DNA of 64,000 nucleotides from an uncultured Candidatus Bathyarchaeia archaeon (GTDB lineage Archaea; Thermoproteota; Bathyarchaeia; 40CM-2-53-6; RBG-13-38-9). Shown piece by piece: positions 1-64,000 of this stretch (position 1 is the first letter of the stretch; each line of letters begins with the position of its first letter). Made by a program: the position numbers and the translations under genes. The stretch spans positions 1,653-65,652 of the forward strand of contig CAYZRW010000011.1 in assembly GCA_964480955.1 (NCBI GenBank). Reading direction: 5' to 3'. The notes under the pieces were generated by a model that was not told the DNA's origin, made no database searches, and saw nothing but the letters and a program-made list of their open reading frames with translations.

Positions 1-402
1 AAGGAGTTTGACCTTCAGTACGTGCTCTAGTGTACGGGTCAACCTCATGTTTGGTGTCATCTTGCCCAACTCAATCTTCTGAATTATGGTGAGCCGCTCC
101 TTGACCGCTCTGGCCAGGTCCAGCTGAGTCATCTTATTCTTCTCTCTGGCCTCCCTGATTCTTCTTGAGAAATCATCCGCAACCTCAAGTTCCTCAACCT
201 CTCTAGGTAGGTGTCCGTCACCCAGCTTGAAGGGTTTCGGGGATCCTAGAGGTCTCTGCGTTGTGAGCAGTGTCCTCTCCTCACGTCTCAGGTCGGGCTC
301 ACCCAGACCGGAGCACTTCACACAGACAAGTAGCCTTGAGCCTTCGAGAACGATTCTTTTGGGTGGTCCATAGATGGTGGAGCCGCATACTTCACAATTC
401 AA
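1..402 (-). CDS. mbf1: Archaeal multiprotein bridging factor aMBF1 (Zn-ribbon + HTH), 3' end outside window
   Basis: Not in ORF track. Manual translation from TTG 402 (or GTG 411): MNCEVCGSTIYGPPKRIVLEGSRLLVCVKC...RIREAREKRKMTQLDLARAVKERLTIIQKIELGKMTPN...VKLL; CxxC...CxxC ribbon plus Cro/C1-type HTH, open to position 1. Confidence 0.85.
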   Translation of the reverse strand, partial: MNCEVCGSTIYGPPKRIVLEGSRLLVCVKCSGLGEPDLRREERTLLTTQRPLGSPKPFKLGDGHLPREVEELEVADDFSRRIREAREKNKMTQLDLARAVKERLTIIQKIELGKMTPNMRLTRTLEHVLKVKLL

Positions 403-462
403 ATCCCACACCCTCGGGGACGATGTAGCTTAAATCAGAAGCGAGGCTATTAGCTTTGCGAG

Positions 463-963
463 TTGGACATGGATCAGCCCAGCTTCTGGGAGCTGAGAAG
501 ACTCAGAGGTGTCGCCAACTACCAATTTGGGGGGTCAGTTGGCAAAGTACTGTTTCCTGAGGGCATCAGGGTCACCAGATCCTCAAGGACTGGAAAGGTT
601 AAGCTGGTATATTTTCGAGGACAACTTCTTGCAACTTTGAGGAGTAGTGACGGCCTCCTCAGCCTCAACGTTCATGGTGCCAGAAGGCTCCTGAGGCAGC
701 TGGGTGACGGGACCCCCCTCAGAGTAACTGTGAAGGACGGTTTTGAGGACTTTGTTAGGGCAGGCAGGAACCTGTTCGCAAAACACGTCTTGGCCGCCGA
801 TCCCGCCGTCAGGCCTGAGAGTGAAGTCATCATAGTGGATGAGAAGGGTAGATTGGTGGCTGTCGGGAGAGCCGTGCTGAGTGGTGAGGAGATGTCCTCG
901 TTCAGGTTGGGTTTGGCTGTTAGGGTCAGGAGAGGCGTCGATGAAGTTGAAGACAAGAATTGA
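463..963 (+). CDS. PUA-domain protein (resembles the stand-alone C-terminal part of archaeosine tRNA-guanine transglycosylase)
   Basis: ANYQFG N-terminus, GRNLFAKHV...VRPESEVIIVDEKGRLVAVGRA...AVRVRRG PUA motif. Confidence 0.8.
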   Translation: MDMDQPSFWELRRLRGVANYQFGGSVGKVLFPEGIRVTRSSRTGKVKLVYFRGQLLATLRSSDGLLSLNVHGARRLLRQLGDGTPLRVTVKDGFEDFVRAGRNLFAKHVLAADPAVRPESEVIIVDEKGRLVAVGRAVLSGEEMSSFRLGLAVRVRRGVDEVEDKN

Positions 964-997
964 TGGCTTGTGGTGATAGATAACCAAACTCTTTTAG

Positions 998-1023
998 GGT
1001 TCTGTCCAATCTGGGGTCGGTAA
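998..1023 (+). repeat. Terminal inverted repeat at tnpB 3' end
   Basis: GGTTCTGTCCAATCTGGGGTCGGTAA; inverse match at 2222-2247, direct 25/26 match at 48051-48076. Confidence 0.9.
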
Positions 1024-1040
1024 CCCTGCGACTGGGCTTT

Positions 1041-2181
1041 CTAGCATCTGGTGACAGCAGCAAACCGCACCTTTCCTTCATTTGCCAGACCTTCATTTGA
1101 CGGACGAACCATGAGATCCGCCTCTTTGAACCGAGACCTAAGCAAAATGTTTCTTGCCCCATTATAGTCTCGGTCGAGAATGGCGCCACAGATTGGGCAC
1201 AACCATCCCCTTTCATACTTGAGGGCCTTGTTGATGAATCCGCATTGCGAGCAGGTTTGAGAGGTTCTTGAGGCCCACACATACTCGAGTGGAACTCCTT
1301 CCCACTTGGCTTTGTACTCGATTTGTCTTTGAAGCTCATGGAAGCTCCAGCGGTTGAGTCTACCTCTCAACTTTCTTCCTTGACCGTTACCTCTTCTGGA
1401 AGAGTTTCTGATGTGGGTAAGCTTCTCAAGCACGATAGGCGATTTTGTCTCTGCAGCTTTCTCCACAATCCTTTTGGAGATTCTGTGTAAGGCTTGAACT
1501 GCTCTTGCCTTTTCTCTTCGACCATATTTCGATAGAAGCTTTTGCTTGATTCTCCTGTCTTCATGACTGTTCCTGGCCACGGAAGCTCGTATTCTGGAGT
1601 ATTGATGCTTAATCTTGGCGACTTCGGATAGGTCAAACCTTTCTTCACTAGAGGAGGTTATGTTCTTCTCATTGATGTCGAAAGCAATGGGCTCATCTAG
1701 AGGCTCAACAAGCGTGGTGGATTTGGAGACGGCCAAAACCACGGATGACTCTGTAATTGTGATTAAACCTCGCTTGAGGGTGAAGTCACGTAGAAAGGAA
1801 AGTTGATATTTCCCACCCCTGAGTGGAATATGGATGAATTCTCTTGGTGCTGTGGGTATTCTGAGCAACATGTAATCAAGACAATAAGTCTGGTTGTCAA
1901 GCTTCAAGAAGAGACTTTTAGCACACGGTCGTTTCTTCCATTTCCTATTCCTGAGCATGGAAAAAGCGCATTCACATGCATTAAGGATGTAATAGGTGTG
2001 CAGTCCATACCGTTCCTTAAAGTCATGGTACACTATCACGATTAGTTGGAATCTGGTTTTAGGTTTCTTCTCGAACCCTATCCATAAAGCCTCATTAACC
2101 ATGCATCTGAAGGTGTTGAGTAGACTCAGCAACTCATCTGTAGGGAGTATATTGAAATCTGAGTGCTTTAACCGGCATCAA
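1041..2181 (-). pseudogene. tnpB: TnpB RNA-guided endonuclease with a +1 frameshift near the N-terminus (uninterrupted ORF 1041-2132)
   Basis: RuvC-I AFDINE, RuvC-II VLEKL, Zn finger CSQCG...CPICG, RuvC-III DRDYNGARNI all present. Upstream frame TTG2181/ATG2178 MPVKALRFQYTP joins TDELLSLLNTFRCMVN only if one C of CCC (2143-2145) is removed; the 48119 paralog reads RFQHTPTEKLL in frame. Confidence 0.85.
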
Positions 2182-2221
2182 ATGATTTCACGCATGAAAT
2201 ACTCATCATTGAGATTTGAAA

Positions 2222-2247
2222 TTACCGACCCGAGATTGAACAGAACC
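2222..2247 (-). repeat. Terminal inverted repeat at tnpB 5' end
   Basis: Reverse complement GGTTCTGTTCAATCTCGGGTCGGTAA, followed on + strand by the duplicated 8-mer TCTTTTAG (2248-2255). Confidence 0.9.
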
Positions 2248-2254
2248 TCTTTTA

Positions 2255-2268
2255 GAAAGGTTATTCAA
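2255..2268 (+). promoter_or_regulatory. Putative BRE-TATA promoter of nac
   Basis: GAAAGG-TTATTCAA about 70 bp upstream of the probable nac start; matches archaeal BRE + TATA arrangement by eye. Confidence 0.4.
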
Positions 2269-2336
2269 TTCCCTAGAGAATGATCGGTATTGTTCTGACT
2301 GGGGTTGAAGGTTTGGCGCATAAGGCTCTTCGCTCG

Positions 2337-2696
2337 TTGAGGGGGGTGCCTTCAGGGAGGGAGGCTCTCCGAATAATGCAACGGATGGGTATGGAGACCA
2401 AGCCCATAGGCGATGTCAGGGATGTTACGATAAGGACCGCTGACAGAAAGATTGTGATTGACGAGCCTACTGTAATGTCTATCGTGGTGCAGGGGCAGTC
2501 TCTCTTTCAGGTCGCGGGGGGAACCTTGAGGGAGGAGCCTTTGACGTCTGAGGCCAAACCTAAGATACCTGAGGGTGACGTCGCGCTGGTGGCTGAACAG
2601 GCAAACGTGTCTTTGGAGGAGGCTAGAAGGGCTCTTGAATCGTCTGGAGGAGACCTGGCCCAGGCCATAATCTCCCTCAAGAAGGATAATGTTTAA
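2337..2696 (+). CDS. nac: Archaeal nascent polypeptide-associated complex protein (aNAC)
   Basis: REALRIMQRMGM, NAC domain (VTIRTADRKIVIDEPTV...FQVAG), C-terminal UBA-like (DVALVAEQANVSLEEARRALESSGGDLAQAI). TTG 2337 preferred over ORF-track start 2280. Confidence 0.9.
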   Translation: MRGVPSGREALRIMQRMGMETKPIGDVRDVTIRTADRKIVIDEPTVMSIVVQGQSLFQVAGGTLREEPLTSEAKPKIPEGDVALVAEQANVSLEEARRALESSGGDLAQAIISLKKDNV

Positions 2697-3328
2697 GCTT
2701 CCTCTCTAAGCCTTCCCTTTATCCTCTTCAGACGGAAGAAGTCTTCTCTTTCTCTCTCTTCAAGATACATTCTTATGTATCGTATAGTGTTCAGCATCCT
2801 TGGGATTATGACGTATTCGAGGCTGTTAACCCTTCTCTTGACTGACGCTATAGCCTCGGCGAGTTTCGTCAAGGTGGTCTCGATTCCGGAGAGTTCGACC
2901 AGGGTCTTGACAGCCTCAACCATGGCTAGTGTGGCCTCGTCGAGCCTAGCAGATGTGTCGAGCACATTGTATGGGTAGTGGCTCAGAGGTTTCACTTCAA
3001 CCTCTACGCTCGGTATGGCTACGCCTATGACGCTTCTTGTCTTGGCTATGATGTTGAATCTGTCCTCGACACTATATGTCAACTCTTCAAGTTTGGAGTA
3101 TCCCATTATCATCTGGGCCTCAGAGAAGGCTCTGTAGGCCCCCAAGAGGGACTCTTGGGCCTTGGCCCTGAGGTTTGACACCTCTCTAACGAACTCGAAG
3201 AACTCCATCATCAAGGCGTCGAGTTTCTCTCTTAGAAGCTCTCTTCCCCTCTCAGCGATCTCCATCCTCTTTCTTAGGGCGAGCAGCTCCATCCTTGTTG
3301 GATGGACGTCCATCAGATGCTCTGACAT
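2693..3328 (-). CDS. atpD: A/V-type ATP synthase subunit D
   Basis: VHPTRMELL...RGRELLREKLDAL; KRRVNSLEYVIIP; EEREREDFFRLK. Confidence 0.95.
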   Translation of the reverse strand: MSEHLMDVHPTRMELLALRKRMEIAERGRELLREKLDALMMEFFEFVREVSNLRAKAQESLLGAYRAFSEAQMIMGYSKLEELTYSVEDRFNIIAKTRSVIGVAIPSVEVEVKPLSHYPYNVLDTSARLDEATLAMVEAVKTLVELSGIETTLTKLAEAIASVKRRVNSLEYVIIPRMLNTIRYIRMYLEEREREDFFRLKRIKGRLREEA

Positions 3329-3337
3329 CTGCGGCCC

Positions 3338-4735
3338 TCAGGTCTTGACTCTATATCTTGGATGGTAAGTCTTGATGGTCTCAGGGTCTATCCTCTTCAA
3401 CTCACTCTCTGGGATCTCTGCAAGCAACTCCCAGCCGAGGTCGAGGGTCTGCTCAATATTTCTGTTCTCGTACACTCCCTGTGTTACGAATCTCCTCTCG
3501 AAGGTGTCTGCAAACTTGAGGTAGATCTTGTCTCTTGTGGAGAGTGCTTCTTCACCCACAACGGCGACGAGGTCTCTGAAGCCCCTGCCTTCAGCGTAGG
3601 CATAGTAGAGTTGGTCTGAGACTTCCCTGTGGTCCTCACGTGTTCTACCCTTACCTATGCCCTCCCTCATGAGTCTTGACAGTGATGGGGAGACGTCTAT
3701 TGGTGGGTATACACCTTTGCGGTATAGGCCCCTATCTACTATTATCTGTCCCTCTGTGATGTAGCCTGTTAGGTCAGGTATGGGGTGTGTCATGTCGTCG
3801 TGCGGCATCGTTAAGATAGGCATCTGGGTGACCGAGCCTTTGCTTCCGTGCGTTCTGCCGGCGCGCTCATAGACCGTTGCGAGGTCTGTGTACATGTAGC
3901 CTGGGTATCCTCTTCGGCCCGGAACCTCTTCCCTTGCTGCCGAGATCTCTCTTAGGGCCTCGCAGTAGTTTGTCATGTCTGACAGTATTACTAGAACATG
4001 CATCCCTAATCTGTAGGCGAAGAACTCTGCGGTTGTCAAGGCTATTCTCGGTGTCAGGATCCTCTCTATCGCAGGGTCGTCCGCCAGGTTTACGAATAAT
4101 GTGACGTGTTCAAAAGCGCCTTCCCTCTCAAAGTCTTCCCTGAAGAACCGGGCCTCATCTGCTGTTATCCCCATGGCTGCAAAGACTGTTGTGAAAGGCT
4201 CCTCGGTTCCCCGAACCTTTGCTTGACGTGCAATCTGCGCAACTATGGTGTTGTGGGGTAGGCCTGACCCTGAGAAGAGTGGGAGCTTCTGTCCTCTGAC
4301 GAGAGTGTTCATTCCGTCGATTGTTGAGATTCCCGTCTGGATGAAGTCTCTTGGGTAGTCTCTAGCGTAGGGGTTGATTGGTGCTCCATGAACGTCCAAG
4401 TAGTCTTCAGGAATTATTCTTGGGCCACCGTCTATCGGTTCTCCGCTTCCGTCGAAGACGCGGCCGAGCATGTCTGAGGAGACTGGGAGCCTGATTGTCT
4501 CGCCGCTGAAGGAGACTTTTGTTGTTGGGACGTCTAGGCCTGAGGTTCCCTCAAAGACCTGGACGACAGCGATGTCCTCGCCAACCTCAAGGACTTGGCC
4601 ACGTCTCTCCTCACCGCTGGGTGTAGTTATTCTGGCAACTTCGCCGAAGCCGACTCCTCTGACAGCCTCTACAAAGAGTAGTGGGCCAGCTATCTGGCTT
4701 ACTGTGCTGTATTCTCTTCCAATAGTTGTTGACAT
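3338..4735 (-). CDS. atpB: A/V-type ATP synthase subunit B
   Basis: [48 protein letters not shown]. Confidence 0.97.
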
Positions 4736-6523
4736 CTATCGTATCCCCGCTGTGGCAAGAACCTGTGAGGTCAACTGTCTAAATTGGAGGTCAACCTTCT
4801 TGAGAAGATCTTCTGCAAAAACTTCGAAGCCTTCAGAAGGCTGTATCTTCATCCTTGAAATCTCGTCCTTTACAGGAAGTTCAAGCACTCTCTGGAGAGG
4901 TATGCTGCTCTCCGTGGTCTTCGACATCTCCTGATAGAATCTCATTATGGCCTTGATCATGTAGAAGCTCTTCTGGACGGAACAGTAGCTGTCTACGGGG
5001 TGGCCTGCACTCTGCATCAGGAAGTCTTCCTTCAACATCCTGGCGGCTTCAAGGATTACTCTCTGGCTTTCAGAGAGGGCGTCTGGACCGACCAGCATCA
5101 CTATCTCTCTAAGCTCCTCGTCTCTCTGGAGTATCTGCATTGCTTCACGGCGGAGTTCAACCCACTCCTTCCTGACCTCTCTCTTATACCATCCATCTAG
5201 CGAATCCAAGTATAGGGAGTAGCTCGTCAGCCAGCTTATCGCTGGGAAATGTCTCCTCTCAGCCAAGGCCTTGTCGAGGGCCCAGAAGACCTTGACTATG
5301 CGCAGGGTGTTCTGTGTGACGGGTTCAGAGAAGTCTGATCCCGGGGGTGAGACCGCGCCAACCACAGATATAGATCCCAAGTCAGACCCGCTGCCCAGAA
5401 TCTCCACCCTTCCAGCCCTCTCATAGAACTCTGCGAGTCTGGAGGCTAAATATGCTGGGTATCCCTCTTCTCCAGGCATCTCCTCAAGCCTTCCCGATAT
5501 CTCCCTTAGGGCTTCAGCCCATCTTGATGTCGAGTCAGCCATCAACGCGACGTCGTAGCCCATATCCCTGAAGTATTCGCTCACGGTTATTCCGGTGTAG
5601 ACGCTAGCTTCTCTCGCCGCAATAGGCATATTCGAGGTGTTGGCGAAGAGGATTGTCCTAGACATTAGGGGTTGTCCTGAACGTGGGTCTTTGAGCTGAG
5701 GGAAGCGTTCAAGAACCTCAGCCATCTCGTTTCCTCTTTCTCCACAACCCACATAGACTATTATGTCCGCGTCGGCCCACTGGGCCAGTTGATGTTGCAT
5801 AACGGTCTTGCCTGTTCCGAAGCCTCCAGGTATGGCTGCGGTTCCGCCTTTTGCCACTGGGAAGAAGAAGTCTATGATCCTCTGGCCTGTGATAAGAGGT
5901 GTGTCTGCCGGCACCTTAGCCTTGAACGGTCTCGATGTTCTGACGGGCCATGTATGCATGAGAGTGGCTGTTGCTTCTCCAGAGGAACCTTCAATCGTAC
6001 ATATTTCGTCTTCAATGGTGTAGTCCCCTTCAGCTACTATGTTCTTGATGGTGCCGGATACTTCGGGTGGAACCAAGATCTTGTGATTGACGAGGACGGT
6101 CTCCTGAACCGTGCCGAGAACGTCTCCAGCTTGGACACGCACGCCCTTCTTTTGGGTTGGGGTGAACCGCCACTTCTTCTTGCGGTCCAAGGCTGTTACC
6201 GTGATTCCTCTCTCGATAAAGTCTCCTGAGAGTTCTTTGATGACTGGTAGCGGCCTCTGTATTCCGTCATATGTCTGGCCGACTATTCCAGGTCCCAACT
6301 CAACAGAGAGGGGTTTACCCGTTCTCTCTATCTTCTCTCCGGGCTTGATCCCGGTAGTCTCTTCATAAACCTGTATAGTGACCTTGTCACCTTCAAGCCT
6401 TATGATCTCGCCTATCAGTCCCACGTCACCAATCTTTACAAGCTCATACATTAGCGACCCTAACATGTTCTTGCCGACTACCACTGGTCCAGCAATCCTT
6501 TCGATCTTTCCTGGCTTGAACAA
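4736..6523 (-). CDS. atpA: A/V-type ATP synthase subunit A
   Basis: Walker [31 protein letters not shown]; 595 aa, no intein. Confidence 0.97.
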
Positions 6524-6881
6524 TCTATGTCACCGAAAGTTCTTCACTTGAGACTCGTGAAAGGTGGCTCTTGATTCTAATAAACCTGAATTAAAGTTTT
6601 CTAACCATCGCCGGATTGGCCTCTTAGATAAAGATCAGAAATATATGGGTCTCAACATCTCCTTACAGTCATATCTAAGCGTCTGAACTAATCTCTGTGA
6701 AGACCGGAGCAGTCTTGAAGATAATAAAAGGAGACAGAACACCTATTCTTGTGAACCACGAACTGATGAATGGAATCGTGGCTTTTCAGACCAAGGTCGT
6801 AAAAGTACATGATGGCTGTGAAGGTTTACCCGGTATTCGGTCACTAGAGTAATCTTTCAATGGTGTGGTTCCAGATCTATC

Positions 6882-8414
6882 ATGTCTCGGAGGGATAGTG
6901 GCGTGAAACTTAGGGTTGCCTCAGCCGCGATAGTGCTAGTCTTTACGGTGTTGCTCTGTGGTTCAGTAAACCTGAAGGATGCCTCAGCGGAGACCACGTT
7001 ACATCACGTTGAGATATCCGTTCAGGGTTTGCCTTCACCATTCTCAACAAAAGTCTATGTTAACGGCTCATTCGTGACCTCTGTTACTACTGGTCGAAGC
7101 ATCTCAGTGGACTTCAACACCTCTGCAACAGTATCGGTCCAACAACACATACCAGAGGACTACTACAGTTACGTCTGGACTGTGGGAAGGGCTCTGCCTT
7201 ACGGTGGTGTGGCATACTACACCCCATCGAACAGTAGAACCTTCACCTCAAGCGGCTCATACACATTCACCTACTACCCCCTGTATTTTCTTCAGGTCAT
7301 CTCGGAGTTTGGGTTGTCCAGAGGTACAGGTTGGCATATTGCCGGTTCATGGGCTCCAATAATGGTTGATACAGCTCAGGAAGTCAGTTCATCAGTCAGA
7401 TACAAGTTCAATATGTGGAAAGGCGGCCCCCTCAGAGATAGTCCAAGCGACCCAATCAACGCCGTATTCATGGATATGCCGAAACTCGTCCAGGCTGAGT
7501 GGGTGACCCAGTACTACGTTGAGGTCCAATCGCCTTTCAGCAACACGACGGGTGAGGGATGGTACGACTCAGGCTCAGAGGCAACATTCTCTGTCTCAAC
7601 CCCCTTTGAGGCCGGAGAAGGGATCCGATACGTGTTCTCCGGTTGGAGTGGAGACTATTCGGGAACGAAATCCACAGCAACCGTGACCGTTGGCGGGCCG
7701 ACCAGAATTGTTGCTGAATGGAGAAAGCAGTACCTTCTTTCAATAAACCCCGAGGAGGGAAAGGTGGATGTGAACAGCGGTTGGTTTGATGAGGGCCAAT
7801 ATGTCACGGTCACAGCTACAACACCGATTGAGGAGGTTGCCAACAGTTCAAGGCTGGTCTTTAGCCGTTGGGGAGGCGCGGTCTCAACTACAAACCCAAC
7901 AGCGTCACTGGTGATGGATTCGCCAAAGGAGCTTCATGCAGAGTGGTTCCGACAATACTTCCTCAGTGTTCAAACTGAGTTTGGAACTGCTGTTGGAGCA
8001 GGATGGTACGACGCCGACTCCACAGCAGAATTCTCAGTACAGTCTCCAACAGCTCCAGCTGGCATATGGGGATGGTTTGGAGTCGAGTACGTCTTCTCAC
8101 ACTGGGCTGGAGACTTAAGTTCACCCGCAACTGAAGCCAGTGTTGTGATGCATGGGTCGCGGGTGGTTCACGCTGTTTGGAGCTTGAGCCTCACCAAGTT
8201 CTATATCTTTCTTGGTGCGGTAACCGCGGTCTCGATTACTCTGTGGAAGAAGAGAAACTTGAGACATCTGATATCGAGTCGACTAGTTAACTTGAGACAG
8301 GTGGTGGAGAGGTCTTTCGTGAGGGTCTCTCAATCAGCCCGCTCACCAAAGGCAGATTGTTCTACGACTGGTGGGGATGTTGACGAGATTAGAGTTCCTC
8401 CTGAAAATCTATGA
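6882..8414 (+). CDS. Membrane-anchored cell-surface protein with repeated beta-sandwich (divergent InlB B-repeat-like) domains
   Basis: Signal peptide; repeats with G.GWY..GS.A, F..WxGD/G and A.W..QY; C-terminal TM helix followed by KKR. Confidence 0.7.
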   Translation: MSRRDSGVKLRVASAAIVLVFTVLLCGSVNLKDASAETTLHHVEISVQGLPSPFSTKVYVNGSFVTSVTTGRSISVDFNTSATVSVQQHIPEDYYSYVWTVGRALPYGGVAYYTPSNSRTFTSSGSYTFTYYPLYFLQVISEFGLSRGTGWHIAGSWAPIMVDTAQEVSSSVRYKFNMWKGGPLRDSPSDPINAVFMDMPKLVQAEWVTQYYVEVQSPFSNTTGEGWYDSGSEATFSVSTPFEAGEGIRYVFSGWSGDYSGTKSTATVTVGGPTRIVAEWRKQYLLSINPEEGKVDVNSGWFDEGQYVTVTATTPIEEVANSSRLVFSRWGGAVSTTNPTASLVMDSPKELHAEWFRQYFLSVQTEFGTAVGAGWYDADSTAEFSVQSPTAPAGIWGWFGVEYVFSHWAGDLSSPATEASVVMHGSRVVHAVWSLSLTKFYIFLGAVTAVSITLWKKRNLRHLISSRLVNLRQVVERSFVRVSQSARSPKADCSTTGGDVDEIRVPPENL

Positions 8415-8501
8415 AGGTTAGGGAAAGCAGAGAATCATCAGAATGATTTTTGTGCCTGAGAAGCTTTAAGCCCAACTTCTTCCGAGAATCTAACGGTAGC
8501 T

Positions 8502-9569
8502 ATGGACTGGGCCTCAAAGATCGAGGTTGGAGTGAAAAGAGTACTAAGGCATAATATGGGGCTCCGGAAAGGTGAGGCCCTACTAGTCATCACCGACAGA
8601 CCGACAGATCAAGAGTGGAGAAGCCAAAGCCTCGAGAGACTTGAGGACGTGGCTACAAGAAACCTGCTTGCGAGGACCATAACGGACATTGCCAGAAGAA
8701 ATTTTCCCGAACTCAAAGTTACACTGCAAACCTATCCTTCAGTCGGAAGAGACTCGGCAGAACCTGGGAGAGATGTTGCTGAAAGCATGAGACTATTCAG
8801 TGTCGTCATTGCCATAACAACATACTCCATCAGTCACACAGACGCTAGAGAGTCCGCCACAAGATCCGGGGTCAGAATAGCGAGCATGCCAATGGTCCAG
8901 CCGGAGATGTTCTATCCCAGCGGATCTCTGACCGCTGACTATGAGGAGATAGCCTCTGAGAGCGTGATGCTGGCAGAGCTCCTAACGGCTACGTCAACGA
9001 TAAGGGTCCGGCCTAGAGAGGGAACAGACTTGAAGTTGAGCCTCGAAGGCAGGGAAGGCATAGCTGACACAGGCATATACGATACTCCCGGAAGTTGGGG
9101 TAACCTTCCCGCTGGAGAGGCTTATGCTGCGCCGCTTGAGGGAACGGCTGAGGGCGCCGTGGTAGTCGAGAAAGGTTGGTTTCCCAACCTGAAGCATAAT
9201 ATGAAGTTACTCTTCGAAAGGGGGCAACTGGTGAGGATCGTTGGGGGCGGAGAGGTTGGAGAAAATCTCAGGGCACTCCTCAGACCAGGCGACAACACCA
9301 ACCCATACCTCTCAAGGAGAAATCTGGCTGAATTCGGCATAGGAACCAACCCTAAGGCTAGGAGACGCGACATTATTCTAGAGGCGGAGAAGATTAGGGG
9401 AACAGTACACATCGCTTTGGGAGACAACTCACACATGGGTGGGGCGATCAAGGCAGACTATCATCAAGACTTCATAATACCGTCTCCAACAGTGGAGGCT
9501 GACGGAGAACTGATAGCAGCGAGAGGAAAGTTGAAGGCTGTTGGGAGGGCAGTCAGAATCAACAGTTAA
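8502..9569 (+). CDS. Aminopeptidase, M29/thermophilic metalloprotease family
   Basis: WGNLPAGEAY, NLAEFGIGTNP, EAEKIRGTVHIALGDN, HQDFI. Confidence 0.85.
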   Translation: MDWASKIEVGVKRVLRHNMGLRKGEALLVITDRPTDQEWRSQSLERLEDVATRNLLARTITDIARRNFPELKVTLQTYPSVGRDSAEPGRDVAESMRLFSVVIAITTYSISHTDARESATRSGVRIASMPMVQPEMFYPSGSLTADYEEIASESVMLAELLTATSTIRVRPREGTDLKLSLEGREGIADTGIYDTPGSWGNLPAGEAYAAPLEGTAEGAVVVEKGWFPNLKHNMKLLFERGQLVRIVGGGEVGENLRALLRPGDNTNPYLSRRNLAEFGIGTNPKARRRDIILEAEKIRGTVHIALGDNSHMGGAIKADYHQDFIIPSPTVEADGELIAARGKLKAVGRAVRINS

Positions 9570-9630
9570 GAGGCGCTGCAATGGAGCTTACGGGATCAGA
9601 GATACTTCTGGAAGGATCTTTTTCTGAAAC

Positions 9631-10824
9631 ATGCTCACTCTGGTGAGACATATGCCTGCAAACCTGACGGCTGAAGCGAAATCTCGCTGGATGAGAGCGA
9701 GCTCAACTAAGGATCCTCAGGAGAAGATAAAGGCCCTAGAGGAGTTTCTGTCATCCGTCCCGAAACATAAGGGAAACGAGAGGTTGAGAGGTCAGGTAAA
9801 GAGGAAGATATCTGCGCTTCGCCTTGAGGTTCAGGACCGCAGAAGACACTCCGGCTCCTCAAAGACCAGTCTGCTGCAGAGAGAAGGCGTGGCTCAAATC
9901 GTGATCTTGGGGCTCACTAACTCTGGCAAGAGTAGCCTACTCTCATCCATAACAAAAGCCAAACCGGTCGTGGCCGACTATGAGTTTACTACCCAGAGGC
10001 CCGTGCCTGGGATGCTGAGATTCATGGATATTCAGTTCCAACTCATAGAGGTCCCTGCCTTGACCCTAGGGGCCGCTGAGGGTTCTGGATGGAACCCACA
10101 GGTCCTCAGCTTCGCAAGAAACTCTGACGGATTGATCATAGTCTTAGACATGTCAAAGGATCCAAGCAGCCAATTTGGCTCAATCACCTCGGAGCTTGAG
10201 AAGGCAGGCATAACACTCGAAAGACAGAGATCTCAAGTCGAGATAATCAGAAAGAAAGGGCTGAGCGGAATCCAGATTCTTCTATCGGGCAGCCTCATCG
10301 ACTGTGGCTCGACAGATGTCGAGGCGCTTCTCAGAAGCTACGGTCTACACAACGTCGCCGTAAGGATCTGGGGCGAGGCCAAGCTTGAAGATGCCGAGGA
10401 AGCGGTATTGGAAAGCAGCATGTCCTATAAACCATCGATAATAGTGGCCAACAAGATGGATTTGGCTGGTGCCGAAGAGAGTCTTGTTGCGCTTAGAAGA
10501 TATGTGACTCAAGATATCAAGACCATACCCTTGTCATGCGCAACACAGACAGGGCTTGAAGAGATTGGGGCCTCGATATTTCAGGCTTTGAGGCTCGTCA
10601 GAGTCTACACAAAGGACCCAAACCAGAAGGACCCCTCAGAAGACCCTATCGTTGTGAAGGAAGGGACCCCTGCGTCTGAAGTGGCAAGGCAGATCCATAG
10701 TGACATGCAGAGGGACCTAAGATATGCCAAGGTTTGGGGTCCAAGCAGCAAGTATCCAGGTGAGAAAGTAGGTCCAACACATATCCTCAAGGATGGGGAT
10801 GTAGTCGAATTCCACACACGCTAG
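9631..10824 (+). CDS. DRG/OBG-family GTPase with TGS domain
   Basis: MPANL N-terminus, PKHKGNE, G1 GLTNSGKSS, G2 YEFTT, G4 NKMD, TGS C-terminus (HILKDGDVVEFH). Confidence 0.9.
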   Translation: MLTLVRHMPANLTAEAKSRWMRASSTKDPQEKIKALEEFLSSVPKHKGNERLRGQVKRKISALRLEVQDRRRHSGSSKTSLLQREGVAQIVILGLTNSGKSSLLSSITKAKPVVADYEFTTQRPVPGMLRFMDIQFQLIEVPALTLGAAEGSGWNPQVLSFARNSDGLIIVLDMSKDPSSQFGSITSELEKAGITLERQRSQVEIIRKKGLSGIQILLSGSLIDCGSTDVEALLRSYGLHNVAVRIWGEAKLEDAEEAVLESSMSYKPSIIVANKMDLAGAEESLVALRRYVTQDIKTIPLSCATQTGLEEIGASIFQALRLVRVYTKDPNQKDPSEDPIVVKEGTPASEVARQIHSDMQRDLRYAKVWGPSSKYPGEKVGPTHILKDGDVVEFHTR

Positions 10825-10964
10825 GGGTGTCGGTTGGTCAAGAACGTCCCTACAGCCCAAATCACCTTCAAAAGGGTTGGCCAAGATCTTGGGGCCGAGC
10901 TAGCGCTAACAGCAGAATCTAGATACTGTGCCAGAATAGAGAGATTGCGAGGTAGGATGGTTCT

Positions 10965-11657
10965 GTGAAGAATCAGGCTACGCTCCAGCTTGCGCTCAAG
11001 ATACTGGAGATTCCAGACATAATCCGAGTGAAGCTTGTAAAGAGCAAGAGGGCACCAGTCTACTCAACCTTGGCAACATACAGGCCAAGCCAAGATGGAG
11101 AGTCAACTTTAGAATACATCATAGAATATAGAAAGAGCCTAAGTCCGGATCTGCTCAAGCATGAACTCTGTCACCTCAAGCTCCACCTAATGGGCCTGCC
11201 CGTGATTGAGGTTGAGACGGATTCGCGAATGAGCCTGACAAGCCAAGTCCTCAATACTCTACACGAAGACTTCTACGCAGACCTGATAATGCATCAGAAG
11301 TTCCCAGATAGCTTCTCATCCTTAGCGATGAAAGCGTTGGGCAGCGGCCACCCTGAGGATCACGGTCACGATGAGGTTGATGACAGTCTGTTGGCGTGGT
11401 TTCTTCAAAAGTACGTCCTAAAGCTCACTGTATTTGAGACCCTGAGCTATGGGAGTGAGGTTGAGAGAATAACAAGGGAAATGAAACATTTGAGCGAGAG
11501 ATCCAGTCCGCATCTCTCCGGCTATTTGAATACCATCGCTAACCATCTCAGGAGACTGCCCCCTCTGGACACGAGTCTCAGACAATTCACAGCCGAAGAG
11601 AAGGACTCGATAATCAGAATAGTGAAATTGATGAATAATGTTAAAGTGTGTCTGTGA
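10965..11657 (+). CDS. Hypothetical protein with HExxH metallopeptidase-like motif
   Basis: LLKHELCHLKL with downstream HEDFYAD; coherent 230-aa ORF. Confidence 0.5.
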   Translation: MKNQATLQLALKILEIPDIIRVKLVKSKRAPVYSTLATYRPSQDGESTLEYIIEYRKSLSPDLLKHELCHLKLHLMGLPVIEVETDSRMSLTSQVLNTLHEDFYADLIMHQKFPDSFSSLAMKALGSGHPEDHGHDEVDDSLLAWFLQKYVLKLTVFETLSYGSEVERITREMKHLSERSSPHLSGYLNTIANHLRRLPPLDTSLRQFTAEEKDSIIRIVKLMNNVKVCL

Positions 11658-11668
11658 ATCTGCATCGA

Positions 11669-11872
11669 CTAATCTTCTACTTTGATCGCCTGTGTTGGAC
11701 ACTGGGTCTCGCACGCACGGCACGCAATGCAAGAATCACCGTTGACGGGAACAGCTTTTGATTCACCGTTGAAGTCAGGTCTGTTCTGTAGTTCAAAGAC
11801 GCCAACCGGACAGACGCCGACGCAGGAACCGTCCCCGTTGCACTTTGGGAAATCAACAGTCACCTTTGGCAT
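11669..11872 (-). CDS. 2x[4Fe-4S]-type ferredoxin
   Basis: MPKVTVDFPKCNGDGSCVGVCP...CIACRACETQCP; ATG at 11872. Confidence 0.9.
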   Translation of the reverse strand: MPKVTVDFPKCNGDGSCVGVCPVGVFELQNRPDFNGESKAVPVNGDSCIACRACETQCPTQAIKVED

Positions 11873-12012
11873 GATCACACCTCTCTGTTTTTTGGCCTCA
11901 AGTGACAGGCACCACCCCTTATATAGTTTCCTCAAGACCTGGCTTCGACGTCAAAGTATTTCAGCAAGAAATCCTTCAAGAAACAGTTGAAGAAACAGAT
12001 TGGGAATGTGGA

Positions 12013-13191
12013 ATGACTAGGAACCTCTCAGACAGGTCAAGAGAACTTAAACGGTCAGCCTTCGCCGAATTCTTCGCTGAAGCGGTCGAGATGCAACGTT
12101 CAGGAGAGGACGTAATACACCTACACGTCGGAGAACCAGACCTTAGGACTCCGGACCATATTGTGGAGGCGGCTCAGTTGGCGATGAAGGAGGGTTTCAC
12201 ACATTACACTCCTCCTGAGGGCCTCTTCGAGCTGAGGGAGGCTATCGCAGAGAAACTCAAGAGAGATAACAGAATCGAAGTTGACCCTTCCAGCGAGGTC
12301 TCTGTCCTCTCAGGGGGTTACAACGCACTCTACTGCGCCTTCCAAGTATTGGTGAATCCAGGTGATGAGGTCGTAGTCCCAGAGCCTTGTCTACCACAAT
12401 ACTGGGGCGACATCGGCCTTGCAGGTGGAAGGGCGGTTCCTATCAGATTGGTCGAGGAGAGGCAGTTCAGGCCAGACTTTGAGGAACTCAAGGAAAAGGT
12501 GAATGGCAAGACGAAGCTGATTATACTAAACTCTCCCCAAAACCCAACCGGCTCGATCCTTACTCAAAAGGACATGGATCATATTGCCGAGATTGCTGAA
12601 GCCAACGACCTACTGGTTCTTTCCGACGAGGTTTATGAAAAGTTCATTTATGATGGTCTCGGCCACACCAGCTTCGCCAGTATCCAAGGTATGAAGGAGA
12701 GGACCATAACAGTAAACTCCCTCTCCAAGACCTATGCGATGACCGGGTGGAGGGTTGGATATGTCGCCGCTAACAGTGAACTGATCGCGAAGATCCGAAG
12801 CATAAGTGAGCATACTGTCTGGTGTCCCAACTCAATAGCGCAGAAGGCCGCTATGGCGGCTTTGAAGGGTCCTCAGGACTGTGTAAGTGAAATGGTTGAG
12901 GAGTTCAGAAGTAGAAGGGACATAATAACAGCAGGCCTCAACGAGATTGATGGATTCAGATGCAACCAACCAAGAGGCGCCTTCTACGCATTCCCCAATG
13001 TCAAGGAGATCGACTTGTCCTCTATGGAGCTTGCCCAGCTCCTACTGAGGGAGGCCAAGGTTGCAGTCGTTCCAGGGATAGCTTTTGGTACACGGGGAGA
13101 AGGTAACCTCAGATTCTCTTTCGCCAACTCCAAAGAGAACATAACCGATGCTCTGGATCGAATAAGGAAAGTAGTTAAGAAGATCAGTTGA
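12013..13191 (+). CDS. PLP-dependent aminotransferase class I/II (aspartate aminotransferase-like)
   Basis: HVGEPD, NSPQNPTG, SDEVY, SLSKTYAMTGWRVG (PLP lysine); start ATG 12013 chosen. Confidence 0.92.
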   Translation: MTRNLSDRSRELKRSAFAEFFAEAVEMQRSGEDVIHLHVGEPDLRTPDHIVEAAQLAMKEGFTHYTPPEGLFELREAIAEKLKRDNRIEVDPSSEVSVLSGGYNALYCAFQVLVNPGDEVVVPEPCLPQYWGDIGLAGGRAVPIRLVEERQFRPDFEELKEKVNGKTKLIILNSPQNPTGSILTQKDMDHIAEIAEANDLLVLSDEVYEKFIYDGLGHTSFASIQGMKERTITVNSLSKTYAMTGWRVGYVAANSELIAKIRSISEHTVWCPNSIAQKAAMAALKGPQDCVSEMVEEFRSRRDIITAGLNEIDGFRCNQPRGAFYAFPNVKEIDLSSMELAQLLLREAKVAVVPGIAFGTRGEGNLRFSFANSKENITDALDRIRKVVKKIS

Positions 13192-13198
13192 GTAGGGC

Positions 13199-14431
13199 TT
13201 AGTCCTCGGCTGATGCACGGTGCTTCATCTTCATCTGTCTAAATATCTCTTTGTTGGAGAAGAGGTCAACACATGTAAACGCCATGGCTTTCGTCGCCAA
13301 TATCAAGGCTTTATCTCCGCTCTCAGAGACTGCGGCATCAGCGAATTCTCGGGAATGAAGCACGAGGTTCTTCTGTCCTACGGCGATCAGTGGATGTATC
13401 GTGGGAACTACTACGCTCACGTTACCTATGTCTGAAGAGCCCAAATACTCATTCTCCCTAGTTTCCTCCACATCTACTCCGAGTTCACGGAGATTCTTCT
13501 CGAACACCTTGCAGAGGATACTGTTTGTTAACATGCTTTCAAGAGTACAGGGGGTTCGTTGAAAATCTAGGCGCGCACCGGTGGCGAGCGAAGCGCCCTC
13601 AGCACACTTTCTGAACTTGATTAGAACCTCATCAAGATACTTCCTGTCTGAAGCCCTCAGATAGAAGAGGGCGGAAGCCTTCTCTGGAATGATGTTAGGG
13701 GCCTCACCTCCCTCAATTATGATCCCGTGGATCCTGGCGTCGCTTCGAAGATGTTGTCTTAGGGCATTTATTGCGGTGAAGGATAGAATGACTGCGTCGA
13801 GGGCGTTGACGCCCTTTTCAGGGGAGACCGCGGCATGAACTGGTTTGCCGGTGAAGGTGATCTTGACCGGCGTTAATGCAAGGAAACGTGCTGAGGGGGT
13901 TGTCTTGATGTGGGGATGAATCTCCATCACGGCATCGATATCACTGAAGCACCCAGCCCTAACCATCTCCACCTTGCCTCTGACTTGGGATTCGAGTTTG
14001 GTCTCCACCCAGCCTCCGGCAGAGGAACCTTCCTCATTCGGTGTACCTAGCACGACAAGTCTTCCTCCAACATCGTCAAGAAACTCGGAGAGGCACATCG
14101 CTGCTCCAACCGCGCTTGCGGCGATTATGTTGTGGCCGCAGCCGTGGCCTATCTCCGGTAGCGCGTCATACTCAGCGATCAAGCCAACCGTGGGTTCCCC
14201 AAGCTTGCCTTTTGAGGCTTTGAAGGCTGTGGCCAGACCCGCCACACCCTTCTCGACGCTGAAGCCGTGTTTTTTCAGTTCTGCAGTTAAGAGTTCAGAG
14301 GCCTTGAACTCTGAGAGGCCAAGTTCCGGATTCTTGAAGATGGTGTGGCTGATCTCTAGAATTCTTGGAGTCAGAGAATTTATTCTTTCGTTGACGAGCC
14401 TCTTTGTTGCTGTGGCGTCCAGAGACGGCAT
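13199..14431 (-). CDS. M20-family amidohydrolase
   Basis: AEYDALPEIGHGCGHN, GTPNEEG, GKPVHAA.SPEKGVNALDA, GSSDIGNVS, LHSREF. Confidence 0.9.
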   Translation of the reverse strand: MPSLDATATKRLVNERINSLTPRILEISHTIFKNPELGLSEFKASELLTAELKKHGFSVEKGVAGLATAFKASKGKLGEPTVGLIAEYDALPEIGHGCGHNIIAASAVGAAMCLSEFLDDVGGRLVVLGTPNEEGSSAGGWVETKLESQVRGKVEMVRAGCFSDIDAVMEIHPHIKTTPSARFLALTPVKITFTGKPVHAAVSPEKGVNALDAVILSFTAINALRQHLRSDARIHGIIIEGGEAPNIIPEKASALFYLRASDRKYLDEVLIKFRKCAEGASLATGARLDFQRTPCTLESMLTNSILCKVFEKNLRELGVDVEETRENEYLGSSDIGNVSVVVPTIHPLIAVGQKNLVLHSREFADAAVSESGDKALILATKAMAFTCVDLFSNKEIFRQMKMKHRASAED

Positions 14432-14624
14432 GAATCAGCTCTCCAAGGGGGAGTGTAGTATGTGGCTTGAGAGTGGGCGGCCCACAATTTTGCACTTGTC
14501 CGGTCTAACCGTGGTAGAAGAGGCCTATTAGATACATCACGCTTATCAGGCAGACAGAGCCGATGATCTGGAATATTAGAGCTTGCCTTCCAGGGTTGAT
14601 CTCTCTTCACCTCGACACGTGACT

Positions 14625-15524
14625 TTAACCCTTTATGGCTCCGAACGTGAAGCCTCTGACTAGGTATCTCTGTATGGCGAGGCCGAAGATCAATGTTGGA
14701 ATTATGGCGAATATTCCAAGAGCCGCCATCACACCGTAGAGCGACCCAACCTCGGCTTGGTAGAGTCCGAGCTGAACGGTTACTGTTACAGCCCTGACCC
14801 TGGTCAATGTTATTGCAACGAGTAAGTCGCTCCAGTCGAGGATGAAGATGAATAGTGCTGTGACCGCTACACCAGCCCTCGTCAGGGGCAGTATGACTTT
14901 GTAGAATGATGCCAGTGGTGTGCAGCCGTCCATTATGGCAGCCTCATCGATCTCTTTTGGAATCTCGTCGAAGAAGCTTCGCATTAACCATATGACAAAT
15001 GGAACTGGGAATAGGCCGTAGAGGAGCATGATGCCTATTCTGTTGTCGAACAGGTGTAGTGTAGAGTACCAGATGACTATCGGGACTATTATCGCCATCG
15101 GAGGAAGCATTCTGAATGTCAGGAAGAGGTAGGGGAGAAAGTTGCCTCCAGCCCTATATCTTGACATGCTGTACGCCGCAAGCGTTCCAATAGCAACCGC
15201 GATAGCTGTTCCGCCGAGGGCCATCGTTAGGCTGTTCAAGACGGCGTGGGTTGCGGTTGTGGATACCATCTCAGACTCCATCAAACCTGGGAACCACCCC
15301 ATCTCCATCAGGGTTCCCCTGGGAATGAATAGCGCGGCCCAATTGTACCAGGTAATCTTCTGTGGGAGCCAGAGGGTCTCAGCAGGGGTCCATTCAGCTA
15401 TACCGACCAGTGAGATCTTCACCATCCAGTAGACTGGGAAGAGTGCGAAGAAGATGGCTCCTATGACGATTATCCATCGGCTAAAGGTTGTCCACAGTTT
15501 TGTAAGCTTCATGTTCATCATCAC
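14625..15524 (-). CDS. Carbohydrate ABC transporter permease (MalG-like)
   Basis: EAA motif EIPKEIDEAAIMDGC, FPVYWM, multiple TM helices. Confidence 0.9.
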   Translation of the reverse strand: MMMNMKLTKLWTTFSRWIIVIGAIFFALFPVYWMVKISLVGIAEWTPAETLWLPQKITWYNWAALFIPRGTLMEMGWFPGLMESEMVSTTATHAVLNSLTMALGGTAIAVAIGTLAAYSMSRYRAGGNFLPYLFLTFRMLPPMAIIVPIVIWYSTLHLFDNRIGIMLLYGLFPVPFVIWLMRSFFDEIPKEIDEAAIMDGCTPLASFYKVILPLTRAGVAVTALFIFILDWSDLLVAITLTRVRAVTVTVQLGLYQAEVGSLYGVMAALGIFAIIPTLIFGLAIQRYLVRGFTFGAIKG

Positions 15525-16441
15525 TCTCCTCTAAGCGGCTTTACAAGATACCACCCTGCAATGGCGAGGACGATGAGGATCGTCAGGCTTTCTGAAGTTA
15601 CGTAGCCATACCTGAAATACTTGAAGCCCCACTCATAGAGGTACATAGATATTGTTTGGGTAGATGTTCCAGGCCCTCCTCGAGTCATTATGTAGACTCC
15701 GTCGAAGATCTTTAGGGCCTCTATCCCCCTCAGAATCAACGCTATAATCATGGGGCGCTTCAACATCGGGAGAACGACGTGCCTGAACGTGTATCCTCTT
15801 GAGGCCCCCAACACGTAGGCCGCGTTTATGGGATCCTGAGGCAGAGACAGAAAGCTTGAAACCATTATGAGGAATATGAACGGTGTCCATTGCCAGATGT
15901 CTGCCAGCATAATCGCCATGAGGGCTGTAGCGGGGTAGTTAAGGAAGGCCATGCCTGCCTGTTCACCAAGGACAAATTTCAGGAATCCGTTTACTGGGCC
16001 GCTCTCAAGAAAAATGAGGTAGAACATGTATCCGCCGACTGCTGGGACAACCATCATGGGCACGAGAACTATTGTGGTTGCAATTTTCTTCCCCCTGAAC
16101 TCTCCAGAGAATACGTAGGCAAGCATGAAGCCTAGAGCAAACTCTACCGGAACGACCACAGCCACGATGAAGAGCGTTCTAAGGACCGCCTCGCCGAAGA
16201 ACGCATCAGACAAGTACGTGATGAAGTTGCTGGGGCCGACAAAGTTTGCCTCCCAGAAATTGGAGACGGTTGTTGGGGTCCAGTCGGTGAATCCCACATA
16301 CCACGCCAATGCGAAAGGAAGCAGCGCAACAGAGTTCATCACTATCTGGAGGGGCAGAAGCAATGCAAGGGAGAGCTTCTCTGGGTTCATGATCCAGCTG
16401 CGTAATCCGACTCTACTAGTTTCTCGACTCAACCAAGACAC
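15521..16441 (-). CDS. Carbohydrate ABC transporter permease (MalF-like)
   Basis: ADIWQWTPF, SLPQDPINAAYVLGA, TRGGPG; overlaps next gene by 4 nt. Confidence 0.9.
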   Translation of the reverse strand: MSWLSRETSRVGLRSWIMNPEKLSLALLLPLQIVMNSVALLPFALAWYVGFTDWTPTTVSNFWEANFVGPSNFITYLSDAFFGEAVLRTLFIVAVVVPVEFALGFMLAYVFSGEFRGKKIATTIVLVPMMVVPAVGGYMFYLIFLESGPVNGFLKFVLGEQAGMAFLNYPATALMAIMLADIWQWTPFIFLIMVSSFLSLPQDPINAAYVLGASRGYTFRHVVLPMLKRPMIIALILRGIEALKIFDGVYIMTRGGPGTSTQTISMYLYEWGFKYFRYGYVTSESLTILIVLAIAGWYLVKPLRGE

Positions 16442-16526
16442 CGGCGAAAGTGAAAATCGATATTTTTTCTATGTATAAAAAGTTGGTGGTTGCTCGAAGG
16501 AACTCGGCTTAGGTGAGGAATAATCT

Positions 16527-16545
16527 TAAAAAAGTGGGGGCTGTG
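16527..16545 (-). terminator. Possible oligo-U terminator after the solute-binding protein gene
   Basis: Minus strand ACAGCCCCCACTTTTTTAA a few bases after the SBP stop codon. Confidence 0.35.
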
Positions 16546-16549
16546 GTTC

Positions 16550-18175
16550 CTACGTTATGGCAGTAGGATACCACTTCTTTAGTGCTCTCCAAGCCTCGAC
16601 CTGTTTATCTCTGCCTATGCGGTCAGTGGTCTTCTCCCATTCTTCAGCCGTCTTCCTGAGAGCCGTCTCAGCATCCATGAGGCCGAGCATTGCTGAGTTG
16701 AGGTTCTTGCTCAAGGTGAGGTTATACTCGAAAGCCCCTCTTATACCTGCAATCACGGGTACAGCAAATCTTGCGCTGTCAAGAGTTGTCTCAGCAACCC
16801 TGCTGTAACGTGGCGCCCGGGTCTCAATTATCCTCGGGTCAGCGTTGGGGCCGCACTCATTATATCTTGAGGGGTCCTTCCAGGATCCCTTAACCGCCAC
16901 CGCTATGGGTCCCTTCTCCGGGCTGTTGTGCCACATTGCATAGAGCATAGCCAGATCCTTCTTCTTGGAGTAGTTGTTGACGAAGTGTACCCAACCTGCG
17001 CCCTGCACTGTCCTTCTAAGCAAAATATCTGTGCCATCAGGGCCCTTCACTATCGAGCCTGGAACGACTGAAGTTGTGAACTTCCCGACGACCTTTGAGA
17101 TTTCTGGATTGATCACTTGGTTGGCCAGTGACGGAAAGTTGAAGGTTAACGCAGCCTCTCCCCTGTAGAAGACCGCGTATCCAGGTTGGAAGTCCCAGGA
17201 GGGAGTCTCCTTGGGCATGTACTTTAGAGATTCTAGGAATTCCTCTGTTGCCTTGACCCCTTCAGTTCCAGTTATGAGTGGGCGCATATCGTCGTCGAAT
17301 GGAAATGCACATGGATATTTCTTGCTTGAGTAGTATGCAAACCAATTTATGTAGCCTCTATCAACACTTCGGAGTTCTACGGCTCCATAGAGATTCTGGT
17401 CCGGGCGGTAGAAGTGAGATGCAATGTCTATGTACTGTTGCCAAGTGTCTGGGGCTGCGAGCTTGTATCCGAACTGTTTCTCGAAGGCCTCCTTCTCATT
17501 TTCGTCGTCCAAGAAGTTGAGGTTCATATATGTGAAGAAGAGGTCCGTGTCATGGACTATGGCCCATCTCTTTCCTTTGTACTCCGCCATGAATCGGTCC
17601 ATTGGGTAGATGAAGCCGTCTGGTTCACCGGAGACTCTGTTGTCAAAGTATCTTTCGTATGGTGTCGTTTCTATGACTAGGCCTGACTCGACTATGTCGG
17701 CTATCCAAGCAGGTTGCAGTGAAAAGACGTCGTATGCTCCTGTCTTGCTTACAGCTTCAAGCATAGCTTTGTCAAACATCTCGTTCAGAGGCACTTCGGA
17801 ATGTTTGAATTTCATGCCTGTTCCGCTTTCGAATTCGGGAACATTCGCGTCATAGTTGCCCACATCTCCACCCGGGTGCATGACAACAAGTTCCTGTCCT
17901 GCGAGGTTGTCGCGTTTAACTACGAACTTCATAGCGTTCATGCATCTCTCAGCGACTGTGTCTCCCTCTACTGGTATTGAGAAGATTCCTGCACCGGCCG
18001 GTCCACCTGTAGTGACTGTTACTGTTGCCGCCGGGCCTTTGCCCTCCATACTTGAGACGCTGTATCCTAGGCCTGCTCCGACAGCAAGGCCGACAACGCC
18101 TGCTCCAGCAGTCTTCAAGAAGCCTCTACGCGAGACTTGACTTTCTTCCTTCTTTTCAGTGGACGTACTTACCAC
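16550..18175 (-). CDS. ABC transporter extracellular solute-binding protein with Tat signal peptide
   Basis: SRRGFLK twin-arginine motif + hydrophobic helix; APDTWQQY, CUT1-type SBP features. Confidence 0.85.
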   Translation of the reverse strand: MVSTSTEKKEESQVSRRGFLKTAGAGVVGLAVGAGLGYSVSSMEGKGPAATVTVTTGGPAGAGIFSIPVEGDTVAERCMNAMKFVVKRDNLAGQELVVMHPGGDVGNYDANVPEFESGTGMKFKHSEVPLNEMFDKAMLEAVSKTGAYDVFSLQPAWIADIVESGLVIETTPYERYFDNRVSGEPDGFIYPMDRFMAEYKGKRWAIVHDTDLFFTYMNLNFLDDENEKEAFEKQFGYKLAAPDTWQQYIDIASHFYRPDQNLYGAVELRSVDRGYINWFAYYSSKKYPCAFPFDDDMRPLITGTEGVKATEEFLESLKYMPKETPSWDFQPGYAVFYRGEAALTFNFPSLANQVINPEISKVVGKFTTSVVPGSIVKGPDGTDILLRRTVQGAGWVHFVNNYSKKKDLAMLYAMWHNSPEKGPIAVAVKGSWKDPSRYNECGPNADPRIIETRAPRYSRVAETTLDSARFAVPVIAGIRGAFEYNLTLSKNLNSAMLGLMDAETALRKTAEEWEKTTDRIGRDKQVEAWRALKKWYPTAIT

Positions 18176-18392
18176 CTATCTGTAGAGACAAAGGTCTTGG
18201 GATATAAAGCTAGCCTAAGTTCAACATACCCAATCTGGAAGTCTTCATAATCAGTTCAAGTCTAATCTTGTACTCAATAATTGCAGATTTATTGGCCCTA
18301 TTAATGGCATACTTTGAAGGAGTTTGAGTCAGAACTTGCATGCTGTTAGCGTGAATATCGTGCATGCATTTTCTGTTGGGCGTCAATTTTCT

Positions 18393-18620
18393 TCACTTGA
18401 AATATCTTCGAAGATTCTCGGCCACGCTTTCAGGCTTGGTCTCAACTATGACTTCCGAGTGAAGTTTCTCCATGAAGCCGCAGTCTGAGACATAGAATGG
18501 TTCAGGGTAAGGTCTAGAGATAAACTTGAGGTTCAGACTGTACCCACTCCTCTCCTCCCACGCTGACGAATAGAATGTCATGTTGAAACTATTGATCCCG
18601 AGGCCGTGGTATCCCTCCAA
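18393..18620 (-). CDS. Hypothetical protein or gene fragment
   Basis: 75-aa ORF in an otherwise empty intergenic space; no recognised motif. Confidence 0.2.
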   Translation of the reverse strand: MEGYHGLGINSFNMTFYSSAWEERSGYSLNLKFISRPYPEPFYVSDCGFMEKLHSEVIVETKPESVAENLRRYFK

Positions 18621-18776
18621 GAGACCACTGATCCCTTAGCGCGCGCTGCGTAAGATAGAAAAGAGACCTTCACATAGGCGCGCTTATGGAAGGTATTCTG
18701 CTACGACTGAGTCTTGTTTAATAATGCTGACGAGGCCAAATAATGCCGTGATCAGAAGGCCTGAGGAGAGAAAGAA

Positions 18777-18941
18777 TTGGCTAAGAAATATAGATGTACG
18801 ATCTGCGGATACGTGTATGACCCAGACGTCGGCGATCCCGACGGAGGAATCAAAGCTGGGACTCCGTTCGAAGATCTACCGGATGATTGGATCTGCCCAC
18901 TCTGTGGGGCTCCTAAAGATCAGTTTGAGTCCGCAGACTGA
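18777..18941 (+). CDS. Rubredoxin
   Basis: Below ORF-track cutoff. TTG start; [54 protein letters not shown]. Confidence 0.95.
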
Positions 18942-19330
18942 TGCCGCCGCACCCTAACTAAAGAAGAATCTGAATGCAGCCTTCTACTGTGAGTCTCAAT
19001 CTAATAGACTCTACATTCTTTTTGAAGTTGCCAAACGAGAGGGTTACCGAGAGATTAAGTCTCTTTATGAGAACTGCTGAAGAGGCGACAGAGCACGCGA
19101 GCGCACTATTCAATGTGCTGTATCCGCGGATAACCACAAGGGCGCGTTGAGGACGGCTCCTGAGACTAATGTGTCCAGAATAAGCGACCATAGCTGAGCA
19201 GGAAATATAGACTGCTGACGCAGCCGAACTTAGGCGGTTGACTGAGCAAAGGAGCATTTTGAGGCATTCGCCAAGACTGAGAGGAATTGTGCAGAGGCGT
19301 ACAGAAAGAGTCTAGACAATCCTAGGGGTT
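18941..19330 (+). pseudogene. Degraded rubrerythrin
   Basis: Pieces in different frames: KKNLNAAFYCESQSNRLYILFEVAKREGYREIKSL; MRTAEEATEHASALFNVL; EAFAKTERNCAEAYRKSL, matching the rubrerythrin pattern NL.AAF.GESQA..RY..FA..A..EG...; ATG overlaps rubredoxin stop. Confidence 0.65.
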
Positions 19331-19541
19331 TGGATGAGGCGGTCTCCCAATTCCAGAGTCTTCTGAACCTAAAACTCATATTTTCAATGCCCGTGAACTC
19401 ATCGTGCTCGTAGTTTGCTAAGAAGGGGCAAACTTAAGTAGAGCTACAGATTTGTCTCTTCAATCCAGATACAGCACAGCGCAAATGTAAAAAAAATCTA
19501 GGTGAGATCACAGTCACTCAGTAGTTCCAAACGGTGTTGCT

Positions 19542-20099
19542 TTGATGTATGAAGTTAGATGGCATGGTAGAGCAGGCCAAGGGGTGATCACAGTCAGTCG
19601 ACTCCTAGGTTTGGCTGCCATGGTAGAAGGAAAGCACATACAGGCCTTTCCCGAATTTGGACCGGAAAGGATAGGCGCCCCGATGACGGGTTTTACTAGA
19701 ATCTCTGAAGAGCCGATTGAGATTCATAGTAAGATCTACAGTCCAGACGCCGTCATTGTTCTGGATCCAACCCTGTTCGCTTTTGTAGATGTCAGTGAGG
19801 GTTTGAAGAAAGACGGTAGCCTACTGGTTAACTCGACCAAACCTCCAAAGCAGATTCTGAATGAGCTTGGGCTTAGGGGTCCGTCATGTTTCTGTGTTGA
19901 CGCGACAAACATCTCCCTCAAGATTCTGAAGAGCTCTAGAGGCTTTAACACGGTTCTGCTTGGAGCCCTCACAAAATCAACTAATGTAGTCTCAATGAAC
20001 TCGATAAGGGAAGCTGTAAGGTCAAGATTCTCAGGAGAACTGCTTGAGAAGAACCTAGAGTTGTTGGAAAGCGGAAGTCGGGAGGTTGTTAGTGGTTGA
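19542..20099 (+). CDS. porC: Pyruvate/2-oxoacid:ferredoxin oxidoreductase gamma subunit
   Basis: EVRWHGRAGQG, AFPEFGPERIGAP, FNTVLLGA. Confidence 0.92.
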   Translation: MMYEVRWHGRAGQGVITVSRLLGLAAMVEGKHIQAFPEFGPERIGAPMTGFTRISEEPIEIHSKIYSPDAVIVLDPTLFAFVDVSEGLKKDGSLLVNSTKPPKQILNELGLRGPSCFCVDATNISLKILKSSRGFNTVLLGALTKSTNVVSMNSIREAVRSRFSGELLEKNLELLESGSREVVSG

Positions 20100-20434
20100 G
20101 TCAGAAGGAGAGCCTGAGCGAGAAGATGAAGCTCAGCTGGAGGGAGATGCCTATCGGAGGGGTCATGTTTGAGCCAGGCTCAACTGTTGAGTACAAGACA
20201 GGCGACTGGAGGGTAGACAAGAAACCCCTCATAGACCAAGACAAATGCATAAGATGCTTCATTTGTTGGGTTGTCTGTCCCGACGTCTCCATCAAGAGGG
20301 TGCCTAAACCATACAAGAAATACGTCGAGAGCGTCGAGCTAGACTACTACCACTGCAAAGGCTGCGGCATATGCGCCACTGAGTGTCCGGTAGACGCCAT
20401 TGAGATGGTGGAGGAATCGAAAGTTGTACCGTAA
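20096..20434 (+). CDS. porD: Pyruvate/2-oxoacid:ferredoxin oxidoreductase delta subunit
   Basis: KTGDWR, CIRCFICWVVCPD, YYHCKGCGICATECP. Confidence 0.92.
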   Translation: MSQKESLSEKMKLSWREMPIGGVMFEPGSTVEYKTGDWRVDKKPLIDQDKCIRCFICWVVCPDVSIKRVPKPYKKYVESVELDYYHCKGCGICATECPVDAIEMVEESKVVP

Positions 20435-21695
20435 GAGAGGGAAATTTACAAGTGAGGGGATAATTCCCTATTCTGGGGAAGGAACAACCGTAACGATTGA
20501 AGGGCCGACGGTCTGCACCCAGATAGGTTGCGCATATACCGGTGACGAGGCTGTTGCTTATGCGGCGAAACAGTGTAAGGTCGATGTTGTAGCAGCCTAT
20601 CCAATCACCCCCCAGACCATAATTGTGGAGAGGTTCAGCGACTACGTCGCAGACGGTGAAGTGGATACAAAGTATCTATACGCAGAGTCAGAACACTCAG
20701 CCATGTCAGCCTGCGCAGGGTCTAGTCTGGGTGGCGCGAGGGTGTTCACGGCAACTGCCAGTCAAGGTCTGGCCTTGATGCATGAGGTTCTCTATCTTGC
20801 CTCGGGCCTGAGATGCCCAATAGTCATGGCTGTAGTCAACAGAGCCCTCTCAGCACCAATCAATATACATGGAGACCACAGCGACATGATGGGCTCAAGA
20901 GACTGCGGCTGGATTCAGCTTTATGCTGAGAACGCCCAAGAATCTTACGACTTGACAATTCAAGCCTTCAAGATAGCTGAGGATAAGACTGTTCAACTCC
21001 CTGTAGCCGTCAATCTTGACGGCTTCACTGTTTCACACGCAACAGAGAGCATGAGGGCAATCGCTGACGAGGATGTTGACAGATTCCTTCCTCGTAGAAA
21101 AGCCGTCTTCAAGTTGGATCCGACATCACCGATATCTGTCGGTGGGATGGCGTTACCAGAGTATTATTATGAGATCAAGCGTCAGCAGGAGGAGGCTCTC
21201 CACCTGTCAAAGGATGTAGTCAACAGAGTCGGGAAGGAGTATGGAGAATTGACTGGGAGAAGATATGGCTTCATGGAGACTTATAGTCTCAAAGATGCTG
21301 ACGCAGCAATAGTGTGCCTGGGAAGCACAAGTGGGACAGTCCGTTCAGTGGCAAAGCAGCTCAGGGCCAAGGGCAAGAGGGTTGGCTCCATCAAGCTTTG
21401 GCTTTACAGACCATTCCCGACAGAGGAGTTCCTCTCTGCGGTGGAGGGTTTGAAGGCATTGACCGTCATGGATAGGGCCATAAGCTTCGGCGCTCCCTAC
21501 GGCGCGCTCTGCAGTGACGTCTCATCAACACTGCAGAATACCGGGAGTGAAATCAAGGTCCTCAACATGATATATGGACTTGGGGGGAGGGACACACCAC
21601 CCTCAACGATTCAGCAGGCCTTCGAGGATACGCTTCAGGTTGCGAAGACTGGTGAGGTAAAAGAGAGAATCAAGTTTCTGGATGTGAGAGAATAA
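20424..21695 (+). CDS. porA: Pyruvate/2-oxoacid:ferredoxin oxidoreductase alpha subunit (start uncertain)
   Basis: AAYPITPQT, ESEHSAMSAC, TATASQGL, HGDHSD; only in-frame canonical starts upstream of the core are TTG 20400/20424. Confidence 0.9.
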   Translation: MYRKRGKFTSEGIIPYSGEGTTVTIEGPTVCTQIGCAYTGDEAVAYAAKQCKVDVVAAYPITPQTIIVERFSDYVADGEVDTKYLYAESEHSAMSACAGSSLGGARVFTATASQGLALMHEVLYLASGLRCPIVMAVVNRALSAPINIHGDHSDMMGSRDCGWIQLYAENAQESYDLTIQAFKIAEDKTVQLPVAVNLDGFTVSHATESMRAIADEDVDRFLPRRKAVFKLDPTSPISVGGMALPEYYYEIKRQQEEALHLSKDVVNRVGKEYGELTGRRYGFMETYSLKDADAAIVCLGSTSGTVRSVAKQLRAKGKRVGSIKLWLYRPFPTEEFLSAVEGLKALTVMDRAISFGAPYGALCSDVSSTLQNTGSEIKVLNMIYGLGGRDTPPSTIQQAFEDTLQVAKTGEVKERIKFLDVRE

Positions 21696-22621
21696 TGGTA
21701 GCACTCAAAGATCTTTCGACAGATGAGCTGTACGCTCCAGGACATAGGCTCTGCGCGGGATGCGGCCCATCAATATCAGTTAGGATGGCGCTGAAAGCAA
21801 CCAGAGGGCCAACAGTAGTCGTCAACGCAACAGGCTGCATAGAAGTCTCAACCACCATCTTCCCCTACACTGCCTGGAGGATCCCGTGGGTACACACCCT
21901 CTTCGAGAATGCAGCCGCGGTTGCAGGCGGTCTAGAGTACGCCTATGAAGCATTGGAGAAGCAAGGTGAAAGAAAGGGTAAGGTTGACATCGTCGCCTTG
22001 GGAGGAGATGGGGGTACATTCGACATAGGTATTCAAGCCCTCTCTGGAATGCTTGAGAGGGGTCACGATATAGTCTACCTCTGTTATGATAATGAGGCCT
22101 ACATGAATACTGGAATACAACGTTCAGGAGCAACCCCGAGGGGGGCTGCGACAACGACGACTCCAGCTGGGAAGGTGATACCTGGAAAGAGGGGTAGGAA
22201 AAAGGATTTTGCAGCAATCTGCGCAGCACACGGAATAAGCTATACAGCAACAGCCTCGATAGGCTTCTTCAGCGACTACATCGACAAGATGAAGAAGGCG
22301 ATAGAGGTGGATGGGCCCGCAGTAATACATGTCTTGACTCCGTGTCCTCTTGGTTGGCGTTCAAACCCAGCGGACACGATAAAGCTGGCCAAGATGGCTG
22401 TGCAGACAGGACTTTTCCCAATATATGAGATAGTTGATGGAAGATACAAGCTGAGCCTCAAGCCTGGCAAGCTCGTGCCTATTGAAGAGTACTTTAAGCT
22501 GCAGGGAAGATTCAGCCACCTCTTGAAACCTGAATTCAAAGATGAACTTGAGGCGATAAAGAGGGAGGTTGAGGACAACTATAGAAGAATCCTGAGTCTT
22601 GCAGGTGAGCAGGTTGCTTGA
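21695..22621 (+). CDS. porB: Pyruvate/2-oxoacid:ferredoxin oxidoreductase beta subunit
   Basis: GHRLCAGCG, TPP motif GGDGGTFDIG...YDNEAYMNTGIQRS, TPCPLGW. Confidence 0.93.
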   Translation: MVALKDLSTDELYAPGHRLCAGCGPSISVRMALKATRGPTVVVNATGCIEVSTTIFPYTAWRIPWVHTLFENAAAVAGGLEYAYEALEKQGERKGKVDIVALGGDGGTFDIGIQALSGMLERGHDIVYLCYDNEAYMNTGIQRSGATPRGAATTTTPAGKVIPGKRGRKKDFAAICAAHGISYTATASIGFFSDYIDKMKKAIEVDGPAVIHVLTPCPLGWRSNPADTIKLAKMAVQTGLFPIYEIVDGRYKLSLKPGKLVPIEEYFKLQGRFSHLLKPEFKDELEAIKREVEDNYRRILSLAGEQVA

Positions 22622-22700
22622 CCTCTGCAGGCCACCAGACATGTTAAATAGCACATGAAAGATCCTAGGAGACCTCAACTGTCAGGATCGTGATTCGAGT

Positions 22701-23123
22701 TTGGGATTGATCAATTGGAGTCGCGCATCAAGCCCCTGGTTGGTCCATCTCAACACAGGCGGCTGCAACGCGTGCGATATAGAAGTTCTTGCTACACTCG
22801 ACCCCCGTTTCGACATAGAGCGTTTCGGAGCCCTCCTAAAGGGCAGTCCGCGACATGCAGACGTCCTAGTAGTCACAGGTCCAGTGAACAGGCAGGTAAG
22901 AGACCGGTTGGTCAGGGTCTATGAGCAGATGGCTGAGCCCAAATTTGTCGTCTCAATCGGAAACTGCTGCAACAGCGGAGGAGTATACAGGGGATGTTAT
23001 AATGTCTATCCTGGACTTGACACAGTCATACCTGTCGACGCTTACGTCTACGGTTGTCCTCCAAAGCCAGAAGCTATCTTGCAGGCTGTAGCTGCCCTAC
23101 AAGCAAAAATCAGAGGTGGGTAA
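22701..23123 (+). CDS. Group 4 [NiFe]-hydrogenase small subunit (EchC/MbhJ/NuoB-like)
   Basis: GGCNACDIE, SPRHADVLVVTG, GNC, YGCPP. Confidence 0.88.
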   Translation: MGLINWSRASSPWLVHLNTGGCNACDIEVLATLDPRFDIERFGALLKGSPRHADVLVVTGPVNRQVRDRLVRVYEQMAEPKFVVSIGNCCNSGGVYRGCYNVYPGLDTVIPVDAYVYGCPPKPEAILQAVAALQAKIRGG

Positions 23124-23128
23124 ACTTC

Positions 23129-23602
23129 ATGTCTTCAGGAGCTGAAGAGTCCATCGCGAGTGAGATGAAGAATCTGCTCGGTGAGCTTCTTGAGGTTAAG
23201 ATACCGAGACCCAGAAGGCTCCACATAAAAGTGAAACCTGAAGATTACAAGCGAGCCGCCAAACATCTAGTTGAGAGTATAGGTTTGAACCATGTTTCAA
23301 CAATCACAGCTGCAGACACAGGTAAAGAGATGGATGTGATGACCTTCCTCTTCGGAAGGGGTGTGGAGGTTATGTTGAAGGCGGCTGTTCCAAAGACAGA
23401 CCCCAAGATCCCGACGCTCACGGACATAGTTCCAGGAGTAATGTTCTATGAACGTGAGATTCACGACCTCTTCGGCATAGTGTTTGATGGACATCCAAAC
23501 CTTGAGAGGTTCATCCTTCCAGAGGATTGGCCTGAAGGTGAATATCCCCTAAGGAAAGAGTATAAGGTTACGAGGCTGAAAGGCCCCCGCGAGGTGGACT
23601 GA
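23129..23602 (+). CDS. NuoC/EchD/MbhK-like subunit
   Basis: FYEREIHDLFGIVFDGHPNL.RFILPEDWP...YPLRKE; ATG 23129. Confidence 0.88.
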   Translation: MSSGAEESIASEMKNLLGELLEVKIPRPRRLHIKVKPEDYKRAAKHLVESIGLNHVSTITAADTGKEMDVMTFLFGRGVEVMLKAAVPKTDPKIPTLTDIVPGVMFYEREIHDLFGIVFDGHPNLERFILPEDWPEGEYPLRKEYKVTRLKGPREVD

Positions 23603-23605
23603 CAG

Positions 23606-24826
23606 ATGTCTGTAACAACGTTCAAGGTTCCGGTTGGCCCCCAACACCCAGCCTTGAAGGAGCCTGAGAACTTCACATTCACTGTTGAGGGTGAAAGCAT
23701 AGTCAAGGCTGAGGTAAGAGTGGGATATGCCCACAAGGGCATAGAGAAGCTTATGGAATCGAAGACCTACCTCCAGAACATACCCTTAGTCGAGAGGATA
23801 TGTGGAATATGCAATACTGCACACACAATCTGCTACACACAGAACGTCGAGTATCTTTATGATAAGGCACCACCACGTAGAGCCGAGTACCTGAGAGTCC
23901 TAATAGAGGAGCTGAACAGGATCCACAGCCACCTACTCTGGCTTGGAGTAGTAGGCCACGAGGTTGGTTTCGACACCCTATTCATGTATGTGTGGCGCGA
24001 CCGTGAAATCATTCTAGACCTGATCGAGGCCCTGACCGGGAACAGGGTCTCCATGTCCTTCACAACAATAGGAGGAACCAGAAGAGACATCTCCCCCCAG
24101 ATTGAAAGCAAGATGCGTAAAGGCATGGACATCCTGGAGGAACGTACAGAATACTACAAGCGGACCGTTCCGGTTGACCCAACCATACTGGCAAGGTCGA
24201 AGGAGGTCGGCATACTCACTCCTGAGGAGGCTGTTCAACTCTGTGCCGTGGGGCCTATGCGGAGGGCCTCAACACTAAGGGATGACGTTAGAAGCGACGA
24301 CCCCTACGCAGCCCACGACGAGGTTCCCTTCAACGTCATCAGCTATGACACGTGCGACTTCTACGCCAGGATAATGGTCAGGGTTGACGAGACCTTGGAG
24401 GCGATCAACCAAGTGAGGTACTGCCTTGACCACATGCCCACGGGACCAATAAGGATCAGGCTTCCAAACACACCCCCCATCGCTGAGGCCGTCAGCAAAG
24501 TCGAGGCGCCCAGGGGTGAAGATATGCATTATGTGAGGTCAAACGGGACGGACAAACCCGCCAGATACAAGGTTCGAGCACCAACATTGGCGAATCTTGC
24601 CCCCCTCCTCCAGACCATGACCTCAAGGGGGAAGTATGAAGTCAACGTCGCCGATATTCCGGTTCTGCTCGCAGGGATAGACCCTTGCATGTGCTGTATG
24701 GACCGCTCGGTTAGGTTCGTTGAACCCTCCAAAGGTAAGACTTGGGTTTGGACGATGGAGCAGTTGAAGAAGTATACAAGAAAGTCGGTCAGGAGGCCTT
24801 TGAGCGGAAATGTCGCTGGCCGCTGA
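23606..24826 (+). CDS. Group 4 [NiFe]-hydrogenase large subunit
   Basis: L1 VERICGIC and L2 DPCMCCMDR, both Ni-binding CxxC intact; about 39-aa extension after the Arg. Confidence 0.9.
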   Translation: MSVTTFKVPVGPQHPALKEPENFTFTVEGESIVKAEVRVGYAHKGIEKLMESKTYLQNIPLVERICGICNTAHTICYTQNVEYLYDKAPPRRAEYLRVLIEELNRIHSHLLWLGVVGHEVGFDTLFMYVWRDREIILDLIEALTGNRVSMSFTTIGGTRRDISPQIESKMRKGMDILEERTEYYKRTVPVDPTILARSKEVGILTPEEAVQLCAVGPMRRASTLRDDVRSDDPYAAHDEVPFNVISYDTCDFYARIMVRVDETLEAINQVRYCLDHMPTGPIRIRLPNTPPIAEAVSKVEAPRGEDMHYVRSNGTDKPARYKVRAPTLANLAPLLQTMTSRGKYEVNVADIPVLLAGIDPCMCCMDRSVRFVEPSKGKTWVWTMEQLKKYTRKSVRRPLSGNVAGR

Positions 24827-25148
24827 ACTCTTCAGAAACCTCGTGAAGGGCAGAGCAACCATCCTCTACCCATTCAAGGATAGGGAGAAGGTTCACGTCC
24901 CAGAAGGATTAAGGGGCAAGCTGGCCTACTACAGGGAACGCTGCATCGGATGCAGTATGTGCTTTAGGGTATGCCCCTCAGAGACTGTTGAGATGATCGA
25001 GGACGCACGCGGCAAGAGACCGAGATTCTACCTCGACCGCTGCACCCACTGCCAGCAGTGTGAAGACGTCTGCCCAACAAAGGCTATAGAGCTCACAAAG
25101 CAGTTCGAGAATCTCGGGTTCAACCGTAAAGAGATGATCTTGGAATAG
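24810..25148 (+). CDS. NuoI/EchF/MbhN-like 2x[4Fe-4S] subunit
   Basis: T..YPF...GLRGK, CIGCSMCFRVCP, CTHCQQCEDVCPTKAI. Confidence 0.88.
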   Translation: MSLAAELFRNLVKGRATILYPFKDREKVHVPEGLRGKLAYYRERCIGCSMCFRVCPSETVEMIEDARGKRPRFYLDRCTHCQQCEDVCPTKAIELTKQFENLGFNRKEMILE

Positions 25149-25192
25149 ACCACCTTAACTCCAGGCCTCTCTTCGGCAACTTCAAAGCGCAA

Positions 25193-25397
25193 CTATAGAA
25201 ACCTCATCTGTTCGACCTGGCAGATCGGGATGTTCAATCCCAACCAAGGTTTCTTGTCAAGAACCCAACTGTAATACGCATCTCCTGCAATGAAGATCTT
25301 GTGCGTGTCGAGTTCGACGATGAATCTCGCGAGTCTAGTTGCATTATGGAGATTATCCGTCAAACGACATATATGTCACATCGATGTCTGGGTTCAT
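25193..25397 (-). pseudogene. Possible metallo-beta-lactamase-fold fragment
   Basis: Manual translation RFIVELDTHKIFIAGDAYYS resembles the MBL beta-strand + GD motif; frame broken upstream. Confidence 0.3.
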
Positions 25398-25406
25398 AGG
25401 TAAGAG

Positions 25407-25961
25407 ATGGAGAGAGGCGTCCCCGCAATCAGTGTTGGCATCTTGCTAATTCTTGCAGCCGCAGGTGTTGCTGTGGGTCTGCCTGAGCCCAAACTCGTAA
25501 CCAGCATCACAAAGAACGATGTGTATTCGCTGGGTGAGATAACAAAGCAGAATTGGTATGGCCTCGGCTACCTCAAGTCTGGCGACTTCATCAGAGGTGA
25601 GCTGAAGGTAGACGAGTACCATGCAGGAGGATATCTGAACCTGTCAGTGGACCTCTACAGTGGGGAAATAACGGTCGCCTCGAAGCTGGAGACATATGGC
25701 CGAATAACTGGAGTCGGCACGGTTGGCTTCAAGTATGATGTTGCTTCCGACGGTAGCTACTGGCTTGTGGTCTATGGGGAGATGGGTGGAGGAGCTAAGT
25801 ATGACTTGGCTGTCCAGTCGTTCGATGGACCGCAACCTTCGAGGTTATCATATGTTGTTCTTGGCGCGGGTACAGTTGTTACTCTGGTTGGTGTCTATCT
25901 GTATCTGAAAGAATCCTTGAGGAGAAGACGTCGATTGATTGAAGAGATGTTGGGGGTCTAG
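25407..25961 (+). CDS. Hypothetical membrane-anchored exported protein
   Basis: N-terminal signal/TM, beta-rich middle, C-terminal TM + RRRRR. Confidence 0.6.
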   Translation: MERGVPAISVGILLILAAAGVAVGLPEPKLVTSITKNDVYSLGEITKQNWYGLGYLKSGDFIRGELKVDEYHAGGYLNLSVDLYSGEITVASKLETYGRITGVGTVGFKYDVASDGSYWLVVYGEMGGGAKYDLAVQSFDGPQPSRLSYVVLGAGTVVTLVGVYLYLKESLRRRRRLIEEMLGV

Positions 25962-25971
25962 TCTTCAAGCC

Positions 25972-27063
25972 ATGGCAAGCGTCACTTTGAAGCATATCTC
26001 CAAGAGCTACGGGACGGTTAGGGCTCTGGATGACGTGAGTCTCTCAGTGGGGGATGGCGAGTTCCTCACACTGCTTGGGCCCTCAGGGTGTGGTAAGACG
26101 ACGACGTTAAGGATCGTCGCTGGACTGGAGACGCCGACTTCTGGTGAAGTATACATCAATGATCAGCCTGTGAACGGGTTGCCTCCACGGGAGCGGGATG
26201 TGGCCTTCGTATTCCAGAGCTTCGCTCTCTACCCTCATATGACTGTGTACGAGAACATCTGGTTTCCACTCAAGATTCGTGGTGAATCGCTAATGGGGAG
26301 AATAGCCAGAACCAAGGAGGTTGCGAAGTTGCTTGGAATAGAGGGGTTGCTGAAGAGAAGGCCCAGGGAACTCAGCGGAGGCGAGCAGCAACGTGTTGCT
26401 TTGGCGCGAGCCATCATAAGGAAACCTAAAGTCTTCTTGATGGATGAACCCCTCTCAAACCTCGACGCTAAACTGAGAGTGCAGATGCGGGTTGAACTTG
26501 TGAGGCTGCAGAAGGAGCTGGTGACCACATTGATCTATGTCACACACGACCAGGTCGAGGCCATGGCCATGGCTGAGAGAATCGCCGTGATGAACGCCGG
26601 AAAGATACTTCAGGTCGACGTACCCCAGAAGGTCTACAATGACCCTCAAGATACCTTCGTCGCAGGCTTCGTTGGAAGCCCACCAATGAACCTCATCAAC
26701 GCCTCTTACATCAGAAGGGAGGGCGCCGTATGTCTCGACACTGGTTACTTCAAGTTGGATATTTCCCCACTGGCGGGCGCAATTGAAGAAGGGGCGTCTT
26801 CTTCAGAGCTCATTCTGGGGGTCAGGCCTGAGGATGTCAAGGTCCTTCCAGAACCCCCTTTGGAAGAGAGTATTTGCGGCGAGGTCTACGCCGTGGAGTC
26901 TTTGGGGTCGGAAGTCATAGTCTCCGTCAAGTTGGGAGACTTCTTGATCAAGGCGAAACAGAGTCCAGACTTTAAATCCTCAATGAGAGATAGGGTGTAC
27001 CTCATCCTTGACAAGAAGAAGATTCATCTCTTCGATAGGAAGAGTGCGAAACTCATAGTCTAG
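25972..27063 (+). CDS. Sugar ABC transporter ATP-binding protein (MalK-like)
   Basis: GPSGCGKTT, LSGGEQQR, MDEPLSNLD, YVTHDQ, TOBE C-terminus; ATG 25972. Confidence 0.93.
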   Translation: MASVTLKHISKSYGTVRALDDVSLSVGDGEFLTLLGPSGCGKTTTLRIVAGLETPTSGEVYINDQPVNGLPPRERDVAFVFQSFALYPHMTVYENIWFPLKIRGESLMGRIARTKEVAKLLGIEGLLKRRPRELSGGEQQRVALARAIIRKPKVFLMDEPLSNLDAKLRVQMRVELVRLQKELVTTLIYVTHDQVEAMAMAERIAVMNAGKILQVDVPQKVYNDPQDTFVAGFVGSPPMNLINASYIRREGAVCLDTGYFKLDISPLAGAIEEGASSSELILGVRPEDVKVLPEPPLEESICGEVYAVESLGSEVIVSVKLGDFLIKAKQSPDFKSSMRDRVYLILDKKKIHLFDRKSAKLIV

Positions 27064-27075
27064 GTCGGCTCCTCG

Positions 27076-27990
27076 GTGGATGGGAAGTCTTCTATAGATA
27101 AGGTCCGAAGGTCGAGGTTCCAACCATACTTCTTCATTCTTCCAGCGGTGGTTACTGTTCTGCTGGTCGAGGTCTATCCTCTCCTCTATACTCTCTACCT
27201 CAGTTTCACATCGCTTGGAATGCGTTCCCTTCAGGCCCAATTCATCGGGTTGGCGAACTATGGTAGGTTGCTCGGCGACAGAGAGTTCTGGGCTTCAATG
27301 CAGCTTTCCGTGATATTCGTGGTCTGCGCTATCTCCCTTGAGTTTCTCTTAGGAATACTTCTGGCTCTGAGTTTGAACACTAGGCTCAAGGGTAGGGTTT
27401 TCTTTGAGTCAATCCTTTTGATACCGATAGCTACCGCGCCTATAGCTGTAGGCATCCTCTTTGCTCCTTTAGGTTTCTTCGACGACTTCAATATTGCCTT
27501 GAGCCGTCTGGGCCTACCTCTAATAGACCTGCTGGAGCCTAAAACCATGATGACTGTTATGATACTTGCCGACGCGTGGGAGTGGACACCTTTCATTATG
27601 CTCGTGATGCTCAGCGCCCTACAGTCCATTCCGCGTGATGTTTTGGAGTCGGCTGAGGTCTTCGGCGCCTCAGACTTCCAGAAGCTGAGGCTCATCGTCT
27701 TACCCATGCTTCTTAGGTCGCCAGTAACCGCTTTCCTCTTAATGATCAGGATCATAGACGCCTTCAAGATGTTCGAGATATCCTTCAGCCTCTCAAGCTG
27801 GGTAGGCCTGAGGGGTCTGCAGTTTGCCATTGACACGGTCACTATGTACATGTACAAACTCACCTTCAACCCTGTCTATGGCTGGCCGATGGGTTACGTC
27901 GCATCGATCTCCATCATACTACTGCTGGTCAGCATCACAGTGGCGGCGATAGCATTCAAAGCTGCAAGAAGGGTCTGGTGGATAGAATGA
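27076..27990 (+). CDS. Sugar ABC transporter permease (MalF-like)
   Basis: ADAWEWTPF, SIPRDVLESAEVFGA. Confidence 0.88.
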   Translation: MDGKSSIDKVRRSRFQPYFFILPAVVTVLLVEVYPLLYTLYLSFTSLGMRSLQAQFIGLANYGRLLGDREFWASMQLSVIFVVCAISLEFLLGILLALSLNTRLKGRVFFESILLIPIATAPIAVGILFAPLGFFDDFNIALSRLGLPLIDLLEPKTMMTVMILADAWEWTPFIMLVMLSALQSIPRDVLESAEVFGASDFQKLRLIVLPMLLRSPVTAFLLMIRIIDAFKMFEISFSLSSWVGLRGLQFAIDTVTMYMYKLTFNPVYGWPMGYVASISIILLLVSITVAAIAFKAARRVWWIE

Positions 27991-28856
27991 GTCTTGCACA
28001 GGAGCTTCTGAAGGGTGCTGCAGTAAGAGCAAAGTACCTCATACTGGGCTTGGCCTCGGCCGCCATTCTCTATCCAGTAACGATAATGGTGCTAGAATCT
28101 TTCGACATAGACCTCGGCTGGATCTTTGCATACGACCCGAGCCACCCTCCACCAACCTACCTCAACCCTACCTTGAGGATCTATGAGTTGGCTTTGGGGT
28201 GGCGGGGATTTCCGTGGCTGATGTGGAACAGCTCACTGGTAGCTCTTTTCACAATCGCAATCTCAATGTTGGTTGGTGTCCCGGCAGGATACGGCTTCTC
28301 AAGGTTCAGGTTCAGGGGCCGCGACTCACTGGGCTTTGCAGTATTTGCACTCAGGATGATACCGCCCTTCGCCGTTCTTGTTCCATTCTACATAGTCTAT
28401 AATCGTGTTGGGCTCTATGATACGCATCTAGGGCTATCCCTAACGTATGTCGTATTGAATCTCCCAATAGTCGTCTGGTTGATGAGGGGTTTCTTCTCCG
28501 ATATTCCAAGAGACCTCCAGGATGCGGCTGAAGTTGACGGCTGCACAAGCTGGCAGCTCTTGAAGGAGATAGCAGTTCCCCTGGTTGTTCCGGGGCTTGT
28601 CTCGACCGCTCTGCTTGTCTTTTTCTTATGCTGGAACGAGTATCTCTTCGCCCTGATACTTACAGGAGCCGTAAAGACAATCTCTAGAGGTATATGGGAA
28701 GGGATGAGTGAGGCTGAGGAGACCGCTATACCATATGTTGCAGATTGGGACGAGATAGCGGTTGGAGGAACCTTGGGCATAATCCCGAGTCTGATACTGG
28801 CTCTGGTCATCAAGAGATATCTCGTTAGGGGACTGACCCTTTCAGTTGCTAGGTAA
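27987..28856 (+). CDS. Sugar ABC transporter permease (MalG-like)
   Basis: DIPRDLQDAAEVDGC, CWNEYLFAL. Confidence 0.88.
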   Translation: MSLAQELLKGAAVRAKYLILGLASAAILYPVTIMVLESFDIDLGWIFAYDPSHPPPTYLNPTLRIYELALGWRGFPWLMWNSSLVALFTIAISMLVGVPAGYGFSRFRFRGRDSLGFAVFALRMIPPFAVLVPFYIVYNRVGLYDTHLGLSLTYVVLNLPIVVWLMRGFFSDIPRDLQDAAEVDGCTSWQLLKEIAVPLVVPGLVSTALLVFFLCWNEYLFALILTGAVKTISRGIWEGMSEAEETAIPYVADWDEIAVGGTLGIIPSLILALVIKRYLVRGLTLSVAR

Positions 28857-29142
28857 CCTTGTCGGCCGAGCCCCGAGCAGGCAATTCATGGAGAGTGTAG
28901 AATCAGTGGCAAGGTCAGTTGGAGGTGTTCTGAGCGTCCATGATTTGAGGGCCGAGTATGTAGGGCCCGTTGTTGTTCACACGGGTTTCCACATAGAAGT
29001 GGCCAGAGGCACACCGATTGAAGAAGCTGACAGGATAGCGGAAGAGGTTGGAGAAAGAGTTTCCCGGGAGACGGGTTGTTAACACTGTGTGATTCACGTC
29101 GATCCAGCAAACAGCATAATTGAACAGAATGTTGAGAGTTGA
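28852..29142 (+). pseudogene. Cation diffusion facilitator C-terminal (ZT dimerisation) fragment
   Basis: NLVGRAPS...VLSVHDLRAEYVGP...HIEV...IEEADRIA...ETGC*HCVIHVDP; internal TAA at 29080-29082, no TM domain or proper start. Confidence 0.7.
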
Positions 29143-29184
29143 GATGTGCATACGGATGAGTCTCAACCTATTAGGAAAGGTTGC

Positions 29185-31218
29185 CTAACTTTTTCTGTTA
29201 TGCAGTACTATGGCGCCTACCACTATAGCAGCAGCAATTGACGACAGTATTAGTAAAGCAAACGGATCAGGTTGAGTCTGTCCGGCTGTAGCCTCGGATG
29301 GTTGTTCACTCAGGTAGGTTTTTGCTTGCTGAAAGTGAGCCAGAGCAGCAATGTAGTCCCCCTCATAGTATGATGACTCACCTGCATAGAATTCTTCGTT
29401 TGCCTTGCGGAAGTATTCGGAGTCTGGTTTCAGGAGATATTCAAAGTAGCTCTTCAAAGGCAAGGTTCCCTCAGACATAGCGTAGCCTGTTGAGAACGAC
29501 CTATTGATCGCTCCGGTGTGGATACGCTTCAGTTCAGCGTCAAGCTCCTTGTAGAGTATGTCACTCTGCATATGCTCTGGGGTTCCAACCTCAAAGTCTC
29601 CTGCTGAGTGCTCATAGGTTCTGGTTGAGCCGACTCCACCGTCTATTTCTGAGTATTCAACTTTGACATCGTAAAAGTGGTATCCCAGTGGAGCGTCCTT
29701 GGGAACTTGGAATTCAACATAAGCTTGGTATATATCATCTGGGCCAGTGAGGGTTTTCGGAAGTGAACTGAGGCTCTCAATATATTTGTCTTCAGGGGCC
29801 CAGTCAAAATGCAGCCTAACCTTTTCCAGCCGCAGCGTGCCACTAGAGTTCGTTGTGGGTTTGATGGTTATGAGGGCTTTGCCTATGCTTTCTTGAGTTA
29901 CACTGCTCTCAAACTTCACATCCACATCCAAACGCCTGTCCAGTGAGAGCAGCCAGATATCGAAGTTGCCAGCCCTATCTGATTCGAAGACAATCTTCCT
30001 TCCATCAGGACTCCAGAACGGATAGATATCTTGATAAGAATTCTTGGTCAACCTTGTTCTGTTGCTTCCGTCAACATTAATCATCCATATGTCGGGCTGA
30101 CCTTCTGCTGCTAGAGACCAGTAGACAATCTTCCTTCCATCTGGACTGAATCTTGGGGCTCTGTCACCCTCACCGTCCCACGTCAGCCTTGTCTGGTTGG
30201 TACCGTCGTCATTCATGACCCAGAGACCATAGTTGGGCGAGCGTAGAGAGATGCAAGCCATCTTCTTACCGTCAGGACTGACGCTGCGGACGTTCTCATG
30301 CAGACGAGGCGTCAGATTCCTTTCGTAGCCAGTATCAACATTCACCATGAATATCTCGACAAAGGCTACATCATCAGGGATGCTAGGGAAGGTTCTTGGG
30401 GGAAGTGGGAAGGTCGTCACCTGATAATATAGTCTTTCGCCGTCAGGGTGCCAGGTGACTCGGGTCTCAACGAAACGCTCAGCCGGGTGACCTGTAGTCA
30501 ATTGTTTCTTTCCACTTCCATCCGTGTTTATGATGTATACTTCCATGTTTCCTGTCTGGTTTGCTGTGTAGGCTATTCTGTCTCCTCTGGGACTCCACGT
30601 TGGCGGCCCCTTGAAGGTGCCGTCCGTTGTGAGCTTGGCCTTTGAGGTTCCGTCAGACCTCATCCTCCAAATATCACATGTTCCTGTTGTTAGGTTGTAT
30701 GACCAGTAGGCTATCTCCTGGCCGTCTGGACTCCAAGAGGGCCAGCCGCTGATCACATCAGCAGAGGTCAACTGTTTCTTGTTGCTTCCATCATCATTCA
30801 TTATCCAGATCGTCCAGTTGCCAAGACGATTTGTAGCCCAGACTATCCTGTTCTCCTTGGGACTGTAGACCGTGCCCACATCTCTTCCATGGTCATATGT
30901 GAGCCTCCTTAGTCCAGGCTCCATCTCTGTGACTCCGACAGGCTTCGCTGGTTGATGAGTCAACTTCTCAGGAGGGAGAGGATACGGAATACTATGACAG
31001 CTTGCGCAGAAAGGACCTTTACCATAAGCGTCAAGAGTCCTCTGGAGCGAAACAACCCTTACACTACTGTAGACTCCAAAGCGCTGTTGCGCCAGGGTGT
31101 TTATTGGTACAACTAGGAGGACAAGCGAAAAGATTACGAAAAGTATTCTTGCCTTGCTCACGTTCAGCAGACTTGTGAACATTTGCGTTTCTGGTACTGA
31201 GATGCGAATAATAAACAT
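29185..31218 (-). CDS. Exported TolB-like (PD40-repeat) beta-propeller protein with N-terminal CxxCH and C-terminal anchor
   Basis: Signal peptide; seven (W/F/Y/V)SP(D/R/K)G-type repeats; CASCH at 30994-31008; C-terminal TM + basic tail. Confidence 0.8.
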   Translation of the reverse strand: MFIIRISVPETQMFTSLLNVSKARILFVIFSLVLLVVPINTLAQQRFGVYSSVRVVSLQRTLDAYGKGPFCASCHSIPYPLPPEKLTHQPAKPVGVTEMEPGLRRLTYDHGRDVGTVYSPKENRIVWATNRLGNWTIWIMNDDGSNKKQLTSADVISGWPSWSPDGQEIAYWSYNLTTGTCDIWRMRSDGTSKAKLTTDGTFKGPPTWSPRGDRIAYTANQTGNMEVYIINTDGSGKKQLTTGHPAERFVETRVTWHPDGERLYYQVTTFPLPPRTFPSIPDDVAFVEIFMVNVDTGYERNLTPRLHENVRSVSPDGKKMACISLRSPNYGLWVMNDDGTNQTRLTWDGEGDRAPRFSPDGRKIVYWSLAAEGQPDIWMINVDGSNRTRLTKNSYQDIYPFWSPDGRKIVFESDRAGNFDIWLLSLDRRLDVDVKFESSVTQESIGKALITIKPTTNSSGTLRLEKVRLHFDWAPEDKYIESLSSLPKTLTGPDDIYQAYVEFQVPKDAPLGYHFYDVKVEYSEIDGGVGSTRTYEHSAGDFEVGTPEHMQSDILYKELDAELKRIHTGAINRSFSTGYAMSEGTLPLKSYFEYLLKPDSEYFRKANEEFYAGESSYYEGDYIAALAHFQQAKTYLSEQPSEATAGQTQPDPFALLILSSIAAAIVVGAIVLHNRKS

Positions 31219-31395
31219 ATCCCGAAAATGTAGGGGATTTCTGCGTGAACTTAGCGGAATAGACCATGTCGCGCGGTCATCAAGAGTTAATCCAATAGCT
31301 CATACGTTCTCAGTTGGAGCCTCCTAAACAGCTCCCCCAGTTCAGAAGCTTGGTCTTGATGTTCTAGCTTCTCATTCCTCAAACACCTTATAGTG

Positions 31396-31855
31396 CTAAG
31401 GGCTTGTCACATTCTGGCTTTCCCTGAGTAATTTGCCCACAATCAAGACTGCTGGATATGTAAGATCCTCCTCAGTCTTAGCGTGAAGCTTCAGCTTTCT
31501 GGCGAACTCAACTACGGCATACTTCTTGGCTTGCTTTCCAGCTTTCTCAAGTTCATTGAGCGCCTTCACGATTTCTTCATGCTCTTGAAGCATCTTCTCA
31601 TATTCAAGTTTGAACTTGCCAGCCAACTCTGAGGCCTTAGGAAAGTCTGGGGAAGCCTTGTCTTCTGCCAACTCCTTTGCCACACCTATCACTGGCAGCG
31701 CCAGTTCATTCTCTCTTTCGAAGTGTGGATGGAGAACTTGTGCAACTTGCTTGGCTGCCTTGCTGACCTTGCCCGGTATCCTTTGTGGCCTTTAGGAGTT
31801 CCTGATGAATCTCTTCATGCTCCTCCTCCATAGCGTTGGGAATTCCCAGAGGCAT
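31396..31855 (-). pseudogene. Hemerythrin-domain protein with a single +1 frameshift
   Basis: ATG 31855 MPLGIPNAMEEEHEEIHQELLKATK, extra G at 31780/31781, then IPGKVSKAAKQVAQVLHPHFERENELALPVIGV...HEEIV...HAKTEEDLTYP (paired HxxxE helices). Confidence 0.7.
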
Positions 31856-31963
31856 ATCGTTTCACAAAATTGATTTCAGAAATATAGTTCACTTAACTTT
31901 TTCTCTAGCGTACCCAACAAGATGTCTTGTAGTAATCAAGACAACAACTGAAAAACTCAGGAG

Positions 31964-32869
31964 TCATGACTTTGGCTTTTGGTGTTGGATTATGTGTTGA
32001 ATCTCATTTAGGGCTTCATCGATTGTAAGGGGCTTAGTTCCTGGGGGGACTATGCTTTTTTCAGCCATAAGTTGGAAGAGCCTAAGAATGGGCGGTGGTT
32101 CAAGTTTAGCTTCACGCATCAAATTAAGTTTAGAAAAGACTTCTCTGACAGGACCTTCCGCCACAATCCGCCCCTTATTCAGGATGAATGTTTTGTCCAC
32201 GACTTGAGGAACCAAGTCCACGTCGTGTGTAGCTACGATTAGTGTCGGGTTTCGCTGCTTACCTAGGTTCTTGATAAGTTCAATCAGTTCCTCACGGCTC
32301 TTTGGATCGAGATTTGCCGTCGGTTCATCTATGAGCAGTACTTTAGGCTGCATGGAGAGGACGCTTGCTATAGCCACTTTCTTCTTCTCGCCCTCACTGA
32401 GGTGGTGGGGCAGTCTTCTCTCGTAACCTTCGAGGCCGACCTGCCTGAGCGCGTCCTCTGTCCTCGAGTTCACTTCCTCTTCGGTCAGCCCCAGATTCAG
32501 GGGTCCATATGCAACGTCTTCGAAGACTGTGTTGCAGAAGAGTTGGTCGTCCGGGTTCTGGAATGTCAATCCGACGTTTCTTCTGATCTCTCGAATGTTC
32601 TTGTTGTTGACTGGCAGGTCAAGGATTTTTACCTCTCCTCTTGAGGATGTGAGGATGCCGGCCATGTGCATGAGCAGGGTTGATTTGCCAGCGCCGTTAG
32701 GACCTAGGATCGCGACCTTCTCCCCCCTCATGACTCTTAGACTGACGCCGTCCAGCGCAACGAGTCCATCTGGATAAGCATACGTCACATCTTTCAATTC
32801 AACAGCGACTTCACTCACTTCTATCAACCAACCAGACGCAGAAGCTCTATTGATGAGATGACCACACAT
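31964..32869 (-). CDS. cbiO: ECF Ni/Co transporter ATPase (CbiO/NikO)
   Basis: GPNGAGKST, FQNPDDQLF, LSEGEKKK, IDEPT, ATHD. Confidence 0.9.
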   Translation of the reverse strand: MCGHLINRASASGWLIEVSEVAVELKDVTYAYPDGLVALDGVSLRVMRGEKVAILGPNGAGKSTLLMHMAGILTSSRGEVKILDLPVNNKNIREIRRNVGLTFQNPDDQLFCNTVFEDVAYGPLNLGLTEEEVNSRTEDALRQVGLEGYERRLPHHLSEGEKKKVAIASVLSMQPKVLLIDEPTANLDPKSREELIELIKNLGKQRNPTLIVATHDVDLVPQVVDKTFILNKGRIVAEGPVREVFSKLNLMREAKLEPPPILRLFQLMAEKSIVPPGTKPLTIDEALNEIQHIIQHQKPKS

Positions 32870-33939
32870 ATCGAGAATGATGCGGTCAAGAAGAGCCAGT
32901 CCCCAGTCTTGATCTTCAGTTCATTCCGCATTCTGGTTTCCGGGGTAAATCCTCTGGCCAGCATCGCCAGGTATACCCTCTCACCCTTCTCATAGGCTCG
33001 CACGAAGAGTGTTGCAAACATGTTTGCGAGGGACCTTAAGTTTCGTATCCTCGATTCTCTGGCAGCCGTTCGGCTCTCCTTAGCTAGGATCATTCTGTAG
33101 GCTTCATCTATGAATAGGAAGATGAACCTGTAGGTGATGGCTATCATAGTCACGAAGAGCTTTGGGAATCTGAGCCTATCCATTGAGTGGATGATCTGAG
33201 AGAATCTTGTTGTCAAGACTAGGAGATTTAGCGTTGCGACACAGATCCATATTCTAAAAGTGAAGACTGTAGCCTTCAGGAACCCTTCGATGGTTGGTTG
33301 AATGAGAACTGGTCCAATTATGATCTGAGCAAGCATTGTCCCCGGTGTCATGAAGAGCAGAGGTGAAGCAATCAAGGCTGCAAAGACTGGAATGAAGAGG
33401 GTCGCTCTCTTCAGGAAATATCCCAAGGGGATCTTCGAGAAGATGCAGAGTATGATGACTACCACGAACAGAATCAAGAGTGGATAGATTGTCTTCGCCG
33501 CTATTGCAGACAGTATAAGCGCTACTAGGGAAAGGAGTTTGACAGAAGGGTTGATTTCTTGGAGAATCCCCTTCGTCCCGGTGAACCTCTCGAAATACAT
33601 TATGTCCTCGAATGTCTTCAGAAAATCTCCTAACAAGGATCTATCTTGGACCCCCAGTCTTTTTCTTGTTCTCAACCCCTCCCCAACAATCAGGGTTACT
33701 CCCAAGACAAACAGCGTGAAGCCTACTCCTAAGACGAGATTTATCAGGATATTCCCCTCGTAGCCGGGAATCTCGTAGTCTGGTATGGGTGGATTCCAAA
33801 CAGGTAATTCTCCGATGCCTAGGCGGCCGGCCACCCTATCTAGCGTCTCCTCAGAGTGACAAAGCCAGAGAGTCCCAACGGCAACGAAGATGACGGAGAC
33901 GATGACCCCAGTCAATATTACATTTCGATCCCTATTCAC
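32824..33939 (-). CDS. Fused PDGLE/NikN-like + CbiQ/NikQ ECF T component
   Basis: N-terminal PPIPDYEIPGY between TM helices; C-terminal CbiQ motifs (INPSVKL, YRFIFLFIDE, RAYEKGERVYLAMLARGF). Confidence 0.8.
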   Translation of the reverse strand: MNRDRNVILTGVIVSVIFVAVGTLWLCHSEETLDRVAGRLGIGELPVWNPPIPDYEIPGYEGNILINLVLGVGFTLFVLGVTLIVGEGLRTRKRLGVQDRSLLGDFLKTFEDIMYFERFTGTKGILQEINPSVKLLSLVALILSAIAAKTIYPLLILFVVVIILCIFSKIPLGYFLKRATLFIPVFAALIASPLLFMTPGTMLAQIIIGPVLIQPTIEGFLKATVFTFRIWICVATLNLLVLTTRFSQIIHSMDRLRFPKLFVTMIAITYRFIFLFIDEAYRMILAKESRTAARESRIRNLRSLANMFATLFVRAYEKGERVYLAMLARGFTPETRMRNELKIKTGDWLFLTASFSICVVISSIELLRLVG

Positions 33940-34637
33940 CTTATACCCCCTTCAGTCTCTCCTCCTAGCCTCAGGTTCTCTCCAGCTAGTTTTATTGTGA
34001 ATCTTGATTGTCGAAGAAGGTCAGGCCTCGTCTTCAGGAGGATCCTGATGACTCCGGTTGTGACTATGCCTTCGCCGACCCCTATGAACGAGTGGTGGAT
34101 GCCCATCGCGGTGACGGCGATGGGTGCTGCGTAGGGAAAGATTGTTGAGAGCCCGAGTTCCAGCCCAGCAAAGACGGCTGCCAAGAGATCTCCTACGAAA
34201 GCTCCAGTGAACCCCGCTACTAACAGGGCTTTTGGACTCTTCCAAGTCGTCATAACGGCTGAGAAGATGATGTAGGGGGTAAAGACGCCGACTACACCCA
34301 TATTCCATACGTTTGCGCCGAATGTTGTGATTCCGCCGTCGCCGAAGAATAGTGCCTGGATTAGGAGGATTATCGTCATCGAGACCATTCCGGCGTACGG
34401 TCCCAAAGTCACAGCTACTATGGGGCCGCCTAGGAGGTGGGCTGTTGTGCCCCCAATTACGGGGTAGTTCATCATTTGGGCCGCGAAGAACATGGCTGTC
34501 AATGTGGCCATCAGTGGGATCTGTCTATCGGTCAGGCTCTCCCTAGCCTTTCTGAAGGAGAGTATCCAGAAGAGGACTGAGCCGGCGTAGGTTACGGCGC
34601 AGACAGAGTAGTCTAGGAAGCCGTCTGGGATGTGCAT
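33936..34637 (-). CDS. cbiM: ECF Ni/Co substrate-binding component CbiM/NikM
   Basis: Mature N-terminus MHIPDGFL, TAHLLGG, LFFGDGG; ATG 34637. Confidence 0.92.
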   Translation of the reverse strand: MHIPDGFLDYSVCAVTYAGSVLFWILSFRKARESLTDRQIPLMATLTAMFFAAQMMNYPVIGGTTAHLLGGPIVAVTLGPYAGMVSMTIILLIQALFFGDGGITTFGANVWNMGVVGVFTPYIIFSAVMTTWKSPKALLVAGFTGAFVGDLLAAVFAGLELGLSTIFPYAAPIAVTAMGIHHSFIGVGEGIVTTGVIRILLKTRPDLLRQSRFTIKLAGENLRLGGETEGGIR

Positions 34638-34648
34638 CTGGGGTCTCC

Positions 34649-34678
34649 GATAATACTTTCCTTGCAAACAGTAACATC
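34649..34678. promoter_or_regulatory. Candidate NikR operator over the nikM transcription start
   Basis: Imperfect inverted repeat GATAATAC-N14-GTAACATC between nikM ATG and its TATA box. Confidence 0.35.
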
Positions 34679-35146
34679 ATGATAGATATTAAAGCTTTCT
34701 TGGAAGTAAACATCTTACGGGAGATTGATTTGGCGTCTGAAGGTGTTTGCAGATTCAGCGTCTCCGCTCCTCGAAGCCTCGTGGAGGAATTCGACGTCAC
34801 CATCAAAAGGATAGGTTACGACAGATCGAAGGCTATTCAGGCCGCGATGCGCAGCTTCCTCAATGACTACAAGTGGACTCACGAGGCCAAAGGAACAGTT
34901 GCAGGAGGACTCATAACAATATATGACCACGAGGTCAAAGGTCTAGAAGAGGACCTGACCGATATTCAACACAGTTACCAGAGCATAATCAGCTCAACCA
35001 CCCATGTTCACCTTGATGAACGTCACTGCCTCGAGATCACGCCTGTCAAAGGCGACGCCAGACTTGCAAAGAAGCTGTCTGAAGAGATCATGAGTAAGCG
35101 AGGAGTCAGACAAAGCAAATTGGTAGCGATAATGCTGTCGACCTGA
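34679..35146 (+). CDS. nikR: Nickel-responsive regulator NikR (true start probably near TTG 34730)
   Basis: RHH RFSVSAP..LVEEFD...YDRSKAIQAA; IYDH, DIQH, STTHVHLDERHCLE metal site; divergent from nikM. Confidence 0.92.
   Translation: MIDIKAFLEVNILREIDLASEGVCRFSVSAPRSLVEEFDVTIKRIGYDRSKAIQAAMRSFLNDYKWTHEAKGTVAGGLITIYDHEVKGLEEDLTDIQHSYQSIISSTTHVHLDERHCLEITPVKGDARLAKKLSEEIMSKRGVRQSKLVAIMLST
34686..34699 (-). promoter_or_regulatory. BRE-TATA promoter for nikM operon
   Basis: Minus strand GAAAGC-TTTAATAT about 50 bp upstream of the ATG. Confidence 0.5.
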
Positions 35147-35213
35147 ACATAATAGTCAATTTTGCACATACTCACTAACGTTTCAAGTTACGATGGCCTC
35201 AACCGGTTCCACA

Positions 35214-35228
35214 CAAAGCTATTTAAAA
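35214..35228 (+). promoter_or_regulatory. BRE-TATA promoter of glnA (likely leaderless mRNA)
   Basis: CAAAGCT-ATTTAAAA ending 22 bp before the ATG. Confidence 0.45.
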
Positions 35229-35250
35229 CAGTCCAATCACTCCTAAATTC

Positions 35251-36579
35251 ATGAAATCTCAGAAGATCCTAGAACGCGCTAAGAAAGACGGTGTAGAATT
35301 CATAAGCCTACAGTTTACTGACTTACTTGGAGTCACAAAAGAAGTCGTCATACCTGCAAAAGAGTTGGAAGACGCACTGGCATATGGCGTTTGGTTCGAC
35401 GGATCTTCAATTGAAGGATTCGCAAGAATACAGGAAAGCGACCTCTTCCTGAAACCCGATCAGTCAACGTATTCTGTGGTTCCGTGGCTAACGGAAAACG
35501 GCAAGACGGCAAGGCTGATCTGCGATATTCACATGCCAGACGGGGAACCGTTCGAGGGCGACCCTAGATTCATCCTAAAGAGGTTGGTTGCTGAAGCAGC
35601 TGAGATGGGATTTCAATATAACGTTGGACCTGAACCAGAGTTCTATCTATTCAAGAGGGATGATTCAGCCAAGAAGTCTCCAATAGACTATGGAAGTTAC
35701 TTTGACCTATCTTCTCATGAAGGATATAAAATAGCGAAGGAGATAGCCACGGCGCTCGAATATTTTAGTATCAGCGTCGAGACATCGCATCATGAAGTCG
35801 GTAAAGGGCAATATGAAATAGATTTCAATTATGGCCCGGCTCTGCAAATTGCAGACAAGCTGCTTACACTAAAATATGCGGTGAAGAAGATTGCGCAGAT
35901 GCATGTTTTCTGTGCAACGTTTATGCCAAAACCAGTGATGGGCGACGCCGGTTCTGGCATGCACATTCACCAGAGTCTGTTTGACACCAGAGCAGGAAGG
36001 AATGCTTTCTATGATGAGAATGACAGATACAGGTTGTCGAAGGTTGCTTACAACTTCATTGCCGGCCAAATGAAGCATATCAAAGCGATGTGTGCAATTC
36101 TATGTCCGACCGTGAATTCCTACAAGAGGTTGGTTTCGGGATTCGAGGCGCCTGTATACGTTACTTGGGCCAGCATGAACCGGTCAGCGCTCATAAGGGT
36201 TCCTAGGTGGTTCGGGCAAAGACCTGAATCCGCAAGGGTTGAGTTGAGGTGTCCGGATCCCACTTGTAATCCATACCTAGCATTTGCTGTTATGCTCAAG
36301 GCAGGTTTAGACGCCATTAAGAGTGACTTGATGCCTCCTGAGCCTGTTGAAGAGAATGTGTATCAGTTTGACGATGAAAGTCTGACAGAGAAGAATATTG
36401 ATATTCTGCCAACATCTTTGCAGGAAGCATTGAATAATCTAAAGACTGATAAGCTTGTTCAAGAGGTTCTTGGAAATCATCTATTTGAAAGATATGTTGC
36501 TATAAAGACCAGAGAATGGAATGAGTTCAAGATGCAAGTCACATCTTGGGAAATAGAGAAATATCTGGATATTTACTGA
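35251..36579 (+). CDS. glnA: Glutamine synthetase type I
   Basis: FDGSSIEGF, GPEPEF, HHEVGKGQYE, FMPKP...GSGMHIH, SYKRLVSGFEAP, ELRCPDP.NPYL. Confidence 0.97.
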   Translation: MKSQKILERAKKDGVEFISLQFTDLLGVTKEVVIPAKELEDALAYGVWFDGSSIEGFARIQESDLFLKPDQSTYSVVPWLTENGKTARLICDIHMPDGEPFEGDPRFILKRLVAEAAEMGFQYNVGPEPEFYLFKRDDSAKKSPIDYGSYFDLSSHEGYKIAKEIATALEYFSISVETSHHEVGKGQYEIDFNYGPALQIADKLLTLKYAVKKIAQMHVFCATFMPKPVMGDAGSGMHIHQSLFDTRAGRNAFYDENDRYRLSKVAYNFIAGQMKHIKAMCAILCPTVNSYKRLVSGFEAPVYVTWASMNRSALIRVPRWFGQRPESARVELRCPDPTCNPYLAFAVMLKAGLDAIKSDLMPPEPVEENVYQFDDESLTEKNIDILPTSLQEALNNLKTDKLVQEVLGNHLFERYVAIKTREWNEFKMQVTSWEIEKYLDIY

Positions 36580-36685
36580 TTTTCTCGATAGTGCGGTTAA
36601 TCGAGATCTCTAGTAGGTTCTCACTTTCACGATCGGAATATTGTCTGCAAGTATTGTTTTGCGCGCTCTTCAAGATTCATTATTT

Positions 36686-36756
36686 GCGGTTGAGTGAAGT
36701 GTCCGCGCATGCGCGGTGTAGGGCGACAATGGTCTGGTCGCCCCCCACTCAACTGT
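36686..36756. ncRNA. Candidate structured RNA/DNA element (three-way junction)
   Basis: Outer stem GTTGAGTG/CACTCAAC enclosing palindrome CCGCGCATGCGCGG and hairpin GGGCGAC/GTCGCCC. Confidence 0.35.
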
Positions 36757-36903
36757 CGCAACGACTTGAGTCTCGACGATCCGTTGTGTGTGTCCTAGCA
36801 GTTCATTAACTTTTATTGTCTGTCGCTCAGGAGACTAACATTCTGGGAACCAATAGGTCAATGGTGTAACTTGGTCCACTAAGGCACCAAAAGAGATGAG
36901 ATC

Positions 36904-37182
36904 ATGAGTTCAAATGATGGTGCTCTCTTTAGGGTTAACCCGTCCACTGGTGCTCAGACGTTACTGTCAGACTTTGGTGTTGGAACCCCAGCTGGAGCAC
37001 TCCTACGCGGTGTTGCTGTTGTGCCGGAGCAGCCAACACCAACACCCACACCCACACCAAAACCTGTCGGCGGCGTTGTAGTACCGACAAGCAAGCTTGA
37101 GATAGCGGCACCATTCGCAGCACTGGCAGGACTAATCATAGCCGTATCAGCGGTTGTAGTGGTTAAGCGAAGAAGAGACTAA
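36904..37182 (+). pseudogene. C-terminal remnant of a surface protein with PT linker and PVGG-type membrane anchor
   Basis: LFRVNPSTGAQTLLSDFG, PTPTPTPTPKPVGGVVVPTSKLEIAAPFAALAGLIIAVSAVVVVKRRRD; no signal peptide. Confidence 0.55.
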
Positions 37183-37190
37183 CCAAAACA

Positions 37191-37206
37191 TCCTTTCTCT
37201 TTTTTC
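37191..37206 (+). terminator. Possible oligo-U terminator
   Basis: TCCTTTCTCTTTTTTC shortly after stop 37182. Confidence 0.35.
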
Positions 37207-37268
37207 GTAACTTCCTAGCATACTTTATCTTACATCATTTTGGCGAGCGTAGCGAGCAGTATATGTGT

Positions 37269-37350
37269 GTGTGGTCCCTTGGTGAGAGCATGTGAATTTG
37301 AACCGTTAGGTTCCGTTGTTTCTTGGTGTGTGTGCTCACCAAGGGTCCAC
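37269..37350. repeat. Structured intergenic motif, copy 1
   Basis: GGTCCCTTGGTGAGAGCATnnnAATTTGAACC...GTGTGCTCACC; CCCTTGGTGAG/CTCACCAAGGG stem; 29/32 identical to copy at 41159. Confidence 0.7.
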
Positions 37351-37630
37351 CACCAGAGAAATCTGTTCATGTCAGGGGAAGAATCCCCTAAAACCCCTCT
37401 TCACCAAACTGATTGCTCACTATGCTCAGCAATGCTGCAATGACCGCCGACAGAATCCAACCTAGTTAACCAACCTGTTCATATCCAAGCCCTACCGCCC
37501 TCTTCAGCCATTGTTGATCGTTTCAGATTCATCAAAGATAAACGGTTCGTTCGTAAATGACGATTTTCCAGCTCCGGAGTTCAGGTCTCTGCTCCTTGGA
37601 GGATTGATTTTGCAAGAACTTGGAATAATT

Positions 37631-38245
37631 CTAAGCTGTTGCAGGCCGTTTCTGAAGGGTTTCTCTAATCTTCTTGATCTCCTCTAGGATCTGAAGACTG
37701 AAGTTCTCGAATGTTGAGGCCTCGATTCCAGCTTCTACAGCCATAGGTCTCAAGTGTCTGACCCTGTTCATGACAAGGTTTTTGATCTCTTCGAAGTTCT
37801 TGGTCCCCAGTATGACTGCCTCAGCGATCTTGGTGCTTCCACTTCCTCCTCCACTCGAAAACCCAGCCGTCTGTATGGAGATCTTTCCAAGCCCGAAATG
37901 TCGAGATAATGGTCCTTGAATAACATCAAGGTTCGTGACTCGGTTGTAGGGGACTATGCTCTTATGCTTCCACCAAACACCCTTCTCAACGATTATGTCG
38001 CTTTCAGTCAGAAGATATGTCAGAGACGCATGGAACTTCGGAATCCAGAAACACACGAAAACCACAACAGCCACTAGTGGCGGGAACAGACTCGATATGA
38101 CATACGTGGTAACGATTGGTGACAGGCTTAGTGCCAGAATACCTACGGGAATAGCCCATGAAAGGTAGAAGATGATGCATGCCAGTGCCAAGTAGGTGTA
38201 GTAGAGCTTCTTCAAGTCATCATGCGGTTTGAAAGATTCATTCAT
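37631..38245 (-). CDS. Membrane protein with bacterial PH domain (YdbS-like)
   Basis: Two TM helices then Y.LTE..I.VEKGVWW....VPYNRVTNLDVIQGPLSRHFGLG.I.IQTAG. Confidence 0.85.
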   Translation of the reverse strand: MNESFKPHDDLKKLYYTYLALACIIFYLSWAIPVGILALSLSPIVTTYVISSLFPPLVAVVVFVCFWIPKFHASLTYLLTESDIIVEKGVWWKHKSIVPYNRVTNLDVIQGPLSRHFGLGKISIQTAGFSSGGGSGSTKIAEAVILGTKNFEEIKNLVMNRVRHLRPMAVEAGIEASTFENFSLQILEEIKKIRETLQKRPATA

Positions 38246-38342
38246 GAAATCGAACCTTCCTCAGTATTTACGTTGTTTGCGCCCTTCTAAATGGTCCGGT
38301 TTCGAGGAGCCGCACCAAAAGATACACATAGGCAAGTAGCTA

Positions 38343-38618
38343 TCAGAATGCCTGTCGAAGAAGTAGGAATAGAAATACAATAACACCTGCTGTGAGTTCT
38401 GCAAACATGACCTTCTCTCGCTTTGCAGTCAGCGGTTTGTGATTCTGTTCTTCTAAAGCAACTCCAATAGAGATGCCCACACCGGCTCCAACAGCGATCC
38501 CAATAGGAATAGAACCGATTACAATCCCATATGGAATAGCGAGTGCTATACCGACCACCGTTCCTATCAGGTAGCCAGCACCTCTTGGCAATTTACGGCT
38601 ATGGATGTTTTCCTTCAT
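38343..38618 (-). CDS. Small glycine-rich membrane protein
   Basis: Hydrophobic GxxxG-rich helices (GIAVGAGVGISIGVAL) and C-terminal TM. Confidence 0.55.
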   Translation of the reverse strand: MKENIHSRKLPRGAGYLIGTVVGIALAIPYGIVIGSIPIGIAVGAGVGISIGVALEEQNHKPLTAKREKVMFAELTAGVIVFLFLLLRQAF

Positions 38619-39024
38619 TCATCTCCACTTCCGTTATTTGCACTGAGATATTCCTTAAAGGCTTTCTTACAACTTGTGAGTGTATCCATTGGTGAGCACA
38701 CACAACATCTAATGTGGCTCGTTTCGCTCGCCAGAAGAAGACTAAGGTAAGAAAGTCAACAATAAAACAGCAACATTACCTGTTAAGTTAGCTGGCAGAG
38801 GTAATATTACCTAGATAAACTGCTGGCAACCAGCCAGTTTAACAGCATAGCCAGGCTGTATACAACTATAGTTTAACAGCTAGGGTTATGCTCACGGCAT
38901 AAACCACGAACACAACCAGCTGTATCAACTATTTGTATAACTAACTAGCTAAGCGACTGACGGTTACATGTTAAACTACATATGTAAAAACGCGCGCCAA
39001 CTTGGAAATTGAAAAATAGATATC

Positions 39025-39303
39025 CTAGGATATGAGCGAATCAGCGCTAGACCTCGTTTGATTGATTATGCATCCATCACGTTCAAGTCTAACTTGAAGA
39101 ATGCCAGAATACTTCACAACTCGACAGTTCTGAACCCGAATACTATCGCCAGGCTCTATTTGAGTATCTACGTTCCTTGCTCGATACCTGACAAAGGTCC
39201 GTCCCGATCCATCGTCCAAAACTATCATGAAACCATTCATGTCGATAATCTTCCCTTGCAGGTTCAACTTTCTCATACCAATACTGATATCGCTTATTTT
39301 CAT
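39025..39303 (-). CDS. Single OB-fold nucleic-acid-binding protein (SSB/RPA-like)
   Basis: MKISDI..GM..LNLQGKI...LDDGSG...IEPGDSIRVQN...YSGILQV; 4-nt overlap with helicase. Confidence 0.7.
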   Translation of the reverse strand: MKISDISIGMRKLNLQGKIIDMNGFMIVLDDGSGRTFVRYRARNVDTQIEPGDSIRVQNCRVVKYSGILQVRLERDGCIINQTRSSADSLIS

Positions 39304-40424
39304 TTCCGTTTCACCAACTCTGGAACTTCCTTGATGGTGTTGCCACCGATTTCTTGTATTCTCTCAAAGTTGGAGAGTTGCTCGGGAGAAACCAGGGTTA
39401 TGGCGACCCCTTTCTTCCCAGCTCTCCCGGTCCTACCGATTCTGTGGAAGTAATTGTAGGGATCGTCAGGGACATCAAAATTGATGATGTGAGTTATCCC
39501 CTCGATATCCAATCCTCTGCCGGCTAAGTCCGTCGCGACCAGTATTCGACGTCGACCGTTCGCAAATTCGTCCATGGCCCAGTCACGCTGATTTTGGGAG
39601 AGATCCCCATTTATGACCACCGAAGATAAGCCCTTAGAACGTAGTGTGTCATTTACCCAGAATGAGTCTCGCTTAGTCCGACAGAACAATATGGCGCGAT
39701 CTATTCTCTCGCGACGTAGAAGTTTCAGAAGCGACTTGATCTTCGTTCTCGAGTCTGTAACGAGGAAGTACTGGTCAATCTCCTTGACATTGAGATCGTC
39801 GGATTCGATCAGGACCTCACGAGGATTCTTCATGTAGCGCCGGGCGAGTTTCAGTACACTATCGGGAATAGTGGCTGAGAAGAGGGCTGTTTGATGTTTT
39901 CCTTTAATCGCTCTCAGGATCCATTCGACATCTTCAATAAAACCCATGTCAAGCATTCTGTCAGCTTCGTCCAGAACGACGCAAAAAGTATTGTCTAACC
40001 TAAGCGATCCACCTTCTATGTGATCTAGAAGTCGGCCTGGCGTGCCAACGATGATCTGTTGATGATCCTTCATTGCGTCAAGCTGAGCGTATTTCGATAC
40101 GCCTCCGTACAATGCTAGAGCATGTTTGTTAGTCTTCTTAGCATAGGAGTTTAAGTCCTCTGCGACCTGAACTGCGAGTTCTCGCGTTGGAACAATTATT
40201 AGTGCTTGAACAGCAGGATTATTTTCATCGACTATCTCTAGGATTGGCAGACCGAAAGCTGCGGTCTTTCCAGTACCCGTATGAGCTTGCCCTATTACAT
40301 CACTTCCACTCCACAGAATTGGGATTACCCTCTCCTGGATTGGGTAAGGCTTCTTGAATCCGAGATCATCGAGTGCATCTACAATCTCTGGACTCAGCCC
40401 CATATCTTCGAAACTGTTCATCAA
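39300..40424 (-). CDS. DEAD-box RNA helicase (minimal core)
   Basis: Q motif, AHTGTGKT, PTRELA, GTPGR, DEAD, SAT, HRIGRTGRAG. Confidence 0.95.
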   Translation of the reverse strand: MMNSFEDMGLSPEIVDALDDLGFKKPYPIQERVIPILWSGSDVIGQAHTGTGKTAAFGLPILEIVDENNPAVQALIIVPTRELAVQVAEDLNSYAKKTNKHALALYGGVSKYAQLDAMKDHQQIIVGTPGRLLDHIEGGSLRLDNTFCVVLDEADRMLDMGFIEDVEWILRAIKGKHQTALFSATIPDSVLKLARRYMKNPREVLIESDDLNVKEIDQYFLVTDSRTKIKSLLKLLRRERIDRAILFCRTKRDSFWVNDTLRSKGLSSVVINGDLSQNQRDWAMDEFANGRRRILVATDLAGRGLDIEGITHIINFDVPDDPYNYFHRIGRTGRAGKKGVAITLVSPEQLSNFERIQEIGGNTIKEVPELVKRK

Positions 40425-40624
40425 TGATTGTCACCATGGCTCTGCAACAAAAGCCGCAAGTCTCTTGTGCTAACCTGAAAATGCAACCAATCGAAAGATC
40501 GATAATTCAGTTTCACACTATGATATCTGTGCGGAATGTGCTGCGTGAGAGCTCATTTGGCCTTCAGCGATGCTAAGAAATTAGTACCACTGGATGACCT
40601 TTCCCGCTATAGACCCGAGCGGCC

Positions 40625-40638
40625 TTTATAAGGTTAGC
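40625..40638 (-). promoter_or_regulatory. Putative TATA box for helicase operon
   Basis: Minus strand CTAACC-TTATAAA about 200 bp upstream of start, no ORF between. Confidence 0.4.
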
Positions 40639-40672
40639 GGTTTCGATTTTGCAATAATATGGTATGTTATTT

Positions 40673-40688
40673 TGTGTGTGTGTGTGTG
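40673..40688 (+). repeat. (TG)8 microsatellite
   Basis: Eight TG units, followed by GGTAGCGCGCGC. Confidence 0.8.
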
Positions 40689-40832
40689 GGTAGCGCGCGC
40701 AACGCCTCTTGAGACCAACATAAGCTTCCGTTGTCGCTGACCATAAGCAAGGTGCCTGTCGAAAGTTCCTACGCTATACTCTTTTAATTGCGATGCCCTC
40801 TGTTGTGCCTTTCGTCTTAGGCAAAGAAAGCC

Positions 40833-41081
40833 TCAGGGCGGCTCTATGTCCTTGAACTTGACGGTTCCTCGCATGCTGAATCTGACTGTGAATCTACGAG
40901 GGGTTTCACTATCAGGTGAACGATAAGTCCCATCAGCTTCCCACAAGTCGCCCACTTGACGGATCTTTCGAAACTCAACCGCATATCTTTGCGAACAGAC
41001 CTGCTGGGTCATCTTGAGAACTTTCGTTCTTACTTCATCTTCAGTTATGCCTGGCCGCCTGAAACGAGGGATAGTACCCAC
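40833..41081 (-). CDS. Small hypothetical protein
   Basis: 82-aa ORF, helix + beta-strand pattern (PepSY-like by eye only). Confidence 0.4.
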   Translation of the reverse strand: MGTIPRFRRPGITEDEVRTKVLKMTQQVCSQRYAVEFRKIRQVGDLWEADGTYRSPDSETPRRFTVRFSMRGTVKFKDIEPP

Positions 41082-41156
41082 TCCTAGGCCAGATATTGAA
41101 CATCGTTAACTTGTAAACATTTCTCTAGAGGGCCATCCTATTTGGTGGTGGTGGTG

Positions 41157-41226
41157 TCGGTCCCTTGGTGAGAGCATCAAAATTTGAACCCCAGTTTCAA
41201 TCATCTTGTGTGCTCACCGCAGGACG
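41157..41226. repeat. Structured intergenic motif, copy 2
   Basis: GGTCCCTTGGTGAGAGCATCAAAATTTGAACC...GTGTGCTCACCGCAGGAC; GTCC/GGAC and GGTGAG/CTCACC pairings. Confidence 0.7.
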
Positions 41227-41570
41227 CACACAGGCTGGGCGAAGAAGAAGCTGAAGACAAACACAGCAGATAACCAAGCACACAAGTTTTCGACCCGTCA
41301 CAAGAGAGAAAACTACTTCAAGAGCATGCCGCGAGAGTCGACCGAAATTACAGAAGATGCCTGACACCCACCCGTCTGAACATGACTGGCGACCCCCTAG
41401 GGGTGGTGGGGGGGTGGGGTACCCTCTCAAGACAGAAATTGGAAAAGCCCAGAGAGATAATCGAAACTACTCAGACCCTCCAGCTCAACCTTCCTGAGCC
41501 GCCTCCTCATTGGCTAGTGTGCGCTGATTGAGGCGTCTCATGGCTGTTTCCAGCAACACAGAATTACTGA

Positions 41571-42071
41571 TCAGAACTCCTTGAAGGCTAGTTCGACTGC
41601 CTCTCCAACAGAGTCCGCGGATTCAACCCTCCCACCGTCAATCACCGCTCCAGCCATCTTCTCCGCAACTCCTCCTGAGGGTCTGAGCGCTATCACCCTC
41701 TTGCCAGCCTTCAGCGCCAAACCAATCTCTGAGAGGGTTCCAGCCCCTCCGTGAACCGCAATCACCACGTCTCCAGACAAGACGTTTATCACGTTCCTAC
41801 CGTCCCCCATACCTGTCACGATGACAACATCGACATACCGGTTAGCGTCTCTTCCAGACCCGGGCAATATGCCTACTGTGAGACCGTTCCTCTCCTTCGC
41901 TCCCTTGCAGACCGCCTCCATGACACCGCCCCTGCCACCTGTTATGAGGACCACTCCTCTGCTCGCGATCGCCCGCCCCAACTCCTCAGCCATCTCACAA
42001 ACACTCGAAGGAACCTCGCCACCACTCCCAATAACCGTAATCTGCCTCATACGCACAACCTCAACAAACAC
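41571..42071 (-). CDS. TIGR00725-type LOG/SLOG family protein
   Basis: TVIGSG, LITGGRGGVMEAVCKGA, GRNVINV, GGAGTLSEIGLA. Confidence 0.88.
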   Translation of the reverse strand: MFVEVVRMRQITVIGSGGEVPSSVCEMAEELGRAIASRGVVLITGGRGGVMEAVCKGAKERNGLTVGILPGSGRDANRYVDVVIVTGMGDGRNVINVLSGDVVIAVHGGAGTLSEIGLALKAGKRVIALRPSGGVAEKMAGAVIDGGRVESADSVGEAVELAFKEF

Positions 42072-42154
42072 TCAGCATATGCTTCCAAGAAATCAAACCT
42101 GTCCTTCATAATGAATACTTTAAAGCATATCTTCAAACAATTAGGTTCCGACAG

Positions 42155-42919
42155 ATGATAAGAATGAACCTGGCAGAACTCGCAGAGGACATGCCGAACA
42201 CACGCCTGCTCTACTTGGACGACTCATACCTCAAAGAATCCTCCTGCAACATCCTGAGGGTTGAGCCTGACGACCGAAAGAGCGCATACATACTGCTCGA
42301 CCAAACAATATTCCATCCAAAGTCAGGCGGACAACCCTCGGACAGAGGAAGAATACTCGGCGACGGATTCGCCTTCGATGTGAAAAAGGTCATGATGACT
42401 GGCGAGGTCATAATCCACTGGGGAAAGAATATCCAAGGCACCCCTCAAAGCGGCGCCGCCCGCCTCGAGATAGACTGGGAGTCCAGATACAGATACATGA
42501 GGAAGCACACCGCAGCACACCTGTTCGACGGCTGCCTATCAGCAGTCCTGAAGGAGCGCGTCGAGACAACCGACTCATGGGTTGGAGACGACAGCTACAT
42601 AGGATACCGAGGCGCCTGCCCAGCAACCGAGCAACTTCAGTCCGCCGAAACGATGGAGAACGAACTGATCGGGAAAGGCGCAAATGTCACCTTTCAAATG
42701 ATGACGAGAGAAGAAGCCTTACTCTCCTCCCCCGGTGCGCCAAACCTCGACAGGCTGCCTGAGAATAAGGACCTCAGAGTCGTGACGATAGAGGGATTCC
42801 ACGGAATACCGTGCGGAGGAACCCACCTCAAGAACATAAAGGAGATCGGACAATTCAAACTGAAATCTCCCGAGGTCATCAACGGCGGCTTCAGAGTAAA
42901 CTTCGACGTGATCCCCTGA
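42155..42919 (+). CDS. alaX: Alanyl-tRNA editing protein AlaX
   Basis: LDQTIFHPKSGGQPSDRG, HTAAHL, CGGTH. Confidence 0.9.
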   Translation: MIRMNLAELAEDMPNTRLLYLDDSYLKESSCNILRVEPDDRKSAYILLDQTIFHPKSGGQPSDRGRILGDGFAFDVKKVMMTGEVIIHWGKNIQGTPQSGAARLEIDWESRYRYMRKHTAAHLFDGCLSAVLKERVETTDSWVGDDSYIGYRGACPATEQLQSAETMENELIGKGANVTFQMMTREEALLSSPGAPNLDRLPENKDLRVVTIEGFHGIPCGGTHLKNIKEIGQFKLKSPEVINGGFRVNFDVIP

Positions 42920-42994
42920 AAACCCTCCCCACAAACCTGGTCGTCACAATCTCATAGAACTGGCAAGAACACTCTCAAGGCGAATTACCTAAGT

Positions 42995-43267
42995 GTGCAC
43001 GTGAGGCCTCTACAGTTGACTGAAAAACTCCTAGTCAACCAGGAGAAATGTACAGGATGCAGGTCCTGCGAGGTCGCATGCTCCTACCATTTGAAGAGAA
43101 CCTTTCAACCTTCAGTATCAAGAATCAAGGTTGCTTGGAATAGTGAGAATGGCGAGATGAACATTCTCCTGAGTGAAGGATGCGACCTCTGTCAGGGTGA
43201 GAATGAATCGCTCTGCGTAAAGTACTGCGCCCCAAAAGCCCTTCTACATCAGAAAGGAGAATACTAG
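42995..43267 (+). CDS. 4Fe-4S dicluster protein (AOR-associated)
   Basis: CTGCRSCEVAC, CDLC...CVKYC.P. Confidence 0.8.
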   Translation: MHVRPLQLTEKLLVNQEKCTGCRSCEVACSYHLKRTFQPSVSRIKVAWNSENGEMNILLSEGCDLCQGENESLCVKYCAPKALLHQKGEY

Positions 43268-43271
43268 AGAA

Positions 43272-45152
43272 TTGCAGGATCATGGCTGGGTAGGCAAACT
43301 CCTCAGGGTCAACCTGACCCACCGTGAAATTTCCATTGACTCGTCAAAACATCTTGTAACGAGATTCATTGGGGGCAGAGGAGTAGGCCAATGGCTACTC
43401 TTCAACCATCTAGAGCCTGAGGTTGAACCACTCCACCCGGACAACATAATGGTCTTCGGAACAGGTCCATTGACCGGCACCATGGCTCCAGCCTCCAGAA
43501 TGAGTCTTGACACAAAGAACGTCTACACAAAAGGAGTATCGTCCTCCAACTGCGGCGGACACATAGGTCCCGAAATCAAATACGCCGGGTTCGACTTCAT
43601 CATCATTCACGGCTCATCAAATAGCCCAGTATACCTCCTCGTGACGGATGGAGAAGCTGAGGTCAGGGGCGCGTCACATCTGTGGGGAGAGTCGACTTGG
43701 AGAACCGAAGACATCCTGAGAGGGGAGTTGGGTGACCGGCACATACGAGTTGCCTCAATTGGAATAGCTGGAGAGAACCTGGCAAAGCCCGCGTGCGTAA
43801 TCGTTGATAAGGCCCGAGCGGCTGGACGCGGCGGCTCAGGCGCGGTCATGGGCTCAAAGAAGCTGAAAGCGCTGGTCGTCAGGGGCACCGGAGCGGTGAG
43901 TGTCGCCGAGCCTGAGAAGTTCATGGATGAAGTCGTAAGAGTCTGGAAGAAGATAGATGCAAGCCAGTCTGTCAACGCCAGGAGAAGAAACGGAACCCGC
44001 GCCTTTCTCCCCGGAGCGAACGACCTCGGTCTTTTGGGAGTCAGGAACTTCCAAGACGACTACTGGGACAGTGAAAAGATCGATAAGATAAGGCAGGAGG
44101 CACTCAACGAGAAGTATGAGAAGAGGAAGCTCGCCTGCTTCAACTGCCCAGTCTACTGCAGCCACTTCTACAAGATAGATTCCGGCCCCTACGCCGGACT
44201 GATGTGTGAAGGCTTCCAAACCAACATCGACTGGGACTTCTCGGCGAAACTAGACATAGACGACCCCGTCTCCCTGATCAAGATCAACGCCCTATGCAAT
44301 GAGTTCGGACTGGACATCGACAACTCATCAGCCCCAATATCATGGGCCTTTGAGCTATTCGAAAAAGGAATAATCGGCCCAGCTGAAACCGACGGTTTGA
44401 AGCTGGAGTGGGGAAATACACAAGCCGTGATCGAGCTCCTCCACAAAATTGCCAGACGAGAAGGATTCGGCAACATACTTGCAGAAGGATCAAGAAGAGC
44501 CTCCCAAATAATCGGAAGAGGCTCAGAGAACTACATATCCCACATAAAAGGTCAAGACTCAATCGAAGCCATTAGGTCTGACAAAGGTTGGGCCCTAGGC
44601 TGCGTTGTGGCGGCGAGAGGGGGAGGCCATCTCAACGGCGCCTTTCAGTCTCACAGAACCCCGAACGCTGGTGACCCTAATTCCTACGATTCAAAAGCAG
44701 AGAATGTCTTCTGGTTTGAGAAGTTCAAAGCAGTCGTCGATATGATGGGAATATGCTATTTCACAACAGTCTGGAGCGACATGGAACTACTAGGCCCAGG
44801 CGACCTCGCGCATCTATTCACGGCAGCCACTGGAGTCCAGCTTGGAGGAGGGGAACTGATGGAGGTCGGCCGAAGAGTCCACAATGTGGAGAAGGCCTTC
44901 AACACCCTGCACGCCGGCTTCACACGGGCAGACGACTATCCTCCCAAGAGGTTCATGCTAGAACCTGTGAAGACAGGGCCTAACAGAGGAGAGACCCTTG
45001 ATGAAGAGAAGTGGAGCAGGATGCTAGATCAATATTACCAAATACACGGTTGGGATATTGAGAGTGGACGGCAGACCGCCAAGTGTCTAGATGAACTAGG
45101 ATTGACCAAGGTCAAACAGAGACTTCTTCAAGCAGATAGACTCGTTGATTGA
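43272..45152 (+). CDS. Tungsten-dependent aldehyde:ferredoxin oxidoreductase family protein
   Basis: GRGGSGAVMGSKKLKA, CFNCPVYC, GLDIDNS, ARGGGHL, MLDQYYQIHGWD. Confidence 0.92.
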   Translation: MQDHGWVGKLLRVNLTHREISIDSSKHLVTRFIGGRGVGQWLLFNHLEPEVEPLHPDNIMVFGTGPLTGTMAPASRMSLDTKNVYTKGVSSSNCGGHIGPEIKYAGFDFIIIHGSSNSPVYLLVTDGEAEVRGASHLWGESTWRTEDILRGELGDRHIRVASIGIAGENLAKPACVIVDKARAAGRGGSGAVMGSKKLKALVVRGTGAVSVAEPEKFMDEVVRVWKKIDASQSVNARRRNGTRAFLPGANDLGLLGVRNFQDDYWDSEKIDKIRQEALNEKYEKRKLACFNCPVYCSHFYKIDSGPYAGLMCEGFQTNIDWDFSAKLDIDDPVSLIKINALCNEFGLDIDNSSAPISWAFELFEKGIIGPAETDGLKLEWGNTQAVIELLHKIARREGFGNILAEGSRRASQIIGRGSENYISHIKGQDSIEAIRSDKGWALGCVVAARGGGHLNGAFQSHRTPNAGDPNSYDSKAENVFWFEKFKAVVDMMGICYFTTVWSDMELLGPGDLAHLFTAATGVQLGGGELMEVGRRVHNVEKAFNTLHAGFTRADDYPPKRFMLEPVKTGPNRGETLDEEKWSRMLDQYYQIHGWDIESGRQTAKCLDELGLTKVKQRLLQADRLVD

Positions 45153-45243
45153 ATACTACAGACATTAAATGCCCCTTGGTGTGGGACGCGGAGATCTAAG
45201 CTAACAGTTCCTATTTTCAGAAGAGGTTGCGCCGGTTGAGATT

Positions 45244-46041
45244 CTATCTCTGAGAGCTAGACTTTCTGGACTTAGCCGCTCGATTTGCAATGAGAACAGC
45301 CACGGCCCCAGCCGCTACTCCTCCATCAATATTCACAACAGCCAGCCCGAGCGAGCAAGCCTGAAGCATGGCTGTCAGGGCTCCTAGACCCTTCTCTCCA
45401 AACCCATATCCCACAGAGGTTGGAACACCTATTACCGGAACATCAACCAGTCCTGACACGACTGAGGGTAAAGCCCCCTCCCTCCCCGCCACTGCTATGA
45501 TGACGTCCACATCCTTCTCAATAATCTCTTTTAGTGAAGGGAATAGCCTATGTATCCCAGCTACGCCCACATCATAGGCTGTTAGGACTTCACACCCCAT
45601 CTCTTCAGCAACAATCTTGGCCTCCTCAGCAACCGGAATATCCGCTGTTCCAGCGGCCAAGATCCCAATCTTGCCCCCAGTCCTCTCAATTCTGAAATCC
45701 TTCTTCTTGACGATGACCATCCCAACCCTATCGTCCACATTCAAGACTGAATCGGCTGGAACCGATGTCTTGACAACCTCAATCTGTCTCTTGTCAGCTC
45801 GGCTGATTATCACCCTCCCCTTCTCACTCAAAGTCTTAACAGCTATCTTCGACACGTCTTCAGGCGTCTTACCCTCAGCAAGAATGATCTCAGGAATACC
45901 TTTCCTGAGTTCTCGATTGACATCAAGCCTAGCTAGATTGCTGACTTCATCAACAGCCAGCATCCTCAGAAGCCTCTCAGCCTCTTCCACCGAGACCAAA
46001 CCCTTCGACAGTCTCTCCAAGATATCTCTCAACAGTAACAC
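45244..46041 (-). CDS. larB: Nickel pincer cofactor biosynthesis protein LarB
   Basis: RKGIPEIILAEGKT, AAGTADIPVAEEA, DVGVAGIHRL, GVPTSVGYG, VVNIDGG. Confidence 0.92.
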   Translation of the reverse strand: MLLLRDILERLSKGLVSVEEAERLLRMLAVDEVSNLARLDVNRELRKGIPEIILAEGKTPEDVSKIAVKTLSEKGRVIISRADKRQIEVVKTSVPADSVLNVDDRVGMVIVKKKDFRIERTGGKIGILAAGTADIPVAEEAKIVAEEMGCEVLTAYDVGVAGIHRLFPSLKEIIEKDVDVIIAVAGREGALPSVVSGLVDVPVIGVPTSVGYGFGEKGLGALTAMLQACSLGLAVVNIDGGVAAGAVAVLIANRAAKSRKSSSQR

Positions 46042-46234
46042 ACCAAACAGAACATGAGTTAATCAGCAGACTCGATTTTAGGTTTTTTGAGAAAATTAGT
46101 CTTCCTGCTTCATCCTGAATGGGTTGAAGTTTAGAGGGTTACGGTGCAGCCGCACTGATAAAGAGGCCTCTGTATTTCTATAAATTCAGCATCCTGCTGC
46201 TATAGCGGTGAAGCTATACGATCAATTCTCTCCT

Positions 46235-47119
46235 TTAGCCTTTCAAAGGCTTGGGAATAGTCTTCTCTTCGAGAGTTTCATCCATGCTCCCACTTCTGTA
46301 GCCTTGAAGATCCATCGTTACATAACAGAATCCTAGATCCTTCAATTTCTGAGCGATCAAATCCAAGAGCTCTGTATTGAAAAGGAGCTTCCTCTCATCC
46401 CTGCCAACCTCTACTCTCGCCAAGTTGCCGTGGTCGCGCACCCTAAGTTCTCGGACCTCAACCAATCCTCTTATCGCTCTCTCGGCCTCAGCAACTCTAC
46501 GAAGCCCCTGCTCAGTTATCTCTCGGCCGTAGGGAAATCGTGAGGATAGACATGCCATGGAGGGTCTGTCTGCTGTGGGAAGGCCAAGCATCTCTGCAAG
46601 AGCCCTCACCTCCACCTTCGTCAAGTCAACGTCAGCAAGCGGACTGTATACACCATTCTCAATCAGCGCCACGGCTCCCGGCCTGTGAACCTTCATATCG
46701 TCAGCGTTTGTGCCGTCGACTATGGCCTCCAAGTTATGTTCTCCAGCAATCTCCTTCAGCTTCAAGATGAGCTCCTTCTTGCAGTGGTAGCATCTGTCAG
46801 GCGGGTTTCTGACAAAATCTGGATTAGAAAGTTCGTTCACCTTAACGACCACATGTCTTATCCCTATCTCCTCGGCTACTCTCTTCGCCTCCTCCAACTC
46901 CCCCGGAGGTAAGGTCTTTGAGTCGGCCGTCACCGCTACAGCCCTGTCTCCCACTGCCATCTTGGCGAGTAACGCGACCAGAGAGCTGTCAACACCTCCA
47001 GACATGGCGACCAGAATGCTACCCCTCTTCCTAATCTTTTCCAAGACCTCGCTCATTTTTCTGCTCAACTGCTCCCTTTCGGCGTTTCCGACCAAACCTA
47101 CTTCCTTCATCAGGTCCAC
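46235..47119 (-). CDS. larE: ATP-dependent sulfur transferase LarE
   Basis: PP-loop SGGVDS, RCYHCK, DGTNADD..HRPG, PSMACLSSR, RVRDHG, GYRSGSM. Confidence 0.92.
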   Translation of the reverse strand: MDLMKEVGLVGNAEREQLSRKMSEVLEKIRKRGSILVAMSGGVDSSLVALLAKMAVGDRAVAVTADSKTLPPGELEEAKRVAEEIGIRHVVVKVNELSNPDFVRNPPDRCYHCKKELILKLKEIAGEHNLEAIVDGTNADDMKVHRPGAVALIENGVYSPLADVDLTKVEVRALAEMLGLPTADRPSMACLSSRFPYGREITEQGLRRVAEAERAIRGLVEVRELRVRDHGNLARVEVGRDERKLLFNTELLDLIAQKLKDLGFCYVTMDLQGYRSGSMDETLEEKTIPKPLKG

Positions 47120-47497
47120 TCTGCCTCCATGTTGAACAAACCCGTTACTGTCTTTGAGGTCTTATTCCTCCAAGATAAAACGCGCTAGTACATACCCCAA
47201 GCGACATATCTTGAGTGTCACTAGTAAATTGGCGGTTGATGTTGAGTTCTCAACTCAGATATCTTTCTTGACCCAGTATAAACCTACCTAAGTATCTGTG
47301 ACAGAGGTATTTCGCCCTCTGATGTTCACGCTACTTTCTGGTGATAGAAAGCTTGTAACATCTTCTTTGCGGCAAGAGAGAAGAAAAAGAGAGGACAGTC
47401 TCTTCTAATCAGTTCAAAGATGATTACAAAGCCTAGGCGACTTGCTAGTCTTATCTAAATAAACAAAAATGAGAGAAAAAATCAGCTGTAGTCAGTT

Positions 47498-47995
47498 CTA
47501 TTGTTTCTTCTTCTCCAACAGATTCTCAGAGGCCTCTTCATGCTGTATTTCTTCTGAAAGTATATGTTGTATCAGGTGGAATGTTCTCACATCTTTCTCG
47601 TAGCACGCAGATATCTTCAGGAGAAGACGATTGTACCCCTCGATCGCGCATCCTTCTGCCTCGGCAAGAGCGTTGATCACGCCCTCAATATCTCTCTCGT
47701 CCTTTGGAAATACAATCTTCTTGCAGTTTGCAATCTTCTGCAACTCCTCGAGGTCTCTCTCAGGCTCTCCTCCCAACTCGAATATCCTGTCAGCCAGTTC
47801 TGACAGATGCTCGAACTCCTCTTTTGAGATTCTTTCTATCTCCTCGGCGACTCCCAGATAGACCGGTCCCTCAATGAAGTCCGCGGCCCAAGTATAGTAG
47901 AAGAAAGCTATCCATTCATCAGCATAGAGGCTGTTCAGGTCTTTCAGTAGTCCCTGTATGTCAACCTTGACTATCTCTCTAGCTTTCTTTCCCAT
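47498..47995 (-). CDS. Ferritin-like Dps/DpsL protein
   Basis: ADEWIAFFYY, EEFEH..ELADRIFELGGEP, AEGCAI, EEIQHEE; ATG 47995. Confidence 0.85.
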   Translation of the reverse strand: MGKKAREIVKVDIQGLLKDLNSLYADEWIAFFYYTWAADFIEGPVYLGVAEEIERISKEEFEHLSELADRIFELGGEPERDLEELQKIANCKKIVFPKDERDIEGVINALAEAEGCAIEGYNRLLLKISACYEKDVRTFHLIQHILSEEIQHEEASENLLEKKKQ

Positions 47996-48026
47996 AACAA
48001 GCACCTCCAGTTGGTTCTAGTTTATA

Positions 48027-48043
48027 TGAATAAAAAACCTTTC
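48027..48043 (-). promoter_or_regulatory. BRE-TATA promoter of the Dps-like gene
   Basis: Minus strand GAAAGG-TTTTTTATTCA about 35 bp upstream of ATG 47995. Confidence 0.5.
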
Positions 48044-48050
48044 TAACTCA

Positions 48051-48214
48051 GGTTCTGTCCAATCTGGGTTCGGTAAATTTGAGTCATGAATCACGAACAT
48101 TTCTTAGTTTGGGGTCAAATGAAGGCAGTCAGGGCAGTCAGATTTCAGCATACGCCAACAGAGAAATTGCTGAATCTACTCGAAACCTTCAGATACATGG
48201 TTAATGACGCTTTG
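48051..48214 (+). mobile_element. Truncated second tnpB/TIR element (left end + 5' tnpB remnant)
   Basis: TIR GGTTCTGTCCAATCTGGGTTCGGTAA (48051-48076); ATG 48119 MKAVRAVRFQHTPTEKLLNLLETFRYMVNDAL aligns with MPVKALRFQYTPTDELLSLLNTFRCMVNEAL; TIR-to-ATG distance 68 vs 69 nt. Confidence 0.85.
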
Positions 48215-48406
48215 CAAGATCGGGATCTTCAGCTCCTTGTCATCAGCTGAGAACTCAGTCGGAAAATCCTGACTACTCAAAGCCAGATTAGAGTAATCAC
48301 TTCCGCTGCTCTGCGCCAAGACATCCGATACGGCCAAGAATGAATCGAGTACTAAGGTTGTCACTAGTATAGTGCAGATAAGTCCTGTTTCCTTAAGGGT
48401 CACCAC
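48215..48406 (-). pseudogene. N-terminal fragment of a secreted protein, truncated at the tnpB remnant
   Basis: Signal peptide MVTLKETGLICTILVTTLVLDSFLAVSDVLAQ then about 30 aa before running into element DNA. Confidence 0.5.
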
Positions 48407-48577
48407 GAAAGTAACCCTTTACAACTGTCTGATTGGCTGGCGATATGAATCTACGCACTCACGTTTCTATGTTTCCTCGGCTAACATTGCTGTTTCATTC
48501 TACTCAAGTCTCGGTTCATAGTCTTGCGTTTTGGATTAGTCTTATAACTGGTGAGGGGGATAAACTAGCGGTTGTAG

Positions 48578-49153
48578 GTGAAGTCCACGTCTCAGCAAGA
48601 GTATAAGGGAATAGGAACAAGATTTGGCGCACAACTCATCGATTGGATAGTCTTACTCATAATATACTTCATCATTGGCTATGCGATGTTCGGTAAGACG
48701 AGTTGGGAGGTCTCTGGGGAGGCTGCAGTTCCTGTAATAGCGGTTAGCCTATTGGTCTTCCTGCTCTACTTCTCGCTACTGGAAGGCACTGTTGGCGCGA
48801 CCGTGGGAAAGATGGTTTGCAAGATCAAGGTTGTGAGTGGGGACGGTAGCCCCTGCGGACTGGGTGCTGCTTTCGTCAGGAACATACTAAGAGTCATAGA
48901 TGCCCTACCCTTCCTGTACCTGATAGGGATCATTCTGATATCTCGCTCACCTAAGAAACAGAGACTGGGAGACAGGGTTGCAAATACAGTCGTTGTGGGT
49001 GCAGCCACAGTTGCCGTGCCCCCTGCTTACCCTCCACCACCGCCGGCACCACCTCAACCGGTGACTGAAGGACAAACAAGGTACTGTCCACGTTGCGGCG
49101 CGAGGGCTCCGGCGGATGCGGCTTTCTGTGGGGTCTGCGGCGCAGCATTATGA
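48578..49153 (+). CDS. RDD-family membrane protein with Pro-rich linker and double Zn-ribbon
   Basis: RFGAQLIDW, GATVGK...KIKVV, RNILRVID, KKQRLGDRVANTVVV; CPRCG...FCGVCGA. Confidence 0.9.
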   Translation: MKSTSQQEYKGIGTRFGAQLIDWIVLLIIYFIIGYAMFGKTSWEVSGEAAVPVIAVSLLVFLLYFSLLEGTVGATVGKMVCKIKVVSGDGSPCGLGAAFVRNILRVIDALPFLYLIGIILISRSPKKQRLGDRVANTVVVGAATVAVPPAYPPPPPAPPQPVTEGQTRYCPRCGARAPADAAFCGVCGAAL

Positions 49154-49275
49154 AGCGGACAGACCTGCTCTTGTTCTGACTTCCCTTCTCATTCTTTACA
49201 GCAGATGTTCTTGCGTCAGCGTCCGCTTGGCTGGCTAGGCGGACGATGATCATGTAGGGGCTTCTACTGACTCTG

Positions 49276-49647
49276 CTACCTTAGCCTGCTTCCACAACTT
49301 CGGCAGAATACGCTTGTTGGCGTGGCGGGAGCTCCACAGTTCGGACAGAAGCCGGCTGCGGGATACGGAGCTGCCTGAGGTGGTGGAGGAGGGGGCTGTG
49401 GCTTTGGCGCCGCCGCTTTTCTTCTTCGCCTGCTTATCACCGCGGCTACTGCCACAAGCAACACGAGTACAGTGATTATGATGCCGATCGTCTGCAGACT
49501 GAAGGCTGTTCTCTCAGATACAATTATGTTAGCTGTGACCTTGTAGGATAGCTGGCCGGTGGCATCGGGATCAATGCTTATTGGGGGACTCGACTCGACC
49601 AGGTGCTCCTCCATAATCTCTTGAGCTGCGCTCTTTCTCATCATCAA
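49276..49647 (-). CDS. Membrane protein (probably C-terminal remnant) with TM, Pro-rich linker and double Zn-ribbon
   Basis: TM + RRRRK + PPPPPP + CPNCG...FCRSCGSRL. Confidence 0.55.
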   Translation of the reverse strand: MMMRKSAAQEIMEEHLVESSPPISIDPDATGQLSYKVTANIIVSERTAFSLQTIGIIITVLVLLVAVAAVISRRRRKAAAPKPQPPPPPPQAAPYPAAGFCPNCGAPATPTSVFCRSCGSRLR

Positions 49648-49762
49648 TAAACCTCACTATAGTCAAACTTCTAGATTTCGAATTTGGATTGGTTGAATGG
49701 CGACGTGAAGAGTGATTATGAACTTGCCAAGACGCTAAGATGACTGTGAACCATTAATAATC

Positions 49763-50395
49763 CTATTTTCTCCCGGCTAGGACATCGTCAACCGAGGGGA
49801 AAGGCGGGTTAGGTCCTGTGGATGTGATCCTGCCTGTTGGACATACAACATAACAGTAGTTGCATACCGAGCATATCGCCGACTTTTCTGGGAAGATCGC
49901 GATCTGCCTTGTGACTCCTCTTCCCACAAATCCGATGGCGCTGTCCCAGATAGCTTCAACACAGCGGCGCACGCACAGTCCGCAGAGTATGCATTTTGTC
50001 GACTCAATCTGTACCTTTGAACGGAATCGAGAGATGTCAGCGTTGTATTCATCGGCCAATTCACGCATCTTGCCGGCGATATCTTCTCCAACAGTTACGG
50101 CGGCCAACTCTATTATGGTCTTTCTTATCTTATCGATCTTGGGGGATCTCGTCCTGACTTTCAGGCCTTCTTCGACTGGGTAACAGCAGGCGGCTACTAT
50201 GCGGGATCCTCCTCTTCTCTCGACCTCTACACTGCAAATTCGGCAGGCACCATAAGGCTCCAATTCCTCATAATGGCAGAGTGTCGGTATCTCAACACCC
50301 AACTTCTTCGCGGCCTCCAAAATCGTCATACCCTCAGTCGCCTCAACCTCTTTATCATCGATCCTTAAGGTAATGGTCTTCACCATTCTAACCAC
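49763..50395 (-). CDS. Truncated HydA/NuoG-like Fe-S subunit ([2Fe-2S] + 2x[4Fe-4S], no catalytic domain)
   Basis: IPTLCH...GACRICSVEV...AAC; CILCGLCVRRC; CSVCNYCYVVCPTG; ends at 210 aa. Confidence 0.85.
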   Translation of the reverse strand: MVRMVKTITLRIDDKEVEATEGMTILEAAKKLGVEIPTLCHYEELEPYGACRICSVEVERRGGSRIVAACCYPVEEGLKVRTRSPKIDKIRKTIIELAAVTVGEDIAGKMRELADEYNADISRFRSKVQIESTKCILCGLCVRRCVEAIWDSAIGFVGRGVTRQIAIFPEKSAICSVCNYCYVVCPTGRITSTGPNPPFPSVDDVLAGRK

Positions 50396-52325
50396 CTCTC
50401 TTTCGAATCGGTCTCATGCCTTTCGGTGGAGGTGAAGGGACCGGTTCTCCCGAAAGCTTCTTCACCGAATCGAAACTGCAGACCTCATAGCACACACCGC
50501 ATTTTGTGCATCTTTCTTGGTCGATCCAGTGGACCTTGTCCTTTTCGCCTTGAATGGCTTCTGCGGGGCATTCTCTTAGACAGATGAGGCAGGCTTGACA
50601 TTTCTTTGGGTCAATGCAATATTTCGTCAGAGCCTTACAGGCTTTGGCTGGGCAACGTTTCTCCTTCAGATGTTGTTCCCACTCATCTCTGAAGTACTTC
50701 AGGGATGTGAGAACTGGATTTGCAGCGTTTGTACCCAGAGCGCAGAGGGAAGCATCCCGCATCGTTTCAGCCACATCCTCAATAATCTGCATATCTTCTC
50801 TCGTGCCTTCTCCCTCACAGATGGTGTTTAGGGTCTTAGAGAGGACCCTCAATCCCTCACGGCAGGGAATACACTTCCCACACGATTCGTCAAGGAGGAA
50901 ATCCACAAAATATCCAGCCGCATCTACCATGCAGGTGTCTTCGTCCATAACCACCGCCCCACCCATCATTGAGCCGACATTGGCTACTTCGTCAAAGTCT
51001 ACTTGAAGGTCAAGATACTGCTCAGGGATGAATCCTCCAGAGGGGCCGCCTATCTGCACTGCCTTGAATCTCTTTCCGCCTCTGATTCCTCCACCCACCT
51101 TGTAGATTACGTCTCGAAGGGTTGTCCCCATCGGCACCTCCACTAAACCTGTGTTGTTTATCTTCCCTGCAAGTGAGAAGATCGCGGTTCCGCTGCTGCA
51201 CTTGGTTCCAATGCTCCTAAACCAGTCTGAACCTTTGAGAATTATGAGGGGGACGTTGGCCCATGTCTTTACGTTATTGAGGCAGCTTGGTCTACCTCGG
51301 ATGCCCTTGACTGCTGTGTGAATATATTTTGGCCTGGGTTCACCAATATTTCCCTCGATGGCTGTCATGAGGGCGCTGGACTCTCCGGAGACGAAGGCTC
51401 CGGCACCCTTGTGAACAGTGACCTTGAAGCTGAATCCTGACCTCAGAATGTTCTCGCCGAGCAACCCATACTCTTCGGCCTGCCTTATTGCTTTGGAAAT
51501 GTTTTCCACGGCTAGGCCGTACTCGTCTTTGACGTAGATGTAGCCTTCATGTGATCCGATCGCGTAGCCGCCTATGATGAGTCCTTCAAGGATACTGTGG
51601 GGGTTGGCCTCCATAAGCGACCTGTCCATGAAAGATCCGGGGTCACCCTCAGAACAGTTGGCTATGACGTACTTCGGTTCTTCTGTGGCTTTCCGGCTGG
51701 TCTCCCATTTCAGCCATGTTGGAAATCCACCTCCACCCCTACCCCGCAGGTTTGCGTCCTTAACCTCATCAATAACCTGTTGAGGCGTCATCTTGAATAG
51801 GGCCTTTACGAGGCCATCGTATCCATCCAGGGCGATGTAGTCTTCGATCTTCTTTGGGTCTATCTTCGAGTTACATTCAAGGAGTGTTCTGAGCTGGTAT
51901 TTGTAGAAGGGTATCTCCTTAAGCCTCTGGGCCCTTCTACCGGTGACCGGGTCCTTATAGAGTAGTCTCTTCACAACCTGTTTTTTATCGATACTTTTAG
52001 AGAGTATTTCCGGGACATCGTCAGGTCTGACTTTGAAGTAGCAGATCTCGTCAGGATAGATAGTCACTATTGGGGCCTGCTCACAGAAGCCTAGACACCC
52101 TGTCTGCTTGATCTCCACCTTATCCTTCTGTCCCTGCTTCTCCAGCTCGGCCTTAAAAGCATCTAGAACCCGAGAAGCCCCGAGCGCTACGCAACCCGCG
52201 CTGGCACAGACTGAGATCATGGGTTTGCCGGTCTTTCTCTTGGCTCTGATTCTTTGACGAAGGTTTTCAATTTCTTTGGGTGAACTCAGGGGCTTGACGG
52301 CTTCCAAGACAAGTCCCCTACTCAT
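50388..52325 (-). CDS. HydB/NuoF-like flavoprotein of the bifurcating (Bfu) type
   Basis: N-terminal [2Fe-2S] thioredoxin domain, LRGRGGGGFP, EGDPGSFMDR, SCGKCIPCREG...CALG, HLKEKRCPAKAC, C-terminal 2x[4Fe-4S]. Confidence 0.9.
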   Translation of the reverse strand: MSRGLVLEAVKPLSSPKEIENLRQRIRAKRKTGKPMISVCASAGCVALGASRVLDAFKAELEKQGQKDKVEIKQTGCLGFCEQAPIVTIYPDEICYFKVRPDDVPEILSKSIDKKQVVKRLLYKDPVTGRRAQRLKEIPFYKYQLRTLLECNSKIDPKKIEDYIALDGYDGLVKALFKMTPQQVIDEVKDANLRGRGGGGFPTWLKWETSRKATEEPKYVIANCSEGDPGSFMDRSLMEANPHSILEGLIIGGYAIGSHEGYIYVKDEYGLAVENISKAIRQAEEYGLLGENILRSGFSFKVTVHKGAGAFVSGESSALMTAIEGNIGEPRPKYIHTAVKGIRGRPSCLNNVKTWANVPLIILKGSDWFRSIGTKCSSGTAIFSLAGKINNTGLVEVPMGTTLRDVIYKVGGGIRGGKRFKAVQIGGPSGGFIPEQYLDLQVDFDEVANVGSMMGGAVVMDEDTCMVDAAGYFVDFLLDESCGKCIPCREGLRVLSKTLNTICEGEGTREDMQIIEDVAETMRDASLCALGTNAANPVLTSLKYFRDEWEQHLKEKRCPAKACKALTKYCIDPKKCQACLICLRECPAEAIQGEKDKVHWIDQERCTKCGVCYEVCSFDSVKKLSGEPVPSPPPKGMRPIRKRGG

Positions 52326-52965
52326 ACTTGGACAGAATTCTCTCCACGTCCGGTAGCCTCAGGTTCCCATAATGTTCGTCGTCAACGGTCATGACGGGAC
52401 CTAGAGCGCAGCAACCTGCACACTTGGTCGTCTCAAGGCTGAATCTACCGTCTGGGGTGCTTTGGTCCTTCTCTATCTTGAGAGTCCTCTGGATCTTATC
52501 GAGAACCATCGGTGCGCCTCTGACTTTGCATGAGGTTCCCATACAGACTCTGATTAGGTGTCTACCTCTGGGAGCTAGAGGAAAAGCCTTGTAGAAGGTT
52601 GCGATCTGGTAGACTTGGCTGAGTGGAACCCTCAGCTGTTTGCTTACTTCTGACACCATTTCCCTCGGGAGCCAGCCGAAACTTCTCTGTAGTCTTAGAA
52701 GGGTCTGAATTAGCATGTTCTTGCCGTATCCGAATTCTTCTATCACCCTGTTTACTGTTCCAGCGACCCCAAGCAATTTTGTGGGCTGTTTCTCCGTCAG
52801 GAGATTCCTTCTTAGCTCCAGACTCAACTTTCTCCGACCTACCTCGCGGGCTTTGTCTTCAGGAAGCTTGACCTTGTATCGACAACGGGGGCAGGTAGCG
52901 TAATACTCGTTGTCACCTCGATAATCCCACCTGTATCCGCAGTGTTGGCACTTCAACTCGACCAT
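52318..52965 (-). CDS. HydC/NuoE-like [2Fe-2S] subunit with N-terminal Zn-ribbon
   Basis: CQHCG...TCPRC; LIQTLLRLQRSFGWLP, ATFYKAF, VCMGTSC, CAGCCALGP. Confidence 0.88.
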   Translation of the reverse strand: MVELKCQHCGYRWDYRGDNEYYATCPRCRYKVKLPEDKAREVGRRKLSLELRRNLLTEKQPTKLLGVAGTVNRVIEEFGYGKNMLIQTLLRLQRSFGWLPREMVSEVSKQLRVPLSQVYQIATFYKAFPLAPRGRHLIRVCMGTSCKVRGAPMVLDKIQRTLKIEKDQSTPDGRFSLETTKCAGCCALGPVMTVDDEHYGNLRLPDVERILSKYE

Positions 52966-52966
52966 A

Positions 52967-52986
52967 CTACCTACCTACCTACCTAC
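52967..52986 (-). repeat. (GTAG)5 tandem repeat immediately before the hydC-like start codon
   Basis: + strand (CTAC)5 at 52967-52986; ATG at 52965. Confidence 0.85.
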
Positions 52987-53180
52987 TAACTTTTGACTGC
53001 ATATTTGAAGCCTTCGTACATGCTATCTTCTGCTATAGCACAACATTACGGTATACTCTCAGGCTGTGGGTACGGAGCCAGTTGCGTCTGCAAACTCGAT
53101 AACATGAGCAGCTGCCTTGGAATTCGACATGTTTCATGCTTTTATACGGGAGATTCTCAACCGCTATTGTCGGATAGTAA

Positions 53181-54197
53181 TTGTCGAAGACGGAAGTGGG
53201 TATTGGCATAGTCGGCTTAGGATTCGTCGGCGAGAAGGCTCATCTGCCGGCTTTCCGGTCTATTCCAGGAGCAAGGCTTGCTGCGGTGGCCGACATCGAT
53301 GTGGAACGAACCAGGAGAGCGGCTGAGAAGTTCAAGCTCGAATCTGTCTATTCCAGCCATAAAGATCTCTTAAGGGATCCTAATGTGGACGCTGTTGTCG
53401 TATCGGTTCCTACGTTTCTTCACCGCGAGATCGCGTTGGATGCGGTGAGGGCAGGTCGGCACGTTCTGTGCGAGATGCCCCTAGCCCCAACCTTGAGGGA
53501 GGCTCAAGAAATGGTTGACGAGGCTAAGAGGGCCCGTGTAATTCTTATGCCAAGCCTGAACTTCAGGTTTACACCGAACTATCTCAAAGCGAAGGAGCTG
53601 ATCGAGAAAGGCTCGATCGGTACTCCGGCAGCAGCGTTCTATAGAGAGTTCATAGCCGCCGAGGTCTTGGCGCAACAATGGCCTCCCAACTCTTGGGCTT
53701 GGGATGAGAAGAAGAGTGGAGGAGGACCCGCGTTCACATTATCGATCTGGTCGATAGATCTCTTACGGTGGCTTCTTCAAGCTGATATAGTGAATGTTCA
53801 CTCCGCCTCAAGAGATGTTCTCCTACAAGAGCTGGGCGGGACCAAAGGATACAACTCTTTGACAGTCCTTGAATTCTCAAGCGGAGCAGTCGCAACATTG
53901 CAGTTCAGTGGACTCGTCAGACCTGCAATGAGTACAAGTAGGCTGGAGGTCTTGGGAGGCAATATGAACAGCATTGTGGCAACAGGAAACGACATTCTAA
54001 CTCTCTACAGCACCAACCCGGACAAACAGGAGTGGATCTTCAAGGAGAAAGGACCTAGAGTCTGGGGGCACTATCAGGAAGACGAACACTTTGTAATGTC
54101 GATTCTACAATATAAGGAACCCAACATCACAGGAGAGGACGCGTTAAGAGCTCAAGAGACAGCCACAAACATCCTGAAAGGAAAACGGAATATTTGA
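53181..54197 (+). CDS. Gfo/Idh/MocA-family NAD(P)-dependent oxidoreductase
   Basis: GIVGLGFVG, HVLCEMP, NFRF, C-terminal GEDAL. Confidence 0.9.
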   Translation: MSKTEVGIGIVGLGFVGEKAHLPAFRSIPGARLAAVADIDVERTRRAAEKFKLESVYSSHKDLLRDPNVDAVVVSVPTFLHREIALDAVRAGRHVLCEMPLAPTLREAQEMVDEAKRARVILMPSLNFRFTPNYLKAKELIEKGSIGTPAAAFYREFIAAEVLAQQWPPNSWAWDEKKSGGGPAFTLSIWSIDLLRWLLQADIVNVHSASRDVLLQELGGTKGYNSLTVLEFSSGAVATLQFSGLVRPAMSTSRLEVLGGNMNSIVATGNDILTLYSTNPDKQEWIFKEKGPRVWGHYQEDEHFVMSILQYKEPNITGEDALRAQETATNILKGKRNI

Positions 54198-54467
54198 GTC
54201 CTCCACAGAAAGATTCAGATCTTCGGACTAACTCTCGATGCAATTTAGAGATGAGTGGAGTCGTTGGGAGATCTCTCCGCAATTCAGTAGGTCGGCTGCC
54301 CTTCCTTGAGCAGCAGCATGAACTGAAAGATTTCGATAAGATCCTTGAAGAATTCAAGGTCTAGGTATGCCTCAGCGCGAATGCTTGCGAACATAGAAAC
54401 CACTGCGGAAAATGAATACAGATATGCAGAGTAACAGAGAACCGCAGAAAGCTAGTAGTCTTCACAA

Positions 54468-56060
54468 ATGATTTTAGGAAAAGAACTATCTGAAGGCAAC
54501 TACGAAGTTGGAAGCATGAATGAATTGAATGATACCAGCCTCTTAACGAGCAAACATCCATACTTGACCCTATTTTCTCTTGGCATGTTTATTCGTGGGA
54601 TTCCAGAGGTAATTGTAGAAAAGTATCCTGTGGGATACGATACGACTGCACACTATCTCTTCAACATCCTTAACTACGACAAGATGGGCGTGGTAGAGAT
54701 GCTCAGACAGGCGCCTTTATTCTACTTGATATCGTATGCCTCGATTCAGTTGCCGGGAGTCGATGTCCTCTCATATCTCAAGGCGGCAGGGCCTCTTCTA
54801 TATGGAGCGTTATGTGCATCCTTCTACTTCTTCTTGAGAAAAGGACTGGGATGGAAGGAGAAGAACGCCTTCGTTAGTACTTTACTTTTCACGCTTCAGC
54901 TCGTAGCTCTAAGGTTATCGTGGGATATGTTCAGACTTGAGTTAGGCTTGGCACTTATGTTCCTCACACTGGGTCTGATAGTCAAACGATTCTCAGGAAG
55001 CAGTTATTTGGTTGCCTCTCTTGCTGTTCTTGTGGTGTTGGCGCATCAAATCGCCACCTTGATGCTGTTCTTTTCCGCAATCTGGATTATCTCACGTGAG
55101 ATTAGGTCGAGAGCAAGGATTCTCCCTATCCTGATTCCACTTCTCCCTGCTGGTATTCTCTTCACAACAGTTCTATACATAACTTACTTAGTTCCAGCGG
55201 CTCAAGACCCAAGGATCTTAAACGTAGGTCCGACCGGATATTTTCTCAGCTACTTTGCAATAGATCCTAGACTCTCAGAAGGGTCATACTTTGTAGTGGC
55301 CAGAAACATTGGGATGCTAATGATATTTTGCTATGGTCTGATTTTCCCCTTCATAATCAAAGGTTTCAAAAGAAATGAAATATTGGATCCTATGCTAGTC
55401 ATCGTTTCAATAGGTTCTTTCAGTCCACTAATAGTACCTTTCATATCTCTGCCTGCAGTATACTGGCGCTGGATATTTCTCCTGATAATACCGTTCGCTG
55501 CGTATGCCGGTTGCGGTCTACTAAAGCTCAGTAGGCTTTGGCGAAGGCGAGCAACTGGCATGTGGCTTCTATTCCTGTTCTTCACTAGCTTGTCGCTTGG
55601 ATATGCCAGTGGTGCTCTCCCCCTCCGCAGCATGTACTTCAGCCTGACAGGAAAGACGCCACATGCTCCGAGCCCCGGCGAGACTAGTATCGGCGCGATA
55701 GAGTCTGTAAATACCTACGTCCCCGCAAGCCTAGTAGCTTCATCGACGAGCGTCGGCGACGTCACCGCCGTTATAGATGATTGCATAGAGTCTCTAGATT
55801 GGCTGGACCGGAATGCCCCAGAAAATTCATGTCTGCTAACCGAGGAGAGATTCACATCTTGGGCTAGGCTTCATACATCTGAGAGGATTAAGCTGGCAAT
55901 CTACTCGGGGCTGACCCCAGTAGACAATATCCTCGAAAGAATACGAACCCAAGAATTCTCACATATATACTTCATATGGTACTCCGATGTTCCAATAGAG
56001 AACTTCGAAGAAGTCCGTAGACATGGCGGGATAAGCATCTACGAGTATGCAAGTACGTAG
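54468..56060 (+). CDS. Polytopic membrane protein, possible GT-C-fold glycosyltransferase
   Basis: YPVGYDT..HY after first TM, about 11-13 TM helices, soluble C-terminal domain; adjacent to nucleotide-sugar genes. Start may be ATG 54516. Confidence 0.5.
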   Translation: MILGKELSEGNYEVGSMNELNDTSLLTSKHPYLTLFSLGMFIRGIPEVIVEKYPVGYDTTAHYLFNILNYDKMGVVEMLRQAPLFYLISYASIQLPGVDVLSYLKAAGPLLYGALCASFYFFLRKGLGWKEKNAFVSTLLFTLQLVALRLSWDMFRLELGLALMFLTLGLIVKRFSGSSYLVASLAVLVVLAHQIATLMLFFSAIWIISREIRSRARILPILIPLLPAGILFTTVLYITYLVPAAQDPRILNVGPTGYFLSYFAIDPRLSEGSYFVVARNIGMLMIFCYGLIFPFIIKGFKRNEILDPMLVIVSIGSFSPLIVPFISLPAVYWRWIFLLIIPFAAYAGCGLLKLSRLWRRRATGMWLLFLFFTSLSLGYASGALPLRSMYFSLTGKTPHAPSPGETSIGAIESVNTYVPASLVASSTSVGDVTAVIDDCIESLDWLDRNAPENSCLLTEERFTSWARLHTSERIKLAIYSGLTPVDNILERIRTQEFSHIYFIWYSDVPIENFEEVRRHGGISIYEYAST

Positions 56061-56238
56061 AGGCTTTGTTGGGCTGAGGTCTGCTTTCAAAATGTATGAC
56101 ACTATTGACAATGTTGAGCGTCCTTCAAGAGCATTTGCGAGGAAATTTGGTCTGACCTACCCATTTTGTAAGAATACTCTCAACTAGATCTAGTTTTGAA
56201 CAGGATGCGCTAACGGATCCTTGCTAATGCGTGTCGGC

Positions 56239-57573
56239 TCAGGCCTTCTCTAGGCCGACTGCATAGTACTCCAGCTCGCTTGCATACTCATTGGGGTCAT
56301 AGACCCTTCTTCCATCGATCAATATCGGTCTGCGCATTCTCGCCTTGAAGTCTTCTGGACGTATACTCTTGAACTCATCCCATTCGGTGACGAGTACGCA
56401 ACAATCCACGTCCTTAATGCATTCGTCAGCAGACTTGGCGAAAAGGATCTTTTCTCCGAAAATCTTCTTCGCGTTGTCCATGGCCGCCGGGTCATATGCA
56501 CGAATCTTAGCGCCCTCCTGCAAGAATCTGTCAACGATTTTTACCGACACGGCCTCCCGGATGTCGTCCGTGTTTGGTTTGAACGCCAAGCCAAGGATGG
56601 CTATCTGCTTGTCCTTAAGACCGCCGAGCGCCTTCTTTGCCTTATCAACTGCGAAGATTGGTTGGCGTTCATTGATTCGCAAGGCGGCCTCGATCATAGG
56701 CAAGTCTACAACCAAGTCTCGTGCGAAGGCAAGGATCGCTCTCAAATCTTTGGGAAAGCAACTTCCACCCCACCCCAGTCCCGCCTTTAAGAACAGAGGA
56801 GATACCCTAGGATCCAGACCTATCCCTTCCGCGATGACTTCAACATCTCCCCCACGTATTTTCTCACACAGGTTGGCTATGGAATTCATGAAGCTGATTT
56901 TGGCTGCTAGGAAGGAGTTGTTCGCATACTTGATTAATTCCGCGTTTGCCAGATTTGTTCTGATCAATCTTGGCATCTCAGCCGGGTATAATTGGTGGTA
57001 GAAATCTTCCAGTACGTCCCCTGATTTATCGTCAAATTGACCAATCACTATTCTATCTGGCTTCAGCATGTCTTTCACGGCTGAGCCTTCACTCAGGAAT
57101 TCAGGGTTTGAGCATAAGCCAAAGTCTTTTCCGCAAGACTTTCCAGAGGACTTTTCCAAAATGGGTTTGACTGTCTGTTCACATGTTCCTGGGACGACTG
57201 TTGAACGTATAACCACAAGGTGATACTGTTCGATCCCTCTAAGCACTCTTCCTATCGACTCTGACGAGGACCTTATCTGCTCCAGACCTATTGAACCATC
57301 GGGCTGACTTGGTGTTCCAACCGTGACGAATGTGATGTTGGAGTTTCCCAGAGCGTCTTCTAGGCTTTCCGTTGCTTTGAGTGTTCCGGCCTTCAAGCCC
57401 TTCGTGAGCAACTCTTCTAGGAGTGGCTCATGGATTGGCGATTTTCCAGCGTTTATGACAGCTATCTTCTCGCTGTCTACGTCTACACCTATGACTTCAA
57501 AACCTCGTTCCGGAAGGCAGGCCGCCATAGTCAAGCCTACGTAGCCGAGGCCTAGGACTGTGACTTTATGCAT
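56239..57573 (-). CDS. ugd: UDP-glucose 6-dehydrogenase
   Basis: GLGYVG, VGTP, RSTVVPGT, NPEFL.EG, GWGGSCFPKD, GLAFKPNTDDIRE. Confidence 0.93.
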   Translation of the reverse strand: MHKVTVLGLGYVGLTMAACLPERGFEVIGVDVDSEKIAVINAGKSPIHEPLLEELLTKGLKAGTLKATESLEDALGNSNITFVTVGTPSQPDGSIGLEQIRSSSESIGRVLRGIEQYHLVVIRSTVVPGTCEQTVKPILEKSSGKSCGKDFGLCSNPEFLSEGSAVKDMLKPDRIVIGQFDDKSGDVLEDFYHQLYPAEMPRLIRTNLANAELIKYANNSFLAAKISFMNSIANLCEKIRGGDVEVIAEGIGLDPRVSPLFLKAGLGWGGSCFPKDLRAILAFARDLVVDLPMIEAALRINERQPIFAVDKAKKALGGLKDKQIAILGLAFKPNTDDIREAVSVKIVDRFLQEGAKIRAYDPAAMDNAKKIFGEKILFAKSADECIKDVDCCVLVTEWDEFKSIRPEDFKARMRRPILIDGRRVYDPNEYASELEYYAVGLEKA

Positions 57574-57579
57574 TCTTCT

Positions 57580-58599
57580 CTATAACCTGCCTCTTCTTGA
57601 AAACCAGGAGGCCGTTCGCCTCAAACCTTCATCAAGCGTTATCTCAGGTTGCCAACTCAAGATCTTCTTTGCTTTGGATATGTCTGGGCATCTTCTTCTT
57701 GGATCATCCTGTGGCATGGGTTGAAATGTTATTCTCGATTCGCTCCTGAGGAGAGCCTTGATCTTCTTGGCTAGTTCAAGTATACTGATCTCTTCTGAAT
57801 TTCCTATATTGAAGACCTCGCTGCGCGCACCATCATTCGTCAGGGCATACAATATCGCTCTGATAGTATCTGTTACGTAACAGAAGGATCTTGTGTGGGA
57901 ACCGTCACCGTATACCGTTATGTCACGACCTTCAGTTGCTTGCGTTATGAACCTTGAGACGGCACGTCCGTAGAGGCCCTCAGACCTGAGCCTAGGACCA
58001 TACGTGTTGAATATCCGAACGATTCGGACATCGAGGCCGTATTTTCTCTCGTAAGCTTTGGATAATGCTTCGCTGAATCTTTTACTCTCGTCGTATGGTG
58101 ATCGCGGCCCTATAGGATTTACATTTCCCCAATAGCTTTCAGGGGTCGGAATGATCTTTGCATCCCCATAAATCTCTGAGGTTGACGTGAAAAGGAATAT
58201 AGCCTCATGCTTTCTAGCAATTTCTAGCGTCTTCAGTGTTCCCATGGAGTTTGCCCTCAGGGTCTCTACTGGATGAGCCTGATAGTCTTCTGGGGAGGCT
58301 CTGCTGGCAAGGTGGATTACAAATTTGAACCTGTCACGTGAGACTCTTAGTTCCTCGATGTCGCTGCGTATGAATCTGAATTTACGTGATTTCTTAAGGT
58401 GTTCTATGTTACTGAAAGAGCCTGAGGAAAGATTGTCGACGCAAGATAGGCTGGCGTTCATCTTGACTAGTGCGTCGGAAAGCCAGCTTCCGAGAAAGCC
58501 GGCACCTCCTGTTATCAGAATTTTCTCGCCACTGAAGGGCTTGGCCTCAGAAGCTCTACAAGCATTTTCCAGATCCTTGAGGATTATTTCGTCAAGCAT
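57580..58599 (-). CDS. UDP-glucuronate decarboxylase (UDP-xylose synthase)-like SDR
   Basis: TGGAGFLG, HLASRASP, STSEIYGD, YWGNVNPIGPRSPYDESKR, QTR-like GDGSHTRSFCYV, DDPRRRCPDI. Confidence 0.85.
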   Translation of the reverse strand: MLDEIILKDLENACRASEAKPFSGEKILITGGAGFLGSWLSDALVKMNASLSCVDNLSSGSFSNIEHLKKSRKFRFIRSDIEELRVSRDRFKFVIHLASRASPEDYQAHPVETLRANSMGTLKTLEIARKHEAIFLFTSTSEIYGDAKIIPTPESYWGNVNPIGPRSPYDESKRFSEALSKAYERKYGLDVRIVRIFNTYGPRLRSEGLYGRAVSRFITQATEGRDITVYGDGSHTRSFCYVTDTIRAILYALTNDGARSEVFNIGNSEEISILELAKKIKALLRSESRITFQPMPQDDPRRRCPDISKAKKILSWQPEITLDEGLRRTASWFSRRGRL

Positions 58600-58617
58600 T
58601 GATCGTGACCAGACTCT

Positions 58618-59493
58618 TTACGTGGGCAGTCCAGATTTTCCCGTGGCGTAATCGTAGGAGGTTTTCAGCGCATCCCAATACATTTCGGGATCGCCAATGT
58701 CGAGTCTGATTTCATCAGGTCTCAGCTTAGTTGCGTAGACCTTCGATCCCCACTCTATCAGAGTCTGCATGGCATCGGTCAACTGTATCTCGCCGCTCTT
58801 CCCGGGGCCAGTCTTTTCTAGGGCCTTGAATATCACAGGGTCAAATATGTAGACTGGCATTATGGCCAGGTTGGATGTGGGCCTTTCGGGTTTCTCTACC
58901 AAGCTCACGACCTTCAGCGAGTTTCCATCCGCCTTCTCAACTTCCGCAACACCGTACTGCCTGGGGTCTTCAACTTCCTGGAGTAGGAGCATGACCTCTG
59001 CATCCAATCTCTTGTACTCACTCATTAGTTGCTGTAGATGGGCGTCACCCTTCGATATTATGTAGGTGTCACCTGCATGAACTAGGAATCTCTCATTGCC
59101 AATGAGGGGTCTGCTCCTCAGTACCGCGTCGCCGAACCCCTTCGGCTCGGGCTGATTCACCCAGACTATCTTTGACCTCTCCAACCTGTTGTAGAAACTC
59201 ACCAGGTCAGAAGCCGATATATCCTTGCCTTTGTCTTTCAGCATATTCAGATAGCCTTGGTCTTGAGTGAAGTGGTCTTCGATGGCCCTTTTTCCCCGGC
59301 CTATTATGAAGCAGAATTCCGCTATGCCGAAGTCATATAGATTTTCAAAGATCAGCTGTACAAGCGGTTTGAGACATACCTGACCGTTCGGTCCATTGGC
59401 GAAGACTGGAAGCATCTCCTTTGGCTGTTCTTTCGTGGTTGGCGTAAGCCTAGTCCCCAGACCCGCCACGGGAATTACGGCCTTACTGATCAC
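58618..59493 (-). CDS. galU: UTP--glucose-1-phosphate uridylyltransferase
   Basis: KAVIPVAGLGTRL.P.TK..PKEMLP, QPEPKGFGDAV, VEKP, GEIQLTDA; GTG 59493. Confidence 0.88.
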   Translation of the reverse strand: MISKAVIPVAGLGTRLTPTTKEQPKEMLPVFANGPNGQVCLKPLVQLIFENLYDFGIAEFCFIIGRGKRAIEDHFTQDQGYLNMLKDKGKDISASDLVSFYNRLERSKIVWVNQPEPKGFGDAVLRSRPLIGNERFLVHAGDTYIISKGDAHLQQLMSEYKRLDAEVMLLLQEVEDPRQYGVAEVEKADGNSLKVVSLVEKPERPTSNLAIMPVYIFDPVIFKALEKTGPGKSGEIQLTDAMQTLIEWGSKVYATKLRPDEIRLDIGDPEMYWDALKTSYDYATGKSGLPT

Positions 59494-59759
59494 TATGCAA
59501 CACTCCATCTATCGAGTGTCTGTTCTCACATTTCAGAATTCATATAACCTTACAAGCGCTATGGCCGATAATACCTATTTAAATTAGTGGAGAATAAGAT
59601 TCATTCCAGATGCGGCTATCGTTTCGATGGGTCACGGAACCAAATGCACTACAGCCCTTAATAGCTTCAGTCTTCACAGACTCCATATATACGCTACTGG
59701 TACTTTCCTATTTCATAACAGGCTTGAGTCTTCGATAGCGATGTCTTAGGCGCCAGGCT

Positions 59760-60824
59760 ATGAGTTGGAAACGTGGGATTTACGGATCCTTGGATGCTGA
59801 TGCTTTAGGAGCATACAAGAAATTGGGAATCGACGCCGTCTTCTTCGATAGCGCATCAAAGGAGGAAGTGAAGCAGGCCAAGGACGAGGGGTTCAAAATC
59901 TACGTAGCCGTATGGGCTTTCAGAGCCTCTATCGAAGAATTCGGTGTTGAGGATGTTTATGGTGGCAGGAGTCTCTGGGCGGGAGCTGGATGTCCAAATA
60001 ATCCGGCCGTCAGGGAAAATTACATGTTACGCATCAAGAAGGCTTTAGCGAGCCTTGATGTCGACGGAATAGTCTTGGACGGTGTTCGTTTTCCTTCACC
60101 TGGGAGCGGGCGCTCATCATTTCTGACATGCTTCTGCAAGCATTGCTGCAGGAAGGCTGAGACCCTCGGTTATGAGTTGTCTAGAATAAGGAGATTCCTA
60201 GGAGGTCCCCAGGACCCCATGGCTTTCTTTAAGACCCTCGACCGCTCAAGCCCTCTAGTTGAGTGGTTGGATTTTCGCTGTGATTCTATAACAGAGCATG
60301 TGAAGCATGTCAGGGAACATGTTGGCGCCTCATATCCAGAAGCCGAGGTTGGAGCAGCCGTCTTTACACCTAGCTTAGCTACCCTAGCAGGTCAAAGATA
60401 TGTTGAGCTAGGCTCGATTCTTGATTTTGTTCAGTCGATGATCTATAGTAAGGGCGAAGGATTGGCTTGCATAAATTTTGAACTGGCTAAGCTTGTTGAA
60501 GGATTCTCTATCGTTGAGCAACGAACTCCTGCCCTGCAGAATATCTACCAGAATCTCGGTTACTTATCGTTCAATCCCCCCTCAGACACAAAGTCACTTA
60601 TCGAACTAGGTCTTCCTGCAGACGTCATAGGTATAGAGGCTAAGAAAGCAAAAGGTTTAGTCGGCGCAAACAAAGCTAGATTTACGCCAATAATCTTCAT
60701 ACTTGGAAGCGGCAAAGAAGAGTTTAGAAAAGCTGAGGAACAAGTCATAGATGCAAGTCCTGATGGCGTGGTGTACTTCTCGTACCATGAAGGCTTGGAG
60801 AAAATCCTTGATGGAAGAAACTGA
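59760..60824 (+). CDS. Hypothetical TIM-barrel protein, glycoside-hydrolase-like (GHL10-like)
   Basis: CPNNP.VR...DVDGIVLDGVRFP...CFCKHC...W..FR; DFVQSMIY. Confidence 0.5.
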   Translation: MSWKRGIYGSLDADALGAYKKLGIDAVFFDSASKEEVKQAKDEGFKIYVAVWAFRASIEEFGVEDVYGGRSLWAGAGCPNNPAVRENYMLRIKKALASLDVDGIVLDGVRFPSPGSGRSSFLTCFCKHCCRKAETLGYELSRIRRFLGGPQDPMAFFKTLDRSSPLVEWLDFRCDSITEHVKHVREHVGASYPEAEVGAAVFTPSLATLAGQRYVELGSILDFVQSMIYSKGEGLACINFELAKLVEGFSIVEQRTPALQNIYQNLGYLSFNPPSDTKSLIELGLPADVIGIEAKKAKGLVGANKARFTPIIFILGSGKEEFRKAEEQVIDASPDGVVYFSYHEGLEKILDGRN

Positions 60825-60954
60825 ACCTTTGGCCTCTGCAGTAGTTTCATGTGGGAAGATTGCGCATACGCCAGAGAATGTATTGCACGTAGCGCGCTAG
60901 ATGAAATGGACATGGGAATAGAATATTAGAAGCGTCTTGTCAGTGATACATTAG

Positions 60955-62226
60955 ATGAAGATAGGAGTCTTCGCAGACACCCACATCGGCAGGTGCGTAC
61001 CCAGGGCAATAGGTGAGCTCAGAAGGCAAGCGTACAGACATGCCTTCACTCAAGCCATCGATGTCTTCATCCAAGAAGGAATAGACTACCTGATCCATGC
61101 AGGCGACATGTTTGAGAAACGCAGCATGACCCCAGAAGACAGCGTCTTTGTCAAGGATGAGCTGCAACGCTTAGTTGACTCGATTCGTAATGCACATGGC
61201 AAGGATGTGGTTATGTTTGCGGTTAGGGGGAATCATGATGGAACGCCTGAGAGCAACGCTCTAGACTACATCAAGCATCCGTTAGCCAAATACCTAAAGA
61301 TCGTCGGCGACGGCACCCTTCAGGGAAGAGACGAAGCTCAGGTTCTCGACGACCTGTGCATAGTGGGAGTAGCCTATCACCCCTACATATCCAGACGATT
61401 CGAAAACGTAAGATCAATAGTCAAGAGTAGCTTTGCAGAGAAGAGTGGACTGAAACTGCTCGTAATCCACAACTTCATCGAAGGGTATCACCAGATTCCC
61501 CCAGGAGTTCCTCCACACAGCTTCCTGACTCCCGAGGTGCTAAGAGACCTAGGGGCAGATGTTGTCGTAGCGGGCCATTACCATCCACGGAAGGAACCGA
61601 GAGACGAGGACGGAACAATACTCCTCACCCCAGGCGCCACAGAGGCCGTGGACCTATCTGATGAAGGCTCCTACGGCGTCCACATTCTTGAAGGAAAGGA
61701 ACCAATCCGATTCATTCCGATCATGCCACTACATGAAATCCATAACATCAAAGTAGTCTCCCAAGAAGCTGTGAAGCCCACGAGTTGGTTCATCAACAAA
61801 GCGTCAAAAGAAGCCCGCGCCTACGCATCAAGCGTTCAGGCAAGAGAAGTCGAGGGCATACTCCGACTGGTGCTAATCGGCCTGACAGACGAAGACCCAT
61901 ACAGTATAGAGCAGACCCTCACGCCAGAGTTTGCCAAGATAAGGAGGGCCTCACCTAGATTGTTGCATGTGGAGCTCGTCAACCGGGTGGATAACATTCA
62001 GCAAATCTCTGTCCTGCCAACTCTAGGCGGAGGCGAGGAATTGACCTTGGAGATCCTTAGGCCGCTGGGCGGGTTGGCTCCGGACGCGATGAAGATAGTT
62101 GAGGGAGTACGTATGGCGCTCGATGAGAGGGCTAGCCAAACGACAGGACTACTTACGGGCTCGGACAGGGCAACCTTCGTCTCCAAATGGGTTGACGTCC
62201 TTGAAAAGGTGACAGACCGGGATTGA
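60955..62226 (+). CDS. mre11: Mre11/SbcD-family nuclease
   Basis: ADTHIG, AGDMF, GNHD, IHN, GHYH phosphoesterase motifs. Confidence 0.85.
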   Translation: MKIGVFADTHIGRCVPRAIGELRRQAYRHAFTQAIDVFIQEGIDYLIHAGDMFEKRSMTPEDSVFVKDELQRLVDSIRNAHGKDVVMFAVRGNHDGTPESNALDYIKHPLAKYLKIVGDGTLQGRDEAQVLDDLCIVGVAYHPYISRRFENVRSIVKSSFAEKSGLKLLVIHNFIEGYHQIPPGVPPHSFLTPEVLRDLGADVVVAGHYHPRKEPRDEDGTILLTPGATEAVDLSDEGSYGVHILEGKEPIRFIPIMPLHEIHNIKVVSQEAVKPTSWFINKASKEARAYASSVQAREVEGILRLVLIGLTDEDPYSIEQTLTPEFAKIRRASPRLLHVELVNRVDNIQQISVLPTLGGGEELTLEILRPLGGLAPDAMKIVEGVRMALDERASQTTGLLTGSDRATFVSKWVDVLEKVTDRD

Positions 62227-64000
62227 GCGTCATCATCGAAGAATTGAAGCTTAAGAACTTCGAGGGCTACAAGGAGGCGGAGCTGAAGTTTTACGAAGGC
62301 CTCAACCTCATAAGAGGGAGAAACTCAACCGGCAAGAGTACACTTCTGGACGGCCTAGTCTTCGCCCTCTTTGGCGAAGCTCTTGATGTAAAACCTAGGC
62401 TTCTAGTTTCAAGATTGCCCGGTTCAAGAGTGATGTCGACATACATCAAGTTTCGAAGTCCTCTAACCCGTGATGTGGTTGAGGTTGAGAGAAAAGGAAG
62501 GCTTGACAGTAAGGGAGCCTACAGAACAGAGGAGAGGAAGCTCCAGATCAACGGCGACGAAGTGCAGACTGAGAGCGATGGGCACCTTCGGGCCAGAATC
62601 GTCGAGCTGATGGGAATAAGCCTGAGAAAATTTCTCAACCTGGTATATGTCAAGCAGGATAAGCTGATAGCGATCCTTGAACCCCCAAAAGAGCAGATGG
62701 ACTCCGTGATTGGGATCACCATGCTTAGGGAGCTACGTGAACAGACAGACGAAGCGAGGAAGCACCTGGAAGTGTATGATGGCAAAGACGCTGCCACTGA
62801 GGCGCGGAGCCTCGAGGGCCGCGTCATACCCAACCTGATGTCTGATCTCGGGTTGGTCAAGAATGACATTGATTCATTACGGATGGAAGTTCAGAGGCTT
62901 GAGGACCTAGTCTGGAAAGGTGAGTCTCCAGAATTGACGGAGCTACTGGAGCAGATCCAGGAGAAAGAGGAAACAGAGAGGAAGATGGCGGAACTCGATG
63001 TGAGAGTCCGAGAACTTCTAAGAAAATCCGAGTGCTCCTCACCCGATGAACTTGAACTGAAGACCAGCAGCTGGAGGAAGCGACTGGAAGATCTGAAGTC
63101 GACGAAGAGTGTCGCGGCCGAAAAAGTAGAGGTTTTCCTGAACGCTTGGTCAACATTCAAGGGCCAAGCAGATGTGCTTGAGGACCAGATCAAAGAGCAC
63201 AAATCGCTTCTCCAAAGGGAGGTCTCGAAATGTCCGACATGCGGCCAAGACCTCAACTCCGCAATTCTTCAGAAAATGCTGGAGGAAGATTCAGCTCGGC
63301 TGGAAGAATCAAGATCCAGTGAGTCACGAGCCAGGGAGACATATGAAAAGAAGAAGTCAGACCTCGACCAGCTTAACGAAGAGATTGTCAATACAGAGAA
63401 CATCGTCCAGACCCTGAACTTGACCAAGGATGACCTGAAGAGGTACCTAGACTCAGCCGGTGAAATCTACAGAACACGTGAGCGGCTACATCTAAGGATC
63501 CGTGACACCCTAGGCAGGCTGGGCTTATCCCTCGAGCCGGAGGACTCTGAACTCAAGGTTAAGGTAGCCCAACAACTTCCAATACACCCTGAAGAACTAG
63601 CCAAGAAGAGAAAAGACCTTGATGAGAAACAAAAGGTGCTGCAGGAGAAAATTAGCCGCATGAGGGAACTCGAGGGAGAAATGGAGTCATCGAAAGAGTT
63701 GCTCGCCAAACTGAAGCTGAGAGTCGATAGAGCAAAACTGACACGCAGTCTCTCGCAAAGATTTGACCAGGGGGTGGAAGAAATGAGGAAAGAGTTCCTG
63801 AGGCGTATCGAGTGGAGGGCCCTGGAATACTACAAGACAATGACTGACCAACATGTCTACAGCGCAATCACCATAGACCCAGACGAATACACCGTATGGG
63901 TTCGCCCAAAAGGACTGGCGGAACCTATTCCGGCAACACGGGTTGGAGGAGGCCATCAGAGTCTCCTAGCCCTTTCAGTGCGCCTGGCCTTGCTTGACGC
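62223..64000 (+). CDS. rad50: Rad50/SbcC-family SMC-like ATPase, 3' end outside window
   Basis: Not in ORF track. TTG overlapping mre11 stop; MSVIIEELKLKNFEGY, Walker A GRNSTGKST, Q-loop YVKQ, Zn hook CPTC (63231-63242), signature region VGGGH (63942-63956), all checked in one frame. Confidence 0.85.
   Translation, partial: MSVIIEELKLKNFEGYKEAELKFYEGLNLIRGRNSTGKSTLLDGLVFALFGEALDVKPRLLVSRLPGSRVMSTYIKFRSPLTRDVVEVERKGRLDSKGAYRTEERKLQINGDEVQTESDGHLRARIVELMGISLRKFLNLVYVKQDKLIAILEPPKEQMDSVIGITMLRELREQTDEARKHLEVYDGKDAATEARSLEGRVIPNLMSDLGLVKNDIDSLRMEVQRLEDLVWKGESPELTELLEQIQEKEETERKMAELDVRVRELLRKSECSSPDELELKTSSWRKRLEDLKSTKSVAAEKVEVFLNAWSTFKGQADVLEDQIKEHKSLLQREVSKCPTCGQDLNSAILQKMLEEDSARLEESRSSESRARETYEKKKSDLDQLNEEIVNTENIVQTLNLTKDDLKRYLDSAGEIYRTRERLHLRIRDTLGRLGLSLEPEDSELKVKVAQQLPIHPEELAKKRKDLDEKQKVLQEKISRMRELEGEMESSKELLAKLKLRVDRAKLTRSLSQRFDQGVEEMRKEFLRRIEWRALEYYKTMTDQHVYSAITIDPDEYTVWVRPKGLAEPIPATRVGGGHQSLLALSVRLALLD

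Follow-up and report, generated by a model that had tools for sequence, protein, structure and literature searches.

The locus and its repeat modules

In the window, i.e. the whole stretch of 64,000 nt that was analysed, two same-strand (+) copies of a short sequence lie 3,886 bp apart and enclose a block of protein genes (Table 1). Copy 1 stands between two convergent genes, of which one (92 aa) ends at 37182 and the other (bPH_2) at 37631. Copy 2 is located upstream of an 82-aa gene and overlaps the final codons of an unsupported 77-aa ORF (41197-41430, - strand). Pfam matches bore out the enclosed bPH_2 and DEAD-box helicase genes named in the preliminary description of the locus, whereas the protein called OB-fold there gave only weak replication-factor-A-like matches.

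The two copies are identical at 29 of 32 bases. They have in common an exact 19-mer, GGTCCCTTGGTGAGAGCAT, found twice in the window for 0.04 occurrences expected, and the pattern GGTGAGnGC-N20-50-GCTCACC occurs exactly twice for 0.00 expected. The distal GTGTGCTCACC that pairs with the 5' arm (37330-37340 and 41208-41218), the inner hairpins and the different closures of the outer stem (CCCTT/AAGGG in copy 1, GTCC/GGAC in copy 2) were all recovered as first described. The fold of copy 1 (-43.1 kcal/mol) is far better than that of shuffled sequences on both strands (z -5.6 on +, -5.6 on -); that of copy 2 is not (z -0.4 on +, -1.5 on -).

Table 1. Repeat modules of the window, in order of position
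Feature	Position	Strand	Remark
Partial module (GT)4-CCTAGC, without TGGTGAG	36786-36799	+	105 nt upstream of the 92-aa gene
Box A GCGAGCGTAGCGAGCAG, then AT-rich AGTATAT	37243-37259	+	Optional upstream module of the family
(GT)4 microsatellite before copy 1 arm	37265-37272	+	
Copy 1, GGTCCCTTGGTGAGAGCATGTGAATTTGAACC	37273-37304	+	Window sequence
Copy 1 5' arm: 14-nt M module, GGTCCCT + TGGTGAG	37273-37286	+	
Copy 1 core unit, TGGTGAGAGCATGTGAATTTGAACC	37280-37304	+	nhmmer E 2.3e-9
Copy 1 inner hairpin GAACC-GTTA-GGTTC	37300-37313	+	Followed by T-rich 37314-37325
Second (GT)4, G, inverted M module CTCACCA + AGGGTCC	37326-37348	+	Copy 1 return arm
Box E, GGGGAAGAATCCCC TAAAACCCCTCTTCA	37375-37403	+	Multi-copy module adjoining copy 1
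Solo module without core: box A (38731-38715), AT-rich spacer, GTGTGTG, CTCACCA-ATGGATAC	38682-38731	-	72 nt upstream of a 91-aa membrane protein gene
(GT)7, then GGGTAGCGCGCGC	40674-40700	+	GT tract 6 nt shorter in run X8
(GGT)4 microsatellite + GTC before copy 2 arm	41144-41158	+	Variable in length: 6 nt absent in runs X8, X10
Copy 2, GGTCCCTTGGTGAGAGCATCAAAATTTGAACC	41159-41190	+	M module GGTCCCT + TGGTGAG; core TGGTGAGAGCATCAAAATTTGAACC at 41166-41190
Copy 2 inner hairpin TTGAAC-CCCA-GTTTCAA	41184-41200	+	In minimum-free-energy fold
GTGTG + degenerate inverted M module CTCACC-GCAGGAC	41208-41225	+	Copy 2 return arm

A repeat family of Bathyarchaeia

Both copies belong to a family of modular intergenic repeats of Bathyarchaeia that has many copies and had not been described before, and within it they are ordinary members. 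The genome and metagenome search proposed at the outset returned more than 100 occurrences of the core TGGTGAGAGCAyCnnAATTTGAAC, from Bathyarchaeia MAGs and from metagenomes of sediments. Exact cores were found at 9 loci in 3 Bathyarchaeia MAGs and on 71 metagenome contigs, and 117 core instances were collected at <=5 mismatches. The copy 1 core was matched by an nhmmer profile of 87 units, all from other loci, and copy 2 was matched at E 1.1e-9. The core was absent from the viral contigs searched, and neither unit nor M module occurred in 743 kb around the glutamine synthetase genes of 80 other genomes.

Nearly all units (93/95) are intergenic. Their orientation relative to genes has no strong bias: unit and upstream gene share a strand in 47 cases and lie on opposite strands in 30, the corresponding numbers for the downstream gene are 32 and 44, and solo modules split 6/6 and 9/9. 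Of 37 long loci, 21 contain at least two module sites (median gap 1,047 bp), and those of the window all fall within 36.8-41.2 kb. The 3.9-kb spacing of the two copies is best explained by such a local cluster of modules and not by a specific bracketing of the helicase block.

Fold of the units

The hairpin is not a defining feature of the family because the return arm is found in only 23 of 84 units (27 %), because the complementarity of the arms beyond the invariant TGGTGAG/CTCACCA barely exceeds that of shuffled partners (4.48/7 versus 3.92 ± 0.26) and because G·U pairs are equally numerous on the two strands (22 on each), i.e. without strand asymmetry. The covariation score was 0.194 versus 0.150, and no signal typical of an RNA was apparent in the stem. 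The different closures of the outer stem, first taken for structure-level conservation, come from a pair of alternative 7-nt modules found repeatedly in the family. The proposal of an undescribed ncRNA family holds insofar as the family exists and has no Rfam match, even at E <= 10; its structural argument is weak in view of the return-arm and G·U counts. The assignment of the hairpins to archaeal H/ACA or another known class of guide or structured RNA would agree with the single hairpins of 70-80 nt in both copies and with the ACA-like triplets that follow the stem (ACCACCA in copy 1, GCACACAG in copy 2), but it is largely ruled out by the same empty Rfam search, by the absence of a K-turn or K-loop, by a 'pocket' that is the conserved part where a guide would vary, and by the many family members (most of them) that have no hairpin.

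Mosaic architecture

One and the same core adjoins no fewer than nine different conserved right flanks and several left modules. The junctions are sharp, with breaks immediately before TGGTGAG and immediately after GAAC(C). The arm and core of copy 1 are found identical at the unrelated locus L046, where they are joined to a different right flank, and this junction also exists in the window's own metagenome (run X2). The GGTCCCT/TGTCCCT arm is one of the two recurrent 7-nt types and recurs at unrelated loci. The two copies of the window are therefore not a private pair.

Of the units, 66 % are preceded within 25 nt by a GT, GGT or CGT tract. Box A precedes 11 % of them; in L002, L005, L006, L009 and others, its motif comes before the GT tract at a distance of 5-20 nt. 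Sequences resembling box E were found in L006, L027, L028, L070 and L080, and contig depth at box E reaches 72-106 for a background of 21 (run X8). For the piece at 40674-40700, a variant closer to an acceptor 3' end, GGTGGTAGCGCGC, is present in L004, and similar TGGTAGCGCGC pieces in L004 and L017.

A full element would begin with an optional upstream box, either box A (GCGAGCGnAGCGAGC) or another, longer one that contains ACGT iterons and TATATCCCCCC; an AT-rich spacer and a GT, GGT or CGT microsatellite would follow. The 14-nt module, composed of 7 variable nt of two types and TGGTGAG, would come next, then the 25-nt core ending in GAAC(C), sometimes with a short hairpin and a T-run, and sometimes a second microsatellite and an inverted 14-nt module that would close a long hairpin. 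The 25-nt core is strongly conserved with only two free positions, a conservation that stems partly from the exact-match searches by which copies were collected. This conservation suggests a sequence-specific function, e.g. as a binding site or through base pairing, and counts against a simple repeat family.

Strain polymorphism and gene content

In the strain of run X8 (98.6-98.9 % identical), positions 37258-37326 are replaced by CCATTATAATT, and the gene block and the arm at 37326-37348 are kept. Microsatellite lengths differ between strains, and no units were found beside the DEAD-box or glutamine synthetase orthologues of relatives at ~76 % protein identity. The family is unstable and its positions are not fixed, and the two copies of the window mark a stretch of genome that is unstable in turn. 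At locus L031, two direct copies of the 14-nt piece AGCTGGTGAGCACA enclose an additional 1,011 bp with a 279-aa gene; the 98.7 % identical locus L003 has a single copy of AGCTGGTGAGCACA and no 279-aa gene. This single repeat-bounded gene indel may be an isolated microhomology deletion, which counts against the repeat-family reading.

It is very unlikely that the two copies are dedicated recombination sites mobilising the 3.9-kb block of bPH_2, OB-fold-like and DEAD-box genes as a cassette. The copies do flank the block in the same orientation, module sites are typically about one gene apart, and L031 and L003 provide an example elsewhere of a 1-kb gene bounded by two direct 14-nt modules and absent in a close relative. 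However, run X8 keeps the block without most of copy 1 and no contig joins 37.3 kb to 41.2 kb, so the recombination sites first suggested for the enclosed genes are not supported for this block. Further modules lie inside it (38682-38731, 40674-40700), the shared GGTCCCT arm is a family subtype, no recombinase is encoded in the window region and the closest species has the DEAD-box and 82-aa genes together with no units. Neither a hybrid single copy joining the flanks of 37273 and 41230 nor a circular 3.9-kb junction was found in four runs.

Archaea, too, are reported to have integron attC sites and CALIN arrays (PMC9668308). The modules resemble them in being hairpin-capable, variable sites about one gene apart, with one single-gene segment that has a site at either end and is absent in a relative. 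In contrast to attC sites, they have no RYYYAAC...GTTRRRY core pair, the orientations of sites and genes are mixed, no IntI is present, and the sole nearby integrase family is tRNA-targeting and unlinked to the units.

Resemblance to tRNA 3' ends

The core, when read in reverse, is spaced like the 3' end of a tRNA, with its T-loop, acceptor strand, discriminator A and CCA: the reverse complement of the copy 1 core is GGTTCAAAT-TCACA-TGCTCTC-A-CCA. The six real tRNA genes in the loci follow G-TTCRAAT-C(N4)-N7-N-CCA and the units GG-TTCAAAT-T/C(N4)-TGCTCTC-A-CCA, with identical spacing. The units thus share the GGTTCAAAT, 5 nt, 7 nt, A-CCA arrangement of the tRNAs on the same contigs, as would 3'-terminal tRNA fragments at the borders of integrated elements, and some of them stand right behind real tRNA genes (L028, L004), but they have no cloverleaf, no complementary T-stem and no match to the neighbouring tRNA, and they occur as dozens of dispersed copies. 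That a unit is itself a tRNA was rejected, as ARAGORN found no cloverleaf, with or without introns, and no complementary T-stem exists. The reverse complement of the piece at 40674-40700, GCGCGCGCTACCC, is also reminiscent of an acceptor 3' end. Judging from these spacings, the most likely ancestor of the core is the terminal 25 nt of a tRNA gene. No parent tRNA with the core's 3' end was present among the matches listed, which counts against this origin.

The stretch from T-loop to CCA is reportedly the identity block of T-loop-targeting integrases. The units could then be leftover or pseudo attachment sites, i.e. tRNA 3' ends displaced by tyrosine integrases and amplified into short arrays, an explanation that we consider improbable. 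It accounts for units that start at the T-loop and end at CCA, and for those that directly follow genuine tRNA genes with introns, at 31-33 nt and in the same orientation (L028, L004). In L026 three units, and in L008 one, come after a XerA-like integrase beside tRNA-Val, and a Cas1 fragment lies near units in L064. Nevertheless, no match exists between the units and the 3' end of the neighbouring tRNA; their T-stem partner lacks complementarity, and they mostly carry T at position 61. The missing parent tRNA among the matches listed and the core-free viral contigs also speak against such sites, four further integrase loci of the same family beside tRNA-Val or tRNA-Ile have no units, and the array period of ~54 nt is too short for integrated elements. 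The tRNA 3' end that such sites would need in a unit-bearing lineage is ...TGCTCTCACCA.

Nature of the family

Each unit could alternatively be a small RNA gene on the GGTGAGAGCAT strand, giving an RNA of ~45 nt that would be antisense to a tRNA-3'-end-like sequence and would act by base pairing or as a protein-binding site. The promoter of the gene would be the upstream box with an AT-rich, TATA-like element and the GT tract, its start would lie near TGGTGAG and its end at the hairpin and T-run. We hold this to be possible but rather unlikely. In the contexts of both box A and TATATCCCCCC, a TATA-like element indeed precedes TGGTGAG by ~15-25 nt, and box A, AT-rich spacer and GT tract also precede a protein gene at 38731-38682. 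T4+ runs follow within 40 nt in 41 % of units (A5+ in 4 %), a 4-bp stem using the core end is present in 25 % versus ~5 % expected and is built in three different ways, and arrays (L002, L005, L071) consist of unit, T-run and next GT tract. On the other hand, T5+ runs are found in 20 % of units only, many units run straight into unrelated sequence or an opposite-strand gene, and the promoter-like box faces the opposite strand in some elements (L001, L005, L010). The region was not found in any RNA run. The unbiased orientation of units relative to genes, the G·U pairs without strand asymmetry, the loss or replacement of units between near-identical strains and their absence at orthologous sites in related species are further arguments against it. 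The promoter-like upstream pieces and the downstream T-run or short hairpin of some units do fit a transcription unit and count against a BIME/MITE-like family.

We favour, with a probability of about 0.55, a Bathyarchaeia-specific repeat family of the BIME/MITE kind that would persist and change at the level of DNA and be prone to recombination. The one gene indel bounded by repeats also speaks for it. Of the three options of the preliminary description, a REP/MITE-like element is the closest: the units occur in many copies, between genes and in mosaic arrangements, they differ between strains and they keep no fixed position. No target-site duplications were seen, which counts against the favoured reading. 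Moreover, the conserved part is the interior core and not the termini, which is unusual for a MITE. In such a repeat family, recombination between short shared pieces would copy, swap or delete modules and whatever lies between two of them, and the modules would make intergenic regions hotspots of strain-level variation. The multiplicity, the mosaic junctions, the intergenic location, the strain polymorphism and the repeat-bounded gene indel are observations; we infer from them neither more nor less than a probable spread by recombination, and for the core a probable origin in a tRNA gene end. No dedicated transposase or recombinase was identified, and the 327 neighbouring ORFs include no shared protein gene, transposase or RAYT, which counts against the repeat-family reading.

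Several known families offer points of comparison. MITEs, including archaeal ones such as the Sulfolobus SM elements, are likewise small, non-coding, multi-copy and present or absent between strains, and about a quarter of the copies here have inverted terminal arms. Unlike in MITEs, most copies are devoid of inverted arms, the ends vary more than the interior and an autonomous IS related to the family is lacking. Similarly modular are the BOX elements of pneumococci (boxA-boxB(n)-boxC) and repeats like them, with an optional repeatable middle unit, short tandem arrays of 1-3 units, a stable structure predicted in some copies and no coding capacity of their own. Their sequence is unrelated, the kinds of flanking modules are more numerous here, and many copies here are without one or both end modules. 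There is also a likeness to bacterial REP/BIME sequences, repetitive extragenic palindromes in mosaic arrangement, which are short, multi-copy and strictly intergenic and combine a small set of interchangeable motifs in either orientation. They frequently fold into hairpins, are common at the 3' ends of genes or between convergent genes, and are hotspots of recombination and rearrangement. The family described here differs from them by its archaeal host, by the RAYT-type transposase that was not seen, by an asymmetric 25-nt, tRNA-3'-end-like core in place of a GC-rich palindrome, and by microsatellite tracts that form an integral module.

A repeat family represented twice in the window

Two look-alike hairpin motifs, copy 1 and copy 2, lie on the same strand of the window with a spacing of 3,886 bp. 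The sequence GGTCCCTTGGTGAGAGCAT is identical in both, 29 of 32 bases agree up to ...AATTTGAACC, and a distal GTGTGCTCACC, complementary to the 5' arm, is present in each. The preliminary description of the two copies was thus accurate as to positions, shared bases and distal pairing. The 19-mer occurs exactly twice in 64 kb (0.04 expected), as does the looser pattern GGTGAGnGC-N20-50-GCTCACC (0.00 expected). Each copy contains one unit, i.e. one instance of a core of about 25 nt, and no other full unit is present in the window (nhmmer E about 1e-9; next match E 0.33). The window also contains one solo module (a 14-nt module, N7+TGGTGAG, without core) and two related module fragments, and all of its module sites fall within 36.8-41.2 kb. 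The block between the copies includes the genes of two membrane proteins (bPH_2 and one of 91 aa), of a small protein weakly similar to replication factor A, of a DEAD-box helicase and of a conserved 82-aa protein.

Further homologs were searched for in genomes and metagenomes, as the preliminary description had proposed, and were found. With three free positions, the core was recovered at nine loci in three Bathyarchaeia MAGs and in 71 contigs of sediment and freshwater metagenomes; with five mismatches allowed, 117 instances were counted in about 0.5 Mb. The search patterns are specific, since no unit or module was detected in 743 kb of unrelated genome neighbourhoods. Pattern scans of 2.9 million viral contigs were without the core, which speaks against a viral origin or an attP function. 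Because family members were gathered with patterns matching the core exactly, part of the apparent invariance of this core is a product of the search, and divergent relatives are under-represented. Genes in the loci were called as longest ORFs, which is an approximation. Literature searches brought up no account of repeats of this kind in Bathyarchaeia. Neither the 64-kb window nor the 133 kb of family loci gave an Rfam match at gathering score, and the four matches obtained at E <= 10 over 36900-41600 overlapped neither copy, so that the copies match no Rfam family even at this threshold.

The best-supported reading is that the units constitute a DNA-level, recombination-prone family of mosaic repeats, some hairpin members of which are MITE-like, and that the window happens to hold a cluster of its modules. 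In behaviour, the family is comparable to the bacterial BIME or BOX elements.

Positions of repeat modules and of neighbouring features in the window and in collected family loci (L numbers)
Feature	Sequence	Positions	Strand	Remark
Copy 1	window	37273-37348	+	sequence reading
Copy 2	window	41159-41225	+	sequence reading
Solo module	window	38682-38731	-	only one of its kind in the window
Related module fragments	window	36786 and 40674
Box E	window	37375-37403		GGGGAAGAATCCCC then TAAAACCCCTCTTCA
Segment replaced in run X8	window	37258-37326		replaced by CCATTATAATT
92-aa gene region	window	36927-37257
82-aa protein gene	window	40833-41081	-
82-aa protein gene	L081	7351-7596
G-rich stretch	window	41203-41463, especially 41393-41425		CCCCCTAGGGG then TGGTGGGGGGGTGGGG
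SLOG cluster4 (LOG-like) protein gene	window	41571-42071	-	followed by AlaX-type gene
AlaX-type gene	window	42155-42919	+	free-standing editing domain
Extra segment	L031	6116-7154		1,011 bp extra
Corresponding site	L003	5176-5192
tRNA gene	L028	4350-4560	-
tRNA gene	L004	2615-2735	+
tRNA gene	L008	2419-2525	-
tRNA gene	L026	4468-4569	-
Two-tailed segment	L017	4758-4900	-	others in L039/L046 and L009/L016
Two-tailed segment	L024	2165-2307	+
Two-tailed segment	L065	2411-2553	-
Cas1 fragment	L064	4911-5783	-	also in L004 and L049
XerA-like integrase gene	L008	966-2360	-	also in L359-L362
XerA-like integrase gene	L026	3025-4401	-
XerA-like integrase gene	L023	5105-6457	+

Modular organization of the units

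The units are assembled from a limited number of modules. Upstream, box A (GCGAGCGnAGCGAGC) was found in 11 %, and in 13 % there is a box of 85 nt that contains three or four CACGT iterons and ends in TATATCCCCCC; the further upstream contexts are other conserved boxes or a preceding unit. An AT-rich spacer then leads to a GT, GGT or CGT microsatellite (within 25 nt in 66 %), which is followed by the 14-nt module N7+TGGTGAG and by the core AGCAyCnnAATTTGAAC(C). The 7-nt arm comes in two recurrent types, CCATAGC/CCTTAGC/CCCTAGC or GTCCCT/ATCCCT. The view of the two copies as a private duplication does not hold, since the arm GGTCCCT is one of these types and locus L046 shares arm and core; there, the arm and core of copy 1 are joined to a different right flank, a junction also observed in the window's own metagenome.

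Downstream of the core, several outcomes were observed. A short stem using the core end follows some units (25 % vs about 5 % expected), in at least three constructions and then with a T-run (T4+ in 41 %). In some units, a second microsatellite and an inverted 14-nt module give rise to a long hairpin, while others continue directly into conserved sequences, of which at least nine unrelated kinds were distinguished. Units also form arrays of up to three, with a period of about 54 nt, and the solo module, which occurs in both orientations, has a GT tract on one side and a CA tract on the other. Units are intergenic in 93 of 95 cases, without strong orientation relative to neighbouring genes. Solo modules have no orientation bias at all, and a role as promoters of downstream genes was rejected on this basis. 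Module sites are clustered: 21 of the 37 loci of at least 6 kb contain two or more, with a median gap of 1,047 bp. The reading of these arrays as CRISPR was dismissed, as they comprise at most three units, with repeats unlike each other and 'spacers' sharing T-runs and GT tracts. A coding function was likewise rejected, the core having stops or no consistent frame; TAA is often found just before GGTTC on the tRNA-like strand, but long co-oriented ORFs precede only about 12 units.

Two further kinds of sequence recur in these loci. Box E, a small hairpin-forming module, is found beside units (also in L006, L027, L028, L070 and L080) and is multi-copy in metagenomes. Conserved segments of 85-135 nt start with a reverse-complement unit and end with a different sense tRNA-3'-end-like sequence (...CCCACyCCCCGCACCA, ...TCCTACTCCCGCACCA or ...CGGCGGCCrCACCA), so that two tRNA-like tails point outwards; no covariation was found in these two-tailed segments.

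Hairpin pairing and the small-RNA reading

The main rival explanation, which is judged to have a minority chance of being correct, is that the units may be a family of small RNA genes. Such genes are suggested, at the level of sequence features, by the promoter-like upstream boxes, by a TATA-like element at a consistent distance before TGGTGAG and by the T-runs or short hairpins after some units. RNA sequencing runs containing the region were looked for, and none was found. Copy 1 forms a hairpin of exceptional stability on either strand (z about -5.6 vs shuffles); the fold of copy 2 does not stand out from its shuffles (z -0.4 and -1.5). Across the family, the case for the structural conservation put forward in the preliminary description is weak: the return arm (CTCACC within 100 nt) was found in 23 of the 84 units with enough flank, a minority, enriched over the 2.3 % expected, and pairing beyond the invariant TGGTGAG/CTCACCA is weak. 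When arms were exchanged between elements, 3.92 ± 0.26 of the next seven positions paired, against 4.48 observed, a value reached by 121 of 5,000 shuffles. A pair count on 19 hairpin-type members gave 40-75 % pairing at each of the outer ten positions.

The covariation score of the same members is 0.194 vs 0.150 (5/500 shuffles). The G·U pairs number 22 on one strand and 22 on the other, and thus do not point to either strand as the one that would fold as RNA. Several members carry a run of five or more T inside the loop, so that an archaeal + strand transcript would end before the return arm. Inverted DNA copies of one module fit the modest arm matching as well as an RNA stem does. A longer variant, c8, was rejected as a structured RNA, its 30 predicted pairs being without covariation. 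An archaeal H/ACA sRNA was also rejected: there is no K-turn motif, the 5' side of the loop is the conserved core and not a variable guide, and the lower stem is absent in 73 % of family members.

tRNA likeness of the core

The reverse complement of the core, GG-TTCAAAT-(T/C)nnnR-TGCTCTC-A-CCA, has the geometry of a tRNA 3' end (T-loop, five bases, seven bases, discriminator A, CCA), with a spacing identical to that of the six genuine tRNA genes of the collected loci, each of which has CCA encoded. It is reasonable to infer that the core descended from a tRNA 3' end. The units are not themselves tRNA genes: they form no cloverleaf, the T-stem partner is not complementary and position 61 is usually T. 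ARAGORN called no tRNA in the window, by default or with introns allowed. A scan with the pattern GGTTCRAATC-N5-GCTCTCACCA returned, among the matches listed, rhizobial tRNAs and two more units (L198, L223); neither a Bathyarchaeia tRNA nor a putative parent tRNA, ending like the core in ...TGCTCTCACCA, was among these matches.

Certain units (L028 and L004/L019/L064) lie 31-33 nt after a real intron-containing tRNA gene, in the same orientation. An att site of a tRNA-targeting element was rejected, the units being unlike the adjacent tRNA 3' ends in L004, L028, L008 and L026. The tRNA genes of these four loci are interrupted by at least one intron, in some cases apparently at a non-canonical position, and CCA is encoded in several of them. 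In the 133 kb of loci, no tRNA was called by Rfam at gathering threshold or by ARAGORN with default settings, and ARAGORN with introns allowed recovered only 3 of at least 6. That standard tools miss intron-containing tRNA genes beside some units matters for the annotation of these genomes.

Known element classes and associated enzymes

Neither a dedicated enzyme nor target-site duplications were found in the ORFs near units and the element flanks, respectively. As for MITEs, the arms are bordered on the outside by inverted complements or microsatellites and not by the direct repeats of a target-site duplication. Terminal inverted repeats would correspond to the inverted 14-nt module downstream of 23/84 units (2.3 % expected), which is absent in the rest. 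When the 327 ORFs within 2.5 kb of units were clustered, no family was present in more than five loci, and no transposase cluster of an autonomous element was identified. REP/BIME-type mosaics share with the units their multi-copy, intergenic nature and the combination of few motifs in both orientations; no gene for RAYT (Y1 transposase), which is usually single-copy per genome, was found among the same ORFs.

The integron attC site is built on R'' RYYYAAC and R' GTTRRRY cores, whereas the arms of copy 1 are TGGTGAG/CTCACCA; GTTAGGT does follow the copy 1 core, but there is no RYYYAAC partner upstream, and the assignment was rejected. Archaeal integrons have canonical attC sites, and no integron-type integrase was found in the window region. 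It is quite improbable that the 14-nt module and the unit are sites of an unrecognised Bathyarchaeia gene-cassette system, or that the units encode tRNA-3'-end-antisense RNAs of about 45 nt. The former would resemble an integron in its outcome: accessory genes, in many cases for small membrane or secreted proteins, would enter or leave one at a time between sites spaced by about 1 kb, with a different site and a putative recombinase of its own. Cassette-like presence/absence leaving one site was observed in one example (L031 vs L003), and none at the window block.

A XerA-like tyrosine integrase gene adjoins tRNA-Val, upstream of units, in L026 and L008. This family (roughly 435-465 aa) has over 2,000 homologues in Bathyarchaeia and Nitrososphaerales and no Pfam match. 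At four further integrase loci, the gene again lies directly behind tRNA-Val or tRNA-Ile and no unit is present (4/4), so that the association with units looks incidental. A conserved CTTAAATnnTTAAGTGAAT follows the tRNA at the XerA-like integrase loci, and three of these four contigs end just past the integrase gene. The sole cas signal near units is a Cas1 fragment in one locus group. The similarity of this 290-aa protein is confined to the C-terminal two-thirds of Cas1 (Pfam E 4e-36). A tRNA gene and two units are located at a distance of about 0.6 kb from its gene, and no CRISPR array was found within the 7-kb locus.

Strain variation and recombination

The repeats differ between strains. 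A contig of metagenome run X8 matches the window at 98.6-98.9 % identity to either side of copy 1, the first GT tract, 5' arm, core and inner hairpin of which are replaced. What remains (box A, spacer, GTGTGTG, CTCACCAAGGG) is the solo form; the change is a replacement and not the clean insertion of a MITE. Logan contigs end at 37273-37302. Copy 2 and the 3.9-kb block are both retained in the X8 strain, where only microsatellites have changed in length, and no contig in four runs joins copy 1 to copy 2. The copies were therefore rejected as dedicated recombination sites for the enclosed genes. Loss of these genes with one copy left, also envisaged in the preliminary description, was not seen in relatives: X8 lost most of copy 1 instead, and in the closest species-level relatives (about 76 % protein identity for DEAD-box helicase and glutamine synthetase) the DEAD-box and 82-aa genes are still neighbours, with no units beside the DEAD-box / glutamine synthetase orthologues.

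Other loci vary as well. The unit of L031 differs at 5/25 positions from that of L069, the two being about 95 % identical downstream, which suggests, from this comparison, that units may be replaced rather than held by purifying selection at a locus. L031 and L003 are 98.7 % identical over 5.2 kb, and the extra segment of L031 is a clean presence/absence: it contains a complete gene for a 279-aa multi-pass membrane protein between two direct copies of AGCTGGTGAGCACA, where L003 has a single copy and no such gene. A systematic indel search among family loci yielded this pair only; its second indel is unrelated to the family. We infer that the family spreads by recombination. Recombination between short shared pieces would generate sharp junctions, strain differences, unit replacements and repeat-bounded gene loss.

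If the mosaic-repeat reading is correct, Bathyarchaeia, which are abundant sediment archaea, would have their own class of mosaic intergenic repeat, functionally akin to BIME/BOX and built around a tRNA-3'-end-like core and microsatellites. Such repeats break short-read assemblies, mark strain-variable regions and can seed whole-gene deletions. The resemblance of the core to a tRNA, the constancy of the module junctions and a site spacing of about one gene prompt the questions of a dedicated recombinase and of a small RNA.

The SLOG cluster4 and AlaX genes flanking the repeat cluster of the window are ordinary housekeeping genes. The 82-aa protein has no family assignment; it is 85 % identical in the nearest species, where its gene adjoins that of the DEAD-box helicase in a different arrangement. 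The 92-aa gene region encodes a Pro/Thr-rich linker and a C-terminal hydrophobic anchor, and gives a weak LPXTG-anchor match; it is hypervariable across strains (524 nt in the X8 contig vs 400 nt in the window), and the X9 and X10 contigs break there. An unsupported ORF of 77 aa overlaps the G-rich stretch immediately after copy 2. In runs X1 and X8, contig depth over this stretch is 3-5x background, and loose ends are numerous there, which suggests that it is a separate multi-copy element.
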